A stretch of DNA of 64,000 bases from Raja brachyura (Eukaryota): assembly GCA_963514005.1 (NCBI GenBank), contig OY740785.1, positions 51,522,001 to 51,586,000 on the forward strand, in the 5' to 3' direction. The notes beneath the pieces are model-generated. The model was not told where the DNA came from, did no database searches, and saw nothing but the letters and a program-made list of their open reading frames with translations. Below are positions 1 to 64,000 of the stretch, piece after piece. The position numbers and the translations under genes are program-made. How positions within the stretch are numbered: position 1 is the first letter of the stretch; every line of letters begins with the position of its first letter.

Positions 1-94
1 CCAGGAAACTAACAGGTTGTGTAAAATCCATGCCAGGTTTGTTACTGTCCGTGAAGGAAGGAACTGTCACTCTTGCTTGCTTTAGCTTTGATGG

Positions 95-1110
95 GACAAA
101 GCACAGTACAGCATAGGAACAGGCTGATCTGCCCACAATGGTGAGCTGAATATGATGCCAGGATGAACTCTTGCTTGCCTGTGGATAATTCAGATCTCTC
201 CATTCCCCATATATTCATGTGCCTGTCCAAAAATCTCTTAAACACTACTATCGTATCTGCCCTATATATGCCTGCCACAAATGTATATACTTCCATGCGG
301 CCTCCTTTCAACCACTGACATTCTTGAGAAAACAATTTGGCCAACTTCTCCCTACAGCTGATACTCTCCAATCTATGCATCATTCCAGTGAACCATCTCT
401 GCATCATTTGTAAAGTTCTCACATCCTTCCTGTATTAGCACAACCAGAACTGCACTCTATACTCCAACTAGTGCCTAATCTAAGTCCTATAAAGCTGTAT
501 CATGATTCCCTGACTCATTCTCAATGTCCCAACCAATGATCAGCCATGATCACAGTGAATGGCGGTACTGGCTCAAAGGGCCGAATGGCCTACTCCTGCA
601 CCTAATGTCTATTGAAGGCAAGTATATCATATTGCTTCTTTGCCACGCTATCTACTTGTGTGTGCTACATTTTGGGAGTTATTGACATGTATCCCAAGAT
701 CCCTATGTTAAGGGCCATTCCATTAATTGCATATTTTCCTCTTGCATTCAAACTCCCAAACTGCAACACCTTACACTTGGTCAGAATAAACTCCATCTGT
801 CATTTCTTAACCCATTTCCATATTTGATCGATATTGAACTGTATACTTGGACAGCCTTCCTCACATGTCTGTGACTCGAGCAATCTTGGTGTTATTTGCA
901 AACTTACAACCCAACCCGTCTACCAGTCTGAAGAAGGGTTTCCATCAGAAACGTCACCCATTCTTTCTCTCCAGCGATGGTGCCTGTCCCACTGAGTTAC
1001 TCCAGATTTTTGTGTCTATGTTCGGTTTAAATCAGCATCTGCAATTCCTTTCTGTACATTTACTTCCAATTCATTTATATATTTCACAAACAACAGAGGT
1101 CCCAGCACAG
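95..1110 (-). mobile_element. Decayed CR1 LINE fragment (RT C-terminus and 3' end); contains a nested + strand CR1 tail (~535-613) and a Penelope-derived arm (~924-1055)
   Basis: ORF 42..422(-) reads QRWFTGMMHRLESISCREKL, a degenerate form of the CR1 motif QRRFTRMLPG..SYRERL seen intact at 45155-45892. Boundaries approximate. Confidence 0.75.
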
Positions 1111-1128
1111 ACCCTTGAAAATATTGTT

Positions 1129-1365
1129 AAAGAAGGAACTGCAGATGCTGGAGAATCGAGGGTTACACAAAAAGCTGGAGAAACTCAGCGGGTGCAGCAG
1201 CATCTAAGGAGTGAAGGAGATAGGCGACGTTTCGGGTCGAGACCCTTCTTCAGACTAGACTCTGCAGTCTGAAGAAGGGTCTCGACCCGAAACGTCGCCT
1301 ATCTCCTTCACTCCTTAGATGCTGCTGCACCCGCTGAGTTTCTCCAGCTTTTTGTGTAACCCTTG
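1129..1365. repeat. Penelope-derived palindromic repeat with perfect 98-bp inverted arms (1159-1256 and 1266-1363)
   Basis: The arms are exact reverse complements around a 9-nt spacer. The same motif (GAAGAAGGGTCTCGACCCGAAACGTC) lies downstream of the GIY-YIG ORF end at 63415-63870. Confidence 0.85.
1266..1300 (+). ncRNA. Minimal type I hammerhead-ribozyme-like motif (mirror copy on the - strand at ~1222-1256)
   Basis: CTGAAGA (1269-1275), extra A, stem GGGTC/GACCC, GAAA, then CGTC. Helix III is reduced to palindromic ACGT, as known for Penelope-like elements. Helix I is only ~2 bp in this copy. Confidence 0.5.
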
Positions 1366-1384
1366 ACAATATTATTGATTCTAA

Positions 1385-1965
1385 AGGGCCTGTCCCACCA
1401 GCATGCAACTCTATGCGATTAGCGCGACCTAACGTGGTCGCTTGAGCCGTCCGGCGTCGCGGGGCCGGTCCCACTTCGATCGCCGGAGCCGCGCGGAATT
1501 GTGCGGAGTTCGTCCCGAGTTCGTCCCAACACCGCTCCGAAAAACCGACTATGTCCAAAAATCCCGCGCGGCAACGGCTTGTCGGCTCGCAGTCGCCTCG
1601 ACATTTACACACCGCCCGGACATCGTGCCTCCGTGAACCTATTTGTAAGTGCCTCCGTGACCCTCTGTGTGTGTGGCTCCGTGGCCCTGTATGTGTGTGT
1701 GTCTCGGTGCCCCTCTCTGTGTGCCCCTCTAAGTCCTGGCGAACTTACCTTGGACTTGCTTCAAGTTCGCCTCGCTTTGCGCCTCATTGCGCCACTCACC
1801 CAACCTCCGCGCGGCCCTCGCTGCCGGTTTAGTTGCGCTTGCCGCATGCAGGCGCATGCTGGTGGGAACGGCCCTGTACAGGGGATCACCCGACCTGCGC
1901 GCGGCCCCCGCTGCCGGTTTGATCGCGTTCATCGCATAGAGTTGCATGCTGGTGGGACAGGCCCT
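1385..1965. mobile_element. Non-autonomous PIF/Harbinger-type DNA transposon (MITE)
   Basis: 35-bp perfect TIR AGGGCCTGTCCCACCAGCATGCAACTCTATGCGAT; TAA TSD at 1382-1384 and 1966-1968; GC/CpG-rich interior with a second copy of the right-end segment. Confidence 0.85.
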
Positions 1966-2594
1966 TAACTATCCTCTGAAGCAATATAGATTTCATAATT
2001 TAGAGGTATTCTGAGGTGAATTGCAAAAACTGGTGGAGCCAAAGGTGCCCAGATTGTGTCAACGGGTAAATAAAGATGCCATATGAAGCAAATTTCACTG
2101 GCGAGAAATGCACAGCTGTTCAATCCCAGCAATAACAGCTGCATGAAATATTGGCATTTAAATATTTGACCATTCAGTTTTCTGACTAAAAATACAATGC
2201 ACTATTGCCAAAATGTAATTTGAGCTATATTGGCAGCTATACTGGGCAATATTCAAGAACTTTGAATTTTTAGAACGTGGTGACAATTTCGTATATATAA
2301 AAATAAACACTTTTAAAGGAACCTGGTCAGCATTAAGGGGGACAATTTGCAGCCTTAAATTTACTGTGAATAAATATTTCCTTGCGGTGTAAATTTGGTA
2401 TTTTATGGAGGAGGCCCCATAATTGGGTCCCATCTATTGCAGGAAGTACATGTGAAAATTTACATGAAAAGATATTAGTGTCTAGTAATTCCTTTGTATT
2501 TTACACTTGTATTGAACATATTGTTAATTGTTTGGTTGGTGTATGCTGGTATTGATGCTCATTCTAAGTGTAAGAACAAATATGGGTGGAACAC

Positions 2595-2965
2595 ACCATA
2601 GATGCTAAATTCTGGAGTAAATCAGCAGGTCAGAAGGGTCTGAAGAAGTGTGTCGTGTATCCATTTTCTTCAGAGATGCTGTCTGGTCTGCAGAGTTACT
2701 CCAGCATTTATTGTCTGTCTTTGGTATAAACCAGCATCTGCAGTTCGTGTTTATTACATGACTAGAACACAAAGTATGAGTCACTCAGCTGGGAGGCAGC
2801 ATCTCTGGAGGCCATGGATGTGACATTTCAGGTAGGGACCCTTTTTCAGTTTTTAAAGGGTCCCGACCAAGTTGTTGAACCATGGCTGCCAGAGATGTTG
2901 CCTGACCTGCAGAGTTACTTCAACACTTTATTCCACACAAGATTCCAGCATCTGCAGTTCCTTGT
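2595..2965. repeat. Two decayed Penelope-derived palindromic repeats
   Basis: Repeated CAGAGATGCTG...GAGTTACTCCAGCA...CCAGCATCTGCAGTT modules with their inverted partners. Confidence 0.65.
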
Positions 2966-3614
2966 ATCAAGCATTTCATGATCTTAGTCCAGAGGCAAAA
3001 TCCTGCAGATGCTAGGAACCTGTAATAATAGCTGAGAATGTGGAAATGATTAGCCATTCAGGCAGTGAAAAGGAGAGGACTAAAATCTGAAATTACCTAG
3101 AAGAAAAGTTGGTGGGAGAGAGAGATGGGGGAAGGAAGTAAATGCTTGAACCGGAAATGCAAGACTTGAATAACTGATTATCTGAAACTGTTGAATTCAG
3201 GGTAACATTTCTATGGCTGTAATGTACCACGTTGGAAGAAGCGGTACAGTTCCTCATGCATGTGCTAAGTTCTGTTGTAACAGTACGAGGTCAAATGTAG
3301 AGACTTCACATTGGAAACAGATTGGAATGGAAAATAACAATGGCATCCATCAAAATCATTGCCCAAATGACAATTTATTTCATCAAATCAATCCAAAATG
3401 TAACTAATCTATAATGTGAATCTACATATTCAGCATGTACAAATCAATTCAATATAATGCAGTTCTTTTCTATACTTATAACAATCTTAGAAGGAAGAAA
3501 GAAGGAGCTACAGTTGCTGGTTTATAAAATCTTAGATATTCCCCTGAGGGCTTTTTGATTTGGAAAGGAGATAAAAGGCCTCAATATAACAGTTCCCAAA
3601 AATAGGATTGATAA

Positions 3615-4325
3615 TGATATTGGTATTGGTTTATTTTTGTCATTGGCACTGAGATGCAGTGATTAATATTCATGGATGCAACTTGGGTAAAGAGAAAAAT
3701 ACCGGAGTACAGAGTGTAGAGTTAAAACTTCATAATGTTACAGTTAAATGAAAAGTGCAAATAGGAAAAGTGCAAATACCATAATGAGGTAGGTTGGGAT
3801 ATCGGAACTGCATCTTTATGAGGGATTCATTCAGTTGTCTGCAGGCCTGGATGAAGCTCTTCCTGAATCAGCTGGTAATTGTTTTCAAGCTTTTGCACCT
3901 CCTGTCTGGTGAGGTGCAAGGGAAGAAATTTGACTCCGTAAATGGTTATTTTGGCTGCATTGCCAAGTTAATGTGAAGCGTTGATGGAGGGTGGCTGGTT
4001 TGTGTAATAGACTGGATTACATCCAGATTGCAGACTTTCCACAGTGTGTCTTTTGAAGTTGGTTCGCAATGGAGGCATGCCAAACAAACGTCCTTTAGTG
4101 TTCTGAGGAAGTAAAGGCACTGGTGTGCTTTCTTGGCCATACCATTATGAGGTTGATACAGGATAGATTGTTGCTGATTTTTATCCCTTGGACATTGAAA
4201 CTGTCAATCTTCTCCACTCCTGTACCATTGATGTTGACTTGGGTATGCTCACCACATTATTTCCTGAAGTCATTATCTACCTCCTTCCTCATGCAGAAAA
4301 TGGGGGAGAGGTTGTGTCTTGATAC
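3615..4325 (-). mobile_element. Rex1/Babar-type non-LTR retrotransposon 3' fragment
   Basis: ORF 3946..4140(-) begins MAKKAHQCLYFLRTLK, matching the K(A)xQRLYFLRxL C-terminal motif of Rex1/Babar RT ORFs. Confidence 0.65.
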
Positions 4326-4508
4326 CAAAAGGCCAGGCTTCTGTTAAAAGGACTCTGGATTACTGTTTTCAAAGTGTATATCAAAGTGCGATGACAATTC
4401 TGCCTTTGACCAGGCATGAATTGTTCTTATTCTTCCCTGGGGATCTAGCAAACACCTGGTGGAGAAGATCTTTATTAACCACTCTCAAGATGATAGCCTT
4501 TCCACCAG

Positions 4509-4820
4509 GTGCGACGCAGTGGCACAGCTAACAGAGCTGCTACCTCACAGTGTCAGAAACCTGGGTTTGATCCTGACCTCAGAACACTCAGAGCTCTGTG
4601 TGGAGTTTGCACATTCTCCTTGCGACTGGGTAGGTTTTTCCAGGTGCTCCGGTGTCCTCCCACTTCCCGTAGCCGTGCGGATTTGTAAGTTAATTGGCCT
4701 GTGTAAATTGCCCCTAGTGTGTCTGAGTGGATGAGAAAGTGGGTTAACATAAAACTGGTGCGAATGGGTGATCGAAGGAGTGAGTGAGCTGAAGGGCCAG
4801 TTTCCATGCTGTATCTTTAT
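4509..4820 (+). mobile_element. tRNA-derived V-SINE (HE1-like)
   Basis: A box (GTGGCACAGC), B box (GGTTTGATCC), V-domain TGTGTGGAGTTTGCACATTCTCC...GTGCTCCGGT, and CR1-derived tail GAAGGGCCAGTTTCCATGCTGTATCT. Confidence 0.8.
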
Positions 4821-5114
4821 TTTTTAAAGAAAGGATCCTTTCTGTATTCCTGTCATCAGTTAGCCTACATTGTAGCTGAAGTCCCTCTCGACTCAGAGCT
4901 CCATCGGTCCTTAGAAATCCTTTCTAAGCCTCATCAGCCGCCTCAAACTGATCAAAAGGAGGTTGAAATAAGCCCTCCTTGAACCAGAGAGACTACAGGA
5001 GAAGAAGAACCACTATGCCAAATACGTGTACTTTGCTCGGCCATGGGCCAGCGATATCCAGAACACAAAGTGAATGTCAAGAAGGTGGATTACCTTTTGA
5101 TCTTGTTACCAAGT

Positions 5115-5285
5115 AGAGACAAGGAACTGCAGATGCTAGAATCTTGCATAGAACGCAAACTGCAGCAGCAATTCTGAAACGTCGCCCAGCCATGTTCTGC
5201 AGAGATGCTGCCTGATCTACCTGACCTCCAGCACTTTGCTTCTTTTTTTTGTAAACCAGCACCTGCAGTTCCTTGTGTCTCCATA
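5115..5285. repeat. Penelope-derived palindromic repeat
   Basis: GAGACAAGGAACTGCAGATGCT ... AGCACCTGCAGTTCCTTGTGTCTC inverted ends; internal GAAACGTCGCC. Confidence 0.7.
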
Positions 5286-6154
5286 TCTTTCTAAATGTTG
5301 CTCTGAATATTTCAGTGTAGAAATGTAAAATCTTATTAGAAATTAACATTGTTGGTATTATTATGTACTTTCCTTTGTTATTTTCCAATTCTACATATTG
5401 GCATGTCTCATATAATTTCCCCCGTTTAAGATATCTCACTTGTGCAATAGAAAATCTGTTAAGCAGTTCAGCAAGGTTTTATTTACTTCACTAAATCATA
5501 ATGCTAATTTGGTAACTCTCTAATCGATTGCCACTTTCTCATGAATCTTATCAGAACTCTGATAACATTTGATGGGGGAGAGTAGAAAGAAATGCTAGGA
5601 TGAAGCATTTTTTTAATGCAACCTTGGATTCTTGCCACTATTTTCATGTAAATATGCTAAGCTGTAATATTAGTAATTCTACAGAGACAACACAGGAAAT
5701 ACAAATGTTTTTTTGCTGTTGCTAATCATACATTGGTTGCATGTATCAAATATTGATTATCTATAGAATGGGTTTAAATATTTTTTTTAAATCCCCAGTG
5801 AGATTCGAGACCATTTGGGCAATGTCAAAGTGGAGCAATAAAAATTTGAAGATAAGAATCATTTATGAAATAAACATGAGTTGAAGAAGCTTTTTATTTG
5901 TTTAATTCTCTCATGCCTTGAAGGCCAAGTAGCTGATCACTTGTCAGCTGTACAGTTAGACAATTTATTCTTTGACCTCTGCTTGTTTCTGCAGAGGGCA
6001 AACGAGGAAAGAAGGCCAATGAGAGTTTCTACTGACTTTTTCTCAACACTTTAAGGCAGCTTTGTCACTTCTACCTTTTTATTCTACAAAGATATCATTG
6101 GCATCCGGGATCGGTCGCTTTTTGGGGTATTGTAAACTTGCATTAAATTCAAGG

Positions 6155-6362
6155 CTAGACTCAAAGTGCTGGAATAACACAGCGGGTCAGGCAGCAATTT
6201 TGGAGAATAGGGATCGGTGACATTTCGAGTCTGGATCCCTTTGACTGACCAACCCAAAATGTCACCTACCCTTTTTCTCCAGAGATGCTGCCTGACCTGG
6301 TTTATATGAAAGGTAAACTGTGTCTACCTTTGATATAAACCAGCATCTGCAGTTCTTTTCTA
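6155..6362. repeat. Penelope-derived palindromic repeat
   Basis: CAGCGGGTCAGGCAGC ... GATGCTGCCTGACC inverted arms followed by CCAGCATCTGCAGTTC. Confidence 0.65.
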
Positions 6363-6582
6363 CAATTTTACTATCTCTTGAATTTAAGGCTATCTGGTAT
6401 ACCAGCAATACATAAGACTTTATTGTTTGATTCAGGCTCCATTGCGCTTGCTCTCGTTGGTAGCATACAGGATAATTATACACACATGACTTCTCTGGTT
6501 TCGACGCGAAGAAATCTATGAAGATTGCAGATCTAGGGAAAGTTTGTGGCAATACCTTGCGGGCAGTCTGTATTATGCGTAA

Positions 6583-6930
6583 GGAGGTATGGTTGCGCAG
6601 CAGTAGAGTTGCTGCCTTACAGTGCCAGAAGACCCAAATTAGAATTCCCAAATTAATCGAGTTGCTGCCTTACAGTGCCCAAATTCGATCCTGACTACGA
6701 GTGCTTGTCTGTGCAGAGTTTGAATATACTCCTCATGACCTACGTTGGTTTTCTCCAGGATCTCCGGTTTCTACCTTTGGAATCAGGTTTGTAGGCTAAT
6801 TGGCTTGGTATAATTGTAAATTGTTCCTATTGTATGTAGTATCGTGTAAGTGAGTGGGGATCACTGGTCGGTGTGGTCTCGGTGGGCCAAAGGGCCTGCT
6901 TCCATGCTGAATCTCTAAAACAAAACTAAA
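6583..6930 (+). mobile_element. tRNA-derived V-SINE (HE1-like) with a partly duplicated head
   Basis: GAGTTGCTGCCTTACAGTGCC occurs twice; B box TTCGATCC; V-domain; CR1-like tail ending in (AAAAC)n. Confidence 0.75.
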
Positions 6931-7009
6931 ACGTGTTGGATGGCAGCAGTGTACAGGTAGATAAATCTCCCTGGCCTGATTAGATATATCTGAATCAGGT
7001 GTGAATTTT

Positions 7010-7880
7010 TACTTACTATACCTTTTGCCCAACGGAAGAGGGGAGAAGTGGGACACATTGGCTGACTCAAAGAAATTGCAGAAGCCCTGGCTGTGATATA
7101 TGAATCATCATTAGACACAGCTGATGTGCCAGATGACTGGAGGGAGGCTAATGTTGTGTCTTCACATAAGAAGAGCTGCATGGAAAAAGCTTGGGAATTA
7201 TAGACCAGTGAGTTTAACATCTGTAGTTGGTAAGTTGCTGGGGAGGATTCTGGGAGATATGATATGTATTTGGATAAATAGGGGGCTGATTAGGGATAGG
7301 CAGCATTGTTTTGTAAGTGGGAGATTTTGTCTTATAAATCAAAGTATTTTGAAAAAGTAATCAAAAATGATTAACGAGGGCAAAGCCATAGACATTACCT
7401 ACGTGGACTTCAGCAAGGCATTTGTTAGGGTTCGGCATGGTAGGCTGCTCTGGAAGGTTCGATCGCATGGAATCTATGGAGTGCTAGCCAACTGGATAGC
7501 GAATTGGCTTAATGGAAGGAAGCAGAGGTGATGATGGATGGTAGTTTTTCAGAGCGAAGGCCACTGACCAGTGGTGCGCCTCAAGGATTGATTTTGCACT
7601 TATTGCTGTTTATTGTTTATATTAATGATTTGCAAGATAATGTATAAGGCATGATGTAAGTTTGCAGGTGGCAGGTGAAGGTGGTCAAGAGGCCTTTGGT
7701 ACATTGGCTTTCATTAGTCGGGCATTTGAATTTAGATGTTGGGATGTTTTGTTACAGTTGCACAAAATATTGTTGAGGTTGCATTTAGAGTATTGTGTAT
7801 AGTTTTGTTCATCCTGCTATAGAAAGGATGTAATTAAACTGGAAAGAGTGCAAAAATGTTTTACAAGGATATTGCTTGAC
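7010..7880 (+). mobile_element. CR1 LINE ORF2 (RT) fragment, internally deleted
   Basis: ORF 7124..7360 contains GNYRPVSLTSVVGKLL; DFSKAF and SGxPQG remnants follow. Confidence 0.85.
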
Positions 7881-8059
7881 ACATCAGCAAGAATCCCGAA
7901 TAAAAACATTGTTGGCCATTTCCCTCTATAGATACAACCTGATCTGCTGAATTCGTCAAGCACATTGTGTTTACTGATCACTTCTTGAAATCTGATCTAT
8001 TCCCTAAAACAATAATGATAATTGTGACTTGGAAAGTTGACTTCTTTAATCTCATTGGA

Positions 8060-8197
8060 TAGGAAAGAGACATGAGATATGGGGAGAAGGCAGGAACGGG
8101 GTATTGATTATGGAAGATCAACCATGATCACATTGAATGACGGTGCTGGCTCAAGGGCTGAATGACCTACTCCTGCACCTATTGTCTATGTATCTAT
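8060..8197 (+). mobile_element. CR1 3' UTR fragment
   Basis: GATATGGGGAGAAGGCAGGAACGGGG...CCTACTCCTGCACCTATTGTCTATG, the same 3' end as copies at 28388-28553 and 29188-29340. Confidence 0.8.
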
Positions 8198-10324
8198 GGC
8201 ACATCAATTAATCTTTTGTTTGGATCTGACACATCATGAAAAATGATTATGACCAGAAAGTCATTACTTTTATGTAGGAGTTGCACATCAAATTGTACAG
8301 GGATTTGTGGAACATCCAGGAGACCAAAAACCTCACTGGTTTAAAAAAAGAAAAGTAAACTCTTATGGTTTTACCTTCTTGACCAGAGTCACATTTAAAC
8401 CTCAATCTCAGCAAGACTGTAAATAATACTCATTGTTTCTCTGGCCTTCAACCACTCAGTTAAGTTGCAAGATAGGCTACACAGTACGCCCTCATTGACG
8501 ATCCAATTATGTACTTGACAAATCATTTTCTTCAGTTGGCCACTGGTGGAAATTGACTCAATTTTCGTGCAACCCAAAGGCAACCGTTTTTGTTTTTGTC
8601 CCACTGTATCAAAATTCACTGCTGCTTGAAGCCTTTGTAGGGCATTGCACATAGTTGAAAATGTGGAGGCCAGGTTAAAACTAGATGCTGGAGATTTTTA
8701 GAGGCTAGGCGATAAGATTCTGAGAATTGGGCAGGAAACTGGAATTTAGGTCGCTTTGAGATCACAGTGATCGTATTAGATGGCAAACAAGGGTCAAGAC
8801 AGTCAAGCATTCTTGTCGCTAAATTTTTGAAATTCAAAATGGGAAATCATCCTCCCAAGTTGTCTGTTCATTACTTGTTATTTGCATACATTTCATTTGT
8901 GGTGGCTACAATGTTGATTGTTTCATCCTCTAATTGTTTGTTTTTCATTAGTATTGTTCTTGGGGGAGGTGGGCAGGGGGATGTCTAATCCAGGTGGCAT
9001 TGAATTTCTGATTGCTCAATTTGGCCTGTAATAGAATCAGGGGGAATTCCCCCAAGAATAGCCTCATAATTAAGATGTCTATAAGATTTGGCACTTGGCT
9101 GGATGAAGTTGACAATGATAAATGGCTTTGTCTAATTATGTTAACTATTAATTGCATGCAATGCTAGTAAACCCAATTACATTTAAATATTCATGTTGAT
9201 ATAGTTAATATGAACGGCACCACTGCAGTCAATGTGCTGAGTCCATACCTGCAATAAGGAATTTGCTGGCAAATATTTAAATAGAAGATGGTCAGAAAGC
9301 TAAACAATGTAAATAATCCACATTTATCATTAGCTGCTTCAAGTGAAACAGTTTTCATTTTATAATGGTGCCAAGCCTTGGGCAGATGGTTAGAGGACTG
9401 AAATGTATTATAGGCCAGATGTAACTGAGAAATTTTCAGGGCTGGAAAGGAATGTGAACATAATTTCAGATCAGTGGTAAACATGCTATTGTAGACAAAT
9501 ACTGCCAAAATAATGACATACTATAATGTTGCGTTATAATTTTGAAGAAATTGTAAAGAAGAAGCATGGTTCAATTGCAATTTATTTGAACTTTTAAGTT
9601 TAGCGGCTGACTGATGTTTAGCCACAGGTCTGTACTCGTTTCCTCTATCTGTATTTCAACAAAGCAAGTGATTGAACAATCAATGCAGAAATCATTGAAA
9701 TCCTTTTAAAAGTGGTTTAACTCTACCCCCTAAAAAAACAACAAACCACACATTAATTTGTCCCTTCTGAATGTGATTAATGTGAGCTTGTCATTTCATT
9801 TACATAAGGTAGCAAGGTGATAGAAATGCACAGTAGATAGATGGGAATTGAAACAAGAAAATGTGCTGCAATGTCATGTTTTCTCAATGGGATTCTGATC
9901 TCTTGCTTGATCTCATCACAAAAGAAAATGTTTTTCATTTTTATGGCAGAACTCCATATCAGTCTTAAAAGACTCAGTTTACATGCAGTACAACCAAAGC
10001 TGATGAGAGCAGAATGTCACAAAGGCAAATTATGTTACAATTCCTGTCACATTAGGAAATTGTGAATCGTAAACAAAACAAATCATGAAAATATATTTTT
10101 TTATTTGTAAGTTGCTAATTGTATGTATGCAAAGCACAAACATGCATACCATTTGTGTGGGCTTTTTCTGCAATACGCTCTCTGAAATGGTGACTGTGGT
10201 AATTTTAACCTATCAATTGTATCCAAGTTATGTAGCTGGCCATGGAAAGGAATTCAATAATATCTCTCTTGGAATTCCCTCTTTATTTTCACTGGAAATA
10301 CCAGTCTTCCAATCACCCCCTATT

Positions 10325-11250
10325 TAAAATGTTCCGCTCGACAGCACTGATGTACAGCAGGATCTTTGGGTCCAAGTCCATAGCTCCCTGAAAGTAGCAA
10401 TACAGTCAGATAGGGTGGTAATAAAGACCATGCTTGTCTTCATATATCGGAGCATTGAGTATAAGAGTCAGGATGTTGCGATGCAGCTTTATAGGACTGG
10501 TTAGGTGACATTTGGAATATTGCGTGCAGTTCTGGTTGCACAATTATAGGGTGGATGTGGAAGCTTTAGAAAAGGTGCAGAGGAGCTTTACCCAAATGTT
10601 GCCTGGATTCTGTGCTATTAGATACAGGGAGAGGTTGGACAGACTTGAATTGTTTTCTCTGAAATGCCAGAGGTTGCGGGGGGACCTGATATAAATATAT
10701 AAGACTATGAGAGGCAGAGATAGGGTAGACAGTCAGAACCTCCTACCAGGATGAAAAAAATCAAATATTGGAGGGCATAACTTTGAGGTGAGAGGAGCAA
10801 AGTTTAAAGGTGATGTGCGATGCAACTTTTTTTGCATAGAAGGTGGTGAATGCCTGAAATGCACTGGCAGGGTTGATGGTAAGTCAGATGCGATGGCGTC
10901 TATTAAGAGGCTTTTGGATAGGCATGAGGATATGCTGGGAATGGAGAGAGATTGATTATGCGCATGTAGACAAGAGATGGATGGATGTAGTGCTAGAGTA
11001 ACTCAGCGGGTCAGGCAGCATCTATGGAGAAAAAGGATATGTGACGTTTCGGGTTGGGAGGTTTTCAGGTGGGTTTTTCTCTGGAGATGCTGCCTGATGC
11101 ACTGAGTTACTCCAGCACATTATATGTGCGTTTGGTTATAAACCAGCACCTGCAGTTCCTTTCTACACATAGAAGAGATGGTTTTGGCATCACTTTGGCA
11201 CAGACATTGTGGGCCGAAGGGCCTGTTCTTATGCTGTACTCTTCTATGTT
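10325..11250 (+). mobile_element. CR1 LINE 3' fragment interrupted by a Penelope-derived palindrome (~10975-11168)
   Basis: ORF 10512..10694 reads EYCVQFW...LEKVQRSFTQMLPG...RLRGDLI; the CR1 tail resumes after the insert. Confidence 0.85.
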
Positions 11251-11724
11251 CCTTTTACACTGGGTATTGAGCTCTTCATGCCAGATGATCTTGATAGAGA
11301 TGTAATTAATGTATTACAACAGAATGCATTGTACTTGAAACATGCTACTGCACTGAAAAAGGATCGTATTTCACTTTACCTATCTGGGATTTATTTTGAC
11401 ATTTATACTTTTAAAATAATGTAATAGTACTTGGGCAATATAATTAATTGTGTGCACTATTACTAAACCTAGTGCAATAATATCAAAGTATAGACTGTAA
11501 TATTTCATACAATTTAACTTTATATCTTGAACTGTTGAAGATCTGATGTAAAACATCTTTGTTTAGGAAATTAATAATTAAAGGTGTTAAATTATATTAA
11601 AGAACAATCACATTATTCAATTATGTTGGAAAATGAATGGTCCTAGGTTTTACTAGGACCCTTCAATGAGTTGACTACAGTCAGTGTTAATGAGAACATT
11701 TCCTAAGATGCTTTATTAAATAAT

Positions 11725-11865
11725 TAACAATAGGTGCAGGAGTAGGCCATTCGGCCCTTCGAGCCAGCACCACCATTTAATGTGAGCATGGCTCATCATC
11801 CACAATCAGTACCCCGTTCCTGCCTTCTCACCATATCCTCTGATTCTGCTATCTAAGAGCTCTAA
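11725..11865 (-). mobile_element. CR1 3' UTR fragment
   Basis: ACAATAGGTGCAGGAGTAGGCCATTCGGCCCTTCGAGCC is the reverse complement of the CR1 3' end. Confidence 0.8.
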
Positions 11866-12259
11866 CAATCATAATCCATAATTGCAAGGAAATGCATGAG
11901 CTTATGGCAAGTATAATTTATTGGACTAGCTTGAGTATTTGAGCAGTTCATGCATTAAAAAAGTCTTTTAATGTGCCACTTTTAAAGTCTTTCTGACAAT
12001 ATTTTTGCATTTCTCCTGCATGTATTTTTATGATTAAATTTGTGAACTTCCTGTTTTCCTTACAATTCAGTGCTATTCATCGTAGAGAATCATTCAGAAT
12101 AGAGAAATCTAGCACTTAGTCGGCTATTCGACTAGTGAACATGGAATGGAAGATGGCACTGTACAGCATAGGATCAATGTCTGTGCCAAACATTATGTCA
12201 TAAATCAACTCTTTTCTGTCTTCACACATTCTACACTCCCGCATTCCCTGCATATGTTT

Positions 12260-13110
12260 AGTTTGGTTTATTGTCATGTGTACTGAGGTACAGTGAGAAA
12301 TGTTTGTGTTGCATGCTATCCAATCAGCAGAAAGACTATACATGTTTTCATTCAAGCTGTCCACAGTATACAGGTACAGGATGAAAGGAATATCATTTAG
12401 TGCAAGATAAAGTCCAGTAAAGTCTAATTAAAGATAGTCCGAGGGTCTTCAATGAGATAGATGGTAGCTCAGGACCGCTCTCATGTTGCTAATAGGATGG
12501 TTCAGTTGCCTGATAACAGCTGGGAAGAAACTGTCCCTAAATCTGGAGGTAGACGTCTGTATCTCTTGCTTGATGGGAGAGGAGGGAGTTTTCCAGGGTA
12601 AGACTCATCCTTGATTTTGCTAGTGACCTTGCCAAGGCTGTGCGAATTGTAGATAGAGTCAATGGAAGAGAGGTTGTTTTGCGCAATGGTCTGGGCTGCG
12701 GCCACAATTCTATGGAATTTCTTGTAGTCTTGGCTGGATGTATTCTGATAAGCTGTGATGCATTCTAATAAAATGCTTTCTACAGTTTCCTAAGCCTTCT
12801 AAGAAAGTAGAAGACATTGGTATGCTTTCTTGGCCATTGCTTCAATATGGCAGGTCCAAGACAAGTTGCCGGTGATATTTACACCTTGGAACTTGTACCT
12901 TTCAACCATTTCTACTTTGGTGTTGTCAGTGTATACCGGGTATGTGTACTGCTTCACTTCGTGAAGTTGATCACTATCTCCTTTGTCTTGCTGACATTGA
13001 GTGAAAGGTTGCTTTCTTAACACCAGGTTACGAGGTTCTCAATCTCCCGAGTCTTGAAGATCCAGCTGTAGAGATGAGTGCCGACTCCAAGTTCCACGAG
13101 TTTGGAGATA
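12260..13110 (-). mobile_element. Rex1/Babar-type retrotransposon 3' fragment
   Basis: ORF 12799..13023(-): VEMVERYKFQGVNITGNLSW..HIEAMAKKAYQCL. Confidence 0.7.
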
Positions 13111-13119
13111 AGCTTGGAT

Positions 13120-14060
13120 GTCCCTATTCAAAAGTATATTTAATGCCACTATCTTTCAGGGAACTATGGACTTGGACCATGTGATCCCTCTGTACATTAA
13201 TGCTGTTTAGGGTTTTGCCATTAATTGTATATTTCTCCTTGCATTCGACCTTCCAAAGTACGACACCTCATACTTGCTTGGACTAAAACATGCCATTACC
13301 CTACCCATTTTTGTGGCTGATCTATATTCCTTTGTACACTTTGTCAGCTTTCCTCACAGTTCACGACACCAGCAATCTTGGTGTCATCTGCAAACTTATG
13401 CCCCTGTCCCACTTAGGAAACCTGAACGGAAACCTCTGGAGACTTTGCGCCCCACCCAAGGTTTCCATGCGGTTCCCGGAGGTTTTTGTCAGTCTCCCCA
13501 GTGGTCAAAAGTGTTTTCCGCTTCTTCTATGTTCCGGCGCTTATTTCAAAAAATTCAAAACCGGCCGCGACTAAAAATAGGTTGCCGTTTTAAAAATTGG
13601 TAAATTTTTAGTCGAAGCCGGTTGCGATGCTAGTTGAAGGTGGTTGCCGGAGGTTGCAGGTAGTGGAAGGTAAGACCTCCCTGGTGGAATAAAACTGGGT
13701 GAAAAAAAGGTCTTACCTTCCACTACCTGCAACCTCCGGCAACCACCTTGGGTGGGGCGCAAAGTCTCCAGAGGTTTCCGTTCAGGTTTCCTAAGTGGGA
13801 CAGGGGCATTACTAACCAACCAACCCATCTACATTTATGTCCGAGTCATTTATATATTTCACAAGCAACTAAGATTACAGAATCGGTTCCCTGCAGAACT
13901 CCATTGGTCACAGACCTCCAGCCTGAATATTGTCCTTCCACCACAACTCTGTCTTCTATCAGTAAGTCACTTGTGAATTCATATAAACAAGTCACTCCTG
14001 TGGATCTTGATCTTCTAGATCAGCCTACCATGGGGGATTTTATCAAATGCCTTACTGTGT
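13120..14060 (-). mobile_element. Decayed CR1 RT fragment split by a MITE
   Basis: GGTGTCATCTGCAAACTTA|CTAA (reverse complement encodes SKFADDT) is continuous across the MITE insertion. Confidence 0.7.
13399..13808. mobile_element. PIF/Harbinger-type MITE
   Basis: 64-bp perfect TIRs (13399-13462 and 13745-13808) starting TGCCCCTGTCCCACTTAGG; TTA TSD at 13396-13398 and 13809-13811; internal perfect 42-bp inverted repeat (13637-13678 and 13708-13749). Confidence 0.9.
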
Positions 14061-14744
14061 CAATTCTGGTCACAAATGGAGCTGTTTAGGTCACTACAAC
14101 TTCCCAGATCACAGCCCATAGCATTACAGTAAGTAATCAGCTGAGCAAATTCACATCAGTACATCACCAGCTGGGTGTGTGCTGGTTAGTTATTTTTGTC
14201 TCTATGCGGGCCTTTTATGTGGCTGGCTGCTTTTGCTTCTTAATCCCTGGTGTAACATTCTGGTTATTTCCTTATCTAGCCTGGTCCTTATAAGTTGGCA
14301 ACGTCTTGGAGAAGATTGAAACAAGCTTTCATGTCGAAGCTGACAACACTTTGACTTTGCCTCAATGTTCTCTCCAGGTCATGTAACCCTTATTTGTTTT
14401 TTGTTTCCTGTTTCTACTGCTCTTCTATTCTTTTCCATTTAATTCACGTACCCTGTGCATTTGTAATTAGATTTTGGCAGTGAAAGGAAATTGAGATCCA
14501 ATAGCTCCTTAATCTCATGAACAGTATCCTTCCTTGGACTGACTTGTTAACGGCTGGTGAGTCCAAGGGTCACTTCTCTGTATTCTCCACAAGCACACAG
14601 AGGCTTATAGTAGCTATCAGATCTTTGCTATCCTTTTTGATGTTATTTTGTGGCCGATTCCTTTAAAGACATGACATTGCTGAGAGGTACAGAAGTAACA
14701 TACTGCATTTATACAAGACTTGGTAGAAGGTTTGTTGTGTGAAT

Positions 14745-15640
14745 ATACTTGCCATAAAGGGAAGGATAATTCATGGGATGGCAGGATTGTTGTAGAAGGA
14801 GATATTTAGTCAACTAGGCTAACCTGAGTTTCAAAGAACAAAAGATCTTATTGAAATGTATACAATTCTAATAAGGCTTGACAGGATGATGATTTCCCAA
14901 GACCGATGATTTGGAATCAGAAGTCACAATCTCAAGAATTGTCCAAGTCATTTAAAACAAAGATGACTGGAGATTTGTTCTTTCATGTGAAACTACCTAC
15001 CGCAGACGGCATGGAGCATGAGCCATTGAATATAATTAAGGTGATACATATATTTCGAGAGACAAAGGTTATCAGGGTGTATGAGGAGGGTGTGGGAATT
15101 TGGTATGCAAGTAGAAGACATTGATGTGGCTGCATTCAATTTTGGTCAAGTTAAGCTGGAAAGAGTGCAGAGAAGATATACGAGAATGTTGCCAGGACTT
15201 GAGGGTCTGAGCTACAGGGAGATGTTGGACAGGGAACAACTTTATTCCTTAGAGTGCAGGAGGATGAGGGTGATCTTTTTGATGTGTATATGATCATGAG
15301 AGTAATAGAGACGGGTGAATCCACATAGATCTTTACATAGAGACTTTTACCCAAAGTAGGGGAATAAAAAACTAAAGGACATCAGCTTAAGGTGTGAGGG
15401 GAAAGATTTAATAAGAGGGGCAATGTTTTCGCACAGAGGGTAGAGGGTGTATGGAACAACCTGCCAGAGGAGGTAGTTGAGGCAGGTACTATAACAACAT
15501 TTAAAAGGCATTTAAACAGGTGCCTGGAAATGTTTAGATGGTTATGGGCCAAATACAGGCAGATGGAATGAGAATCAATGAGGGTGTCTTGGTTGGCATG
15601 GACAAGTTGGGCCAAAGAGCCTCGTTCTGTTCTATATGAT
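14745..15640 (+). mobile_element. Two tandem CR1 3' fragments of different ages
   Basis: ORF 15081..15293 contains KLERVQRRYTRMLPGLEGLSYRE; a more decayed copy lies immediately upstream. Confidence 0.75.
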
Positions 15641-16464
15641 TTTAGAGGATCCGCTATAGTTGTATTGAATGGCAGAACAAGTTATAAGGCTTGTATTGCT
15701 TACTCCTGAACCTACTTTACTTTACTATTTTTTTACAATTTGCTTCAAAATAGATTTAAAGGGTAAGTTAGTGAAGCAGGTAGTTTTCCTGGCAGCAAAG
15801 GAAAACTGGTGGAGATTGAGTTGAGAGTGTTTTATTGTCAAATGGCCTGAAACACAATTAAATTCTTACTTGCTGGTGTTTAGATTATATGATTTGTTTG
15901 GTTAAATATGGAGACAGATGCTATCCCCGTGTTTGGCTCAAGGACAAAGGGCACAGATTTATAGTGATGGTGATTAATCCATTAGGAAATTTGCTCAGTT
16001 TAATTATAATCAGAAACTTGCTGCTTGTGAAGGTGTTGGAAAACTGAGGCAGCCAGAACTTTCAAAAGTGAGTTGTGTAGACACATTAGAAAATTAATTT
16101 CTGTATAATTCTTAGAAAGTCATAGAGCTGAATAGTGCTGAAGCAGGCTCTGCAGCCCACCGTGTCCATGCTGACTAAGTTGGCATATTGGGCAAGTCCC
16201 ATTGTGCCTGCACATGGCCCACAGCCTTCCAAGCCCTTGGTGTCCATTTATCTGTCCAAATGTCTTTTAAAAGTCATAATTGTATCTGTTTCTTTAGCTT
16301 CTATGGCAGCTCATACCAGATATGGACTACCCTCCGAGTAGTCATTTTAACGATGGTCGGATTGAAAAACAACATTGCCAGCAAAGGCTGAGTGCCCGAC
16401 TGTTCCCAGTTAGACTGTGTGCCTTGAGACTGCAGATGCTGGAGCAACAAAACAGATTCTGCTC

Positions 16465-16730
16465 TTCTGTTATCAGGCTTCTAAAAACAGACCTTCCATA
16501 AGTTAGGATACAGTCCGATTCTCTTCTACCTCATTGTGTCATTGGATTTTGCCTCTGGAACTGTTGCACCATAATGCTGAGAAGTATATTCAGCATTCTG
16601 TATCTTTTCCTTGGCTTATTGTATTTTAGATTGGCTTGATTGTATTTATATATCGTATATTCTGATTGATTGGATAATATGCAAAAACAAACCTTTTCAC
16701 TGTACCTCGGCACGTGACAATAACAAACCT
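16465..16730 (+). mobile_element. Rex1/Babar-type 3' tail
   Basis: TTTTCACTGTACCTCGGCACGTGACAATAACAAAC matches the reverse-complement tail at ~12265-12300. Confidence 0.6.
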
Positions 16731-17247
16731 CAACCCACAATTTGCTGGAGGAACCATTCTTTTGCATAAATAGTCTTTTGTTTGAATTTGGTAGACTGGT
16801 TTTCAGATGTTGAAAAAAACAAATGGTATAAGAGAGTAGAACAGAAAGTCTCTAGGAAGGCAGAAGAGATTAAATGAAAAAAAGATGCCTGCAAATTGAA
16901 AGTGGGTGGTGACAAGTCACGTTAAGAAACATAGGGTAGGTCTGTGGGAGATATAAATGGGAGAAGCCCAAGTGGAATACGACGAATGCTGGAATTTTGA
17001 AACTAAAATGCTCATTTTCTGAAACATTGCTTGAGGGACACAATGTGACGAGGAGCATCTGTGTGGGGAAACAAATTGTCAATGTTTCTGGTTGAGAGCC
17101 AACATCAGGTCTGTGTGACAATTGAAATAACAAATATCACAAACTTAGTCATAAGGCATTTCATATTTTGTGAATTAGATTTTAGTGAAGGTTAGTCAAG
17201 GTCACTCCTCAAATTGATTTTCATCGGTTGGCAATACCAGCTGCTTA

Positions 17248-18505
17248 CAAGGGCGGATCTACTGTGAAACTAATGAAGCTTAAGCATCAGGGCCCCTAAT
17301 CCCGGAGGGGCCCCAGAAGCATATTATTGTGATTTAAATCCCGCAGCGGGAGAGAGGTGTAAAATAGTCGAGGCACAGATTAGGTGTGAGGTTTAGTTAA
17401 GTTGAGGTGGGGTTAAGGTGTGAGATGAGGTGTGAGGTTTATTTGAGTGGCGAGGTTTAGTGAGGTACGGTTTAGTCCAGGCGAGGTTTAGTTGTGAGGA
17501 GAAGTTTGGCAGTGAGGTATCGAGGCAAGGGGTTTAGTGAGGCGAGGGGATTAGTCGAGGTGTAGGTGAGGGGAAGTAAGCGTAGGTGAGGTGAGGAGAA
17601 GTGGGTGTCTGAGCTCAGGAAGGGAGACCGAGGTGCTGCTGAAGGAGACGAGACCACTGCCTTCTGTGGCAGAGAATTCCACAAATTCACAACTGGGTGA
17701 AAAAGTTTGTTTCTCATCTCAGTGCTAGGCAAAGAGACATTTAAGGTAATATTTTTTGTAAAGATTTTTTTAGCTGTATGAGGCCATTTATTGAAACATA
17801 TAAGATTATTAAGGGTTTGGACACACTAGAGGCAGGAAACATGTTTCCAATGCTGGGAGAGTCCAGAACCAAGGGCCACAGTTTAAGAATAAGGGGTGGA
17901 CCATTTAGAACAGAGACGAGGAAATTCTTTTTCACACAGAGAGTTGTGAATAGACAATAGGTGCAGGAGTAGGCCATTTGACCCTTCAAGCCAGCACTGC
18001 CATTCAATGTGATCATGGCTGATCATCAACAATCAGTACCCCGTACCTGCCTTTTCCCCATATCCCCTGACTCCATTATCTTCAAGAGTGGATTGGCAGT
18101 GGAGGCCGATTCTCTGGAGGCTTTCAAGAGAGAGATAGAGCTCTTAAAGATAGCAGAGTCAAGGGATATGGGGAGATGGCAGAAATGGTGTACTGATTGT
18201 GGATGATCATAAATGTCTATTGTCTATTTCATGAAATGTGTATCATTTGGGGGTTATTTTACTGCTCGTGTGTTAGAACCATTCTAAGCTTCTGTTATGT
18301 AAACCACCAGCAGAAAGCTTGAGAATCACTTTCAACTGATTGAAAATGCAGGAGCTTCAGGGGCACTGCCCCTGGACCCTGGCGGGGGCCTAGCCAGCCT
18401 GTCGTGGAACAACCCCATTGAAGAAGATAACAGTGGTTACCCAGACCCCGTTGCTGGTTACGAGAGGCCCCCATAACAGTTCAAACTTCAGGGCCCCAAA
18501 AACTG
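17248..18505. mobile_element. Probable non-autonomous hAT-like DNA transposon remnant with a purine-rich degenerate tandem repeat (~17380-17600) and nested CR1 3' fragments (17655-18230)
   Basis: Starts CAAGGGCGGATCTAC; CAGGGCCCC motifs near both ends; GAGGTTTAGT repeats. Right TIR and TSD were not recovered. Confidence 0.4.
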
Positions 18506-20749
18506 GGTGCTTAGCAGTAACTCATAATGGTCAAGAAGTTGCAGTGTATGTGAATGGGTACATTAGGGGGTCAGAAGAGCAGCGAATGAGGCTTTGTTAT
18601 GTACGACTGCAGATTTTACTGGTGCCTGAGATCAAAGGAGCTAGGACTGTCAACAAACAGTCAGCTAACAAAATCATGGATTGGGAGGAAGATATCGTGA
18701 TCAGATAAACAGCCTGTGGTGGACAAATGGGTGAAGATAGGGTGTACATTGCGGGCCATAGTCAATTGAGAGAGGGATATCTTTGGGTCGGGTGAAATTG
18801 GATGGGAAGAATAGAGCTTGGAGCCAGATGCCAGTGGAGTTGAGTGTCTCAGAGATAATAGGGCAAGTTTGGAGTCTCCCTTGGAGTGATTTCAATCTTG
18901 TGCTACTCTGTGAAGACTGACTGTTGATGGCCACACTTGAAACAAATTGGTGTAATTTTCTGTGCAATTGTGTCAAAGAATTATGACCAAAGTGAAAATG
19001 TGAATCTTGACCAGTGCCTAATCAAGTTTCAAGAGTGTCTTAGACTTGGAAACAGTTGCCATTTCTTCTCCAGGCAGGCCGGGGGGGGGGGGGGGGGGGG
19101 TACCCACTCGTTTTCAGCGGCACGGTCTGGGGTTTCTACGTTGCCTCATGTAATTCGTGTTGACATTGCTGGGCCTAATTGTGGAATGTCATGGCCATGC
19201 ATCTACATCTGTAAACACATAAGTCGGGATAGCAGATAAAGCATTTGAGGTACAAGGTTGACCTATGCGAAAGGCAAATGATCAAAAAATCATTTTTATA
19301 AGCTGATTAACATATCGGTTGGCGGGAGGTGGAAAGGGGTGCATCAAACACAATATTTAATGAGATGCTGTCTTAATGCTTCATTAATAGAGCTCTGAAT
19401 TCTGTCATTAATTCAAAATTGTGATTACTTACCTATCATTTACCTTTGATCACTGCAAACAGATTGGCTGCAAACTATCATACGCTTTTGATATCATCCA
19501 CCCTCCCTTTCCCAAACATGTTTATACTTCACAACATATTTATATTTGTTATTGTTGTCATGAAGTCCTCTGTGACAGGTTTTGTATTAAGTTGTATAAT
19601 GAGTACAATTAAAGACACATCTGTGCATCATAAATTAACAGTCAGCTTTCTGGTCATCTCGGAACTGCAATATCATCTGCCCAATTGAGAGGGGGAGTGT
19701 GAAAAGCTTTCATTCTGATTAATATTGTGCTCTGCTTTGTGGCCGAGTGACTGTGAACTGCAAAAGTGTTTGCTCTTTTACAGAGAGGTCAGTTTAAATA
19801 AAAGCAAACCAGTTCTGCAGCATTTTATGATTCAACCATGACCATTATTTCAATTCCTATCTGCAAGAAGTGGCTGGCTTGTGTATACAGTTGCACAAAA
19901 CAATGCGCCATAAACATAAATGTGCCTTTTTACCGGAATTAAACAGAAGGCTTGGGTGGGACGCACATTCTTCAAATAGTCATTGCAGTAGTCAGGTTTT
20001 GAAAGATACAGCTGATTAACTGAAACTAAACTGGTTTTACTGCATTTCAAATTGTATAACACAAGCTCTACTTTTAAGTAAAATGAATTTGTGTTCATAT
20101 TCAATTGATCAAGCTTGAAGCAGAAGGGGTCCGAATTTACAACTGTTGTGCCCACTTCATGGATTTAAGATTGCCAACATGGAATACAATCTGCATGGGT
20201 GCTTTAATTCAGTTGGTTAATTCAATTGGGCTCTAACATTAGGCAGCTGGTACCTTGCCAGAAATGAGCACAATCTTATTTCAAAGGTGGGTTAGAGCAC
20301 CTGTGCTTCTCCAGATTCCTTTAGACTTGTAAGTTTCACAAATATGAACCCATGTACATTAAAGAGAACCACATAGATAATGCAACGCTAATGTTCCAAG
20401 GTTACTGGGAATGAGACAAATGTAATTTTGTAGGAAGCTCTGTTTGGATGTGTGACTTGTGCTTGCAGCTTACATGGATCATTTAAAGTCCAAGGTTTAA
20501 TGACCTAAAGCACAAGGTTTGTGCATGCTTTGTATTTGCAAATCCAGGTTTCACAATTCATTATTGATTTTGGTTTGACCCACGTTTTGATTTTTGTTTG
20601 AAATGTTTATACAATTAAATAAATCTCAAGTCACGAAACTAAAAATATTGGAATGTTTTATCAAGTCAGTTAACATCAATGGTGAAAAGTGTGGTTAAGC
20701 TATCTGACAGATGACCTTTGGTCAAGCTGAAACATTAACTACTGAGGTG

Positions 20750-21320
20750 GGAGAGTGGAAGTCCCCCACCTGATGCGCCCCCCCCTCTTACCTCTCCCTC
20801 ACCGAGCTCTTCCACCTACATCCTTTCTCTGGCTTCACATTTCATGCCTCTTCTCTCCTTGCATCATAGCATTTTGTTTTCCTTCTAGCTTTACTCGTTA
20901 TCCACCCATTTGTCAACCCACCCCCTTGCTTATTTCCTCCTCTTGCCTGACTTTATCCAGCCTTAACCTCTTTTCCAGCTTGCTCCCCCATCATACAATC
21001 AGTCTGAAGAAGAGTCCCAAACCGAAACATTGCCTCCACTTTGTGTATTTTGTTTTGTAACCCACTATCTACAGTTCCTTGTGTTTGTTTGTTTTTTCCT
21101 ATTTTTGTTCACCTCATTCAACCTTAGTTTTATCTGCCCATCATCCTCTTCCCCCCTATCTGGTTCCACCTATCACTAGCAACTTCTCTACCCTACCCTT
21201 CCCTACTATTTTCTCATCCCTCTCAGTCCTGGGGCAGGATCTTGTCTTACACCTTGACTTACAACCTTTGCCTCCACAGATGGTGTTCAACCCATTTAAT
21301 TCTTCCACAATTCTGCTTTT
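20750..21320 (+). mobile_element. Decayed Penelope-like 3' UTR/pseudo-LTR fragments
   Basis: Pyrimidine-rich tract followed by CAATCAGTCTGAAGAAGAGTCCCAAACCGAAAC, the layout of 63415-63710 on the opposite strand. Confidence 0.55.
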
Positions 21321-21652
21321 TAATTGAGCAAATAAGTGACTTGCTAAATAATCAATCAATCAATCAATGAACTTTATTTATCCATTAGGAACTTCATTTG
21401 TGCATAACATCAAATAATCATCATATTCTAAATGACAGTTGGAAAATTAGAGTCCCCTGTGTTTAGTTTTTCATTATATACTCTTTAATTATCCAGTGAT
21501 CTGTTTTGGGCAAAATAAATTAATTAAAAATCCTGTGAAGTACAAACCTGTAAAACAACTCAGACACGCATGCAGGTTCACATTCCTGTAATAACATAAT
21601 TTGCATGTGATATATAATGATACTAATAGTTTACTTCACTGCATTCCTACAG

Positions 21653-22081
21653 AGAGACTGCGAGCCCTGCCTTATGTTGGAGTCGAATTTAAGAAATCCT
21701 CCCAAAGCTCCTAAAAGTCTGACAAAAAAACGAATGCTTGTGAATTGGACAGTACATCTTTGAGCCTGAAAGTGCACCAGCAACCAGCTGAACAATCTCT
21801 GAACAATCTTAAGAGGCAAACAGACAATTGAATGTGTTGATGAAAGACAGAAAGTTCAACGTGGAAGGCAGCAACTGAAGTACGGCTGAGTCATAACCAT
21901 TCTCCGATTGGCTTCATGCAAAGTTTCACCAAAGGTACTGGAATTGTTGGAAAATGAAGACTGGGTTAGATCTAAGCAAAATGTTGGACCTCAGCTTCCT
22001 GTCAAAGGAAGAACAACTGGACCTTCAGAAAGTCCTTAAAAGAGATGCTGATCTGAAAAATATTGAAGAAAGGCGCATCAG
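21653..22081 (+). other. Host exon (long 5' UTR plus first coding segment) of a synaptotagmin-like / Rab27 effector gene
   Basis: Branch-point-like TACTAAT (21621), pyrimidine tract and CAG acceptor (AG 21651-21652); donor AG|GTAAAA at 22081/22082. Confidence 0.7.
21954..22081 (+). CDS. First coding exon of a synaptotagmin-like protein (Slp homology / Rab27-binding domain N-terminus), closest from memory to SYTL2/SYTL1; partial
   Basis: Translates MKTGLDLSKMLDLSFLSKEEQLDLQKVLKRDADLKNIEERRI(R), matching the SHD pattern DLSFLxxEE...VLxRDxxLxxxEExR. From the second ATG (21981) it is 101 nt ending in a phase-2 GT donor. In-frame stop upstream at 21894. Too short for the ORF track; paralog not resolvable. 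Confidence 0.88.
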
Positions 22082-24451
22082 GTAAAAAAAACCTAATGGA
22101 TTTATCTTGTCCTTTTTTTAACACATTTCTTTACTCCCTATTACTTTGTGTCTTAGCTGATATTTCAAAGCAAAGATCTCTCTCAGTTTTCAGGTGAATG
22201 GAAGATTTCCTTCACTATAATTCTCTGTTAAGCAGGGTGACAGTGTCTTAGACTATATATAAATCTGCACATACATTCTGTATACATTTACAAAGAGGGT
22301 GTTTCAGATTTGAACCACAAATTATAGATCCTATATCATTCATCGGTGACTCAAGAAACTGTAGATGCTGGAATCTTAAGCAAAACACAGTGCTGGAGCA
22401 TGTGTGGCAGCAATAGACGGGTAATGCTACAGGTCAGGATCCTTCAGGATAATGTATTATCCTGGCAAAGTATCATTTATTTTAAATGGGTATTACCCCA
22501 CCTCCAAATATTTCTACGAAAGCTGTACTTTCTCACCCTTTATGCCAAATGAGCACAGTTGCTGCCAGGTGAGATCAGGCAGTGTGTACAATACCCTGGA
22601 GCAGTGGCAGAAGGTTTAATGACGACACTTTGGATGCAGTGGACTTATTTTCATGCACCTCACCCTCGCTTCAAACCATTTAGAATCTTTACTTTAATTG
22701 CTTTCTGCCAGTTATTGGGATTGAATCATTCTACAAACATCATCATCAAACTGGAGATATACGGGGTACCTTGTCATTCCTGAGGCAGTGTTTTTTTCCC
22801 AACAGTACGACTCCTGCTTTTCATCCTGTTGATGACTGGCATTCATAAAGATCAAAATAAAGGAGGCCATGAGCTTCAACTGAATTATTTCCCATGTTTT
22901 ATAACTCGATGGAGTATAATTTAATGACCCAATTTTGCAGTAGAAATGGCAGTGCAATTTATTAGTTCTAACAGTACTTAAATAGTGAAATTGAGAAAAA
23001 CGTCTGGATTATGTACCATCACAGTTACCTGTGGACACACCAAGGTTTCTGCCACTTAATCTTTGCTCCTCTCTGGTGTATTATCTTATGGCCTTTTCTA
23101 GTGTAACCTTCAATAATTAGTAAACCGAGTATATAGCTGGTTCCAAAATAAATGTCACTTTAAAACTCTATTGAAATGACGTGCTTTGTTACATGGGGAA
23201 TCCAGATTGTTCTTTAGGTTATCATTCAGATGTTTTCAAAGCTAATTTGTAGATAATTTTAAGAAAAATTTAATACAAGAGATCAGAAATTATGTTTTTG
23301 CCTTCTGGTTTATGACTGAAAGATCTTCAATGTGAAGACATCGCTGCAGTGATGCTTTTAAAGTGATTCCTGAATTGCCATTGGGAAAAGAGGGACATTT
23401 TGTCACAGAGAGTGCAAAATCTTTTGTACGCTGGATGTTTTGGAGCAAGTGCCAAAACATTATTTCACTCCTGATTGGTAATGCAATTCGAGCTTAAGCA
23501 GTCAAGTCTGATCTAAGGTCTTCCTGGACATTTGACACCCAAGATAACAAACTTAGTTTGTATTGCAGGTTGTCTGTGTGTGGCTAGTTGATTTGTGTAT
23601 ACTCTATTTAGCCCAAGTTGAACTAAGCAAGAATTGTAATTCAGTTCAAATTGTCCTCATTCAGTCCAAACCAATGGAGGTTTTCAATCCAGTCCTGAGT
23701 GTTTATCGTCAGGACTTATAATGCAATTATATAATTGTGTTTTACAAGCTGATCTGTGCTGCGTTGGCATGTAGTCCTTGGCGAGTTTTGTCGTGGTTGA
23801 GCAATGTTGGCTTTTTAATGAAACTTGAGATATGTGTAATAAAATTGTTTTTGGGTGTATGTTACTTACCAGTTTAGCAGTGCTGACGTGGTACAATGAA
23901 GAGCTTTTGTTGTTCAGGTTCAACTGTGTTACGTTTCCATAGAAAGTATGTGTGCGTGTGTGCATTGTGCAGTCCTGGGTGTGGTCAGCCCAGGCAGGTA
24001 TGTGTATAATTTGTCGGGCATTCCTAGATGTTTACGGCCCAGGTTGTGATGTGCTGTGTTTGTGGGACAGTTCTTGTACATGTGCAGTCCAGGCTGATCT
24101 GCAAATCATTCATTGTCTAGCCATCTGACAATGTGACACAGAATATTTTGTGCTGAGTTTGTAGTCCTGTGTGTGTCGTTTAGATTGGCCTGCGCTTGGT
24201 TTGCGGTACAGTCATGGATATATGTAATCCAGGGTTTGTTAGACTGTGGTGGATGGTATGCATTCAAGGTTGATCCAATGGGGTTTGTAATATGGCGCAG
24301 GGTATATGTGTAGCATAGGCTCGTATTTACTGGCATTGTGTATATATGGACCAGATTGGTAAATGCAGTCTTTGTAGTACATGCCTGTGAATGTTATTCT
24401 GGCTAATAGTTTTGGGGTTTTAAAGGAAAGTGAGTGAGTGTTCATGTTCAT

Positions 24452-26320
24452 CCTCATGATCCCAGGGATCAATCTCGTGAACCTACGCTGCACTCGCCAT
24501 TGCCTGCCATTCTGAAAAGGACCCGTTCACTCCTCCTCTTTGCTTCCGGTCTGCCATCCAATTTTCCATCCATGTCAACACCCTACCCCCAATACCATGC
24601 GATCTAATTTAGTCACCAGTCTCCCGTGCAGGACCTTATCAAAGGCTTTCTGAAAGTCTAGATACACTACATCCACTAGCACCCCTTCATCCATTTTACT
24701 TGTCACATCCTCAAATAAATTCCAGAAGATTAGTCAAGCATGATTTCCCTTTCATAAATCCATGTTGACTTGGACTAATCCTTTTACTGCTATCCAAATG
24801 CCCCATTATTACCTCTTTAATAATTGACTCTAGCATCTTTCCCGCCACCGAAGTCAGGCTAACTGGTCTGTAATTCCCCGTTTTCTCTCTCTTGAAAAGT
24901 GGGATAACATTAGCTATCCTCGAATCCACAGGAACTGATCCTGAATCTATTGAAAATTGGAAAATGATCACCAATGCGTCCACTATTTCTAGAGCCACCT
25001 TCCTGAGGACCCTGGGATGAAGACTATCAGGGGATTTATAATCCTCCAGTCCCATTGGCCTACCCAATACTATTTCTCACCTAATGAAAATTTATTTCAG
25101 TTCCTCTACCCCCCCCCCCCCACCAGATCCTCTGTTCTCCAGTACATCTGGGAGATCGTTTATGTCCTCCTTAGTGAAGACAGATCCAAAGTACCTATTC
25201 TGCCATTTCCTTGTTGCCCATAATAATTTCACCCGTGTCTGCCTTCAAGGGACCCACATTTGACTTTGCTACTCTTTTTCCCTTAACATATCTAAAGAAG
25301 CTTTTACTGTCCTTCTTTATATTCCTTGCCAGCTTCCCCTCGTACTTCATCTTTTCAGCCCGTATTGCCCGTTTTGTTTCCTTCTGTTGTCCTATGAAAG
25401 TTTCCCAATCCTCTGGCTTCTGGTCACTCTTTGCTGTGTTATCCATCTTTTCTTTTAGTTTTATTCTATCCCTAACTTCTCTTGTCAGCCACGGTGGCCT
25501 CCTACTCCCCTTAGAATCTTTCTTCCTTTTTGGAATGAAATGATCCTGCGACTTCCGGATTATGCCCAGATATTCCTGCCATTGCTGTTCCACCGTCATT
25601 CCTGTAAGGATCCCTTTCCAGTCTACTTTGGCCAGCTCCCCTCTCATGCCTTCATAGTCCCCTTTGTTCAACTGCATCACTGCCACTTCCGATTTAACAT
25701 TCTCCTTTTCAATTTGCAGATTAAAAATAATCATATTATGATCACTACCTCCAAGCGGTTCCTTTACCTCGAGTTCTCTTATCGTATCTGGTTCATTAGA
25801 TAACACTAAATCTAGAATTGCCTTTTCTCTGGTCGGCTCCATTACAAGCTGCTCTAAGAATCCATCTCGGAGGCATTCTACAAACTCTCTTTCTTGGGGT
25901 CCTGAACCAACCTGATTTTTCCAGTCTACCTGCATATTGAAATCCCCCATCACCACAGTAGCATTACCTTTGTTACATGCCAGTTTTAACTCCTGCTGCA
26001 ACTTACACCCTACATCCGGGCTGCTATTTGGGGGTCTGTAAATAACACCAATTAGTGTCTTCTTGCCTTTACAATTCCTCAACTCAATCTACAATGACTC
26101 TACCTCATCAGTTCCTATGTCTTCCCTCGCAAGGGACTGAATTCCATCCCTCACCTGCAGAGCTACCCCGCCTCCTCTGCCCACCTGCCTGTCCTTTCTA
26201 TAGGATGTATATCCCTGAATATTAAGTTCCCAGGCCCGATCATCTTGCAGCCACGTCTCAGTAATCCCCACAATGTCATATCTACCAACCTCTAACAGAG
26301 CCTCAAGCTCATCTACTTTA
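24452..26320 (-). mobile_element. CR1 LINE ORF2 fragment (APE endonuclease and RT N-terminus)
   Basis: ORFs 26089..26271 (GITETW), 25195..26082 (YRPP, GDFN, LDLV, SDH) and 24711..25067 (NYRPVSLTS, QHGF, SCLTNL). Confidence 0.93.
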
Positions 26321-26699
26321 CTTCTTGTACTAACATATTGGGACAGTAATGTATATGTATAGTCCAGGATGGTCTGTTAGTTGTGTAGACCATGTTGGTG
26401 TGAGCTTGAAGTATTCTCAGTGAGTGGAATCCAGTTTTTGATCCAAGCTTGTTGTGAAGGTGAGATCTTGCCTTCTGTGCCCTTAAGGTTGGCTGTTGGA
26501 GGCGCTCCTGGGGAACAAGGGCTGAAGAGGGCTGTGCAAAGAGAAGACAATGGTTCATTGGATAACCGGGATGGAGGCGATGGCTGCAATGGGCACTTTG
26601 TAGCCAGGTGCAACTGGCACTGTAAAATGTCGCCAAAATAGCACCTCTTGCATATCGACTAAGTGGGTTTCTCTGTACATTTTTGTCTAACTGGGGGAT

Positions 26700-26900
26700 T
26701 GTGCTCCTATATGGTGATGGACTTCTGTGTTGTATGCAAAATGAGTGTTTCACTGCACCTGAGTATTTGGTGACACCCTGAATCTCCTCTTCTAAGGAAA
26801 TAGAGGTGTTGGTGAGCTGTCTTTGTGATTGCGGCAATGTGCTGAGCCCAGGACAGATCTTCAGAGATAAGCACACCCAGGAACCTGAATCTGTGAACTT
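26700..26900 (-). mobile_element. Rex1/Babar-type fragment
   Basis: ORF 26707..26904(-): FRFLGVLISEDLSW..HI..ITKTAHQHLYFLRR. Confidence 0.75.
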
Positions 26901-26974
26901 TCAATGCAAATTATTCATTCAACAACGGTGGTATCATCAGCAAATAGGAGCTATGTCTGGTCATAGAGGATGGT

Positions 26975-27615
26975 CTAGGAGTCATACAGCATGGGAACAA
27001 GCCCTTCAGTGCAACATGCACACGCTGACCAACATGCCCCATCTACACTAGTCTCACCAGCTTGCATTTGGCCCATATCCCTCTAAACCTGACCTATCTA
27101 TGTACCTGTCCAAATGTTTCTTGAAAGTTGTGATAGTACTTGTCTTAACTACCTCATCTGGCAGCTTGTTCTGTATACCCACCACACTTTGTGTAAAAAT
27201 AAAAGTTACTCCTCAGGTTCTGTGGTGGGTGGGTCTTTCCCCCTCACTTTAAACTTATTTGGTTTCCAATTCTCCTACTCTGTACATTTACCTGATCTAT
27301 TGCTCTCATGATTTTGTACACCTCTATAAGATTGCCCAACATCCTTTTGCACTCTAAGGAATAAAGTCCTAGCCTGCTCAACCTTTCCCCATATCTCAGC
27401 CCCCTCTAGAAGGGCCTCATAAATCTTCTCTGCACCCTTTCCAGCTTGACAACATATTTCCTATAGCATGATGACTAAAACTGAACACAATACTCTAATA
27501 GTGGCCTCACCAACATCTTGCATAACTGCAACGTGACCTACCAATCTCTGCACTCAATATTCCGACTGAATGCGAATGTGAATAGTTTAGACCACCCTCT
27601 CTTCCTGTGATGCTA
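26975..27615 (-). mobile_element. CR1 3' fragment
   Basis: Reverse complement of the LEYCVQF / VKLERVQRRF coding region and the CR1 3' UTR. Confidence 0.75.
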
Positions 27616-27984
27616 CCTATCTAGCTACACAGTCGCTGGTGTGGGGAGATCTATGTTTTGATTTTTGAATGGCACTGGTTGTTCAAGCTCGGATGTTCTG
27701 ACTTTATAGTCCAGTTCTGGATGTAGCCCACAGTCATCTTTGTGGAGCTTGTTGTACACTCCATGCAGATCTACGATGAAGAACAAACAGCCAGTTTTGT
27801 TGGTCACAACTAAGAAACTGCACAGTGGAAAATATCTGCTGGAGACTGTGACATTCACGGAGAACAGACTGTGACACTCACTTACTATTTTGGTGCAGGT
27901 CATAGAGTAGCAATTTCAGGTACAAGTGCTTACATTTGCCTGCTTTGTGCAGTGGAATACCTTCCCCAGTTCTTTAGCACTCTT

Positions 27985-28553
27985 TCTATTTACAATATAC
28001 AATAATGATTTAGATTAAATTAATGATGATAATTAAAAGTAACATTAGCAAATTTGCAAATGACACAAAGCTGGGTGGCAGTGTGAACTGTGAAGAGGAT
28101 GCTATGAGGATGCAGAGTGACTTGGACAGGTTGGGTGAGTGGGCAGATGCATGGCAGATGCAGTTTAATGTGGACAAATGTGAGGTTATCCACTTTGGTT
28201 GCCAGAAGAAGAAGGCAGATTATTATCTGAATGGTGTCAGATTACGAAAAGGGGAGGTGCAACAAGACAAGGGCATCCTTGTACATCAGTCCAGGCTGAT
28301 CTTCAAATCATTCATAGTATAGCCATCTGTCAATGTGGCACAGAATGTTTTTTGCTGAGTTTGTAATCCTGTGTGTGTATGTCATCAGTTAGATAGAGCT
28401 CTTAGGGCTAGCGGAATCAAGGGATATGGGGAGAAGGCAGGAACGGGGTACTGATTATGGCTGATCAGCCATGATCACATCGAATGGCGGTGCTGGTTCA
28501 AAGAGCTGAATGGCCTACTCCTGCACCTATTTTCTATGTATCTATGTACCTAT
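27985..28553 (+). mobile_element. CR1 fragment whose central part is replaced by a locally duplicated ~92-bp segment
   Basis: ORF 28023..28322: ISKFANDTKLGG...WQMQFNVDKCEVIHFG; CR1 3' UTR resumes at ~28388. Confidence 0.85.
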
Positions 28554-29187
28554 GTAAAAAAAAGTGGAATTGTCCCCTGATTATAGGTTGAGCCCCTTTA
28601 CCTGTGCAATCTGCTTCAATTTACCGTGTGACCATTGCTATTTTAAAATTATGTTATAGTAAACCACATTGGCACATTCTAGATTTACCATTCGATAAAG
28701 TGAACCGTTGATATGTGATGAGCTAAGTACATGAATAATTTATGCCACCTGTACATTTCTGACAAATGATTTTAATTAGTTAGATAAACAGCATGCATAA
28801 ATTTTGTCTCGTACCAAGGGAGTTGATGATCTTGTTTTGGACACTGTTAACGCTGAAGCGTTTTTGGCAAGAGTTATTATCACTGAATTAGTGAGGTAAA
28901 ACGGACAGTATTCTTGGCGTTATTCTGCTGGAGGAGGCTGAGTGCACATTTCACTGTTATGTTGCTGTATGTCACTGATATTAAGTATTCATTCTGAGAA
29001 ACAGCTTGGATTTATAAGCCTGGTGAATAACTGTATAGATGGTATAGCAAAGCACTTGAGTAATTTAGCGGGTCTAGATGACATGGATAGGCGATGTTTG
29101 GGTCAAGGTCCTTCACTAGATTCATCCCGACCTGAAACATCACCTAGCCATGTAAACTAGTATCCGCAATTCCTTGTTTCTCGGTAT

Positions 29188-29625
29188 TACATAGAAACAT
29201 AGAAACATAGAAAATAGGTGCAGGAGTAGGCCATTCGGCCCTTCGAGCCTGCACCGCCATTCAATGTGATCATGGCTGATCATCCAACTCAGTATCCCGT
29301 ACCTGCCTTCTCTCCATACCCCCTGATCCCTTTAGCCACAAGTGCCACATCTAACGCCCTCTTAAATATAGCCAATGAACTGGCCTCAACTACCTTCTGC
29401 GGCAGAGAATTCCAGAGACTCACCACTCTCTGTGTAAAGAATGTTTTCCTCATCTCGGTCCTAAATGAATTCCCCCTTATCCTTAGACTGTGACCCCTTG
29501 TTCTGGACTCCCCCAACATCGGGAACAATCTTCCAGCATCTAGCTTGTCCAACCCCTTAAGAATTTTGTATGTTTCTATAAGATCCCCCCTCAATCTTCT
29601 AAATTCTAGCGAGTACAAGCCGAGT
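29188..29625 (-). mobile_element. Young CR1 3' fragment with (TTTCTATG)n tail
   Basis: ORF 29289..29648(-): LGLYSLEFRRLRGDLIETYK...FFTQRVVSLWNSLP; CATAGAAA repeats at 29190-29213. Confidence 0.9.
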
Positions 29626-29875
29626 ATTGTGACTTCCATGTCTTCCATGTCTTCATGCCATAGTTTCTCCCTACCAAATTCATAGATATGGATAAGAAAG
29701 CCAATTCATTCATAAATAACCCCTTTTACAGAAATGTGGCGGTGTCTCTCTAACTTCCCAGAATAACAGACGGGATTGATAAAATGTCATCTCTTATGAA
29801 TTGACAACTAGGTTGATTTAATGATAAAATCTGTGTAACTGTCAGACTTGGGATCCCCTCTCTTTGGCACGCCTA

Positions 29876-31470
<1,595 letters not shown>

Positions 31471-32114
31471 TATACACTCATCTTCTGTCAGCTACCTTGC
31501 TATTAGGTGTCCTTCAGTCCATTCATTGATCCATTTGATAACCATTCATCAGTTTTTTGCAAATGAAGCAGACCCACCCCACTGCATTGGGTCTGCCATC
31601 CAAACATGTTCCTCTGATTGAATTGGCAGCTGTGTGTGTGTTGAGAAATAATGCTCTTGGGCAAAAACGGCTGGAGAATTGATTTATTGTTTGAAAGTTA
31701 ATCACAGCAGAAGTAGGTCACAGAGCCCCTTGAGACTGGTCCACTATTGAATAAGATCATGAGTGATTGTCTACCTTAACTCATCATTCGCAACCATTCC
31801 CCAATATCCCTCAAATCCCTTGCTGCCAAAAAGTTTATCAATCTTAGACTTGTGTGTGTGTGTAAATAAATGCTGTCACCTTGTTTAGATAATTCCAGCC
31901 ATCTGAAGAGATTTCTCTATCTCAATACTAAATAACTGTTTCATTTAGCTTTGAGATGATATCTCCCAGTTCTGTCACTAAACTAAACAAGTATGCTATC
32001 AACCCCTTCCAGAATTGTACATGTTTTAGCAAAATCACTTCCTATTCTTCCACACTTCAGAAAATTCCAGGCCCTTTTATTCAGTAGTCAATTGATAACC
32101 CTTCAATTCAGAAG

Positions 32115-32900
32115 ATGTCCAGTTAAGTTGATCGTCAAATGCTCAAGTACGATGGGGTAAAGGTAGGATGAAAATCTTGCTTGCAGCAGCATTACAGACA
32201 CACAGGGAATACACAGAAACATGAATTGTACATGAGCAAAAACAAGTGCAAAGAAACACAATTGGGAAACTGGTCCATGGTACTGCAAGAGTTCCGTGGT
32301 GTTCAGAAGCTGAGGTAAGTTTACGATATGATACGATGGAACTTTATTTATCCCAGGAGAGAAATTGGTCTGTCATCAGCCATAAAACAGAACAAGTTAC
32401 ATGAACATAGGTACATTGCGCAGATCAGTTTGAGAATCTAATGGTTGTAGGAAAGTGGCTGCTCCTGAATCTAGCAGTGTGGAACTTCAGGCTTCTGTAC
32501 CTCCTGCCCAGTATAGCAGAGGGAAGAGGACATGGTCCAATCATGTGCATCCTCAATGATAGATGCCAACCTTTTGAATCAGCATCTTGTGTAGAAGCTT
32601 TTAATGGTGGGGAGGGCTGTGCCCATCGGGTGGATTGGGCTGAATCCAACACTCTCTGCAATGTCTTGCATTCCTGTCCATTACTATTGCCATACCAGGC
32701 CATGATGCAAGCAGTCAGAATACTTCCTACAGTGCATGTATAGATATTTGTTAGACTATTCGGGGAAATCCTAAATCTCATTTAAACTTCTAAGAAAGTT
32801 CTCCTCTTTAGTGATTATATTTATGTGCTACCCTCAGGACAGGTCATCAAAGATGTTGACATGCGGGGATTTGAAACTGATAGCTTTCTTTACCATTGCC
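32115..32900 (-). mobile_element. Rex1/Babar-type 3' fragment
   Basis: ORF 32425..32781(-): LTNIYTCTVGSILTACIMAWYGN...GRRYRSLK..T.RFRSS.FP. Confidence 0.75.
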
Positions 32901-33057
32901 CACTAATGAAATTAATATACCTGTGTTGTACTGACTTTTAAGGTAAATACATTCTTAGATGCAAGCATTAATGCCTTGAAACCGGACGCTTTAATTTGTA
33001 AAGTGTAAAATACATAAAGATCACTTTGCGCTTGTTCTAGTACAACTAAATTTGTAG

Positions 33058-33380
33058 TTGGGTGGCACAGCTGGTAGAGCTGCTCTCTCACAGTACTGGA
33101 GACCTGGGTTCAATCCTAACCTTGGATGCGGTGTGTGTAGAGTTTGCATTTTCTCCATGTGACTGTGTGGGTTTCCTTCTGGTGCTCTGGTGTCTTCCTG
33201 CATGCCAGTGCAGGTTTGTAGATGAATCAACCTCTAAAATATTGCACCTCGTGTGTAGGGAGAGGTTTTGAAGGTGGGTAAACATAGAGCCAGTATGATT
33301 GGCCGATCAATGGTTAGTATGGTCTCGGAAGGCCAAAAGGCCTGTTTCTGAGCTGTATCTCTAAATTAAACAAAACTAAA
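33058..33380 (+). mobile_element. tRNA-derived V-SINE (HE1-like)
   Basis: GTGGCACAGCTGG A box, GGTTCAATCC B box, V-domain and CR1-like tail. Confidence 0.8.
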
Positions 33381-34346
33381 TTTATTTCCAGTTGAAGTCT
33401 CGCTGATTGTGAATTTGAAGAGTGCATTCCCCAGGCCAAAATCATCCAAGACCAGGTGTCACATGCTGGCATCAATTGTGCATGTGTTTCTGGGATCAAT
33501 GCTTGTGATACTGAATTCTTAATTAATAAAAAAGTATCCAACCTAATACCTGTGGGGGAAACAACTGTTGTGGAGGTAAAGGGACCATTCTTCAGTCTAT
33601 CCCTTGTACTTATGTTTTTCATTCTTGATAAAAGTGAAAGGAGTCCGGCATATCCTCCATGCATTCAAGTGTACCTACTGGACCTTGATATTTTTCTTCC
33701 TGACTTGGTCTGCCTGACTGCTCACTGCTGTGCTTGCATGCCAGCTCAGTTCTGCTTGGTGGAGTGCCTGCACAACTTCTTACCTGCAGAGATCTGACCT
33801 CTGTCTGTATTATGATTTGATCGCTTTGGTCTCCTATGGGACCTGGTCAGCAGAGATGTGGCCTAACACAGTGAAGAAATATTGTCCTCCCTTCACTTAA
33901 GAATTTCCCCTACTCTTCATGACAGCCTTTTGTATATCTGATATGCTTGCCATGAAATGTGTCCTTAAGATTTCACATGGTTCCTTGCCACCAACTGCAA
34001 CCTCTGCAATAAGGTCAAGTCAGTAATCACACAGGTTGTATTTTTTTTGCTTGTAAAGTACGGCAACAATTTTTTTGAATGATAGCACTATTTTAATTAT
34101 TTTTTCAGGTCACTTGATTGGACTTTGAGTAAAACATGGCACATATTTAGCACAAGAAAGGGAAAATTGAATTCAAGAACCATGTGCAGTTCCCCAAATA
34201 AATGTAAGCTTGTCAAAACAATTTATTATTGCAGCAAAAACAACTTGGAGTAGAAGTTCTGTGCTGCCTGCAACTTTGTTTATTTCTTTGAAAGAATAAT
34301 TTTACAGAGGTCACTGGGCAAGTCCATTGATGCAAGTCTGTATCCA

Positions 34347-35768
34347 ATGCTTCTTTTCAAGAAGGGCTATAGGGAAAACGTTGGGAAATATAGGCCAGTG
34401 AGCTCAACATCTGTAGTTGGTAGGTTACTGGAGAGTATTCTGAGGGATAGGATATACAGGCATTTGCATGGGCAAGGGCTGATTAGGGACAGCCAGCATG
34501 GTTTTGTATGTGGGAGGTCATATCTCACAAATCTGATTTTTTGAAGACATGAGCAAAAAGGTTAATGAAGGCAGAGCTGTAGATGTTGTGTACATAGACT
34601 TTAGTAAGGCGTTTGACAAGGTGCCGCATGGTAGGCTGCTCTGGATGGTTAGATATCATGGGATCCAAGGAGAGAAAACTAAATGGATAGCAAATTGGGT
34701 CAATGGAAGAAAGCAGAAGGGTGATGGTGGAAGGTGGTTCTAAGAATGGAGGCCTGTGATTAGTGGTGTGCCACTGGGTTTGGTACTGAGCCCGTTACTG
34801 TTTGTCATCTACATCAATGATTTGGATGAGAACATACAGGGCAAGATTAGCAAGTTTGCTGATGATACAAAAGTTAGGGGTTTTGCAGATAGTGAGGATG
34901 GTTGTGAATGATGCAGCAGGATCTGGGTCGATTGGCCAGGTGGGCGTTGGAATGGTTGATGGAATTTAAACAGAGAAGTATGAGGTGTTGCGTTTTGGAA
35001 CGTCGAACAAGTGAAGGATTTACACAGTAAATGGTAGGCCAATGGGTAGTGTTGTAGAGCAGAGGGAACTAGGAGTACGTGCATGGTTCCTTGAAGGTCG
35101 AGTCGCAGGTAGATAAGGTAGTCAAAAAGGCTTTTGGCACTTTGGCCTTCATCAGTCAGAGTATTGAGTATAGAAGTTGGGAGGTCATGTTGCAATTGTA
35201 TAAGATGTTGGTGAGACTGCATTTAGAATATTGTGTTCAGTTCTGGGCACCATGTTACAGGAAAGATATTGTCAAGCTTGAAAGGGTTCAGAAAAGATTT
35301 ACGAGGATGTTGACAGGATGAGAGGGTGTAGCTATAGGGAGAGGTTGAGTAGGCTGGGTCTCTATTCCATGGAGCAAAGGAGGATGAGGGGAATTATTAT
35401 AGAGGTGTACAAAATCATGAGAGGAATAGATTGGATAGATGCACAGAGTCTTTTATCCTTTGTAGGGGAATCAAGAATCAGAGGACATAAGTTCAAGGTG
35501 AAGGGGAAAAGATTTAATAGGAATCCGAGCGGTAACCTTTTCACAAGGAGGGTCGTGGGTGTATGGAACAACTGCCAGAGGAGGTAGTTGCCGCTAGGAC
35601 TATCCCATCGTTTAAGAAACAGCTGGACAGATACATGGATAGAACACATTTGGAGACCAAACACAGCCAAATGGGACTAGGGTAGCTGGGACATTGTTGG
35701 CCGGTGTTGGCGAGTTGGGCTGAAGGGCCTGTTTCCACACTGTATCACTGTATGAGTGTATGACTCTA
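34347..35768 (+). mobile_element. 5'-truncated CR1 LINE (RT to 3' tail)
   Basis: YRPVSSTS, DFSKAFDKVPH, SKFADDT, LEYCVQFW, VVGVWN; tail TATGAGTGTATGACTCTA. Confidence 0.93.
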
Positions 35769-36922
35769 ATACATGATGAACATCAGACATGGAATCACCT
35801 ATAGCAGATATGAAAGGAGCACTCCTTGAAAACCAGGTCAGCTCTTGATGGGAGGGTCATGCATAATGGTATGGCATGCTCATCCATTAGGGGGCGCAAA
35901 CTTACTTCTAACAACCACTGAGCTTATCATCACGAATAACTATATATTAAAAATTAAAATAAATTTTACTTTCCTTGCAAGAACAAGATACCATGCACAG
36001 ATGTTACCACCTCATAATCTTAAATGGAAATTAATGGTTTCCGGAACATCTAAAATAATGTTTTCAAAAATTGAGGAAAGACATTGAATGGAACATACAC
36101 ATGCAGAGTGTCTTGATTTGGGGCACATTGAGTCTTAACTTTGTTCCAATATTAATTTAGACTCACTATTGCGTAACAGTATGGGGTCAAATGTGAAGTT
36201 GACAATTATGATGTTATAGGAAGAGATTAGGTTGCATTCTTGGATATTAATGTGACAGCACAAACATGCTGATTTCAGAGACTAATCCAGATTTTATATA
36301 TGGACACAACATTTTCAAAGATTTGAGTCATTTGTATATTTAAAATAAGTTGAACCCATTCAATGTCGGTGTGTTGTAAGTTTTTCCAGGTGTTTTGCTC
36401 AAGAAAAAGGAAAACATGTCTGTTAACAGAAATGTATTGAGCTATGATTTTTTACATAATAAATTCTTGAGAGAAAAAGCATATGAAATTGTGCTTTACT
36501 GCATCTGCATTCTATGTTGGTGAAGTGACCCCATTTGAATCTCTATTTATGTGTAGTTTCTGAAGATTTAGGAGATAAATGACTTATGGTGTAACTACTC
36601 GCATGGATCTGTTTTCTTCTTCAGATTGCTGCTGCACTTTGTACTCTCACCATAAGCTGCAGCAGTTGATAATCTAGTAGTGATATTACAATAGACTACA
36701 AAATATCATATTTCTATATGGTATAGTGTAGATATCTATAGATATAATTAAAAGTATCATCTTGAGCACTTGCTGTCTGCGCTGTCTATTGATTTTAGAA
36801 AAAACGCTACCATATATCGCTATGATTTTTGGCCATCTTACTCCGAGGCAGCCCCGAGGATTTTTCCTTTCGATGAAAAATTTAAAAAGTTATGAATGTT
36901 AAACAAATCTTGAGATCAGCTG

Positions 36923-37021
36923 ATTGGTCCTCTCACCTGTCAATCATCATGGTGAAGGTAATGCCCCATCTGGTGGGGGGGCAGAACTATAAAATCCCGG
37001 ATGCCTGGATGTGAGTCAGTC
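36923..37021 (+). promoter_or_regulatory. Putative Pol II core promoter inside the Helitron
   Basis: ATTGG (reverse CCAAT) at 36923, G-rich box ~36972-36982, TATAAAA at 36988, TCAGTC initiator with its A at 37018 (30 nt from the TATA start). Motif spacing only. Confidence 0.35.
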
Positions 37022-37064
37022 ACTCTGGAAGATCGCGAGGGAGAGGCCACAACTGTGATTTTGC

Positions 37065-37340
37065 TGTGAGTCCACTGAATTGTGAGTCTACTGAAGTGTG
37101 AGTCTACCCTTTATGTGGTTATGTGCTTTATGTGGTTATGTGCTTTATGTGGTTAACCTTTTATGTGCTTGCAATAAATGATTTGTTAGCCAGCAATGTG
37201 CTTGCAATGATGATGATTTGTTAACCCTTAATGTGCTTGCAATGAATGATTTGTTAGCCAGTAATGTGCTTGCAATGAATGATCATTTGTTAACACTTAA
37301 TGTGCTTGGAATAAATGATTTGTTAGCTCTTAATGAAATG
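37065..37340. repeat. Composite minisatellites (16-mer ACTGAAnTGTGAGTCT; TTATGTGG/TTATGTGC; ~32-mer AATGTGCTTGCAATGAATGATTTGTTA..)
   Basis: Directly visible tandem units. Confidence 0.85.
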
Positions 37341-40300
37341 AAATGAGTTATTTGTCCTGCCCTGTGCTTGAAATTAAAATGGAAATGGAAATTCCATGAA
37401 ATGAGTTGTTTGGCCTGCACTGTGTTTTTGCTTTTGCTTTGCCTTTGGTTTACTTGAGCTCACCTGAAATGAAAGCAAATGGATTGTATTGTTGGCTGGC
37501 CCCACCTGCCCTGTGCTTGACTTGAAATGGATTGACGACATGAAATGGATGTAAATGAATTGTTGGCCCTGCACTCACTGTGACCCACAACACCCATGCT
37601 AGTGCTCCAGAAACCCCCCCTCCCCTCTCACTGGCCACCAATATTGGAATTGGTGGAGAGGTGGAATATTGCATTGGGGGGCCAGCCGTCCTGTGTGAAC
37701 CTGGGACCCAACGGGTCCCACTTAGTCTAGTAACAATTAATATTCCTTAATTGTCTTTTGCTCATGGATTAGTTATGCTTTTGAATGGGTGTGTCCAATG
37801 CACTAAAACTGCTACAAAATGGAGCTGTTCTTGTTTCCCTTTCAATATTATTCCTGATGGAACATCTGTAGGTTTGTGGCCACACTTTCTATTGGCCATG
37901 CCTGTTCATGTTAAACCCAGGAACCGCTGATTTACACAAAAGGACCACAAAGTACTGGAGTAACTCAGCGGATCAGGCAACATCTCGAGAAAACATGCGG
38001 AGGTGACGTTTTGGGTCGTGACCATTTTTCAGACTCCATAGATGCTGTGGAGTTATTCCAGCACCTTTCATGTTCATGTAAGATTAGTTTACCTTTCTGG
38101 ATCGGTTACTTAATATCCACGACATAACAAACTATCTAAAGGCAAATGTATATGGTCAATCAGCAAACCACCAATTCTAATCAATTATGAATTAATGGCC
38201 AGACTGTTTCTGTGAAGTTGGGATATTGAGTGAACTATTCACAATATATTTTGTTTTATGATAATTGTTCCAGTGTATAATTTTGTATTTTTCATGGTTA
38301 AAATGCAATCCATCATTTATTTCCATTATGTTGATTTCAATAGTGAATAATGAAAATGGTCCACAAATCAAAGATGTGATATTATCTGTATAATGTTCTC
38401 TCCACTGAAAAGATATCTGATAAGAGTTATGACAGTTAGAGACATGGCATTAACGATAACATATAAAGGATTTCTTCTGCGAGCGGTTAGATGCCTATTT
38501 CCATACATTTGACTAGTGGGCAGAAACTCAACCTTTATTTTAAATAATATTGGAAAAAACTTTCAAAAGGATGAATTTGCAAGAACAAAAGGAAAAGTGC
38601 CCGATAATGGGATTATGGTTGTAATTTTACATTGAAGTATGGGAGTATGGGTGCAGAGAACTGACAGGCTAAACAACTTTCCATTTATGCGCATGTCCTA
38701 ACATTCCTTACTTTTATCACATCCCATGCACTTGCTATCTAATAACCTCAAAAAATACCTCCTAATACCCTCTCTGCCTAAAAAAATACCCCTGTAATGC
38801 ATGTTTATTTGAGAATAATTACTCTCATGCAAATGCTCATACAAAAATAATTGAATGTAAATCACCTGCAGTTTATGAGGGATGTCATGAGTCAGTTTCC
38901 CACTGATGGTATTGGGTAGAATTGTTTAGTTTGTCTCAAATCAGCTGGATTCAGCAATGTAGGCAAATATTGCAATTTAACTCCACAATTTTATTTCTAA
39001 TTCTTTCAAGGCACAACCAATTGTGCTTTACTCCCCATATTGTTTAACATAACAATTACATTGATTAATTATTCAATGCAAATGCAGTGCAAATTAATCC
39101 ATTGAATAAAAAGAGATCAAACAAAAAGCATACCAATCCTCTCAAATTCAATTTACGATCAGTGACTTGTTCATTGGTCAGCATTGATGAGTTGGGCCAA
39201 AAGGCCCGTTTCTATGCTGTATACCTCTGACTCTTAAAAGCAAGATATCCTGTGAGTGTGTAGAGAATAATGAGAATTTTGTACATAATTTCAGTATAAT
39301 ATAACATTCAAACCTCATGTATTTTCCTAGTTGACTATATTATTTTATCCCATTAATCAAATCAACCAAAGATAAAAACATTTGTAGAGGTGCTAATTTA
39401 CAATAGACTTTTTGAGAAATCATATTTTTGTTGATTTTTAAATATCTTAATAGCTCACTGGACAGTGGAAGATCCTGTTGTGATCTTGGAAATCAGACAA
39501 GAAATATCCTGTACTTGGGTTCTGGTCATCATTTGGTTAATATTTCTCAGCCAGTGGAATCAGTAAAAAATGGCTTCACTGTCCTCCAGGTGATAAAGGG
39601 AAACAAAAAACAGCTGGGGTCTCCATTCTATATCACTATTCAATTAGCTCCTGCTGGGAAGAAAATTTGTTTGAGGAAGTGTATGTATGAATGGAAACAG
39701 CCTGTGCCATGATGCCTCTTCTCCAGCTGAATACACAGTCGACACTTAAAGCCCAAACTAAGACATGAAAGATAATCATCACTTGGAAGAGGTACTCGAT
39801 GAATGCCACTGTCTACAGTTGTTTGCACATATTAGAGTCAGTGCACAGCCCCTTCGGTACTGACCCGCCAATATTTCTTTGCCCCAATTTCAGCTGAGCA
39901 TCCACACTGCACTAATGTGAATTTCTCAACAAGCCATGCTTGGGTAAATTTTTGTCTTCACTGCTTGGGAGGTAATCTAGTGGAACAGGTTGCTCAGCCA
40001 TAATAGAATCTGTCCAATTTACATTTCATTAGAATCCACGGAATGAAAATCAAGCTGTTTCTGTGACATGCGACTGGTCTCTTCTATCAGCTCTCCACCA
40101 GCAGGGGAAAGATGAACATTTACCTTGCCACGTCCTGAATGAGTGAGATTGACAATTTTGTGCTGTGACCACTGGGAACTTGATTCGCACTGTTCATTTC
40201 ATTGAGACAGGTTGACACAAACACAGATGTCTGTGGCAAAAGGTAATGTGTGTGTGTACCATGCATGTGCCACCCATTTCCCAATTTGTTTCGTCCTTTA

Positions 40301-41181
40301 TCTCGCTGAGGCTTTTGGTAGACAGCTGTTTCTTAAAGAAACTGCAAAGCACATGGCTAATTGGGATAAATGATTCTCCATTTATTGATTTTGTGCAACA
40401 CAAATATTTCAAAATCAATCCCTCCCTTCCCACCCCCCATTTTCTTTCTCCACACAAACCTGGTCCACAACCATGCCACAAACATGATTTCGAGTGCACC
40501 TAACTTTTCAACAGTCCATAAGATACTAATTCTTTAAAACTTCATTTTGTATTTGGTCTGTTTTGAATTATGTCAGCCCACCTATTGCTGACATTAGTCA
40601 TAGTATTAAGCGCCTGGTCAGTAGTTCACCCAGAAAAGCTGGATGATGAATCTTGTCATTTGAATTTCTCAGCTGCCATGAACTGATTTGTTCAGGTTCC
40701 AGTATTTCCCAATTGAACTTTTCTATAAACGGGCATTGTGTATAGTCTATTGACAGGCAGCATCTCTGGAGAGAAGGTAATGTGTGGTTTTGGGTCGAGG
40801 CCCTACTTAATTGAGTAATCCATCATTGACTGAGTGAAAACATTGAGGTACAACTCCATTCAACACCAGTATTAGTTGGGAACTTTGTTAAGAGGAGAAA
40901 TTGGTCCAAGTGATGTACAATATGCTTCAAAAATTGATTTTATGCGGTTATGTATTGGAAATGTGAGTTGAGCATAGTGCTGCTAATGCCAATGTGGATT
41001 CCCCAAAATATCAGTGGTTTATTCAAAGCTCTGCAGTGGCATCTTACACTTGAAATCATGCTGAAGTGTCTTCAGTGCAGTCTCTTTGGACAACAAATGA
41101 ATACCAATATCACCGGTACATGATCAACTCACAACTACAACATCTTTGCTGTGGTGATGTAAGTGATCAGTAAGTGATCAG

Positions 41182-41471
41182 AGCGGCACAGTGGCGCAGC
41201 AGTAGAGTCGTAGCCTTATAGTGTCAGAGACTTGGGTTCAATCTTGACTATGCTGGGTGCTGTCTTTATGGCATTTGTATATTCTCCCTGTGACTGCATG
41301 GGTTTTCTCCTAAATTCCAAAGACCTGCGGGTTTGGAGGTTAACTAGCCCCTGTGAATTGCCCCTAGTATGTGGGATGTATAACTGGGATAACATAGAAC
41401 TGGTATACCTGTTGGGTGCAACGATTCAGTGACCCAAAAGGCCTGTTTCTACACTGTATCTCTGAACTAAA
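41182..41471 (+). mobile_element. tRNA-derived V-SINE (HE1-like)
   Basis: GCGGCACAGTGGCGCAGC head, GGTTCAATC B box, V-domain and CR1-like tail. Confidence 0.8.
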
Positions 41472-43074
41472 GTAAGGCCCCTAAGTACATTACCTGTTGG
41501 TAGCCCAGGCACAGTTGCATAGATGGTTTCTGTGGATTTCAAAGTAACGCATGACAGGAGTCTGATGACCTGCTGTCTGCCTGACATGCCCAGTTTGAGT
41601 CTTGCACTCCACACTATGAGATGTGGGATGTTGGATGGGTCAGTAATTGCAGTATACAACTCGGAAGTGAGTGTAAAGAGAATGAAAACCAAGTTAGTTC
41701 AACCACTGGTACAGTTTTGGTTGTCCTGACCAATTGGAAAAGGGATGCTGTCAGATACAGTGAGCAACATATCCTAGTTATGCTGCAGCCCCTTAATCAT
41801 CAATCTCTGCATGACCTATGATGTTGTTAAGTGTGTGACTGACCACAAAGAAATTACAGCTGCACTAAAGTGAACTAATACAAGTGCTTGGGCCAAAATT
41901 CTAATGAGCAGAATATCACCTATAAATGATCACAAGTGTCCTTTACCACTAATAAAACTGTATGTATGTGATTTGCATATAGGCTTAGTTTAGTTCATTG
42001 TTGTGTTATTTTATGAAAATTAATGTGAAGTGATTCAAATTTGATAAAAATAAATAAACTGCCTTCACTTTCTCAAACAAAATAACATCACATTGTCACA
42101 CACAGTTAAGTTTGTTAAAAACACCAAAAGAATGTGGTACCAAAACAGCAATAGACCTCTTCCAATAATAAAATCATTTAAACGTACGTATATTTGTAAC
42201 AGAAAATTAGAGCAAGTACAGTGCATCTTTCATTTCCTGGGTCTTTTCTTTCTAGATATGCCCCGCAGATCTTATATAATGAGTCACTTTCTTTAGTGAA
42301 AAACGTACTGCTTGGTAATATGTTGAATGTAACATTGCAGACAAATACAATGGCTATTCTATGCCAGTACCAACTTGCAAGTAACAGTTAGCTAAAAGAC
42401 CTGGCAGTTTGTAAACAATTTTTTATATTTTTTAAAAATCAGTAGTATGTATAGCTAAAAATAAGTTGAAAGAATTATGGAAATGTTATGTGACATGTGA
42501 ACTGAATTGAATTTAACATGAAAACAAGCCTGAGATTTGTGAGGGTTGATTAAACCACACCTGTTGCTTTGAATGTAGGCAGTATATCAGCTTTGTGCAA
42601 CGTTCTTATATGCATGGTTTTTACATGCGCTTGGCTGCAGGATTTCATGAATGGTTAGCTTCACTTATTTCTGATCCTAAAAGAGAAGTACACCATGGCT
42701 TCAGCAAGTACTGCTGGGCATTCTGCCACTGAAGCTGACTAGGATAGCTGAGGAATGTTATTAAAAGGGCAATTTTCAGCTGTTGCATTGGTGGGCTTGG
42801 ATTGAGAAAGGTAAGTACAGCATCTTCATCCTCACAGAAAATGAGTGGTTGGGGCTATTAGGGGCTCCCAGCGTAGTTAAGCTTGGTGAAATTCATCCAC
42901 AAGTGCCACATTACATCAACTATATATCATACGTTTCAGAGTTTGTTTGATGCTCTACACCCTCTTACTTGGCTACCGGCAAGTTCTAACATTCATTATT
43001 TTGTCGTATATGCTGAACACAACACCAATGTAAAGTTGTACCCACATCTCATGGCTAACATAAATTATCAGCTA

Positions 43075-43265
43075 GAGAAACAAGGAACTGCAAATGCTGG
43101 AATCTTGAGCAAAACACAAAGTGCTGGAGGAATACAGAGATTCAAGCAGCATCTGTGGAGGGAATGGACCCCAAAGAGTCTGAAGCAGGGTCCTGACCCA
43201 AAACCTTGACTGTCCATTTCCTACACAGATGCTGCCTGATTTGTTGAATTCCTCCACCACTGTAG
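43075..43265. repeat. Penelope-derived palindromic repeat
   Basis: CAAGGAACTGCAAATGCTGG...CAGCATCTGTG / CAGATGCTG arms with a degenerate CTGAAGCAGGGTCCTGACCCAAAAC core. Confidence 0.65.
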
Positions 43266-44664
43266 TTTGCTCATAACTTATCAACTAATTAACCGAAACA
43301 GGAAATTCACAATAGCACACTTCCAACCGTACTTCCCTCAGCTTTGGAACATCGATCATGGAAACTGTAGCCTTGCTGCCATGGTACATGAAACTGAACG
43401 ACCTTCTCCTTCTGTGCAGCATTTAATGGTGGGGGGCAGTGGTGGGGTGGAATCCGTCAACAATTACGGTAATAAAAGGAAATGTTGGAAATGCTCAGCA
43501 GGTCCAGCAGAATCTGTGGGGGAAAAAACAAAGCTAATGTTACCAAGCAAGGGGTCATTAATATAATATAGGGGTCATTAATTAATATAGCCTTATGACA
43601 CAGTTCCTTGGGCCCATCTTGTCCATTCTGATCGAGATTTTAATCTGAGCTCCTTTCTGCCTGCATTGATTTGTATCCCTCTATGCCTTTCCAATCCACT
43701 TCTGATGTTTTGTTTCCATTTCTGAATTTTAGTATCTGTGACATCAGTTCTGTTGTGGTAGCATCCTCTAATCTTTCTCCTTGCATTCTATGTCCCTGTT
43801 CTCCACTATTTGTTCTGATTTAAACCTGGGTAAGTGTGTATCTTTTTCTCCCCCCCCCCCCCCCCCCCCCCCCCCCCATTCCTTAATACAGTATTCTCTG
43901 CAGATAGCCAAGAACTGCTAGGTACTTGCTGATAAATAAGTAAAGTGAGAGTTAAAATGAACATATGACTTTGCACTCTCAGCCTCCAAACCAGATAATG
44001 TGTGTAATTCAGAGGTAGAATCTGCATGCTGTGAGACATCAGGCATGAAGAGCATTTCGCAGATGCTAGCACCATGGAGGGTAAAGTACTGCATAACTTT
44101 TTCTGCAGAGATCCTACAATGAGAACTTTCAGAGGATCATTTACAGAGGAAGGCTGATGGATGTGAATAAAATGCCCGGTGCATTAATAGACCTGGCAGA
44201 AAACCTAGATGTATTGTGAAAGGATTTGGAAAATTAAAGTCTCAGCCTAACACAAGGCTTTATGCAAAGACTGCTGATCACTTTTTCTAGCAAAGAACTA
44301 GTGAGGAACCCTATTCGGATTCTTGTGTATCCAACTATATCACAGCCTCTAATTGCTGGTTTCACTTTATATTCCAGCACAAACAGCAGCCTCTGATTCG
44401 TAAAATACCGTGATTCCTATTCCCCAGAGACTAGGTGTTGTAGGATAAGTTGGGCATTTGACAAATAAGCTGCCAACACGTCTGTGGATAAATGTGAAAA
44501 GGGGTTTGCAGGATATAAGCAATCACTTCCTCTACTGGTTTCCACAGGTGCTCGCTGGTCTCAAAACTAGGCTCTCCTGCTGAGCCACTAATCAACTAAC
44601 AAAGTGTTTCATGCTAACTGGATATTACAAACATATTAACAAGGAAGGCACACAACATTTTTAA

Positions 44665-44990
44665 AACATAGAAGCATACAAAAATAGGTGCCATTCGGCC
44701 CTTCGAGCCAACACCGCCATTCAGTATGATCATGGCTGATCATCTAAAATCAGTACCCGTTACTGCTTTCTCCCATATCCCTTAATTCCTTTAGCCCTAA
44801 GAGCTAAATCTAAATCTCTCTTGAAAGCATCCAGTGAATTGGCCTCCACTGCCTTCTGTGGCAGTGAATTCCACAGATTCACAACTCTCTGGGTGAAGAA
44901 GCTTTTTCTCATCTCAGTACTAAATGGCCTACCCCTTATTCCAAAACTGTGACCCCTGGTTCTGGACTCCCCCAACATCTGGAACCTCTA
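44665..44990 (-). mobile_element. CR1 3' fragment
   Basis: ORF 44760..44978(-): GESRTRGHS..FFTQRVVNLWNSLP. Confidence 0.88.
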
Positions 44991-45154
44991 TCCTGCAATA
45001 CCTGTAGCCAGTTTTCATCATGTTACAACTTATTCACTTCTTTTATTTTTTAAATATTAGAAAATATTTTTATAACCGTATAACCATATAACAATTACAG
45101 CACGGAAACAGGCCATCTCGGCCCTTCAAGTCCGTGCCGAACAACTTTTTTCCC

Positions 45155-47985
45155 TTAGTCCCACCTGCCTGCACTCATACCATAACCCTCCATACCCTTC
45201 TCATCCATATGCCTATCCAATTTATTTTTAATTGATACCAACGAACCTGCCGCCACCACTTCCACTAGAAGCTCATTCCACACCGCTACCACTCTCTGAG
45301 TAAAGAAGTTCCCCCTCATGTTACCCCTAAACTTCTGTCCCTTAATTCTAAAGTCATGTCCTCTTGTTTGAATCTTCCCTATTCTCAAAGGGAAAAGCTT
45401 GTCCACATCAACTCTGTCTATCCCTCTCATCATTTTAAAGACCTCTATCAAGTCCCCCCTTAACCTTCCGCGCTCCAGAGAATAAAGACCTAACTTATTC
45501 AACCTATCTCTGTAACTTAGCTGTTGAAACCCCGGCAACATTCTAGTAAATCTCCTCTGTACCCTCTCTATTTTGTTGACATCCTTCCTATAATTGGGCG
45601 ACCAAAATTGTACACCATACTCCAGATTTGGTCTCACCAACGCCTTGTACAATTTTAACATTACATCCCAGCTTCTATACTCAATGCTCTGATTTATAAA
45701 GGCTAGCATACCAAAAACTTTCTTTACCACCCTATCTATATGAGATTCCACCTTCAAGGAACTATGCACGGTTATTCCCAGATCCCTCTGTTCAACTGTA
45801 TTCTTCAATTCCCTACCGTTTACAATGTACGTCCTATTTTGATTTGTCCTGCCAAGGTGTAGCACATCACATTTATCAGCATTAAACTCCATCTGCTATC
45901 TTTCAGCCCATTTTTCCAACTGGCCTAAATCACTCTGTAGACTTTGGAAATCCTCTTCATTATCCACAACACCCCCTATCTTGGTATCATCTGCATACTT
46001 ACTAATCCAATTTACCACCCCATCATCCAGATCATTGATGTACATGACAAACAACAAAGGACCCAACACAGATCCCTGAGGCACCCCACTAGTCACCTGC
46101 CTCCAACCCGACAAACAGCCATCCCCCATTACCCTCTGGCTTCTCCCATTCAGCCACTGTTGAATCCATCTTGTATTCCTGCATTTATACCCAACAGTTG
46201 AACCTTCTTAACCAACCTTCCATGAGGAACCTTGTCAAAGGCCTTACTGAAGTCCATATAGACAACATCCACCGCTTTACCCTCGTCAATTTCCCTAGTA
46301 ACCGCTTCAAAAAATTCAAGAAGATTAGTCAAACATGACCTTCCAGGCATAAATCCATGTTGACTGTTCCTAATTAGACCCTCTTTATCCAGATACTTAT
46401 ATATATTATCTCTAAGTATCTTTTCCATTAATTTGCCCACCACTGAAGTCAAACTAACCGGTCTATAATTGCTAGGTTTACTTTTAGAACCCTTTTTAAA
46501 CAATGGAACAACATGCGCAGTACGCCAATCCTCGGGGACTATTCCCCTTTCTAATGACATTTGAAATATTTCTGTCATAGCCCGGCTATTTCTACACTAA
46601 CTTCCCTCAATGTCCTAGAGAATATCCTGTCAGGACCTGGAGACTTATCCACTTTTATATTTTTCAAAAGTGTCAGTACTTCTTTTAGTTTGAAACTCAT
46701 AGTATCCATAGCTACTCTACTAGTTTCCCTTACCTCACATAATTCAATATCCTTCTCCTTGGTGAATACCGAAGAAAAGAAATTGTTCAATATCTCCCCC
46801 ATCTCTTTTGGCTCTGCAGATAGCTGTCCACTCGGTCTCTCTAATGGACCAATTTTATCCCTTGTTATCCTTTTGCTATTAATATAGCTGTAGAAACCCT
46901 TTGGATTTACTTTCACCTTACTTGCCAAAGCAACCTCATATCTTCTTTTAGCTTTTCTAATTTCTTTCTTAAGATTCTTTTTACATTCCTTATACTCCTC
47001 AAGCACCTCATTTACTTCATGCTGCCTATAATTATTGTAGATCTTCCTCTTTTTCCGAACAAGATGTCCAATTTCCCTTGAAAACCAGGGCTCTTTCCAA
47101 TTTTTACTGGTTCATTTCAACCGAACAGGAACATAAAGATTCTGTACTCTTAAAAATTTCCCCTTTAAATGTCCTCCATTTCTCCTCTACATCTTTCCCA
47201 TAAAACAAAATGTCCCAGTTCACTCCTTTTAAATCATCTCGCATCTCGTTAAAGTTAGCCTTTCTCCAATCAAAAATCTCAACCCTAGGCCCAGTTCTGT
47301 CCTTCTCCATAATTATATTGAAACTAATGGTATTGTGATCACTGGACCCGAAGTGCCCCCCAATGCATACCTCCGCCACCTGTCCCGTCTCATTTCCTAA
47401 CAGGAGGTCCAGCACTGCCCCTCCTCTAGTAGGCACCTCTATGTATTGCTGCAAAAAACTATCCTGCACACATTTTACAAACTCCAAACCATCCAGCCCA
47501 TTTACCGAATGTGTTTCCCAGTCTATGTGTGGAAAGTTGAAATCTCCCACAATCACTACCTTGTGCTTACTACTAATATCAGTAGTAATATCTGCTATCT
47601 CCTTACATATTTACTCTTCCAATTCTCGTTCCCCATTTGGCGGTCTATAATATACCCCTATAAGTGTTGCTACACCTTTCCCACTTCTCAGTTCCACCCA
47701 AATAGCCTCCCTAGATGAGCCCTCCAATCTATCCTGCCAAAGCACTGCTGTAATATATTCCCTGACTAGCAATGCAACATCTCCACCTCTTGCCCCTCCA
47801 ATTCTATCACACCTGAAGCAACGAAATCCTGGAATATTTAGTTTCCAATCATAGCCCTCCTGCAACCATGTTTCACTGATCGCCACAACATCATACTTCC
47901 AGGTGTCTATCCAGACTCTAAGCTCATCCACCTTTCTTACAATGCTCCTAGCATTAAAATATGCACATTTAAGAAACCCCCCCAT
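45155..47985 (-). pseudogene. CR1 ORF2 (APE endonuclease plus reverse transcriptase), frameshifted
   Basis: NARS, ISETW, YRPP, GDFN, SDH, KSPGPD, YRPVSLTS, DFSKAFD, GVPQGSVLGP, YADD. Confidence 0.95.
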
Positions 47986-48216
47986 CTCTTATTCTCTGTT
48001 TATTTCCTTTTCTTTCATCCTCCTCTTGTGTCCGAGTGCTTCCCTTTTCTGCTTCCTGCCTCCCATTCTGTCTACTAGCTTTTGCTATTTGCATCCCTCG
48101 CCCCAACCATTCTAGTTTAAAGTCTCCCCAGTGGCCTTTGCAAATTTCCCCACCAGGATATTGGTCCCCCTCGGGTTCAAGTGCAACCTATCCTTTCTGT
48201 ACAGGTCCCACCTACC

Positions 48217-48975
48217 CTAAAAGAAGTCCCAATAATCCAGAAACTTGAATCCCTGCCCTCTGCACCAGTCTTTCAGCCAAGCATTTATCCTCCACCTTGC
48301 TCCATTTCTACTCTCACTGTCACGTGGCACAGGCAGTAATCCTGAGATTGTTACCTTTTTGGTCCTTTTCCTCAACTCTCCTCCCAAGTCCTTAAATCCT
48401 CCCTTCAGGACCTCTTCCCTTTTTTTACCGATGTCATTGGTACCTATATGTACCACGACCTCAGGCTCCTCTCCCTCTGATTTGAGGATATCTTGGACAC
48501 GTTTAGACACGTCCAAGACCTTGGCACCAGGGAGGTAGACCACCATCCTGGTCTCCCGACTGCGTCCACAGAATCGCCTATCCGACCCCCTAACAATAGA
48601 GTCCCCAATTACTATTGCCCTCCTCTTTTTTTCCCTACCTTTCGGAGCAACAGGGCCGGCCTCTGTGCTGAAGGCCCGTCCGCTGTCGCTACCCCCGGGT
48701 AGGCTGTCACCCCCATCCGTACTCAAACAGGAGTACTTATTTGCCAGGTGTACTGACATTGGAGTATTCACTCGTTCATGCCTCTGCCCCTTGCCCTTCC
48801 TTAGCGTGACCCACATGTCTCTCTCCTGTGGTTTTGGAGTGACCACCTCCCTACAACTCTCCTCTATCACCTTTTCACTCTCCCTGACCAGGCAGAGGTC
48901 ATCGAGCTGCTGCTCCAGGATCCTAATACGGTCCCTTAGGAGCCCCATCTCTCTGCACCTGATGCAGATGTGGAC
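48217..48975 (-). pseudogene. CR1 ORF1 (zinc finger/coiled coil plus SGNH esterase domain), partial
   Basis: HICIRC..LLRDRIRILEQQL, IVIGDSIVRG and VVHIGTND motifs. Confidence 0.9.
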
Positions 48976-49752
48976 GTCAAGAGGGCCATCCGGGCCTCTT
49001 TATGTTAAAATTCTGAATGTATTTTTATGCAAATTGCAATGCCATAATTGCTGGCCAGGTGTAACATCAGCCAGCAGAAGAAATATCAATTCACGGTAAT
49101 TAACGGCATTGTGGGCAATGATGTGTATAAAAATTAACATTAATTAAAAATTTAGCCTTACATAAAACTGAAAAAAAAAATGTGTGTTTTGAGCCTTGAA
49201 ATTATCTTTACAACCGTTTCTCTTGTGACATTGTAATAAATTGGATTTGATGAATGTTGAAAATGTAGTGAAAAAATAGATTAGGTTTGTAAATTCAGTA
49301 ACATACACAAATGTTGAAATTAAAAGTGAGTGCAAATTTAAATTATTTAGTTTATCCATTTATTGGGCTAAGTGCTGTTTCAGAAAAAACAAGCAGCAAA
49401 TACTGGAAATCCAAAATGTATAGTAAATAATAATGGCCAAGATACTCAGCATTTCCAGGAGCATCTGTGGAGATGGAAGCAGTTTTGGGTCATTGACCTG
49501 ACCCAAAATGGTGATACTGAAATGAACTAGTAAGATTAAACGAGAACTTACCAGTTTGAAGTTTGATCTTTATTTTATGAGGAGTTGCGATGAGGGATTT
49601 CGTGAAGAACCCGCCAGCACGCATGCGCGACATTCTTCAAAGCAGCGGTGTGGAATCACAGAAACAACAACCAAAGAAATGACTTGTTATGGTAAGATTA
49701 AAGAGACTCTAGTTACCAGTTGACTTTATGATCGAGGGTTGGGAGCGGAGGG

Positions 49753-49865
49753 CACGAAATCCCTCATCACAACTCCTCATAAAATAAAGATCAAACTTCA
49801 AACTGGTAAGTTCTCGTTTAATCTTACTATTTCATTTCGGAGTCACATGAGTGACTTTGTGAAGA
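49753..49865. repeat. DIRS internal complementary region (ICR)
   Basis: 49753-49829 is the reverse complement of 49528-49604 (1 mismatch); 49828-49865 is the reverse complement of 54698-54735 (1 mismatch). Confidence 0.93.
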
Positions 49866-50011
49866 CTTCAAAGCTCTGTGATTTCATGCCCTGGACAACG
49901 TCCATGCTGTCACACACGCCACTGTAAGGATGGACAGGAGTAATCAAATTTTCAGACTGCTTATTCTGAAAAATAATAATATTTATTAATAATAACAAAA
50001 AGAAAAACCCC

Positions 50012-50991
50012 TCACTGGGGAGTAGTCGTATGTTCTCGGCCTGCATTCAGCACGGCTTCTGCGAACATTCCAGGAGCGGTAACAGGTTTATTATAAAACC
50101 GCTGAAAGGTGGCTTCACTGGCCCATCCCGCTGTGGCAAGAATATGGTCCATGGGCACCTCCATGACCTTTGCCGCCGACGTTGATGCAGCCCTGGTGGA
50201 ATGGGATTTAAAAACATTAGTATCAATACCTGCTTCGTTCAAAACGATCCTGAGCCATCTGGAGATTGTCTGTACCGTCACTCTATGGTGAGGTTTTTTG
50301 TGGCTAATTAGCAGGTATTGCTCCATTCCCCTTAATTTCCGCGTCACTCTAATATAGTGGCGGATATGGGTGGCTAAACATAGCCTAGCATCAGCGGGGT
50401 ATGCTGGAAACACCAGCTGCAGCCCTGTGAATCCAGGTCTATGCTGCTTAAGCAATTCATCAACGAAGAAAATAACCTTCTCTGGGGTAGAGATCATTCT
50501 GTCAATCTTGACCTTGTGAAGAGTCTGTACCCTTTGTGCCGAAGTCAGTGCCAATAACATCACCAGCTTCAGGGTGAGTTTGTCCAATTCAAGCCCAGCC
50601 ATGGGCGACCACGTCCTGAGTAGGGTCAGTACTTTCCCAATGTCCCAGGTGATGTTGGGGTCTTGGCGGGTTGGAATTAAATATTCCCCGCATCAGTTTG
50701 GACACCAGTTTATTGGATCCTACCTCAATATTGAGGTAGGATGATAGTGCACTCCTGGCGCTATTGATGGCACTGTAGGTGTTCGTCATGGTGTAACCCC
50801 GCAAGGAATTCCAGCACATCTGTGATTGAAACGGAGTCATATGCAATGTCCAAGCGGCCGCAGTAGGTTTCCCATTTTCTGATGTGCGATAAATATTGCC
50901 GTCTTGTGGACTCCCTGCATGATGCTCCCATGGTATCCATAGTCCTTGATGAGAGACCATACTGCAGTAATGGTCTGTTCAAATCCTGCAA
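50012..50991 (-). pseudogene. DIRS tyrosine recombinase, frameshifted
   Basis: LTSAQRVQTL (catalytic R), HSTR, AGW...FQRFY (catalytic Y); N-terminal core-binding region YSAINSARSALS. Confidence 0.92.
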
Positions 50992-52772
50992 GCCAATAAA
51001 TTCAAGTGACTATGGCAGTGATGTGGTTCCCCTGTAACAGGGTTCGTCACCAATTGTGGGCAACCCTCTAAGAGGACCCATGGTTGACTGATCATACCAA
51101 GGACCACCGGATACCATGACTGAGTAGGCCAGTCGGGTATGATAAGAATGCCATTAGCAGCATCTAGCTGGATTTTCCGCCTGACTGATGAGGCAAAATG
51201 GAGGAAATGCATAGAAAAACCATTTCCCCCAATCTAGCGAGAAAGCGTCCATCGCTATTGCCCCAGGATCTGGTTCCCATGATACGTATGTTGGTACCTG
51301 ATGGTTCAACCGTGACGCAAAAAGGTCAATATCCGGTTTACCAAATTTGGCTGTAATTTTGGCGAATATTTGGGGATTCAACATCCACTCGATGTTGTCA
51401 TTAAATTTCCGTGACCTGTTGTCCGCCACTGTGTTGAGCTTACCTGGTAAATAGGTAGCTGAAATCCAAATATTCCATTGTATGCACCAGAGCCAAATTG
51501 TATTAGCCAATTCATCACATGAAATTGACCTGGTACCGCCCATATGATTTAGATATGCCACCGCAGTGGTGTTGTCTATTTGGAGACGGACATGAGTGTC
51601 AGTAATGTTTGAACAATAAGCTCTAAGTCCGTGGAATGCCCCTAGCATCTCCAAATAGTTTATCCCTTGTGCTAACAAAAGGGTAGATTCAAGTGAGTCC
51701 CATCTGCCCCCACAACTAGTGTTGTTGTCCGTAGCTCCCCAGCCATGGGAGCTTGCGTCTGTTTGTAAGTATACCACCGGACGAGGCACAATGATGGGTT
51801 TGAATGAGTTATGGATCCGAATTGAGCAGCTGGAAAAACTGCTACGATTTCTCCAATTACCTTAGCAGTTTGTCTGATTGATGGTATACTGGCGCAGACC
51901 AGATTCTTGCATGCTTGAAAGACATCCCCAACTTTGTTAGTTGGTATGGTGGCAATCATGCGATTGGAATCTACCGTGAACCCCAGATAGTCCATGATCT
52001 GTGAAGGACAGAACTTTGATTTATCTGGATGGATAATAAATCCCATTTTTTGAAATATTTCCACAGTGGCTGAAACTGCCAATTTCGCTGACTCCAGTGT
52101 ATGCCCAATAATTAGGATATCATCCAGATAAGCCATGACCGTATGATTTTGCCTCCTCAGTGTTGCTAGCACTGGCTTGAGTAATTTGGTAAACAGTCTG
52201 GGGGCTGTGGTAAGCCCATTGGGCAAAGCTTTGTATTGCCAAAGTTGATCCATCCATGTAAATTTCAAGAACTTCCTGATGTTTCTGAATGGATACTGAA
52301 TAGTATGCATCTTTTAAATCAATGCATGCCATGAAGCAGCCCTTAGAAATCAAAGATTTGGCTGTTTCGAACGTGTCCATTTTGAAATGGGTATATTTTA
52401 CAAAGGTATTCAAATGGATTAGATCTATAATGACCCGACATCCACCATCTTTTTGGTTTTTGTAAATATATTAGATACAAATTCAATTGGTTCATGTGTA
52501 GTTCTTTCTATCACGCCTTTCTCTTGTAGTCTCAAGATTTCAGCATAGCCTACTGCTGTTTCCTTCCTGGAAAGTGCAAATTTGCGATTCGGCATATGCT
52601 GAGGTGGAGGAATTTGGCCATTTATGAACTCAATCTCATAGCCCTGAATACTTTGTAAGATAAACTCATCTGAGGTGATGGTTTCCCATGCCTCCTTAAA
52701 CCCCCGTAGTCTACCCCCAACATGTGAGGTTAGACTTGCAAGTGCATGGAATCCAGACCGCCTTACCTTCAT
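50979..52772 (-). pseudogene. DIRS RT - RNase H - DNA adenine methyltransferase-like ORF, frameshifted
   Basis: VGGRL..F..W, DLKDAY, LPNGL..APR.FTK, YLDD; TDAS..GWGA, INYLE, DNTTAV, ADxxSR; DLFAS ... YAFPPF. Confidence 0.93.
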
Positions 52773-54532
52773 GGTTATCGGTGGTCCCTGACGTGTGTTT
52801 GGTGGGACGTGGAGGTGCTGGGTTGCGCTGGTAATGTGGAAACCGCATTTTCCATGCTGGCCGTTGAGGGCCTAGCCCTAAAAAAGGCCTGGGTTGTTGA
52901 GGCTGTTGGTATAGAGGAGGTGCCGGAACGTAGGTCCTTGCTGGCCTTTCGGTTTGACCTCGTGGCCTGAAAAAAGGTGTTTTCTTGGCCGTTTGTCTGG
53001 TCAAGGTGTGTGACCTCATAAGACCCACTGTCTTGGCATTGTCATCTAAATCTTTGACCTGCTTCGGGAGGTCTTCTCCGAATAGCTGTCTGGGTGGTGG
53101 TGTTGGAGGTGCTCTGCATAGCCCCGCAAATTTGGGGTTTAATGTAGGCTTGATGATGCTTTTCCTAAAAGCATTGATCTCATATTGCGTATTGCAAAGT
53201 AGCGCCAGAGCATCCTCCTGTTCGGTGTTCAAGTCCACTCCATCCACCGACCTCGCAAACGCGGTAATCCCAGATGTGAGTAATTTCAGGATTCTTTGCA
53301 ATTTTACTTCCTGAGCTCTAATGCCCGGGCTGATATTGCCCCAAATTGGCATGTTCACAATAGGCACATTGAGCGAGTTGCAATTACCCGGTGCCTTGTG
53401 TCTGTCCATGGCCTTCGCAAGGACCTCCTCCTGTAGCTGATGGTTGGTGAGGAAATCTATGGTAGCAGCCAGCTTGGTATTGAGGGGTTGTCCCGATGAT
53501 ACGGGTAATCCAAACTTGGCTGCCACGTCCAGGAGCTCTTTCTGGGGAACCTCAGGTGCTACTGGAGCATGTACCAAGATCTCCTCTTCTTCTGGCCTCA
53601 TGCTATCCATGGATGATGGGGATATATCCATGAGTCCCCTGGAACTATGTGTTTCCCGCCTTTGATTTTGCAGGACTTGTTCCAAAATCCTCTCCATCCG
53701 ATCTATGCGCCCTTCATCGTGCGTGAATGGGCGGTCAGTCCTCATGCCCGAAGGAACTTCTGAGGCTCCTATCATCGGCCCGTACCTCGTCGAGGTAATA
53801 TCGGTGCCGTGACGATAAGTCGCTACCAGCCACCTCAGCGAAACTGAACAACTCCCGCGCGGATCTGCTCAAACGCCTTCTTTTGGCTGAGCTAAATCCG
53901 GCTGCCTCTGAGGGCATATGCGGTGAGAAGTCGGCACCCAACGCCGCAGCGTGGTGACCCGACATTCGCGCGGGCTTGCCGACTGTCCTTTTCCTGGACC
54001 CAGACGGCGTACGGTCCCGTCCCGCCCCGGTGAGCGGTGACCGTGGCGAGACTCCACCTGTGTGACTCCTCCTGGTCCAACTAGGTGGTGAGTCTCCACT
54101 GGCCCTTCCTGGTCTGCCAGTGGACTCGGGTCTCGCTGATTCACCAGGCCGCAATCTTGCGGCTCCTAGTGAAACCTCAGCCCGAAAAGGGCTAGGTTGT
54201 CGAGCTCTATCCCTGGCTCCTCCATGAGGGCTCAGGGAGAAGGGCCGTGCAGCAGCACGTGAACCCCGTTTGCTCGTCTCTGCCAACGATCCTGTTGGCG
54301 ATAATGAAATGGAGTCAGGGTCTACCTGCTCCGGCGCTGTACCGACTTCTTGCTCTGCGGGAACCCCGCTAGTGCTCAGCTGTGTCGGTGATTCGGGTCC
54401 TGTGACTACAGGGCTCCCCGATTTGCGCGCCTTTTTCCCGGCCCGTCCAACGGGTGCTGTAGAAGGGAGCTCCGGGATAGTTGGCCGGCAACTCCTTCCG
54501 GATGTCCTGCGGCCCGTACTCCTCTTGTCCAT
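52711..54532 (-). pseudogene. DIRS ORF1 (gag-like), split into overlapping 265-aa and 354-aa frames
   Basis: Position 5' of RT; S/R/P-rich N-terminus; PxNC..L.VP.VN..IW and LFGEDL motifs of DIRS ORF1; overlaps the start of the RT ORF. Confidence 0.8.
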
Positions 54533-54877
54533 GTCCCTGTTGGAGAGAAAATATACTCAAAACAGGAACAACCAGCTCAAGGTTGTCTATACTTACCTGA
54601 GTGGCCCTTATGAAGGGCTGGTGGTGAGCCGCGCTCCACCTCCAGCCGTCGACTGCAAATGCGAGCGACGATATGTCGCGCATGCGTGCTGGCGGGTTCT
54701 TCACAAAGTCACTCACGTGACTCCGAAATGAAATACATAGAACTATTCAAGTACTACACAGAGCTCTCATCAAACTCATATAAAAATTATATTTATACGG
54801 AATATATTGGAAACATTGTGCAATTATTATAAATATCTCGTAAAGCGATATGAAAGTCTGAACCCTGTGCTTTTGAC

Positions 54878-55125
54878 ATTTAGATTTTAGACTTTGGAGA
54901 TACAGAACCAAAACGGGCCTTTTGGCCCACTGAGTCCTTGCTGGCCAGCGATCACCCTGTACAATAGCATTATCCTACACAATAGGGACAATTTTACCAA
55001 AGCCAATGAACCCACAAACCTGCATATCTTTGGAGTGTGGGAGGATAACTGCACCTGGAGAAGACCCATACAGTCACTGGAGAACATGCAAGCTCCATAG
55101 AAACAGCACCCATAATCAGGATTGA
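54878..55125 (-). mobile_element. V-SINE (HE1-like), head truncated
   Basis: Reverse complement of B box, V-domain and CR1-like tail. Confidence 0.75.
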
Positions 55126-56183
55126 ACCAATTTTCTATCCATGTCAGCACTACCCCAATACCATTTGCACTAATTTTGCCCACTAATCTCCTATGTGGGA
55201 CCTTATATCATTATTCCATTTCCTCCAAAATCCCAAAGGTGTTTGAATTGGTGGGTTAACTGCCTCATGTAAATTGGCCTTAGTGTGAAGATGAGAGGTG
55301 CAATCTGGGTTTGTTGGTGTGAGTGGTATGAAGGGGGAATAGATTACAGGGGAAATTACAGCCTACCCTTATTATTGTGATACTCTTTGTAATGATTTAG
55401 TTAATAACAGACGGAACGTCTCCATTGTAATCAGATGTCACTGTGTCTTTAAGAACACAGGTTGATAATTACACTGCGGGAGGTCTCTGAAATTGACAAG
55501 CAATTGCTTCGATCAACTCTTGTGCCGTGATACTCTATTAAACAATGTAACAAACTTTAGCAGTAACAAAAAATACATTTTTAGCTGTTAAAAAGAGCTT
55601 TGTATTTGAAAACAAATATCAGAAGAGTTTTGAAGATGTTTAAGATTATGGAGGGTGGGAGATAGATGGCCAACCAGGAGATAGCGAGGTCCTCAATGAA
55701 TATTTCTGTTTTTATTGTGGAGAAAGATGTGAAGATGATGGCATTCGGGGAATGTTCATGGGGATGTCTTGGGTACAGTCCAAATTTCAGGAGCTGAACA
55801 TCTTAAAACATATGAAAGATAAATCTCTGGCTCCTGATCAGGTACATCCAAGAACACTGTGGGAAGCTAACAATTGCAGGGACTGGTGCAGAAAGGCATT
55901 CTGGTCAGCCTGAATGAGTTGGGCTGAATGTTCTGTTTCTGTGCTGTATGACTCTATAACTAGGACATCATTGGAATCTGGGATTAAAATTGGGGAGCTT
56001 ACCAATGGCATGAATGTTACTGTGTGCAATATAATTGCTGTGAACTAAACTGCGAGCGGAAAAAGATGTATCACCTATCCTTCCCATCTTTCTTAAGAGA
56101 AAAGCTTGGAGTTTCTATCATCTATAAAATGGGGGGGACCATCAGTCAGCTGATCTGCCATTTATCTATTGTTGCTTGCACAG

Positions 56184-56374
56184 TGTTGTGAGGCAAATGA
56201 ATTTTTTACACTACTCGTAATTTACTTAAACTTTATTTAAGCTTTAAGCAACTAATTTCCGTAATACATAACTTCAAAGCGCCTGGAAAATATCGCTGAT
56301 TCTGCAGGCCTCGCCGACCCGAGACCCCGCACATGCGCACACTCTGGAAAGGCCCCACACATGCGCACACTTCA
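56184..56374 (-). repeat. 3' LTR of the Gypsy element
   Basis: Direct repeat of 60799-60989; contains AATAAA on the - strand. Confidence 0.92.
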
Positions 56375-56388
56375 TTCTCCACTCATAT

Positions 56389-59260
56389 TTATAAGTTGAG
56401 ACGGTCAGGAGGTTTAATATGTCTTGATGACTGTCGCAGCACTGGAGCAACAGCAGATAATGGTGTTTCAATAGCTGGTGGTACATATATTGCTTGGTCA
56501 TCAACTTCACTCATATTGTTATTTACATTTTCAATTTTAGAATTACTTTTAGAAGCTTTCATAGGGGATGATGGGAGTGTTGAAGCAAGTTCTCGATTAA
56601 TGTTATCAAGGAGTGATGGAGCTGATGGAGAAGACTGACATGGTGCAAGGTCACGAAGTGAGCCAGTTGACTGACGTCGATCCTGATACTTGATAGTTGC
56701 ATAAAAAGGGTTAACATCAATCAGTTCAACTTCATCAACAAAAGGCTCATTCCTATTTGATCGGACATACCGACGAAGCAACAGGCCCGGGCTAGTCAAC
56801 CATGATGGCAGAGAAGTACCACTAGAAGAACGCCATTTGAAGTTAAAGAACCACTCATGCGTAGTAGTATTGGTAGCAGTTGATAGTAGAGACCTGATGG
56901 AGTGTAATGCATCGGGTAGAACACGTTCCCACTGCTGATCTGGTATGTCATTTGACTTCAAAGCCAGTTTCACTGCTTTCCAAATGATTCCGTTATACCT
57001 CTCAACCTGACCATTTCCAATAGGATGATATGGTGTTGTTTTACTTGTTGCAGTTCCTCTATTAGAAAGGTAGTCTTTTAACTCTTTTGACATGAATTAG
57101 GTGCCCCTATCAGAATGTATGTAACTTGGAAATCCACAGAATGAAAACAGTTGATCTAAACATTTGATAACCGTAGCAGCTGACATATTTAGACAAGGAA
57201 AGGGAAATGGAAACCTTGAATATTCAGCAACTATGGTAAGTATATAAACATTTCAAGAGGAGGATGGTAAAGGCCCTTTGTAGTCAATACTCCAATGTTC
57301 CATAGGTTGAGTATCTTTGATCAATCTTCCTTATTCAGGATGTAAGAACCTTGCTTTTAATTCAGCACAGATTTTACATGAAGCACATGTCATCTTCACA
57401 TCTTCTGTAGAGAAAGGTAAGTTTTTGAAAGGAACATAGTGTAACAAACGAGTGACTCCAGGATGACACAGCCCATTGTGAAGATCAGTGATTGCAGAAG
57501 AATGAACAGAGACACAAAATGCTCGGGTTAATGTATCCGGAGCAACATTATCCTTACCAGGGCGGTACCCAATTGAATAACTATATGCAGATAATTCAAT
57601 CCTCCATTCATGAATTTTACTGTTTTTAATCTTCATTTGCTTCTGATTATCTAGCATAAAAGCTACTGAACACTGATCAGTTATCAAAGTAATGTGCTGG
57701 CGAGCAAGGAAATGACTCAATTTTCTCACTGCTTCAATAATTGCTGTAGCTTTCTTTTCGGCGGGTGGGTAGTGCAATTCACTACCTTGGAGAGTACGAG
57801 ACATGAAAGCCACTGGTCGCCCTCCTTGATTTAATGTTGCTAATACTACTAAATCAGAGGCATCACATTCAACAACAAAGGGGAGGTCCTCATCGATGGC
57901 GTGTAATGTCGCAGATTCTAATTGTTTCTTTAAAGAAGTAAAGGCACCAATTGCTGTCGAGTCAAGGGGGAAAGATTTTGCTCTAATCAAAGGTTGAATT
58001 TTGTCAGAAAAATTTGGTATCCATTTACAATAATAAGCAAACATACCAATAACCCTTTGTATAGAGTTTAATGTAGCTGGAACAGGTATCTCTTGGAGTG
58101 AGCGGAATCTTTTTGGATCAGGCTTGATTATATGATTTCCAACACAATAACCAAGAATATTAATTGGTGACACTGATGTTATTGACTTTGCCTCATTTAA
58201 TGTTAGATTTTTTGAATGTACAACTTCTAAAAACCGTTGTACATGTTCGTCATGTTCAGCTTGGTCTTTTCCTGCAATAGTTATATTATCAAGATAAGGG
58301 AAAGTATCTTTAAGGTTTTCCTGTTCAACAAGTTTGTCCATCTCTCTCTGAAAAACAGCCACACCATTAGTTACACCAAAAGGAACTCTGCAGTAGTGGT
58401 ATAATTTCCCATCTACTTCAAACGCAGTGTATTTCTTCTCTGATTCTTTCAAAGGAATTTGGTAGTAAGCACTTTTTAGGTCAAAAGAAGAGAATACCTT
58501 ATACTTAGCTAATGTATTGATAATCTCTTCTATACGAGGTAATGGATATGCATCAAGCTCCGTGAACTGGTTTATAGTTTGAGAGTAATCAATGCAGAGT
58601 CTCTTTCTATGTCTATACAAGGGGTCCTTAACCACGACAACTTGTGCCCTCCAAGGGGAAGACCTGGGTTCTATGATACCTTCTCGTAAAAGATTAGTTA
58701 CTTTTACGAGAAGGTATCATAGAACCCAGGTCTTCCCCTTGGAGAGCACAAGTTGTCATGGTTAAGGACCCCCTTGGAGAGAGTGTTGATAAAGTTTCTG
58801 TCATCTTTACTAAAATGTCTCGATTTTGTAGCAATTGGCTTGCACTTAGAGGATAAATTAGTGAATAATGAAGGATGTTCAACAGATGCAGCAGAAAAAC
58901 CACAAAATACTGGTGGCTTTGCCAATAGAAGATCAGGCATAGTTCCTTCATACATTATTTGAAGTGATCTGTGCTGTTGTTGAAAATCCTGACCTAGAAT
59001 TATATCGCTACACAATTTTTTCAAAATACCAAGACATACAGATTTATAACTAGTTTTGTTCAGAATAAAGTCTACAATGCAAAATCCAATAATTTGAGTA
59101 TTGAGAGTTGTCAGAGCGATCGAGATTTCTCTATTTGAAGGAATTATAGTTAGATTTAGTCAAGACACAACTTGTTCACTTATAAAACTTTCTGAATTGC
59201 CAGAATCAAGTAGTACATTAAGTGAATGGCCATTGATGGATACCGTTGTAGCTGCATGAG
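56389..59260 (-). pseudogene. Gypsy pol (protease, RT, RNase H, integrase), disrupted
   Basis: LLDSG; RLCIDYSQTIN, DLKSAYYQI, PFGVTNG, YLDN; ECDASD; HNGLCHPG..CASC; TTPYHPIGNGQVER. No chromodomain before the stop. Confidence 0.94.
58618..58776. repeat. Fold-back inverted duplication (~75-bp arms, 8-nt spacer) inside the Gypsy RT
   Basis: 58618-58692 versus 58701-58776: two substitutions and one indel. Confidence 0.9.
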
Positions 59261-59320
59261 ACAAGCTCTGAGGAAATACAGCTGCAATTGCACATAAAGA
59301 GGGCATATACATGGCAGCAG

Positions 59321-60754
59321 TCACACCTTTAGTAGTTGCTTGGACTTGCATACTCTAGAATAATGTCCCTTCTTGCCACAACTGTTACACGTTGCCTCTC
59401 GAGCAGGACATATCTCTCTATTATGAATATTACCCCCGCAAAAGTAACACTTCCTTTTCGAATAAGTATATGCTACAGCAAGGGCACATTTATCAGTAGA
59501 AATTGTTTCACCTTGCTCCATATAAGTACTTGGGTGAGATTATTTTGTAGTAGTTGCAGCAGAATACACATTAGATGAGCCATAAGCATCTGATTTTTTC
59601 TGAGCCGAGTCTAATGAGTAAGCTTGATTGTAAGCTGACCTTAAATCCAAGGTTTTGTTTTTTAATAGTCTCTGTCGTATTAAAGGCGATGCCAAACCAA
59701 TGATAAAAGTGTCTCAAATAAGTTCCTGTCGATATTGATCAGCTGTAACTGCTTTGAAGACAGTCTTTGCTAACGCCCCTGTCCCACTTACGTGTCCTTG
59801 GCATGCTAATTACGCGACAGCCGTGACAGTCTTGCGAAGGTCGCGGCGATTTCATGTGCCCGCACAGCCGTCTGGAGTGCATGACGTCATTTGAAGATGG
59901 ACGCAAAATGCAGGACTAAGTCAGTGGGACCGGCAGCATCTCTGGAGAGAAGGTATGGGTGATGTTTCGTGTCGAGACCCTTCTTCAGTCTGAAAGAGGG
60001 TCTTGACCCGAAACGTCACCCATTGCTTCTCTCCAGAGATGCTGCCGGTCCCGCTGAGTTACTCCTGCATTTTGTGTCTATCTTCAATTTTCTTGGCCCC
60101 TCTCTGGGAGTAGAAGTGGGGGCGGATCCGGACCGCAACAGCCGTGAGCCCCAGGTCGAGCTCGATGATCGTTTACCTGCTTCTGCTGCTGTTGGAGGTG
60201 AGACGTTGCGTCACGCCAGGGTCTTGGGCCTGTCCCACTTTGGCCGTCAGTTACGCGACAGGCCGTTGGCGTGCGGAGATTTGGTTGGCTACAAAAATTT
60301 CAGATGTTGCGCAAAACTCCATACCCCTCCGCGCTCCTCGGTGGGACCGGCCCCACGCGGTCATATGATGCCCGTGCACCTCAATGTAGCCACGAGGTCA
60401 CGTAATTTGCGTGCCAAGTACACGTAAGTGGGACAGGCCCTTAAGTCTTTGAAGTGACTCACCAGGTTTTTGTTTATGAGTAGCAAGGAGGTGTCGAGGA
60501 AATATTACATTGAGTGTTTTAATGAAGAGTCTGCTTAGTACATCAATAGCAGAATCATAAGTTGTACATTCCTCTATGTAATCATATACATCATAAGAGA
60601 CAGAGCTTATTAATGTCCTGAACCTGTCTGGTGCATTGTTGCCACACTTATCAACAAAGTTATTTAGTGTACAAAACCAGTGTTTCCATTCCTTTGCAGC
60701 AGTAGGTGAGTTGGGATCCAGATCCAAGCATTGTGGTTTCAATAGTTTCTCCAT
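59321..60754 (-). pseudogene. Gypsy gag, interrupted by a MITE
   Basis: MEKLLKPQCLDLDPNSPTAAKEWKHW...QKPGES; two zinc knuckles CYFCGGNIH..C and CNSCGKKGHYSRVC. Removing the MITE restores LQRLSKDC. Confidence 0.9.
59774..60441. mobile_element. PIF/Harbinger-type MITE containing a Penelope-derived palindrome (59891-60087)
   Basis: ~44-bp imperfect TIRs GCCCCTGTCCCACTTACGTG / CACGTAAGTGGGACAGGCCC; TAA TSD at 59771-59773 and 60442-60444. Confidence 0.88.
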
Positions 60755-60798
60755 CTTGATTTCACACTGCTTAACTTCTGAGGATGAGTTGCTTACAT

Positions 60799-60989
60799 TT
60801 TTGCGAGGCAAATGAAACTTATTCGCTACTCGTAATTTACTTAAACTTTATTTAAGCTTGAAGCAACTCATTTCCGTAATGCATAACTGCAAAGCATCTG
60901 GAAAATGTTGTTGATTCCGCAGGCCTCGCCGAACCGAGACCCCACACATGCGCACACTCTGGAAAGGCCCCGCACATGCGCACACATCA
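60799..60989 (-). repeat. 5' LTR of the Gypsy element
   Basis: Direct repeat of 56184-56374, bounded by the CACAG TSD. Confidence 0.92.
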
Positions 60990-63414
60990 CACAGATATAG
61001 GGTAGCAGGTTGGGCATAGGGGGAGGGGGCAGCTGTGCTGTGGAGGAGCAAAAGAAAAGAAAGCGAAGCAAAATAAAAGGGCTATAATGCCTTCGAATTA
61101 TGAATAGGGAAAGAAAGTATTTCAGCAAAAGAAACCATCAGCAGGATGAGATTGATCATTAACCAGCATTGTTGCCAATAAGCTTTTGATAAAGTAGCTG
61201 CCCAGGCATGCTGATTGCACATTAAGAAAACCTGAGTATATTTTACATTCAAAATTGGTGCAAGGGGGTGCCTGGTTTGCAGTGATTTGAGGCATCTATT
61301 GTTCCTCTGAAAATGAATCTTAACTGGGCCTGTCAGATTCCTGAGGAATGAGGAGCAAATACTGGTCCATTCAACTGTGCCAGCTGCTGTCCATCAAACC
61401 TATTTACTGTAAGAGCAAACTGATTAGAACGGTTGAAAAATTCTACAGTTATGAATCATCTTTCAGTTAGAGCAACTCTGGAAAAAAAAATGACTGCACA
61501 ACTGGCATTTATCATCCTACAATAACAAAATATTAAAGATTTACAGCACTGTCATTTCAGGTTTCTACATCCTAATCTCTGTATATTAATGTTCCACGTC
61601 CAGATACTGAGGAAAAATGAAACTCTCAAATTCAAGTTTTAGCCTTAATGAATTTCTGCATAATGAATGAATGCAAATAAAATATGAAACGCTATATTAG
61701 TGACCAGAGATCATTAAGTCAAATTTCCTTGTCCTTCCCTGTTAAATGATCCTAATAATTTTCTCATATATAGTATCTTTAATAGAGAAAATTGTCCCAG
61801 CATAATTTGTTGCAGAAATTGAGATTTGAAATAATGGTAAAGCTATCAAACTTTGCAAGTACAATGGACAAATTCCATCCGCAACTTCAGGATAGAAATC
61901 ATACATTGCTCTGTTTGCATTCCTTTCTATGTATATGTCCATAAACTAATGAATTGTTGAGAATTTCAAGTATTTATGAGCAATTTGTTTGCATAGAGTA
62001 ATGGATATTTTAACAGCAAAATAATGCAAAATTTGTGTTTTATAATTCTCTGGCCCAGACAAAAAAGGCAAATTATCTAGTTGTGTACATGTGTACAAAT
62101 TGTCATTCCTGCAAAGATTTCAAAAGACTGTACCCATTAAAGTAATGAACATGTTTTAAAGTTTAATTATTAAAACTCCTCCTGGATGCTCCATTTTTTG
62201 TGCAAAATGTTAAAAGTTTAACTGTGTTTCTTAACTCCTGGTTTTCCGTCTGTGCAAGTTATTACATGAGATTAGGTACCTGTTTTGCATGATGACCTTG
62301 TTAGCGTTTTCTCCAGTGATGCAGGTGATGTGATAAAGGATGAAGCCCACAATACAGGAACTGTTTAATCTTTGTGATTATCTTTCTTTGCAATGCCTCT
62401 ACATTGACTGTAAGTTTCAGGACAATATTGGTATGTACGCTATTGTTGCATGATGACTTTGAGATAATGGCGCCATCTGATATTTTATTGTGCCTTGCAA
62501 ACTATAAAGGTCCCAGTTCTTGTTTCAATTAACTGGTTTTGAGCCAAATCTATTCTTACCTACATTTATCTTGACAGTGAAATTAATTATTTTACAACAG
62601 TTTGCTGTGAGGTGTTTTTTGCTGGGAAGGGCATGTTTATGAAAACAAGATAATGTATTACTTTGCAATCACAAATGGTAGACTAATATTTCATACTTGT
62701 CATCAAAATTTGAAAAGGGGAGTAATGTCAATTCAGTAATATTGCAAAGAGCAGGTCCTGCCATTTGTGGTCCAGGCTTGTCTAAGAAAGGAGGGAAGAT
62801 TATCTTATTTACTCCAAAGATAAGGGAAGATAAATAATGGCAGGAAGTTGAGTTAATATGCAAATGTTGATCACATTTTCCTGTGAACTTTGTTTCAAAT
62901 ATGTGAACAATGGATTATTTTATTATTATTCTAAGTTTTTACTAGAAAGAAACAGAGATAAACAGAGAGAGAATAAGGTTTGTTTAGACTGTACTCTGTG
63001 ATGGACAATTTGGCTTAGATCTTTTTTTCATTTTAGAAGATAGGCTTAACAATTGTTGCTCATATCTTTCAGATCTGTAATTGTTTTGGTGGAGGTCTTT
63101 AGAACAAGAATTTTAGCTGCACTATTTTGTAATGATATCATCACAAACGCATGATCTGCTATATTCATTGGATACGTCATACCCACAGTAAAAAGACAAA
63201 TGGTATCATTATTTTGCAATTTATTTATAATTCTTGGGGAAGGTAAGCAAAAGAAGGAAATGTTTCTTTTTAATAAATTTCTTCAGCTCAAGTCAAATAA
63301 ACAGAACTAAAATTAAATTGAAACTGATAACAATACCAAATCAAAATGATGTTTGAAATTGGAAATAAAACATCAAAAGGGGTAATTGAGTCATGGAATA
63401 TCAGCGGAGGTTGA

Positions 63415-63870
63415 TATTGCAAGGATGGGCACAAAAAGCTGGCATAATTCAGTGGGACAGACAGCATCTCTGGAGGGAAGGAATGGGTGACGTTTCGGGT
63501 CGAGACCCTTCTTCTGATTAGTTAGGGATAAGGGAAACGAGAGACATAGACAATGATGTAGAGAGATAAAGAACAATGAATGAAAGATATGCAAAAAACT
63601 AACGATGATAAAGGAAACAGGCCATTGTTGGCTGTTTGTTGGGTGAAAACGAGAAACTGTTGTGACTTTGGTGGGGGAGGGATAGAGAGAGAGAGAGAGA
63701 ATGCCGGGTTACTTGAAATTAGAGAAATCAGCTTTCATAGCACTGGGCTGTAAGCTGTGCGAGTGAAATATGAGATGCTGTTCCTTCAATTTGTGTTTAG
63801 CCTCACACAGACAATGGAGGAGATATAGGAAAGAAAGGTCTGTGTGGAAATGGGATGGAAATGGGATGGC
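63415..63870 (-). mobile_element. Penelope-like element 3' fragment (GIY-YIG endonuclease C-terminus plus pseudo-LTR)
   Basis: ORF 63709..63981(-) ends KLKEQHLIF..SLQPSAMK.DFSNFK*, resembling the GIY-YIG C-terminal E..I..L..L.P.G.N pattern; followed by a pyrimidine tract and AAGAAGGGTCTCGACCCGAAACGTC. Confidence 0.75.
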
Positions 63871-64000
63871 AAGGCGGATATTGCATCCGATTTGTGATCT
63901 AGTGTTAGAATGGTTATATCCTGGCACTAAATATTGATCGCCAACAACCACAACCATCTTTTGTGCAAGGTATAATTCCAAACATTGGAAATTTCCTGTG

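Follow-up and report, generated by a model that had tools for sequence, protein, structure and literature searches.

How does a Gypsy element begin reverse transcription when no TGG follows its 5′ LTR? In the parts of the literature available to us, LTR elements of animals are regarded as primed by tRNA as a rule, and the Tf1/sushi group as the Gypsy exception. Tf1 has no tRNA PBS; its self-priming mechanism, in the available portions of PMC7175516 and PMC10085805, involves a PBS directly after the CA of the LTR that pairs with an 11-nt LTR segment, and three duplexes around the PBS form a "pretzel" (PMC10085805). The question was raised here by 64,000 nt of Raja brachyura DNA (the window; contig OY740785.1 of GCA_963514005.1, positions 51,522,001 to 51,586,000), in which a Gypsy element was predicted to prime itself by complementarity between its LTR and the site that follows it.

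Structure of the element in the window

The element is 4.8 kb long and lies on the minus strand of the window, with the pairing site at its 5′ end. Its LTRs are 191 nt each (5′ LTR, 60799..60989, with a decayed terminal end; 3′ LTR, 56184..56374, ending in CA), are 88–89% alike, and are flanked by an identical 5-bp TSD, CTGTG, at 60990..60994 on the 5′ side and 56179..56183 on the 3′ side. A polypurine tract (56375..56384) stands directly before the 3′ LTR. The family thus has the TG...CA LTRs, short TSD and polypurine tract of Ty3/gypsy elements. The best PDB match was Ty3, and the domain order PR-RT-RH-IN was found in proteins P0001, P0064 and P0105, RT, RH and the start of IN being visible in the window.

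Gag starts at the ATG at 60754 (60398..60754) and is broken near 60437 by a later insertion. It is followed on the minus strand by two CCHC zinc knuckles (59348..59449), a region encoding RT, RNase H and the start of integrase (57331..58716), and the 3′ part of integrase (56389..57096). The YLDN motif of the RT, the two knuckles and the absence of a chromodomain, all named in the original prediction, were confirmed. The window copy is dead, as it carries stops, frameshifts, the 660-bp insertion in gag (59778..60437) and a 72-bp fold-back duplication (97%) at the start of RT (58621-58772). The insertion is bounded by terminal inverted repeats of 41 bp, has TAA/TTA-like flanks, is presumably Harbinger-like, and contains a head-to-head pair of SINE-like repeats (59891-60087). 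A terminus similar to that of the insertion was also observed to break another copy, L242, just past its PBS.

Pairing between the LTR and the PBS

On the minus strand, ATGT (60798-60795) 3′ of the 5′ LTR is followed by AAGCAACTCAT (60794-60784), the exact complement of ATGAGTTGCTT at 60871-60861, at the positions originally given. As had also been described, the 11-mer in the LTR is just upstream of an AATAAA, which begins at 60852, and with the 3′ LTR copy the pairing reaches further at its 3′ end but contains one mismatch. When the 25-mer after the LTR was shuffled 5000 times, no shuffle gave 11 pairs and 2 gave 10.

The 11-mer is exact in the window, but the family uses a different register, in which the LTR arm at 60858..60870, overlapping the 11-mer and predicted to be the self-primer, faces the PBS position at 60785..60797 over 13 bp. 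The corresponding arm copy in the 3′ LTR is at 56243..56255. A one-base spacer (60798) separates the LTR end from the PBS, which does not contain TGG. Read in this register, the window copy is broken at 60860 and 60796 and matches at 12 of 14 positions. Judged from the sequence, its 11-mer is a worn remnant of a 13-bp pairing located one base after the terminal CA of the LTR. Just after the arm, a short stretch (60840..60857) may form a hairpin with the AATAAA (60852-60847) in its loop; this hairpin was predicted for a sister copy and many relatives.

Copies in the ray genome

Family candidates in the same genome (2.7 Gb) numbered in the hundreds (587 at first look, 40 of which were scored). 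Examination of 109 copies left 86 usable ones, with both strands ungapped, after 23 had been dropped for gaps or a missing LTR; one of the 86, L141, is evidently misaligned. Helix columns 1–11 were Watson-Crick paired in 76–83 of the 86 copies and column 13 in 84. The outer pair 60871:60784 (column 14), part of the original 11-mer, was paired in 37 of 86 and did not hold as a general feature. Column 12 was A-T in 41 copies, G-C in 27 and T.C in 11; two subfamilies are distinguished by the exchange between A-T and G-C, a double-sided change inside a single genome.

At arm position 12 (60869), the G/T variant was considered as the bound of an 11-nt primer and rejected in favor of recurrent mutation. 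Three observations led to this reading: the two LTRs of one element differed at this position in 10 of 15 cases, in a sample deliberately enriched for copies with T in the 5′ LTR, compared with an average of 8.4%; the variant was unlinked to other sites (best p of 56, 0.035); and an internal site with its TCATTTC context was likewise a hot spot of C>A change (33 of 143 pairwise comparisons, compared with 2.2% for all C). The C>A change in TCATTTC (60869 and 56254 in the window; loci L267–L286) may represent a genome-wide non-CpG mutation hot spot.

Relatives of the element

A search with the RT-RH frame returned 1182 long homologs, the best 120 of which were 49–72% identical; the full-length ones were single ORFs of about 1200 aa. 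Among these best 120, the YLDN motif was present in 85, and neither a chromodomain (PF00385, PF24626) nor a Tf2-type SH3 domain was detected in any (0/120); chromodomains were found in the sushi-type control loci L126, L128 and L170. Named homologs, compared as proteins, came from cnidarians, Trichuris, crustaceans, Mytilus, Clavelina, a ray and a catshark. A search of the ESM Atlas yielded generic names only, a search of viral contigs gave no relatives, and a broad alignment gave no usable pattern.

The RT-RH region of the window (57334-58677) was 68–72% identical to unnamed and shrimp proteins and 54–55% identical to the named ray and catshark proteins. Such uneven identities are compatible with horizontal transfer or with the presence of several old lineages. 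Inside bacterial MAG assemblies, six loci of this animal clade (L111–L116) were located, probably as a result of host contamination.

An alignment of 40 homologs was used to fetch 80 metagenome loci and 6 genome-contig loci, from which only those that included both an LTR end and the start of gag were retained, most of the others being fragments. With the own-genome copies included, 36 elements were obtained and cut by eye to 27 representatives, several of which are close kin. The LTR end was defined by an LTR pair in 11 of the 27 and by a partly circular rule (CA followed by a T-rich start) in the other 16.

Co-variation of the arm and the PBS

The original prediction had proposed that related elements be checked for changes in the LTR and PBS that preserve the pairing. 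Pairing was scored by the self-priming criterion in the available part of PMC6317226, i.e. at least 10 paired bases starting 0–5 nt after the 5′ LTR. Perfect runs of 11–18 bases, each with the element's own LTR, were found in 22 of the 27 representatives, starting at offset 1 from the LTR end in 20 of them and at offset 2 in the other 2. Over all 27, the mean run was 12.1, compared with 5.7 for 702 cross-family pairs, and none of 100,000 label permutations reached the observed sum of pairing runs. Ten bases were reached by 27 of the 702 cross-family pairs, because some families share arm letters, and by 8 of 5400 shuffled PBSs; in host DNA 3′ of the 3′ LTR, the run was at most 6 in 12 of 12 cases. 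Where the LTR end was defined by an LTR pair, 9 of 11 representatives passed and the other two matched at 13 of 14 positions.

Five of the 27 representatives (L043, L071, L074, L077 and L079) failed the strict test. The contig of L043 ends inside its LTR; a match at 13 of 14 positions was obtained for L071 and L074, and at 8 of 14 for L077 and L079.

RNAalifold returned a single helix of 13 bp; 10 of its 13 pairs showed double-sided changes, and 98.3% of the helix cells were paired, compared with 73.3% after shuffling and 22–50% in slid registers. The alignment used for both consisted of the 22 passing representatives cropped around the helix, so that these values are descriptive and do not amount to an independent test. 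The proposed co-variation was thus observed, and the helix in the PBS register is conserved clade-wide with compensatory change.

The tRNA site and controls from the same genome

TGG was absent from the first 8 nt after the LTR in all 36 clade elements (0/36), in agreement with the earlier reading of the window. On these sequences, a PBS for a tRNA 3′ end is excluded.

Two groups of elements from the same genome were used for comparison. In TGG elements of other clades, TGG was located in the first 7 nt and the pairing runs with the LTR were 4–8 bases, none of 10 elements reaching 10. Sushi-type copies (L117–L129, L135 and L136) had their own LTR/PBS pairing of 7–10 bp at offset 2, with 4 of 11 reaching 10 bp; a chromodomain match was obtained in 3 of 6 copies tested, and the one LTR inspected showed a TATA-like box 28 nt upstream of the arm.

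L157, L158 and many others were observed to form a TGG-primed Gypsy family that is young: its 203-nt LTRs are identical and its open frames are long, often reaching 1419 aa. Instead of YxDD, this family has an IVDD motif.

Phylogeny and naming

Trees were inferred from RT (54 rows, 208 columns) and from RT+RH (27 rows, 401 columns) under LG+G4 without a mixture model, the rows being thinned by hand. The outgroup was the RT piece of a broken DIRS-like element found on the minus strand of the window at 50012-54556, in which RT, RNase H and tyrosine-recombinase-like frames were read by eye. Chromoviruses were represented by vertebrate and two fungal rows, with Tf1, Ty3, Cigr-1 and plant chromoviruses left out. 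Rows primed by TGG, which we take to be Mag-like, were absent from the first RT+RH tree and included in a later one.

The clade formed one side of a long branch with support of 100/99 (RT) and 100/100 (RT+RH), apart from the sampled chromoviruses, from the rows with IN before RT (Gmr1-type order) and from the TGG-primed rows. A sister relation between the clade and chromoviruses was not rejected by the AU test (p 0.241, RT), and the best RT+RH tree placed both on one side (69/22). The window element had been suggested to belong to a lineage outside the classic chromoviruses; this suggestion agrees with an RT that did not nest among the sampled chromoviruses and with the missing chromodomain in the best 120 homologs. 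The clade is not a member of the Tf1/sushi group as sampled.

This clade may be the same as that of Cigr-1, which we take to be about 4 kb in size, or that of MolGy1-16. No paper pairing "YLDN" with "retrotransposon" was found in the literature searched, and no YLDN or DYSQT string occurred in the searched supplements of the Cigr and MolGy papers. "PBS" does not appear in the main text of PMC6238403 and PMC8556966.

Signals around the arm and transcript reads

In the YLDN clade, 20–69 nt separate the arm end from the LTR end, compared with 219–230 nt in 10 of 11 sushi-type copies of the same genome. The leader is also very short, gag starting 16–52 nt after the LTR end in the clade families. 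A TATA-like box 20–35 nt before the arm was detected in only 2 of 22 families, and the two extra duplexes of the Tf1 "pretzel" did not exceed the chance level (p 0.11 and 0.92). Modest enrichment was seen for a short hairpin immediately following the arm (19 of 22 families, compared with 12.8; by a second measure 14, compared with 8.2).

Few reads of the family were present in a raw poly(A) RNA run, with 14 covering the 5′ end and 50 the 3′ end, in both directions and with no pile-up of starts or ends. Among the listed datasets holding family matches, none is on record as RNA.

Proposed mechanism and alternatives

Together, the co-variation and the lack of a tRNA site support the self-priming first inferred for the window copy. 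Tf1-like self-priming in an animal Gypsy clade that is not chromoviral, with an unusually short R-U5 of 20–69 nt, is considered the probable explanation. By analogy with Tf1, transcription would start at the 5′ end of the arm, at about 60870-60868, and the first 11–13 nt of the RNA would fold onto the PBS. A cut at the 3′ end of the arm, beside the short hairpin and probably made by the element's RNase H, would free a 3′-OH, from which RT would copy the very short R-U5. Plus-strand synthesis would then copy the primer into the next PBS, so that the arm and the PBS would stay matched automatically, and this would explain their change in lock-step.

A different role for the helix is that of a regulatory RNA structure hiding the poly(A) signal of the 5′ LTR, priming being achieved by another route. 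In 10 of 22 families the arm includes AATAAA or ATTAAA, a partner strand follows the 5′ LTR but not the 3′ LTR, and the leader is very short, all of which would suit masking. However, the hexamer is found only downstream of the arm in 4 families, including that of the window, in which AATAAA is outside the helix, and is absent in 8; masking thus cannot be the general purpose of the helix, 12 of 22 arms having no hexamer. In addition, the fixed one-base offset from CA (20 of 22) is needless for masking, there is no second PBS, for which the leader would in any case offer little space. Masking in place of priming is considered unlikely; masking may be a second purpose, and a dual role of the helix in masking and self-priming is possible.

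Self-priming could also proceed differently, with the primer supplied by the arm copy close to the RNA's 3′ end, or by a second RNA in trans, and transcription starting upstream of the arm. The arm is present in both LTRs, neither a TATA box nor a pretzel links it with the RNA's 5′ end, and it ends in an almost invariant A run facing T. Poly(A) sites lie 10–30 nt from the hexamer; in 14 of 22 families a hexamer is located within the arm or shortly beyond it, which would put the expected site downstream of the arm, so that the arm is unlikely to be the end of the RNA. No precedent was found in the literature searched, and we regard this route as improbable.

A host RNA, such as a tRNA half or another small RNA, might be the primer, the LTR match being secondary. 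Half-tRNA priming is described for some Ty1/copia lineages in the available part of PMC6317226. The longest match of the PBS to host tRNAs was 5–6 nt, in a check covering 17 distinct sequences of only 5 anticodon types, and Rfam gave no match over 60600-61100. The letters of the PBS shift between families in step with each family's LTR, a pattern not expected from a conserved host RNA. A host primer is very improbable. Chance complementarity in a single AT-rich copy, for which the partly accidental exact register of the original prediction could speak, is refuted by the conservation with compensatory change and scarcely merits consideration.

A bolder extension of the self-priming reading can be put forward tentatively, i.e. 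that self-priming was invented independently of Tf1/sushi in a large animal-wide clade. Its design would be minimal, with a 13-bp helix and a small hairpin, an R-U5 down to 20 nt, and a primer often doubling as the poly(A) signal, one fold both priming DNA synthesis and masking early termination.

Rearranged copies

Dead-end products were sought with four exact patterns ending at PBS position 10, 11, 12 or 13, and 1, 0, 0 and 1 matches were obtained, respectively. L288 was considered as a dead-end product and rejected as a small deletion. L287 (G000:C8, about 52264.1-52265.5 kb) is a rearranged 1.4-kb copy in which an LTR and 13 nt of PBS are followed, in order, by a 719-nt stretch of inverted integrase, two short fragments, the 3′ end and an LTR. 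Its switch from the PBS to inverted integrase occurs within PBS positions 11–13, via a 10-nt microhomology. This junction, a single event that other causes also fit, is weakly suggestive of mis-transferred plus-strand strong-stop DNA; it could also be due to repair after insertion.

Comparison with known systems and significance

Like Tf1 and Tf2 of Schizosaccharomyces pombe and the Tf1/sushi group as available sources describe them, the elements studied here are Ty3/gypsy, have no tRNA PBS and show PBS/LTR pairing of similar length. Unlike Tf1/sushi, the clade lacks a chromodomain and a Tf2-type SH3 domain, forms a separate RT clade and has a YLDN-type motif in most members. It also differs from Tf1 in giving no pretzel signal, and from the sushi-type control in having no conserved TATA box.

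Self-priming is predicted for Tcn1 chromoviruses and for the Ty1/copia TAR elements Houba and Osr-1 in the available part of PMC6317226, according to which, in the case of TAR, it was already thought to occur outside Tf1/sushi; the pairing rule used there also holds for our 22 of 27 representatives. As far as that source goes, Tcn1 and TAR are plant and fungal groups, whereas the YLDN clade is an animal group of compact single-ORF elements of about 4 kb. The Conserved Hairpin Site of GalEa (PMC5445492) and the pyrimidine tract of Dictyostelium Skipper (PMC5006619) likewise involve no tRNA PBS, and unconventional priming has been proposed for them. The available parts of these two papers report no LTR complement of the site; the YLDN clade has one, and it co-varies. 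Cigr-1 and MolGy1-16 (PMC6238403, PMC8556966) belong to marine-animal Gypsy clades for which the available text describes no priming, and are set beside the YLDN clade by description alone. In the available parts of the literature consulted, including PMC3670739, PMC6934838 and PMC13524379 and with subscription papers and Repbase notes outside its scope, no self-priming was described for this clade.

Whether self-priming has evolved several times or is ancestral, as raised in the available part of PMC3601003, is a question on which a second, widespread Gypsy clade that primes itself would bear. Its very small 5′ fold would be a simpler substrate than that of Tf1 for the cutting of an RNA duplex by RNase H. 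Self-priming elements would be missed by PBS-based annotation and, we infer, would escape control by 3′ tRNA fragments.
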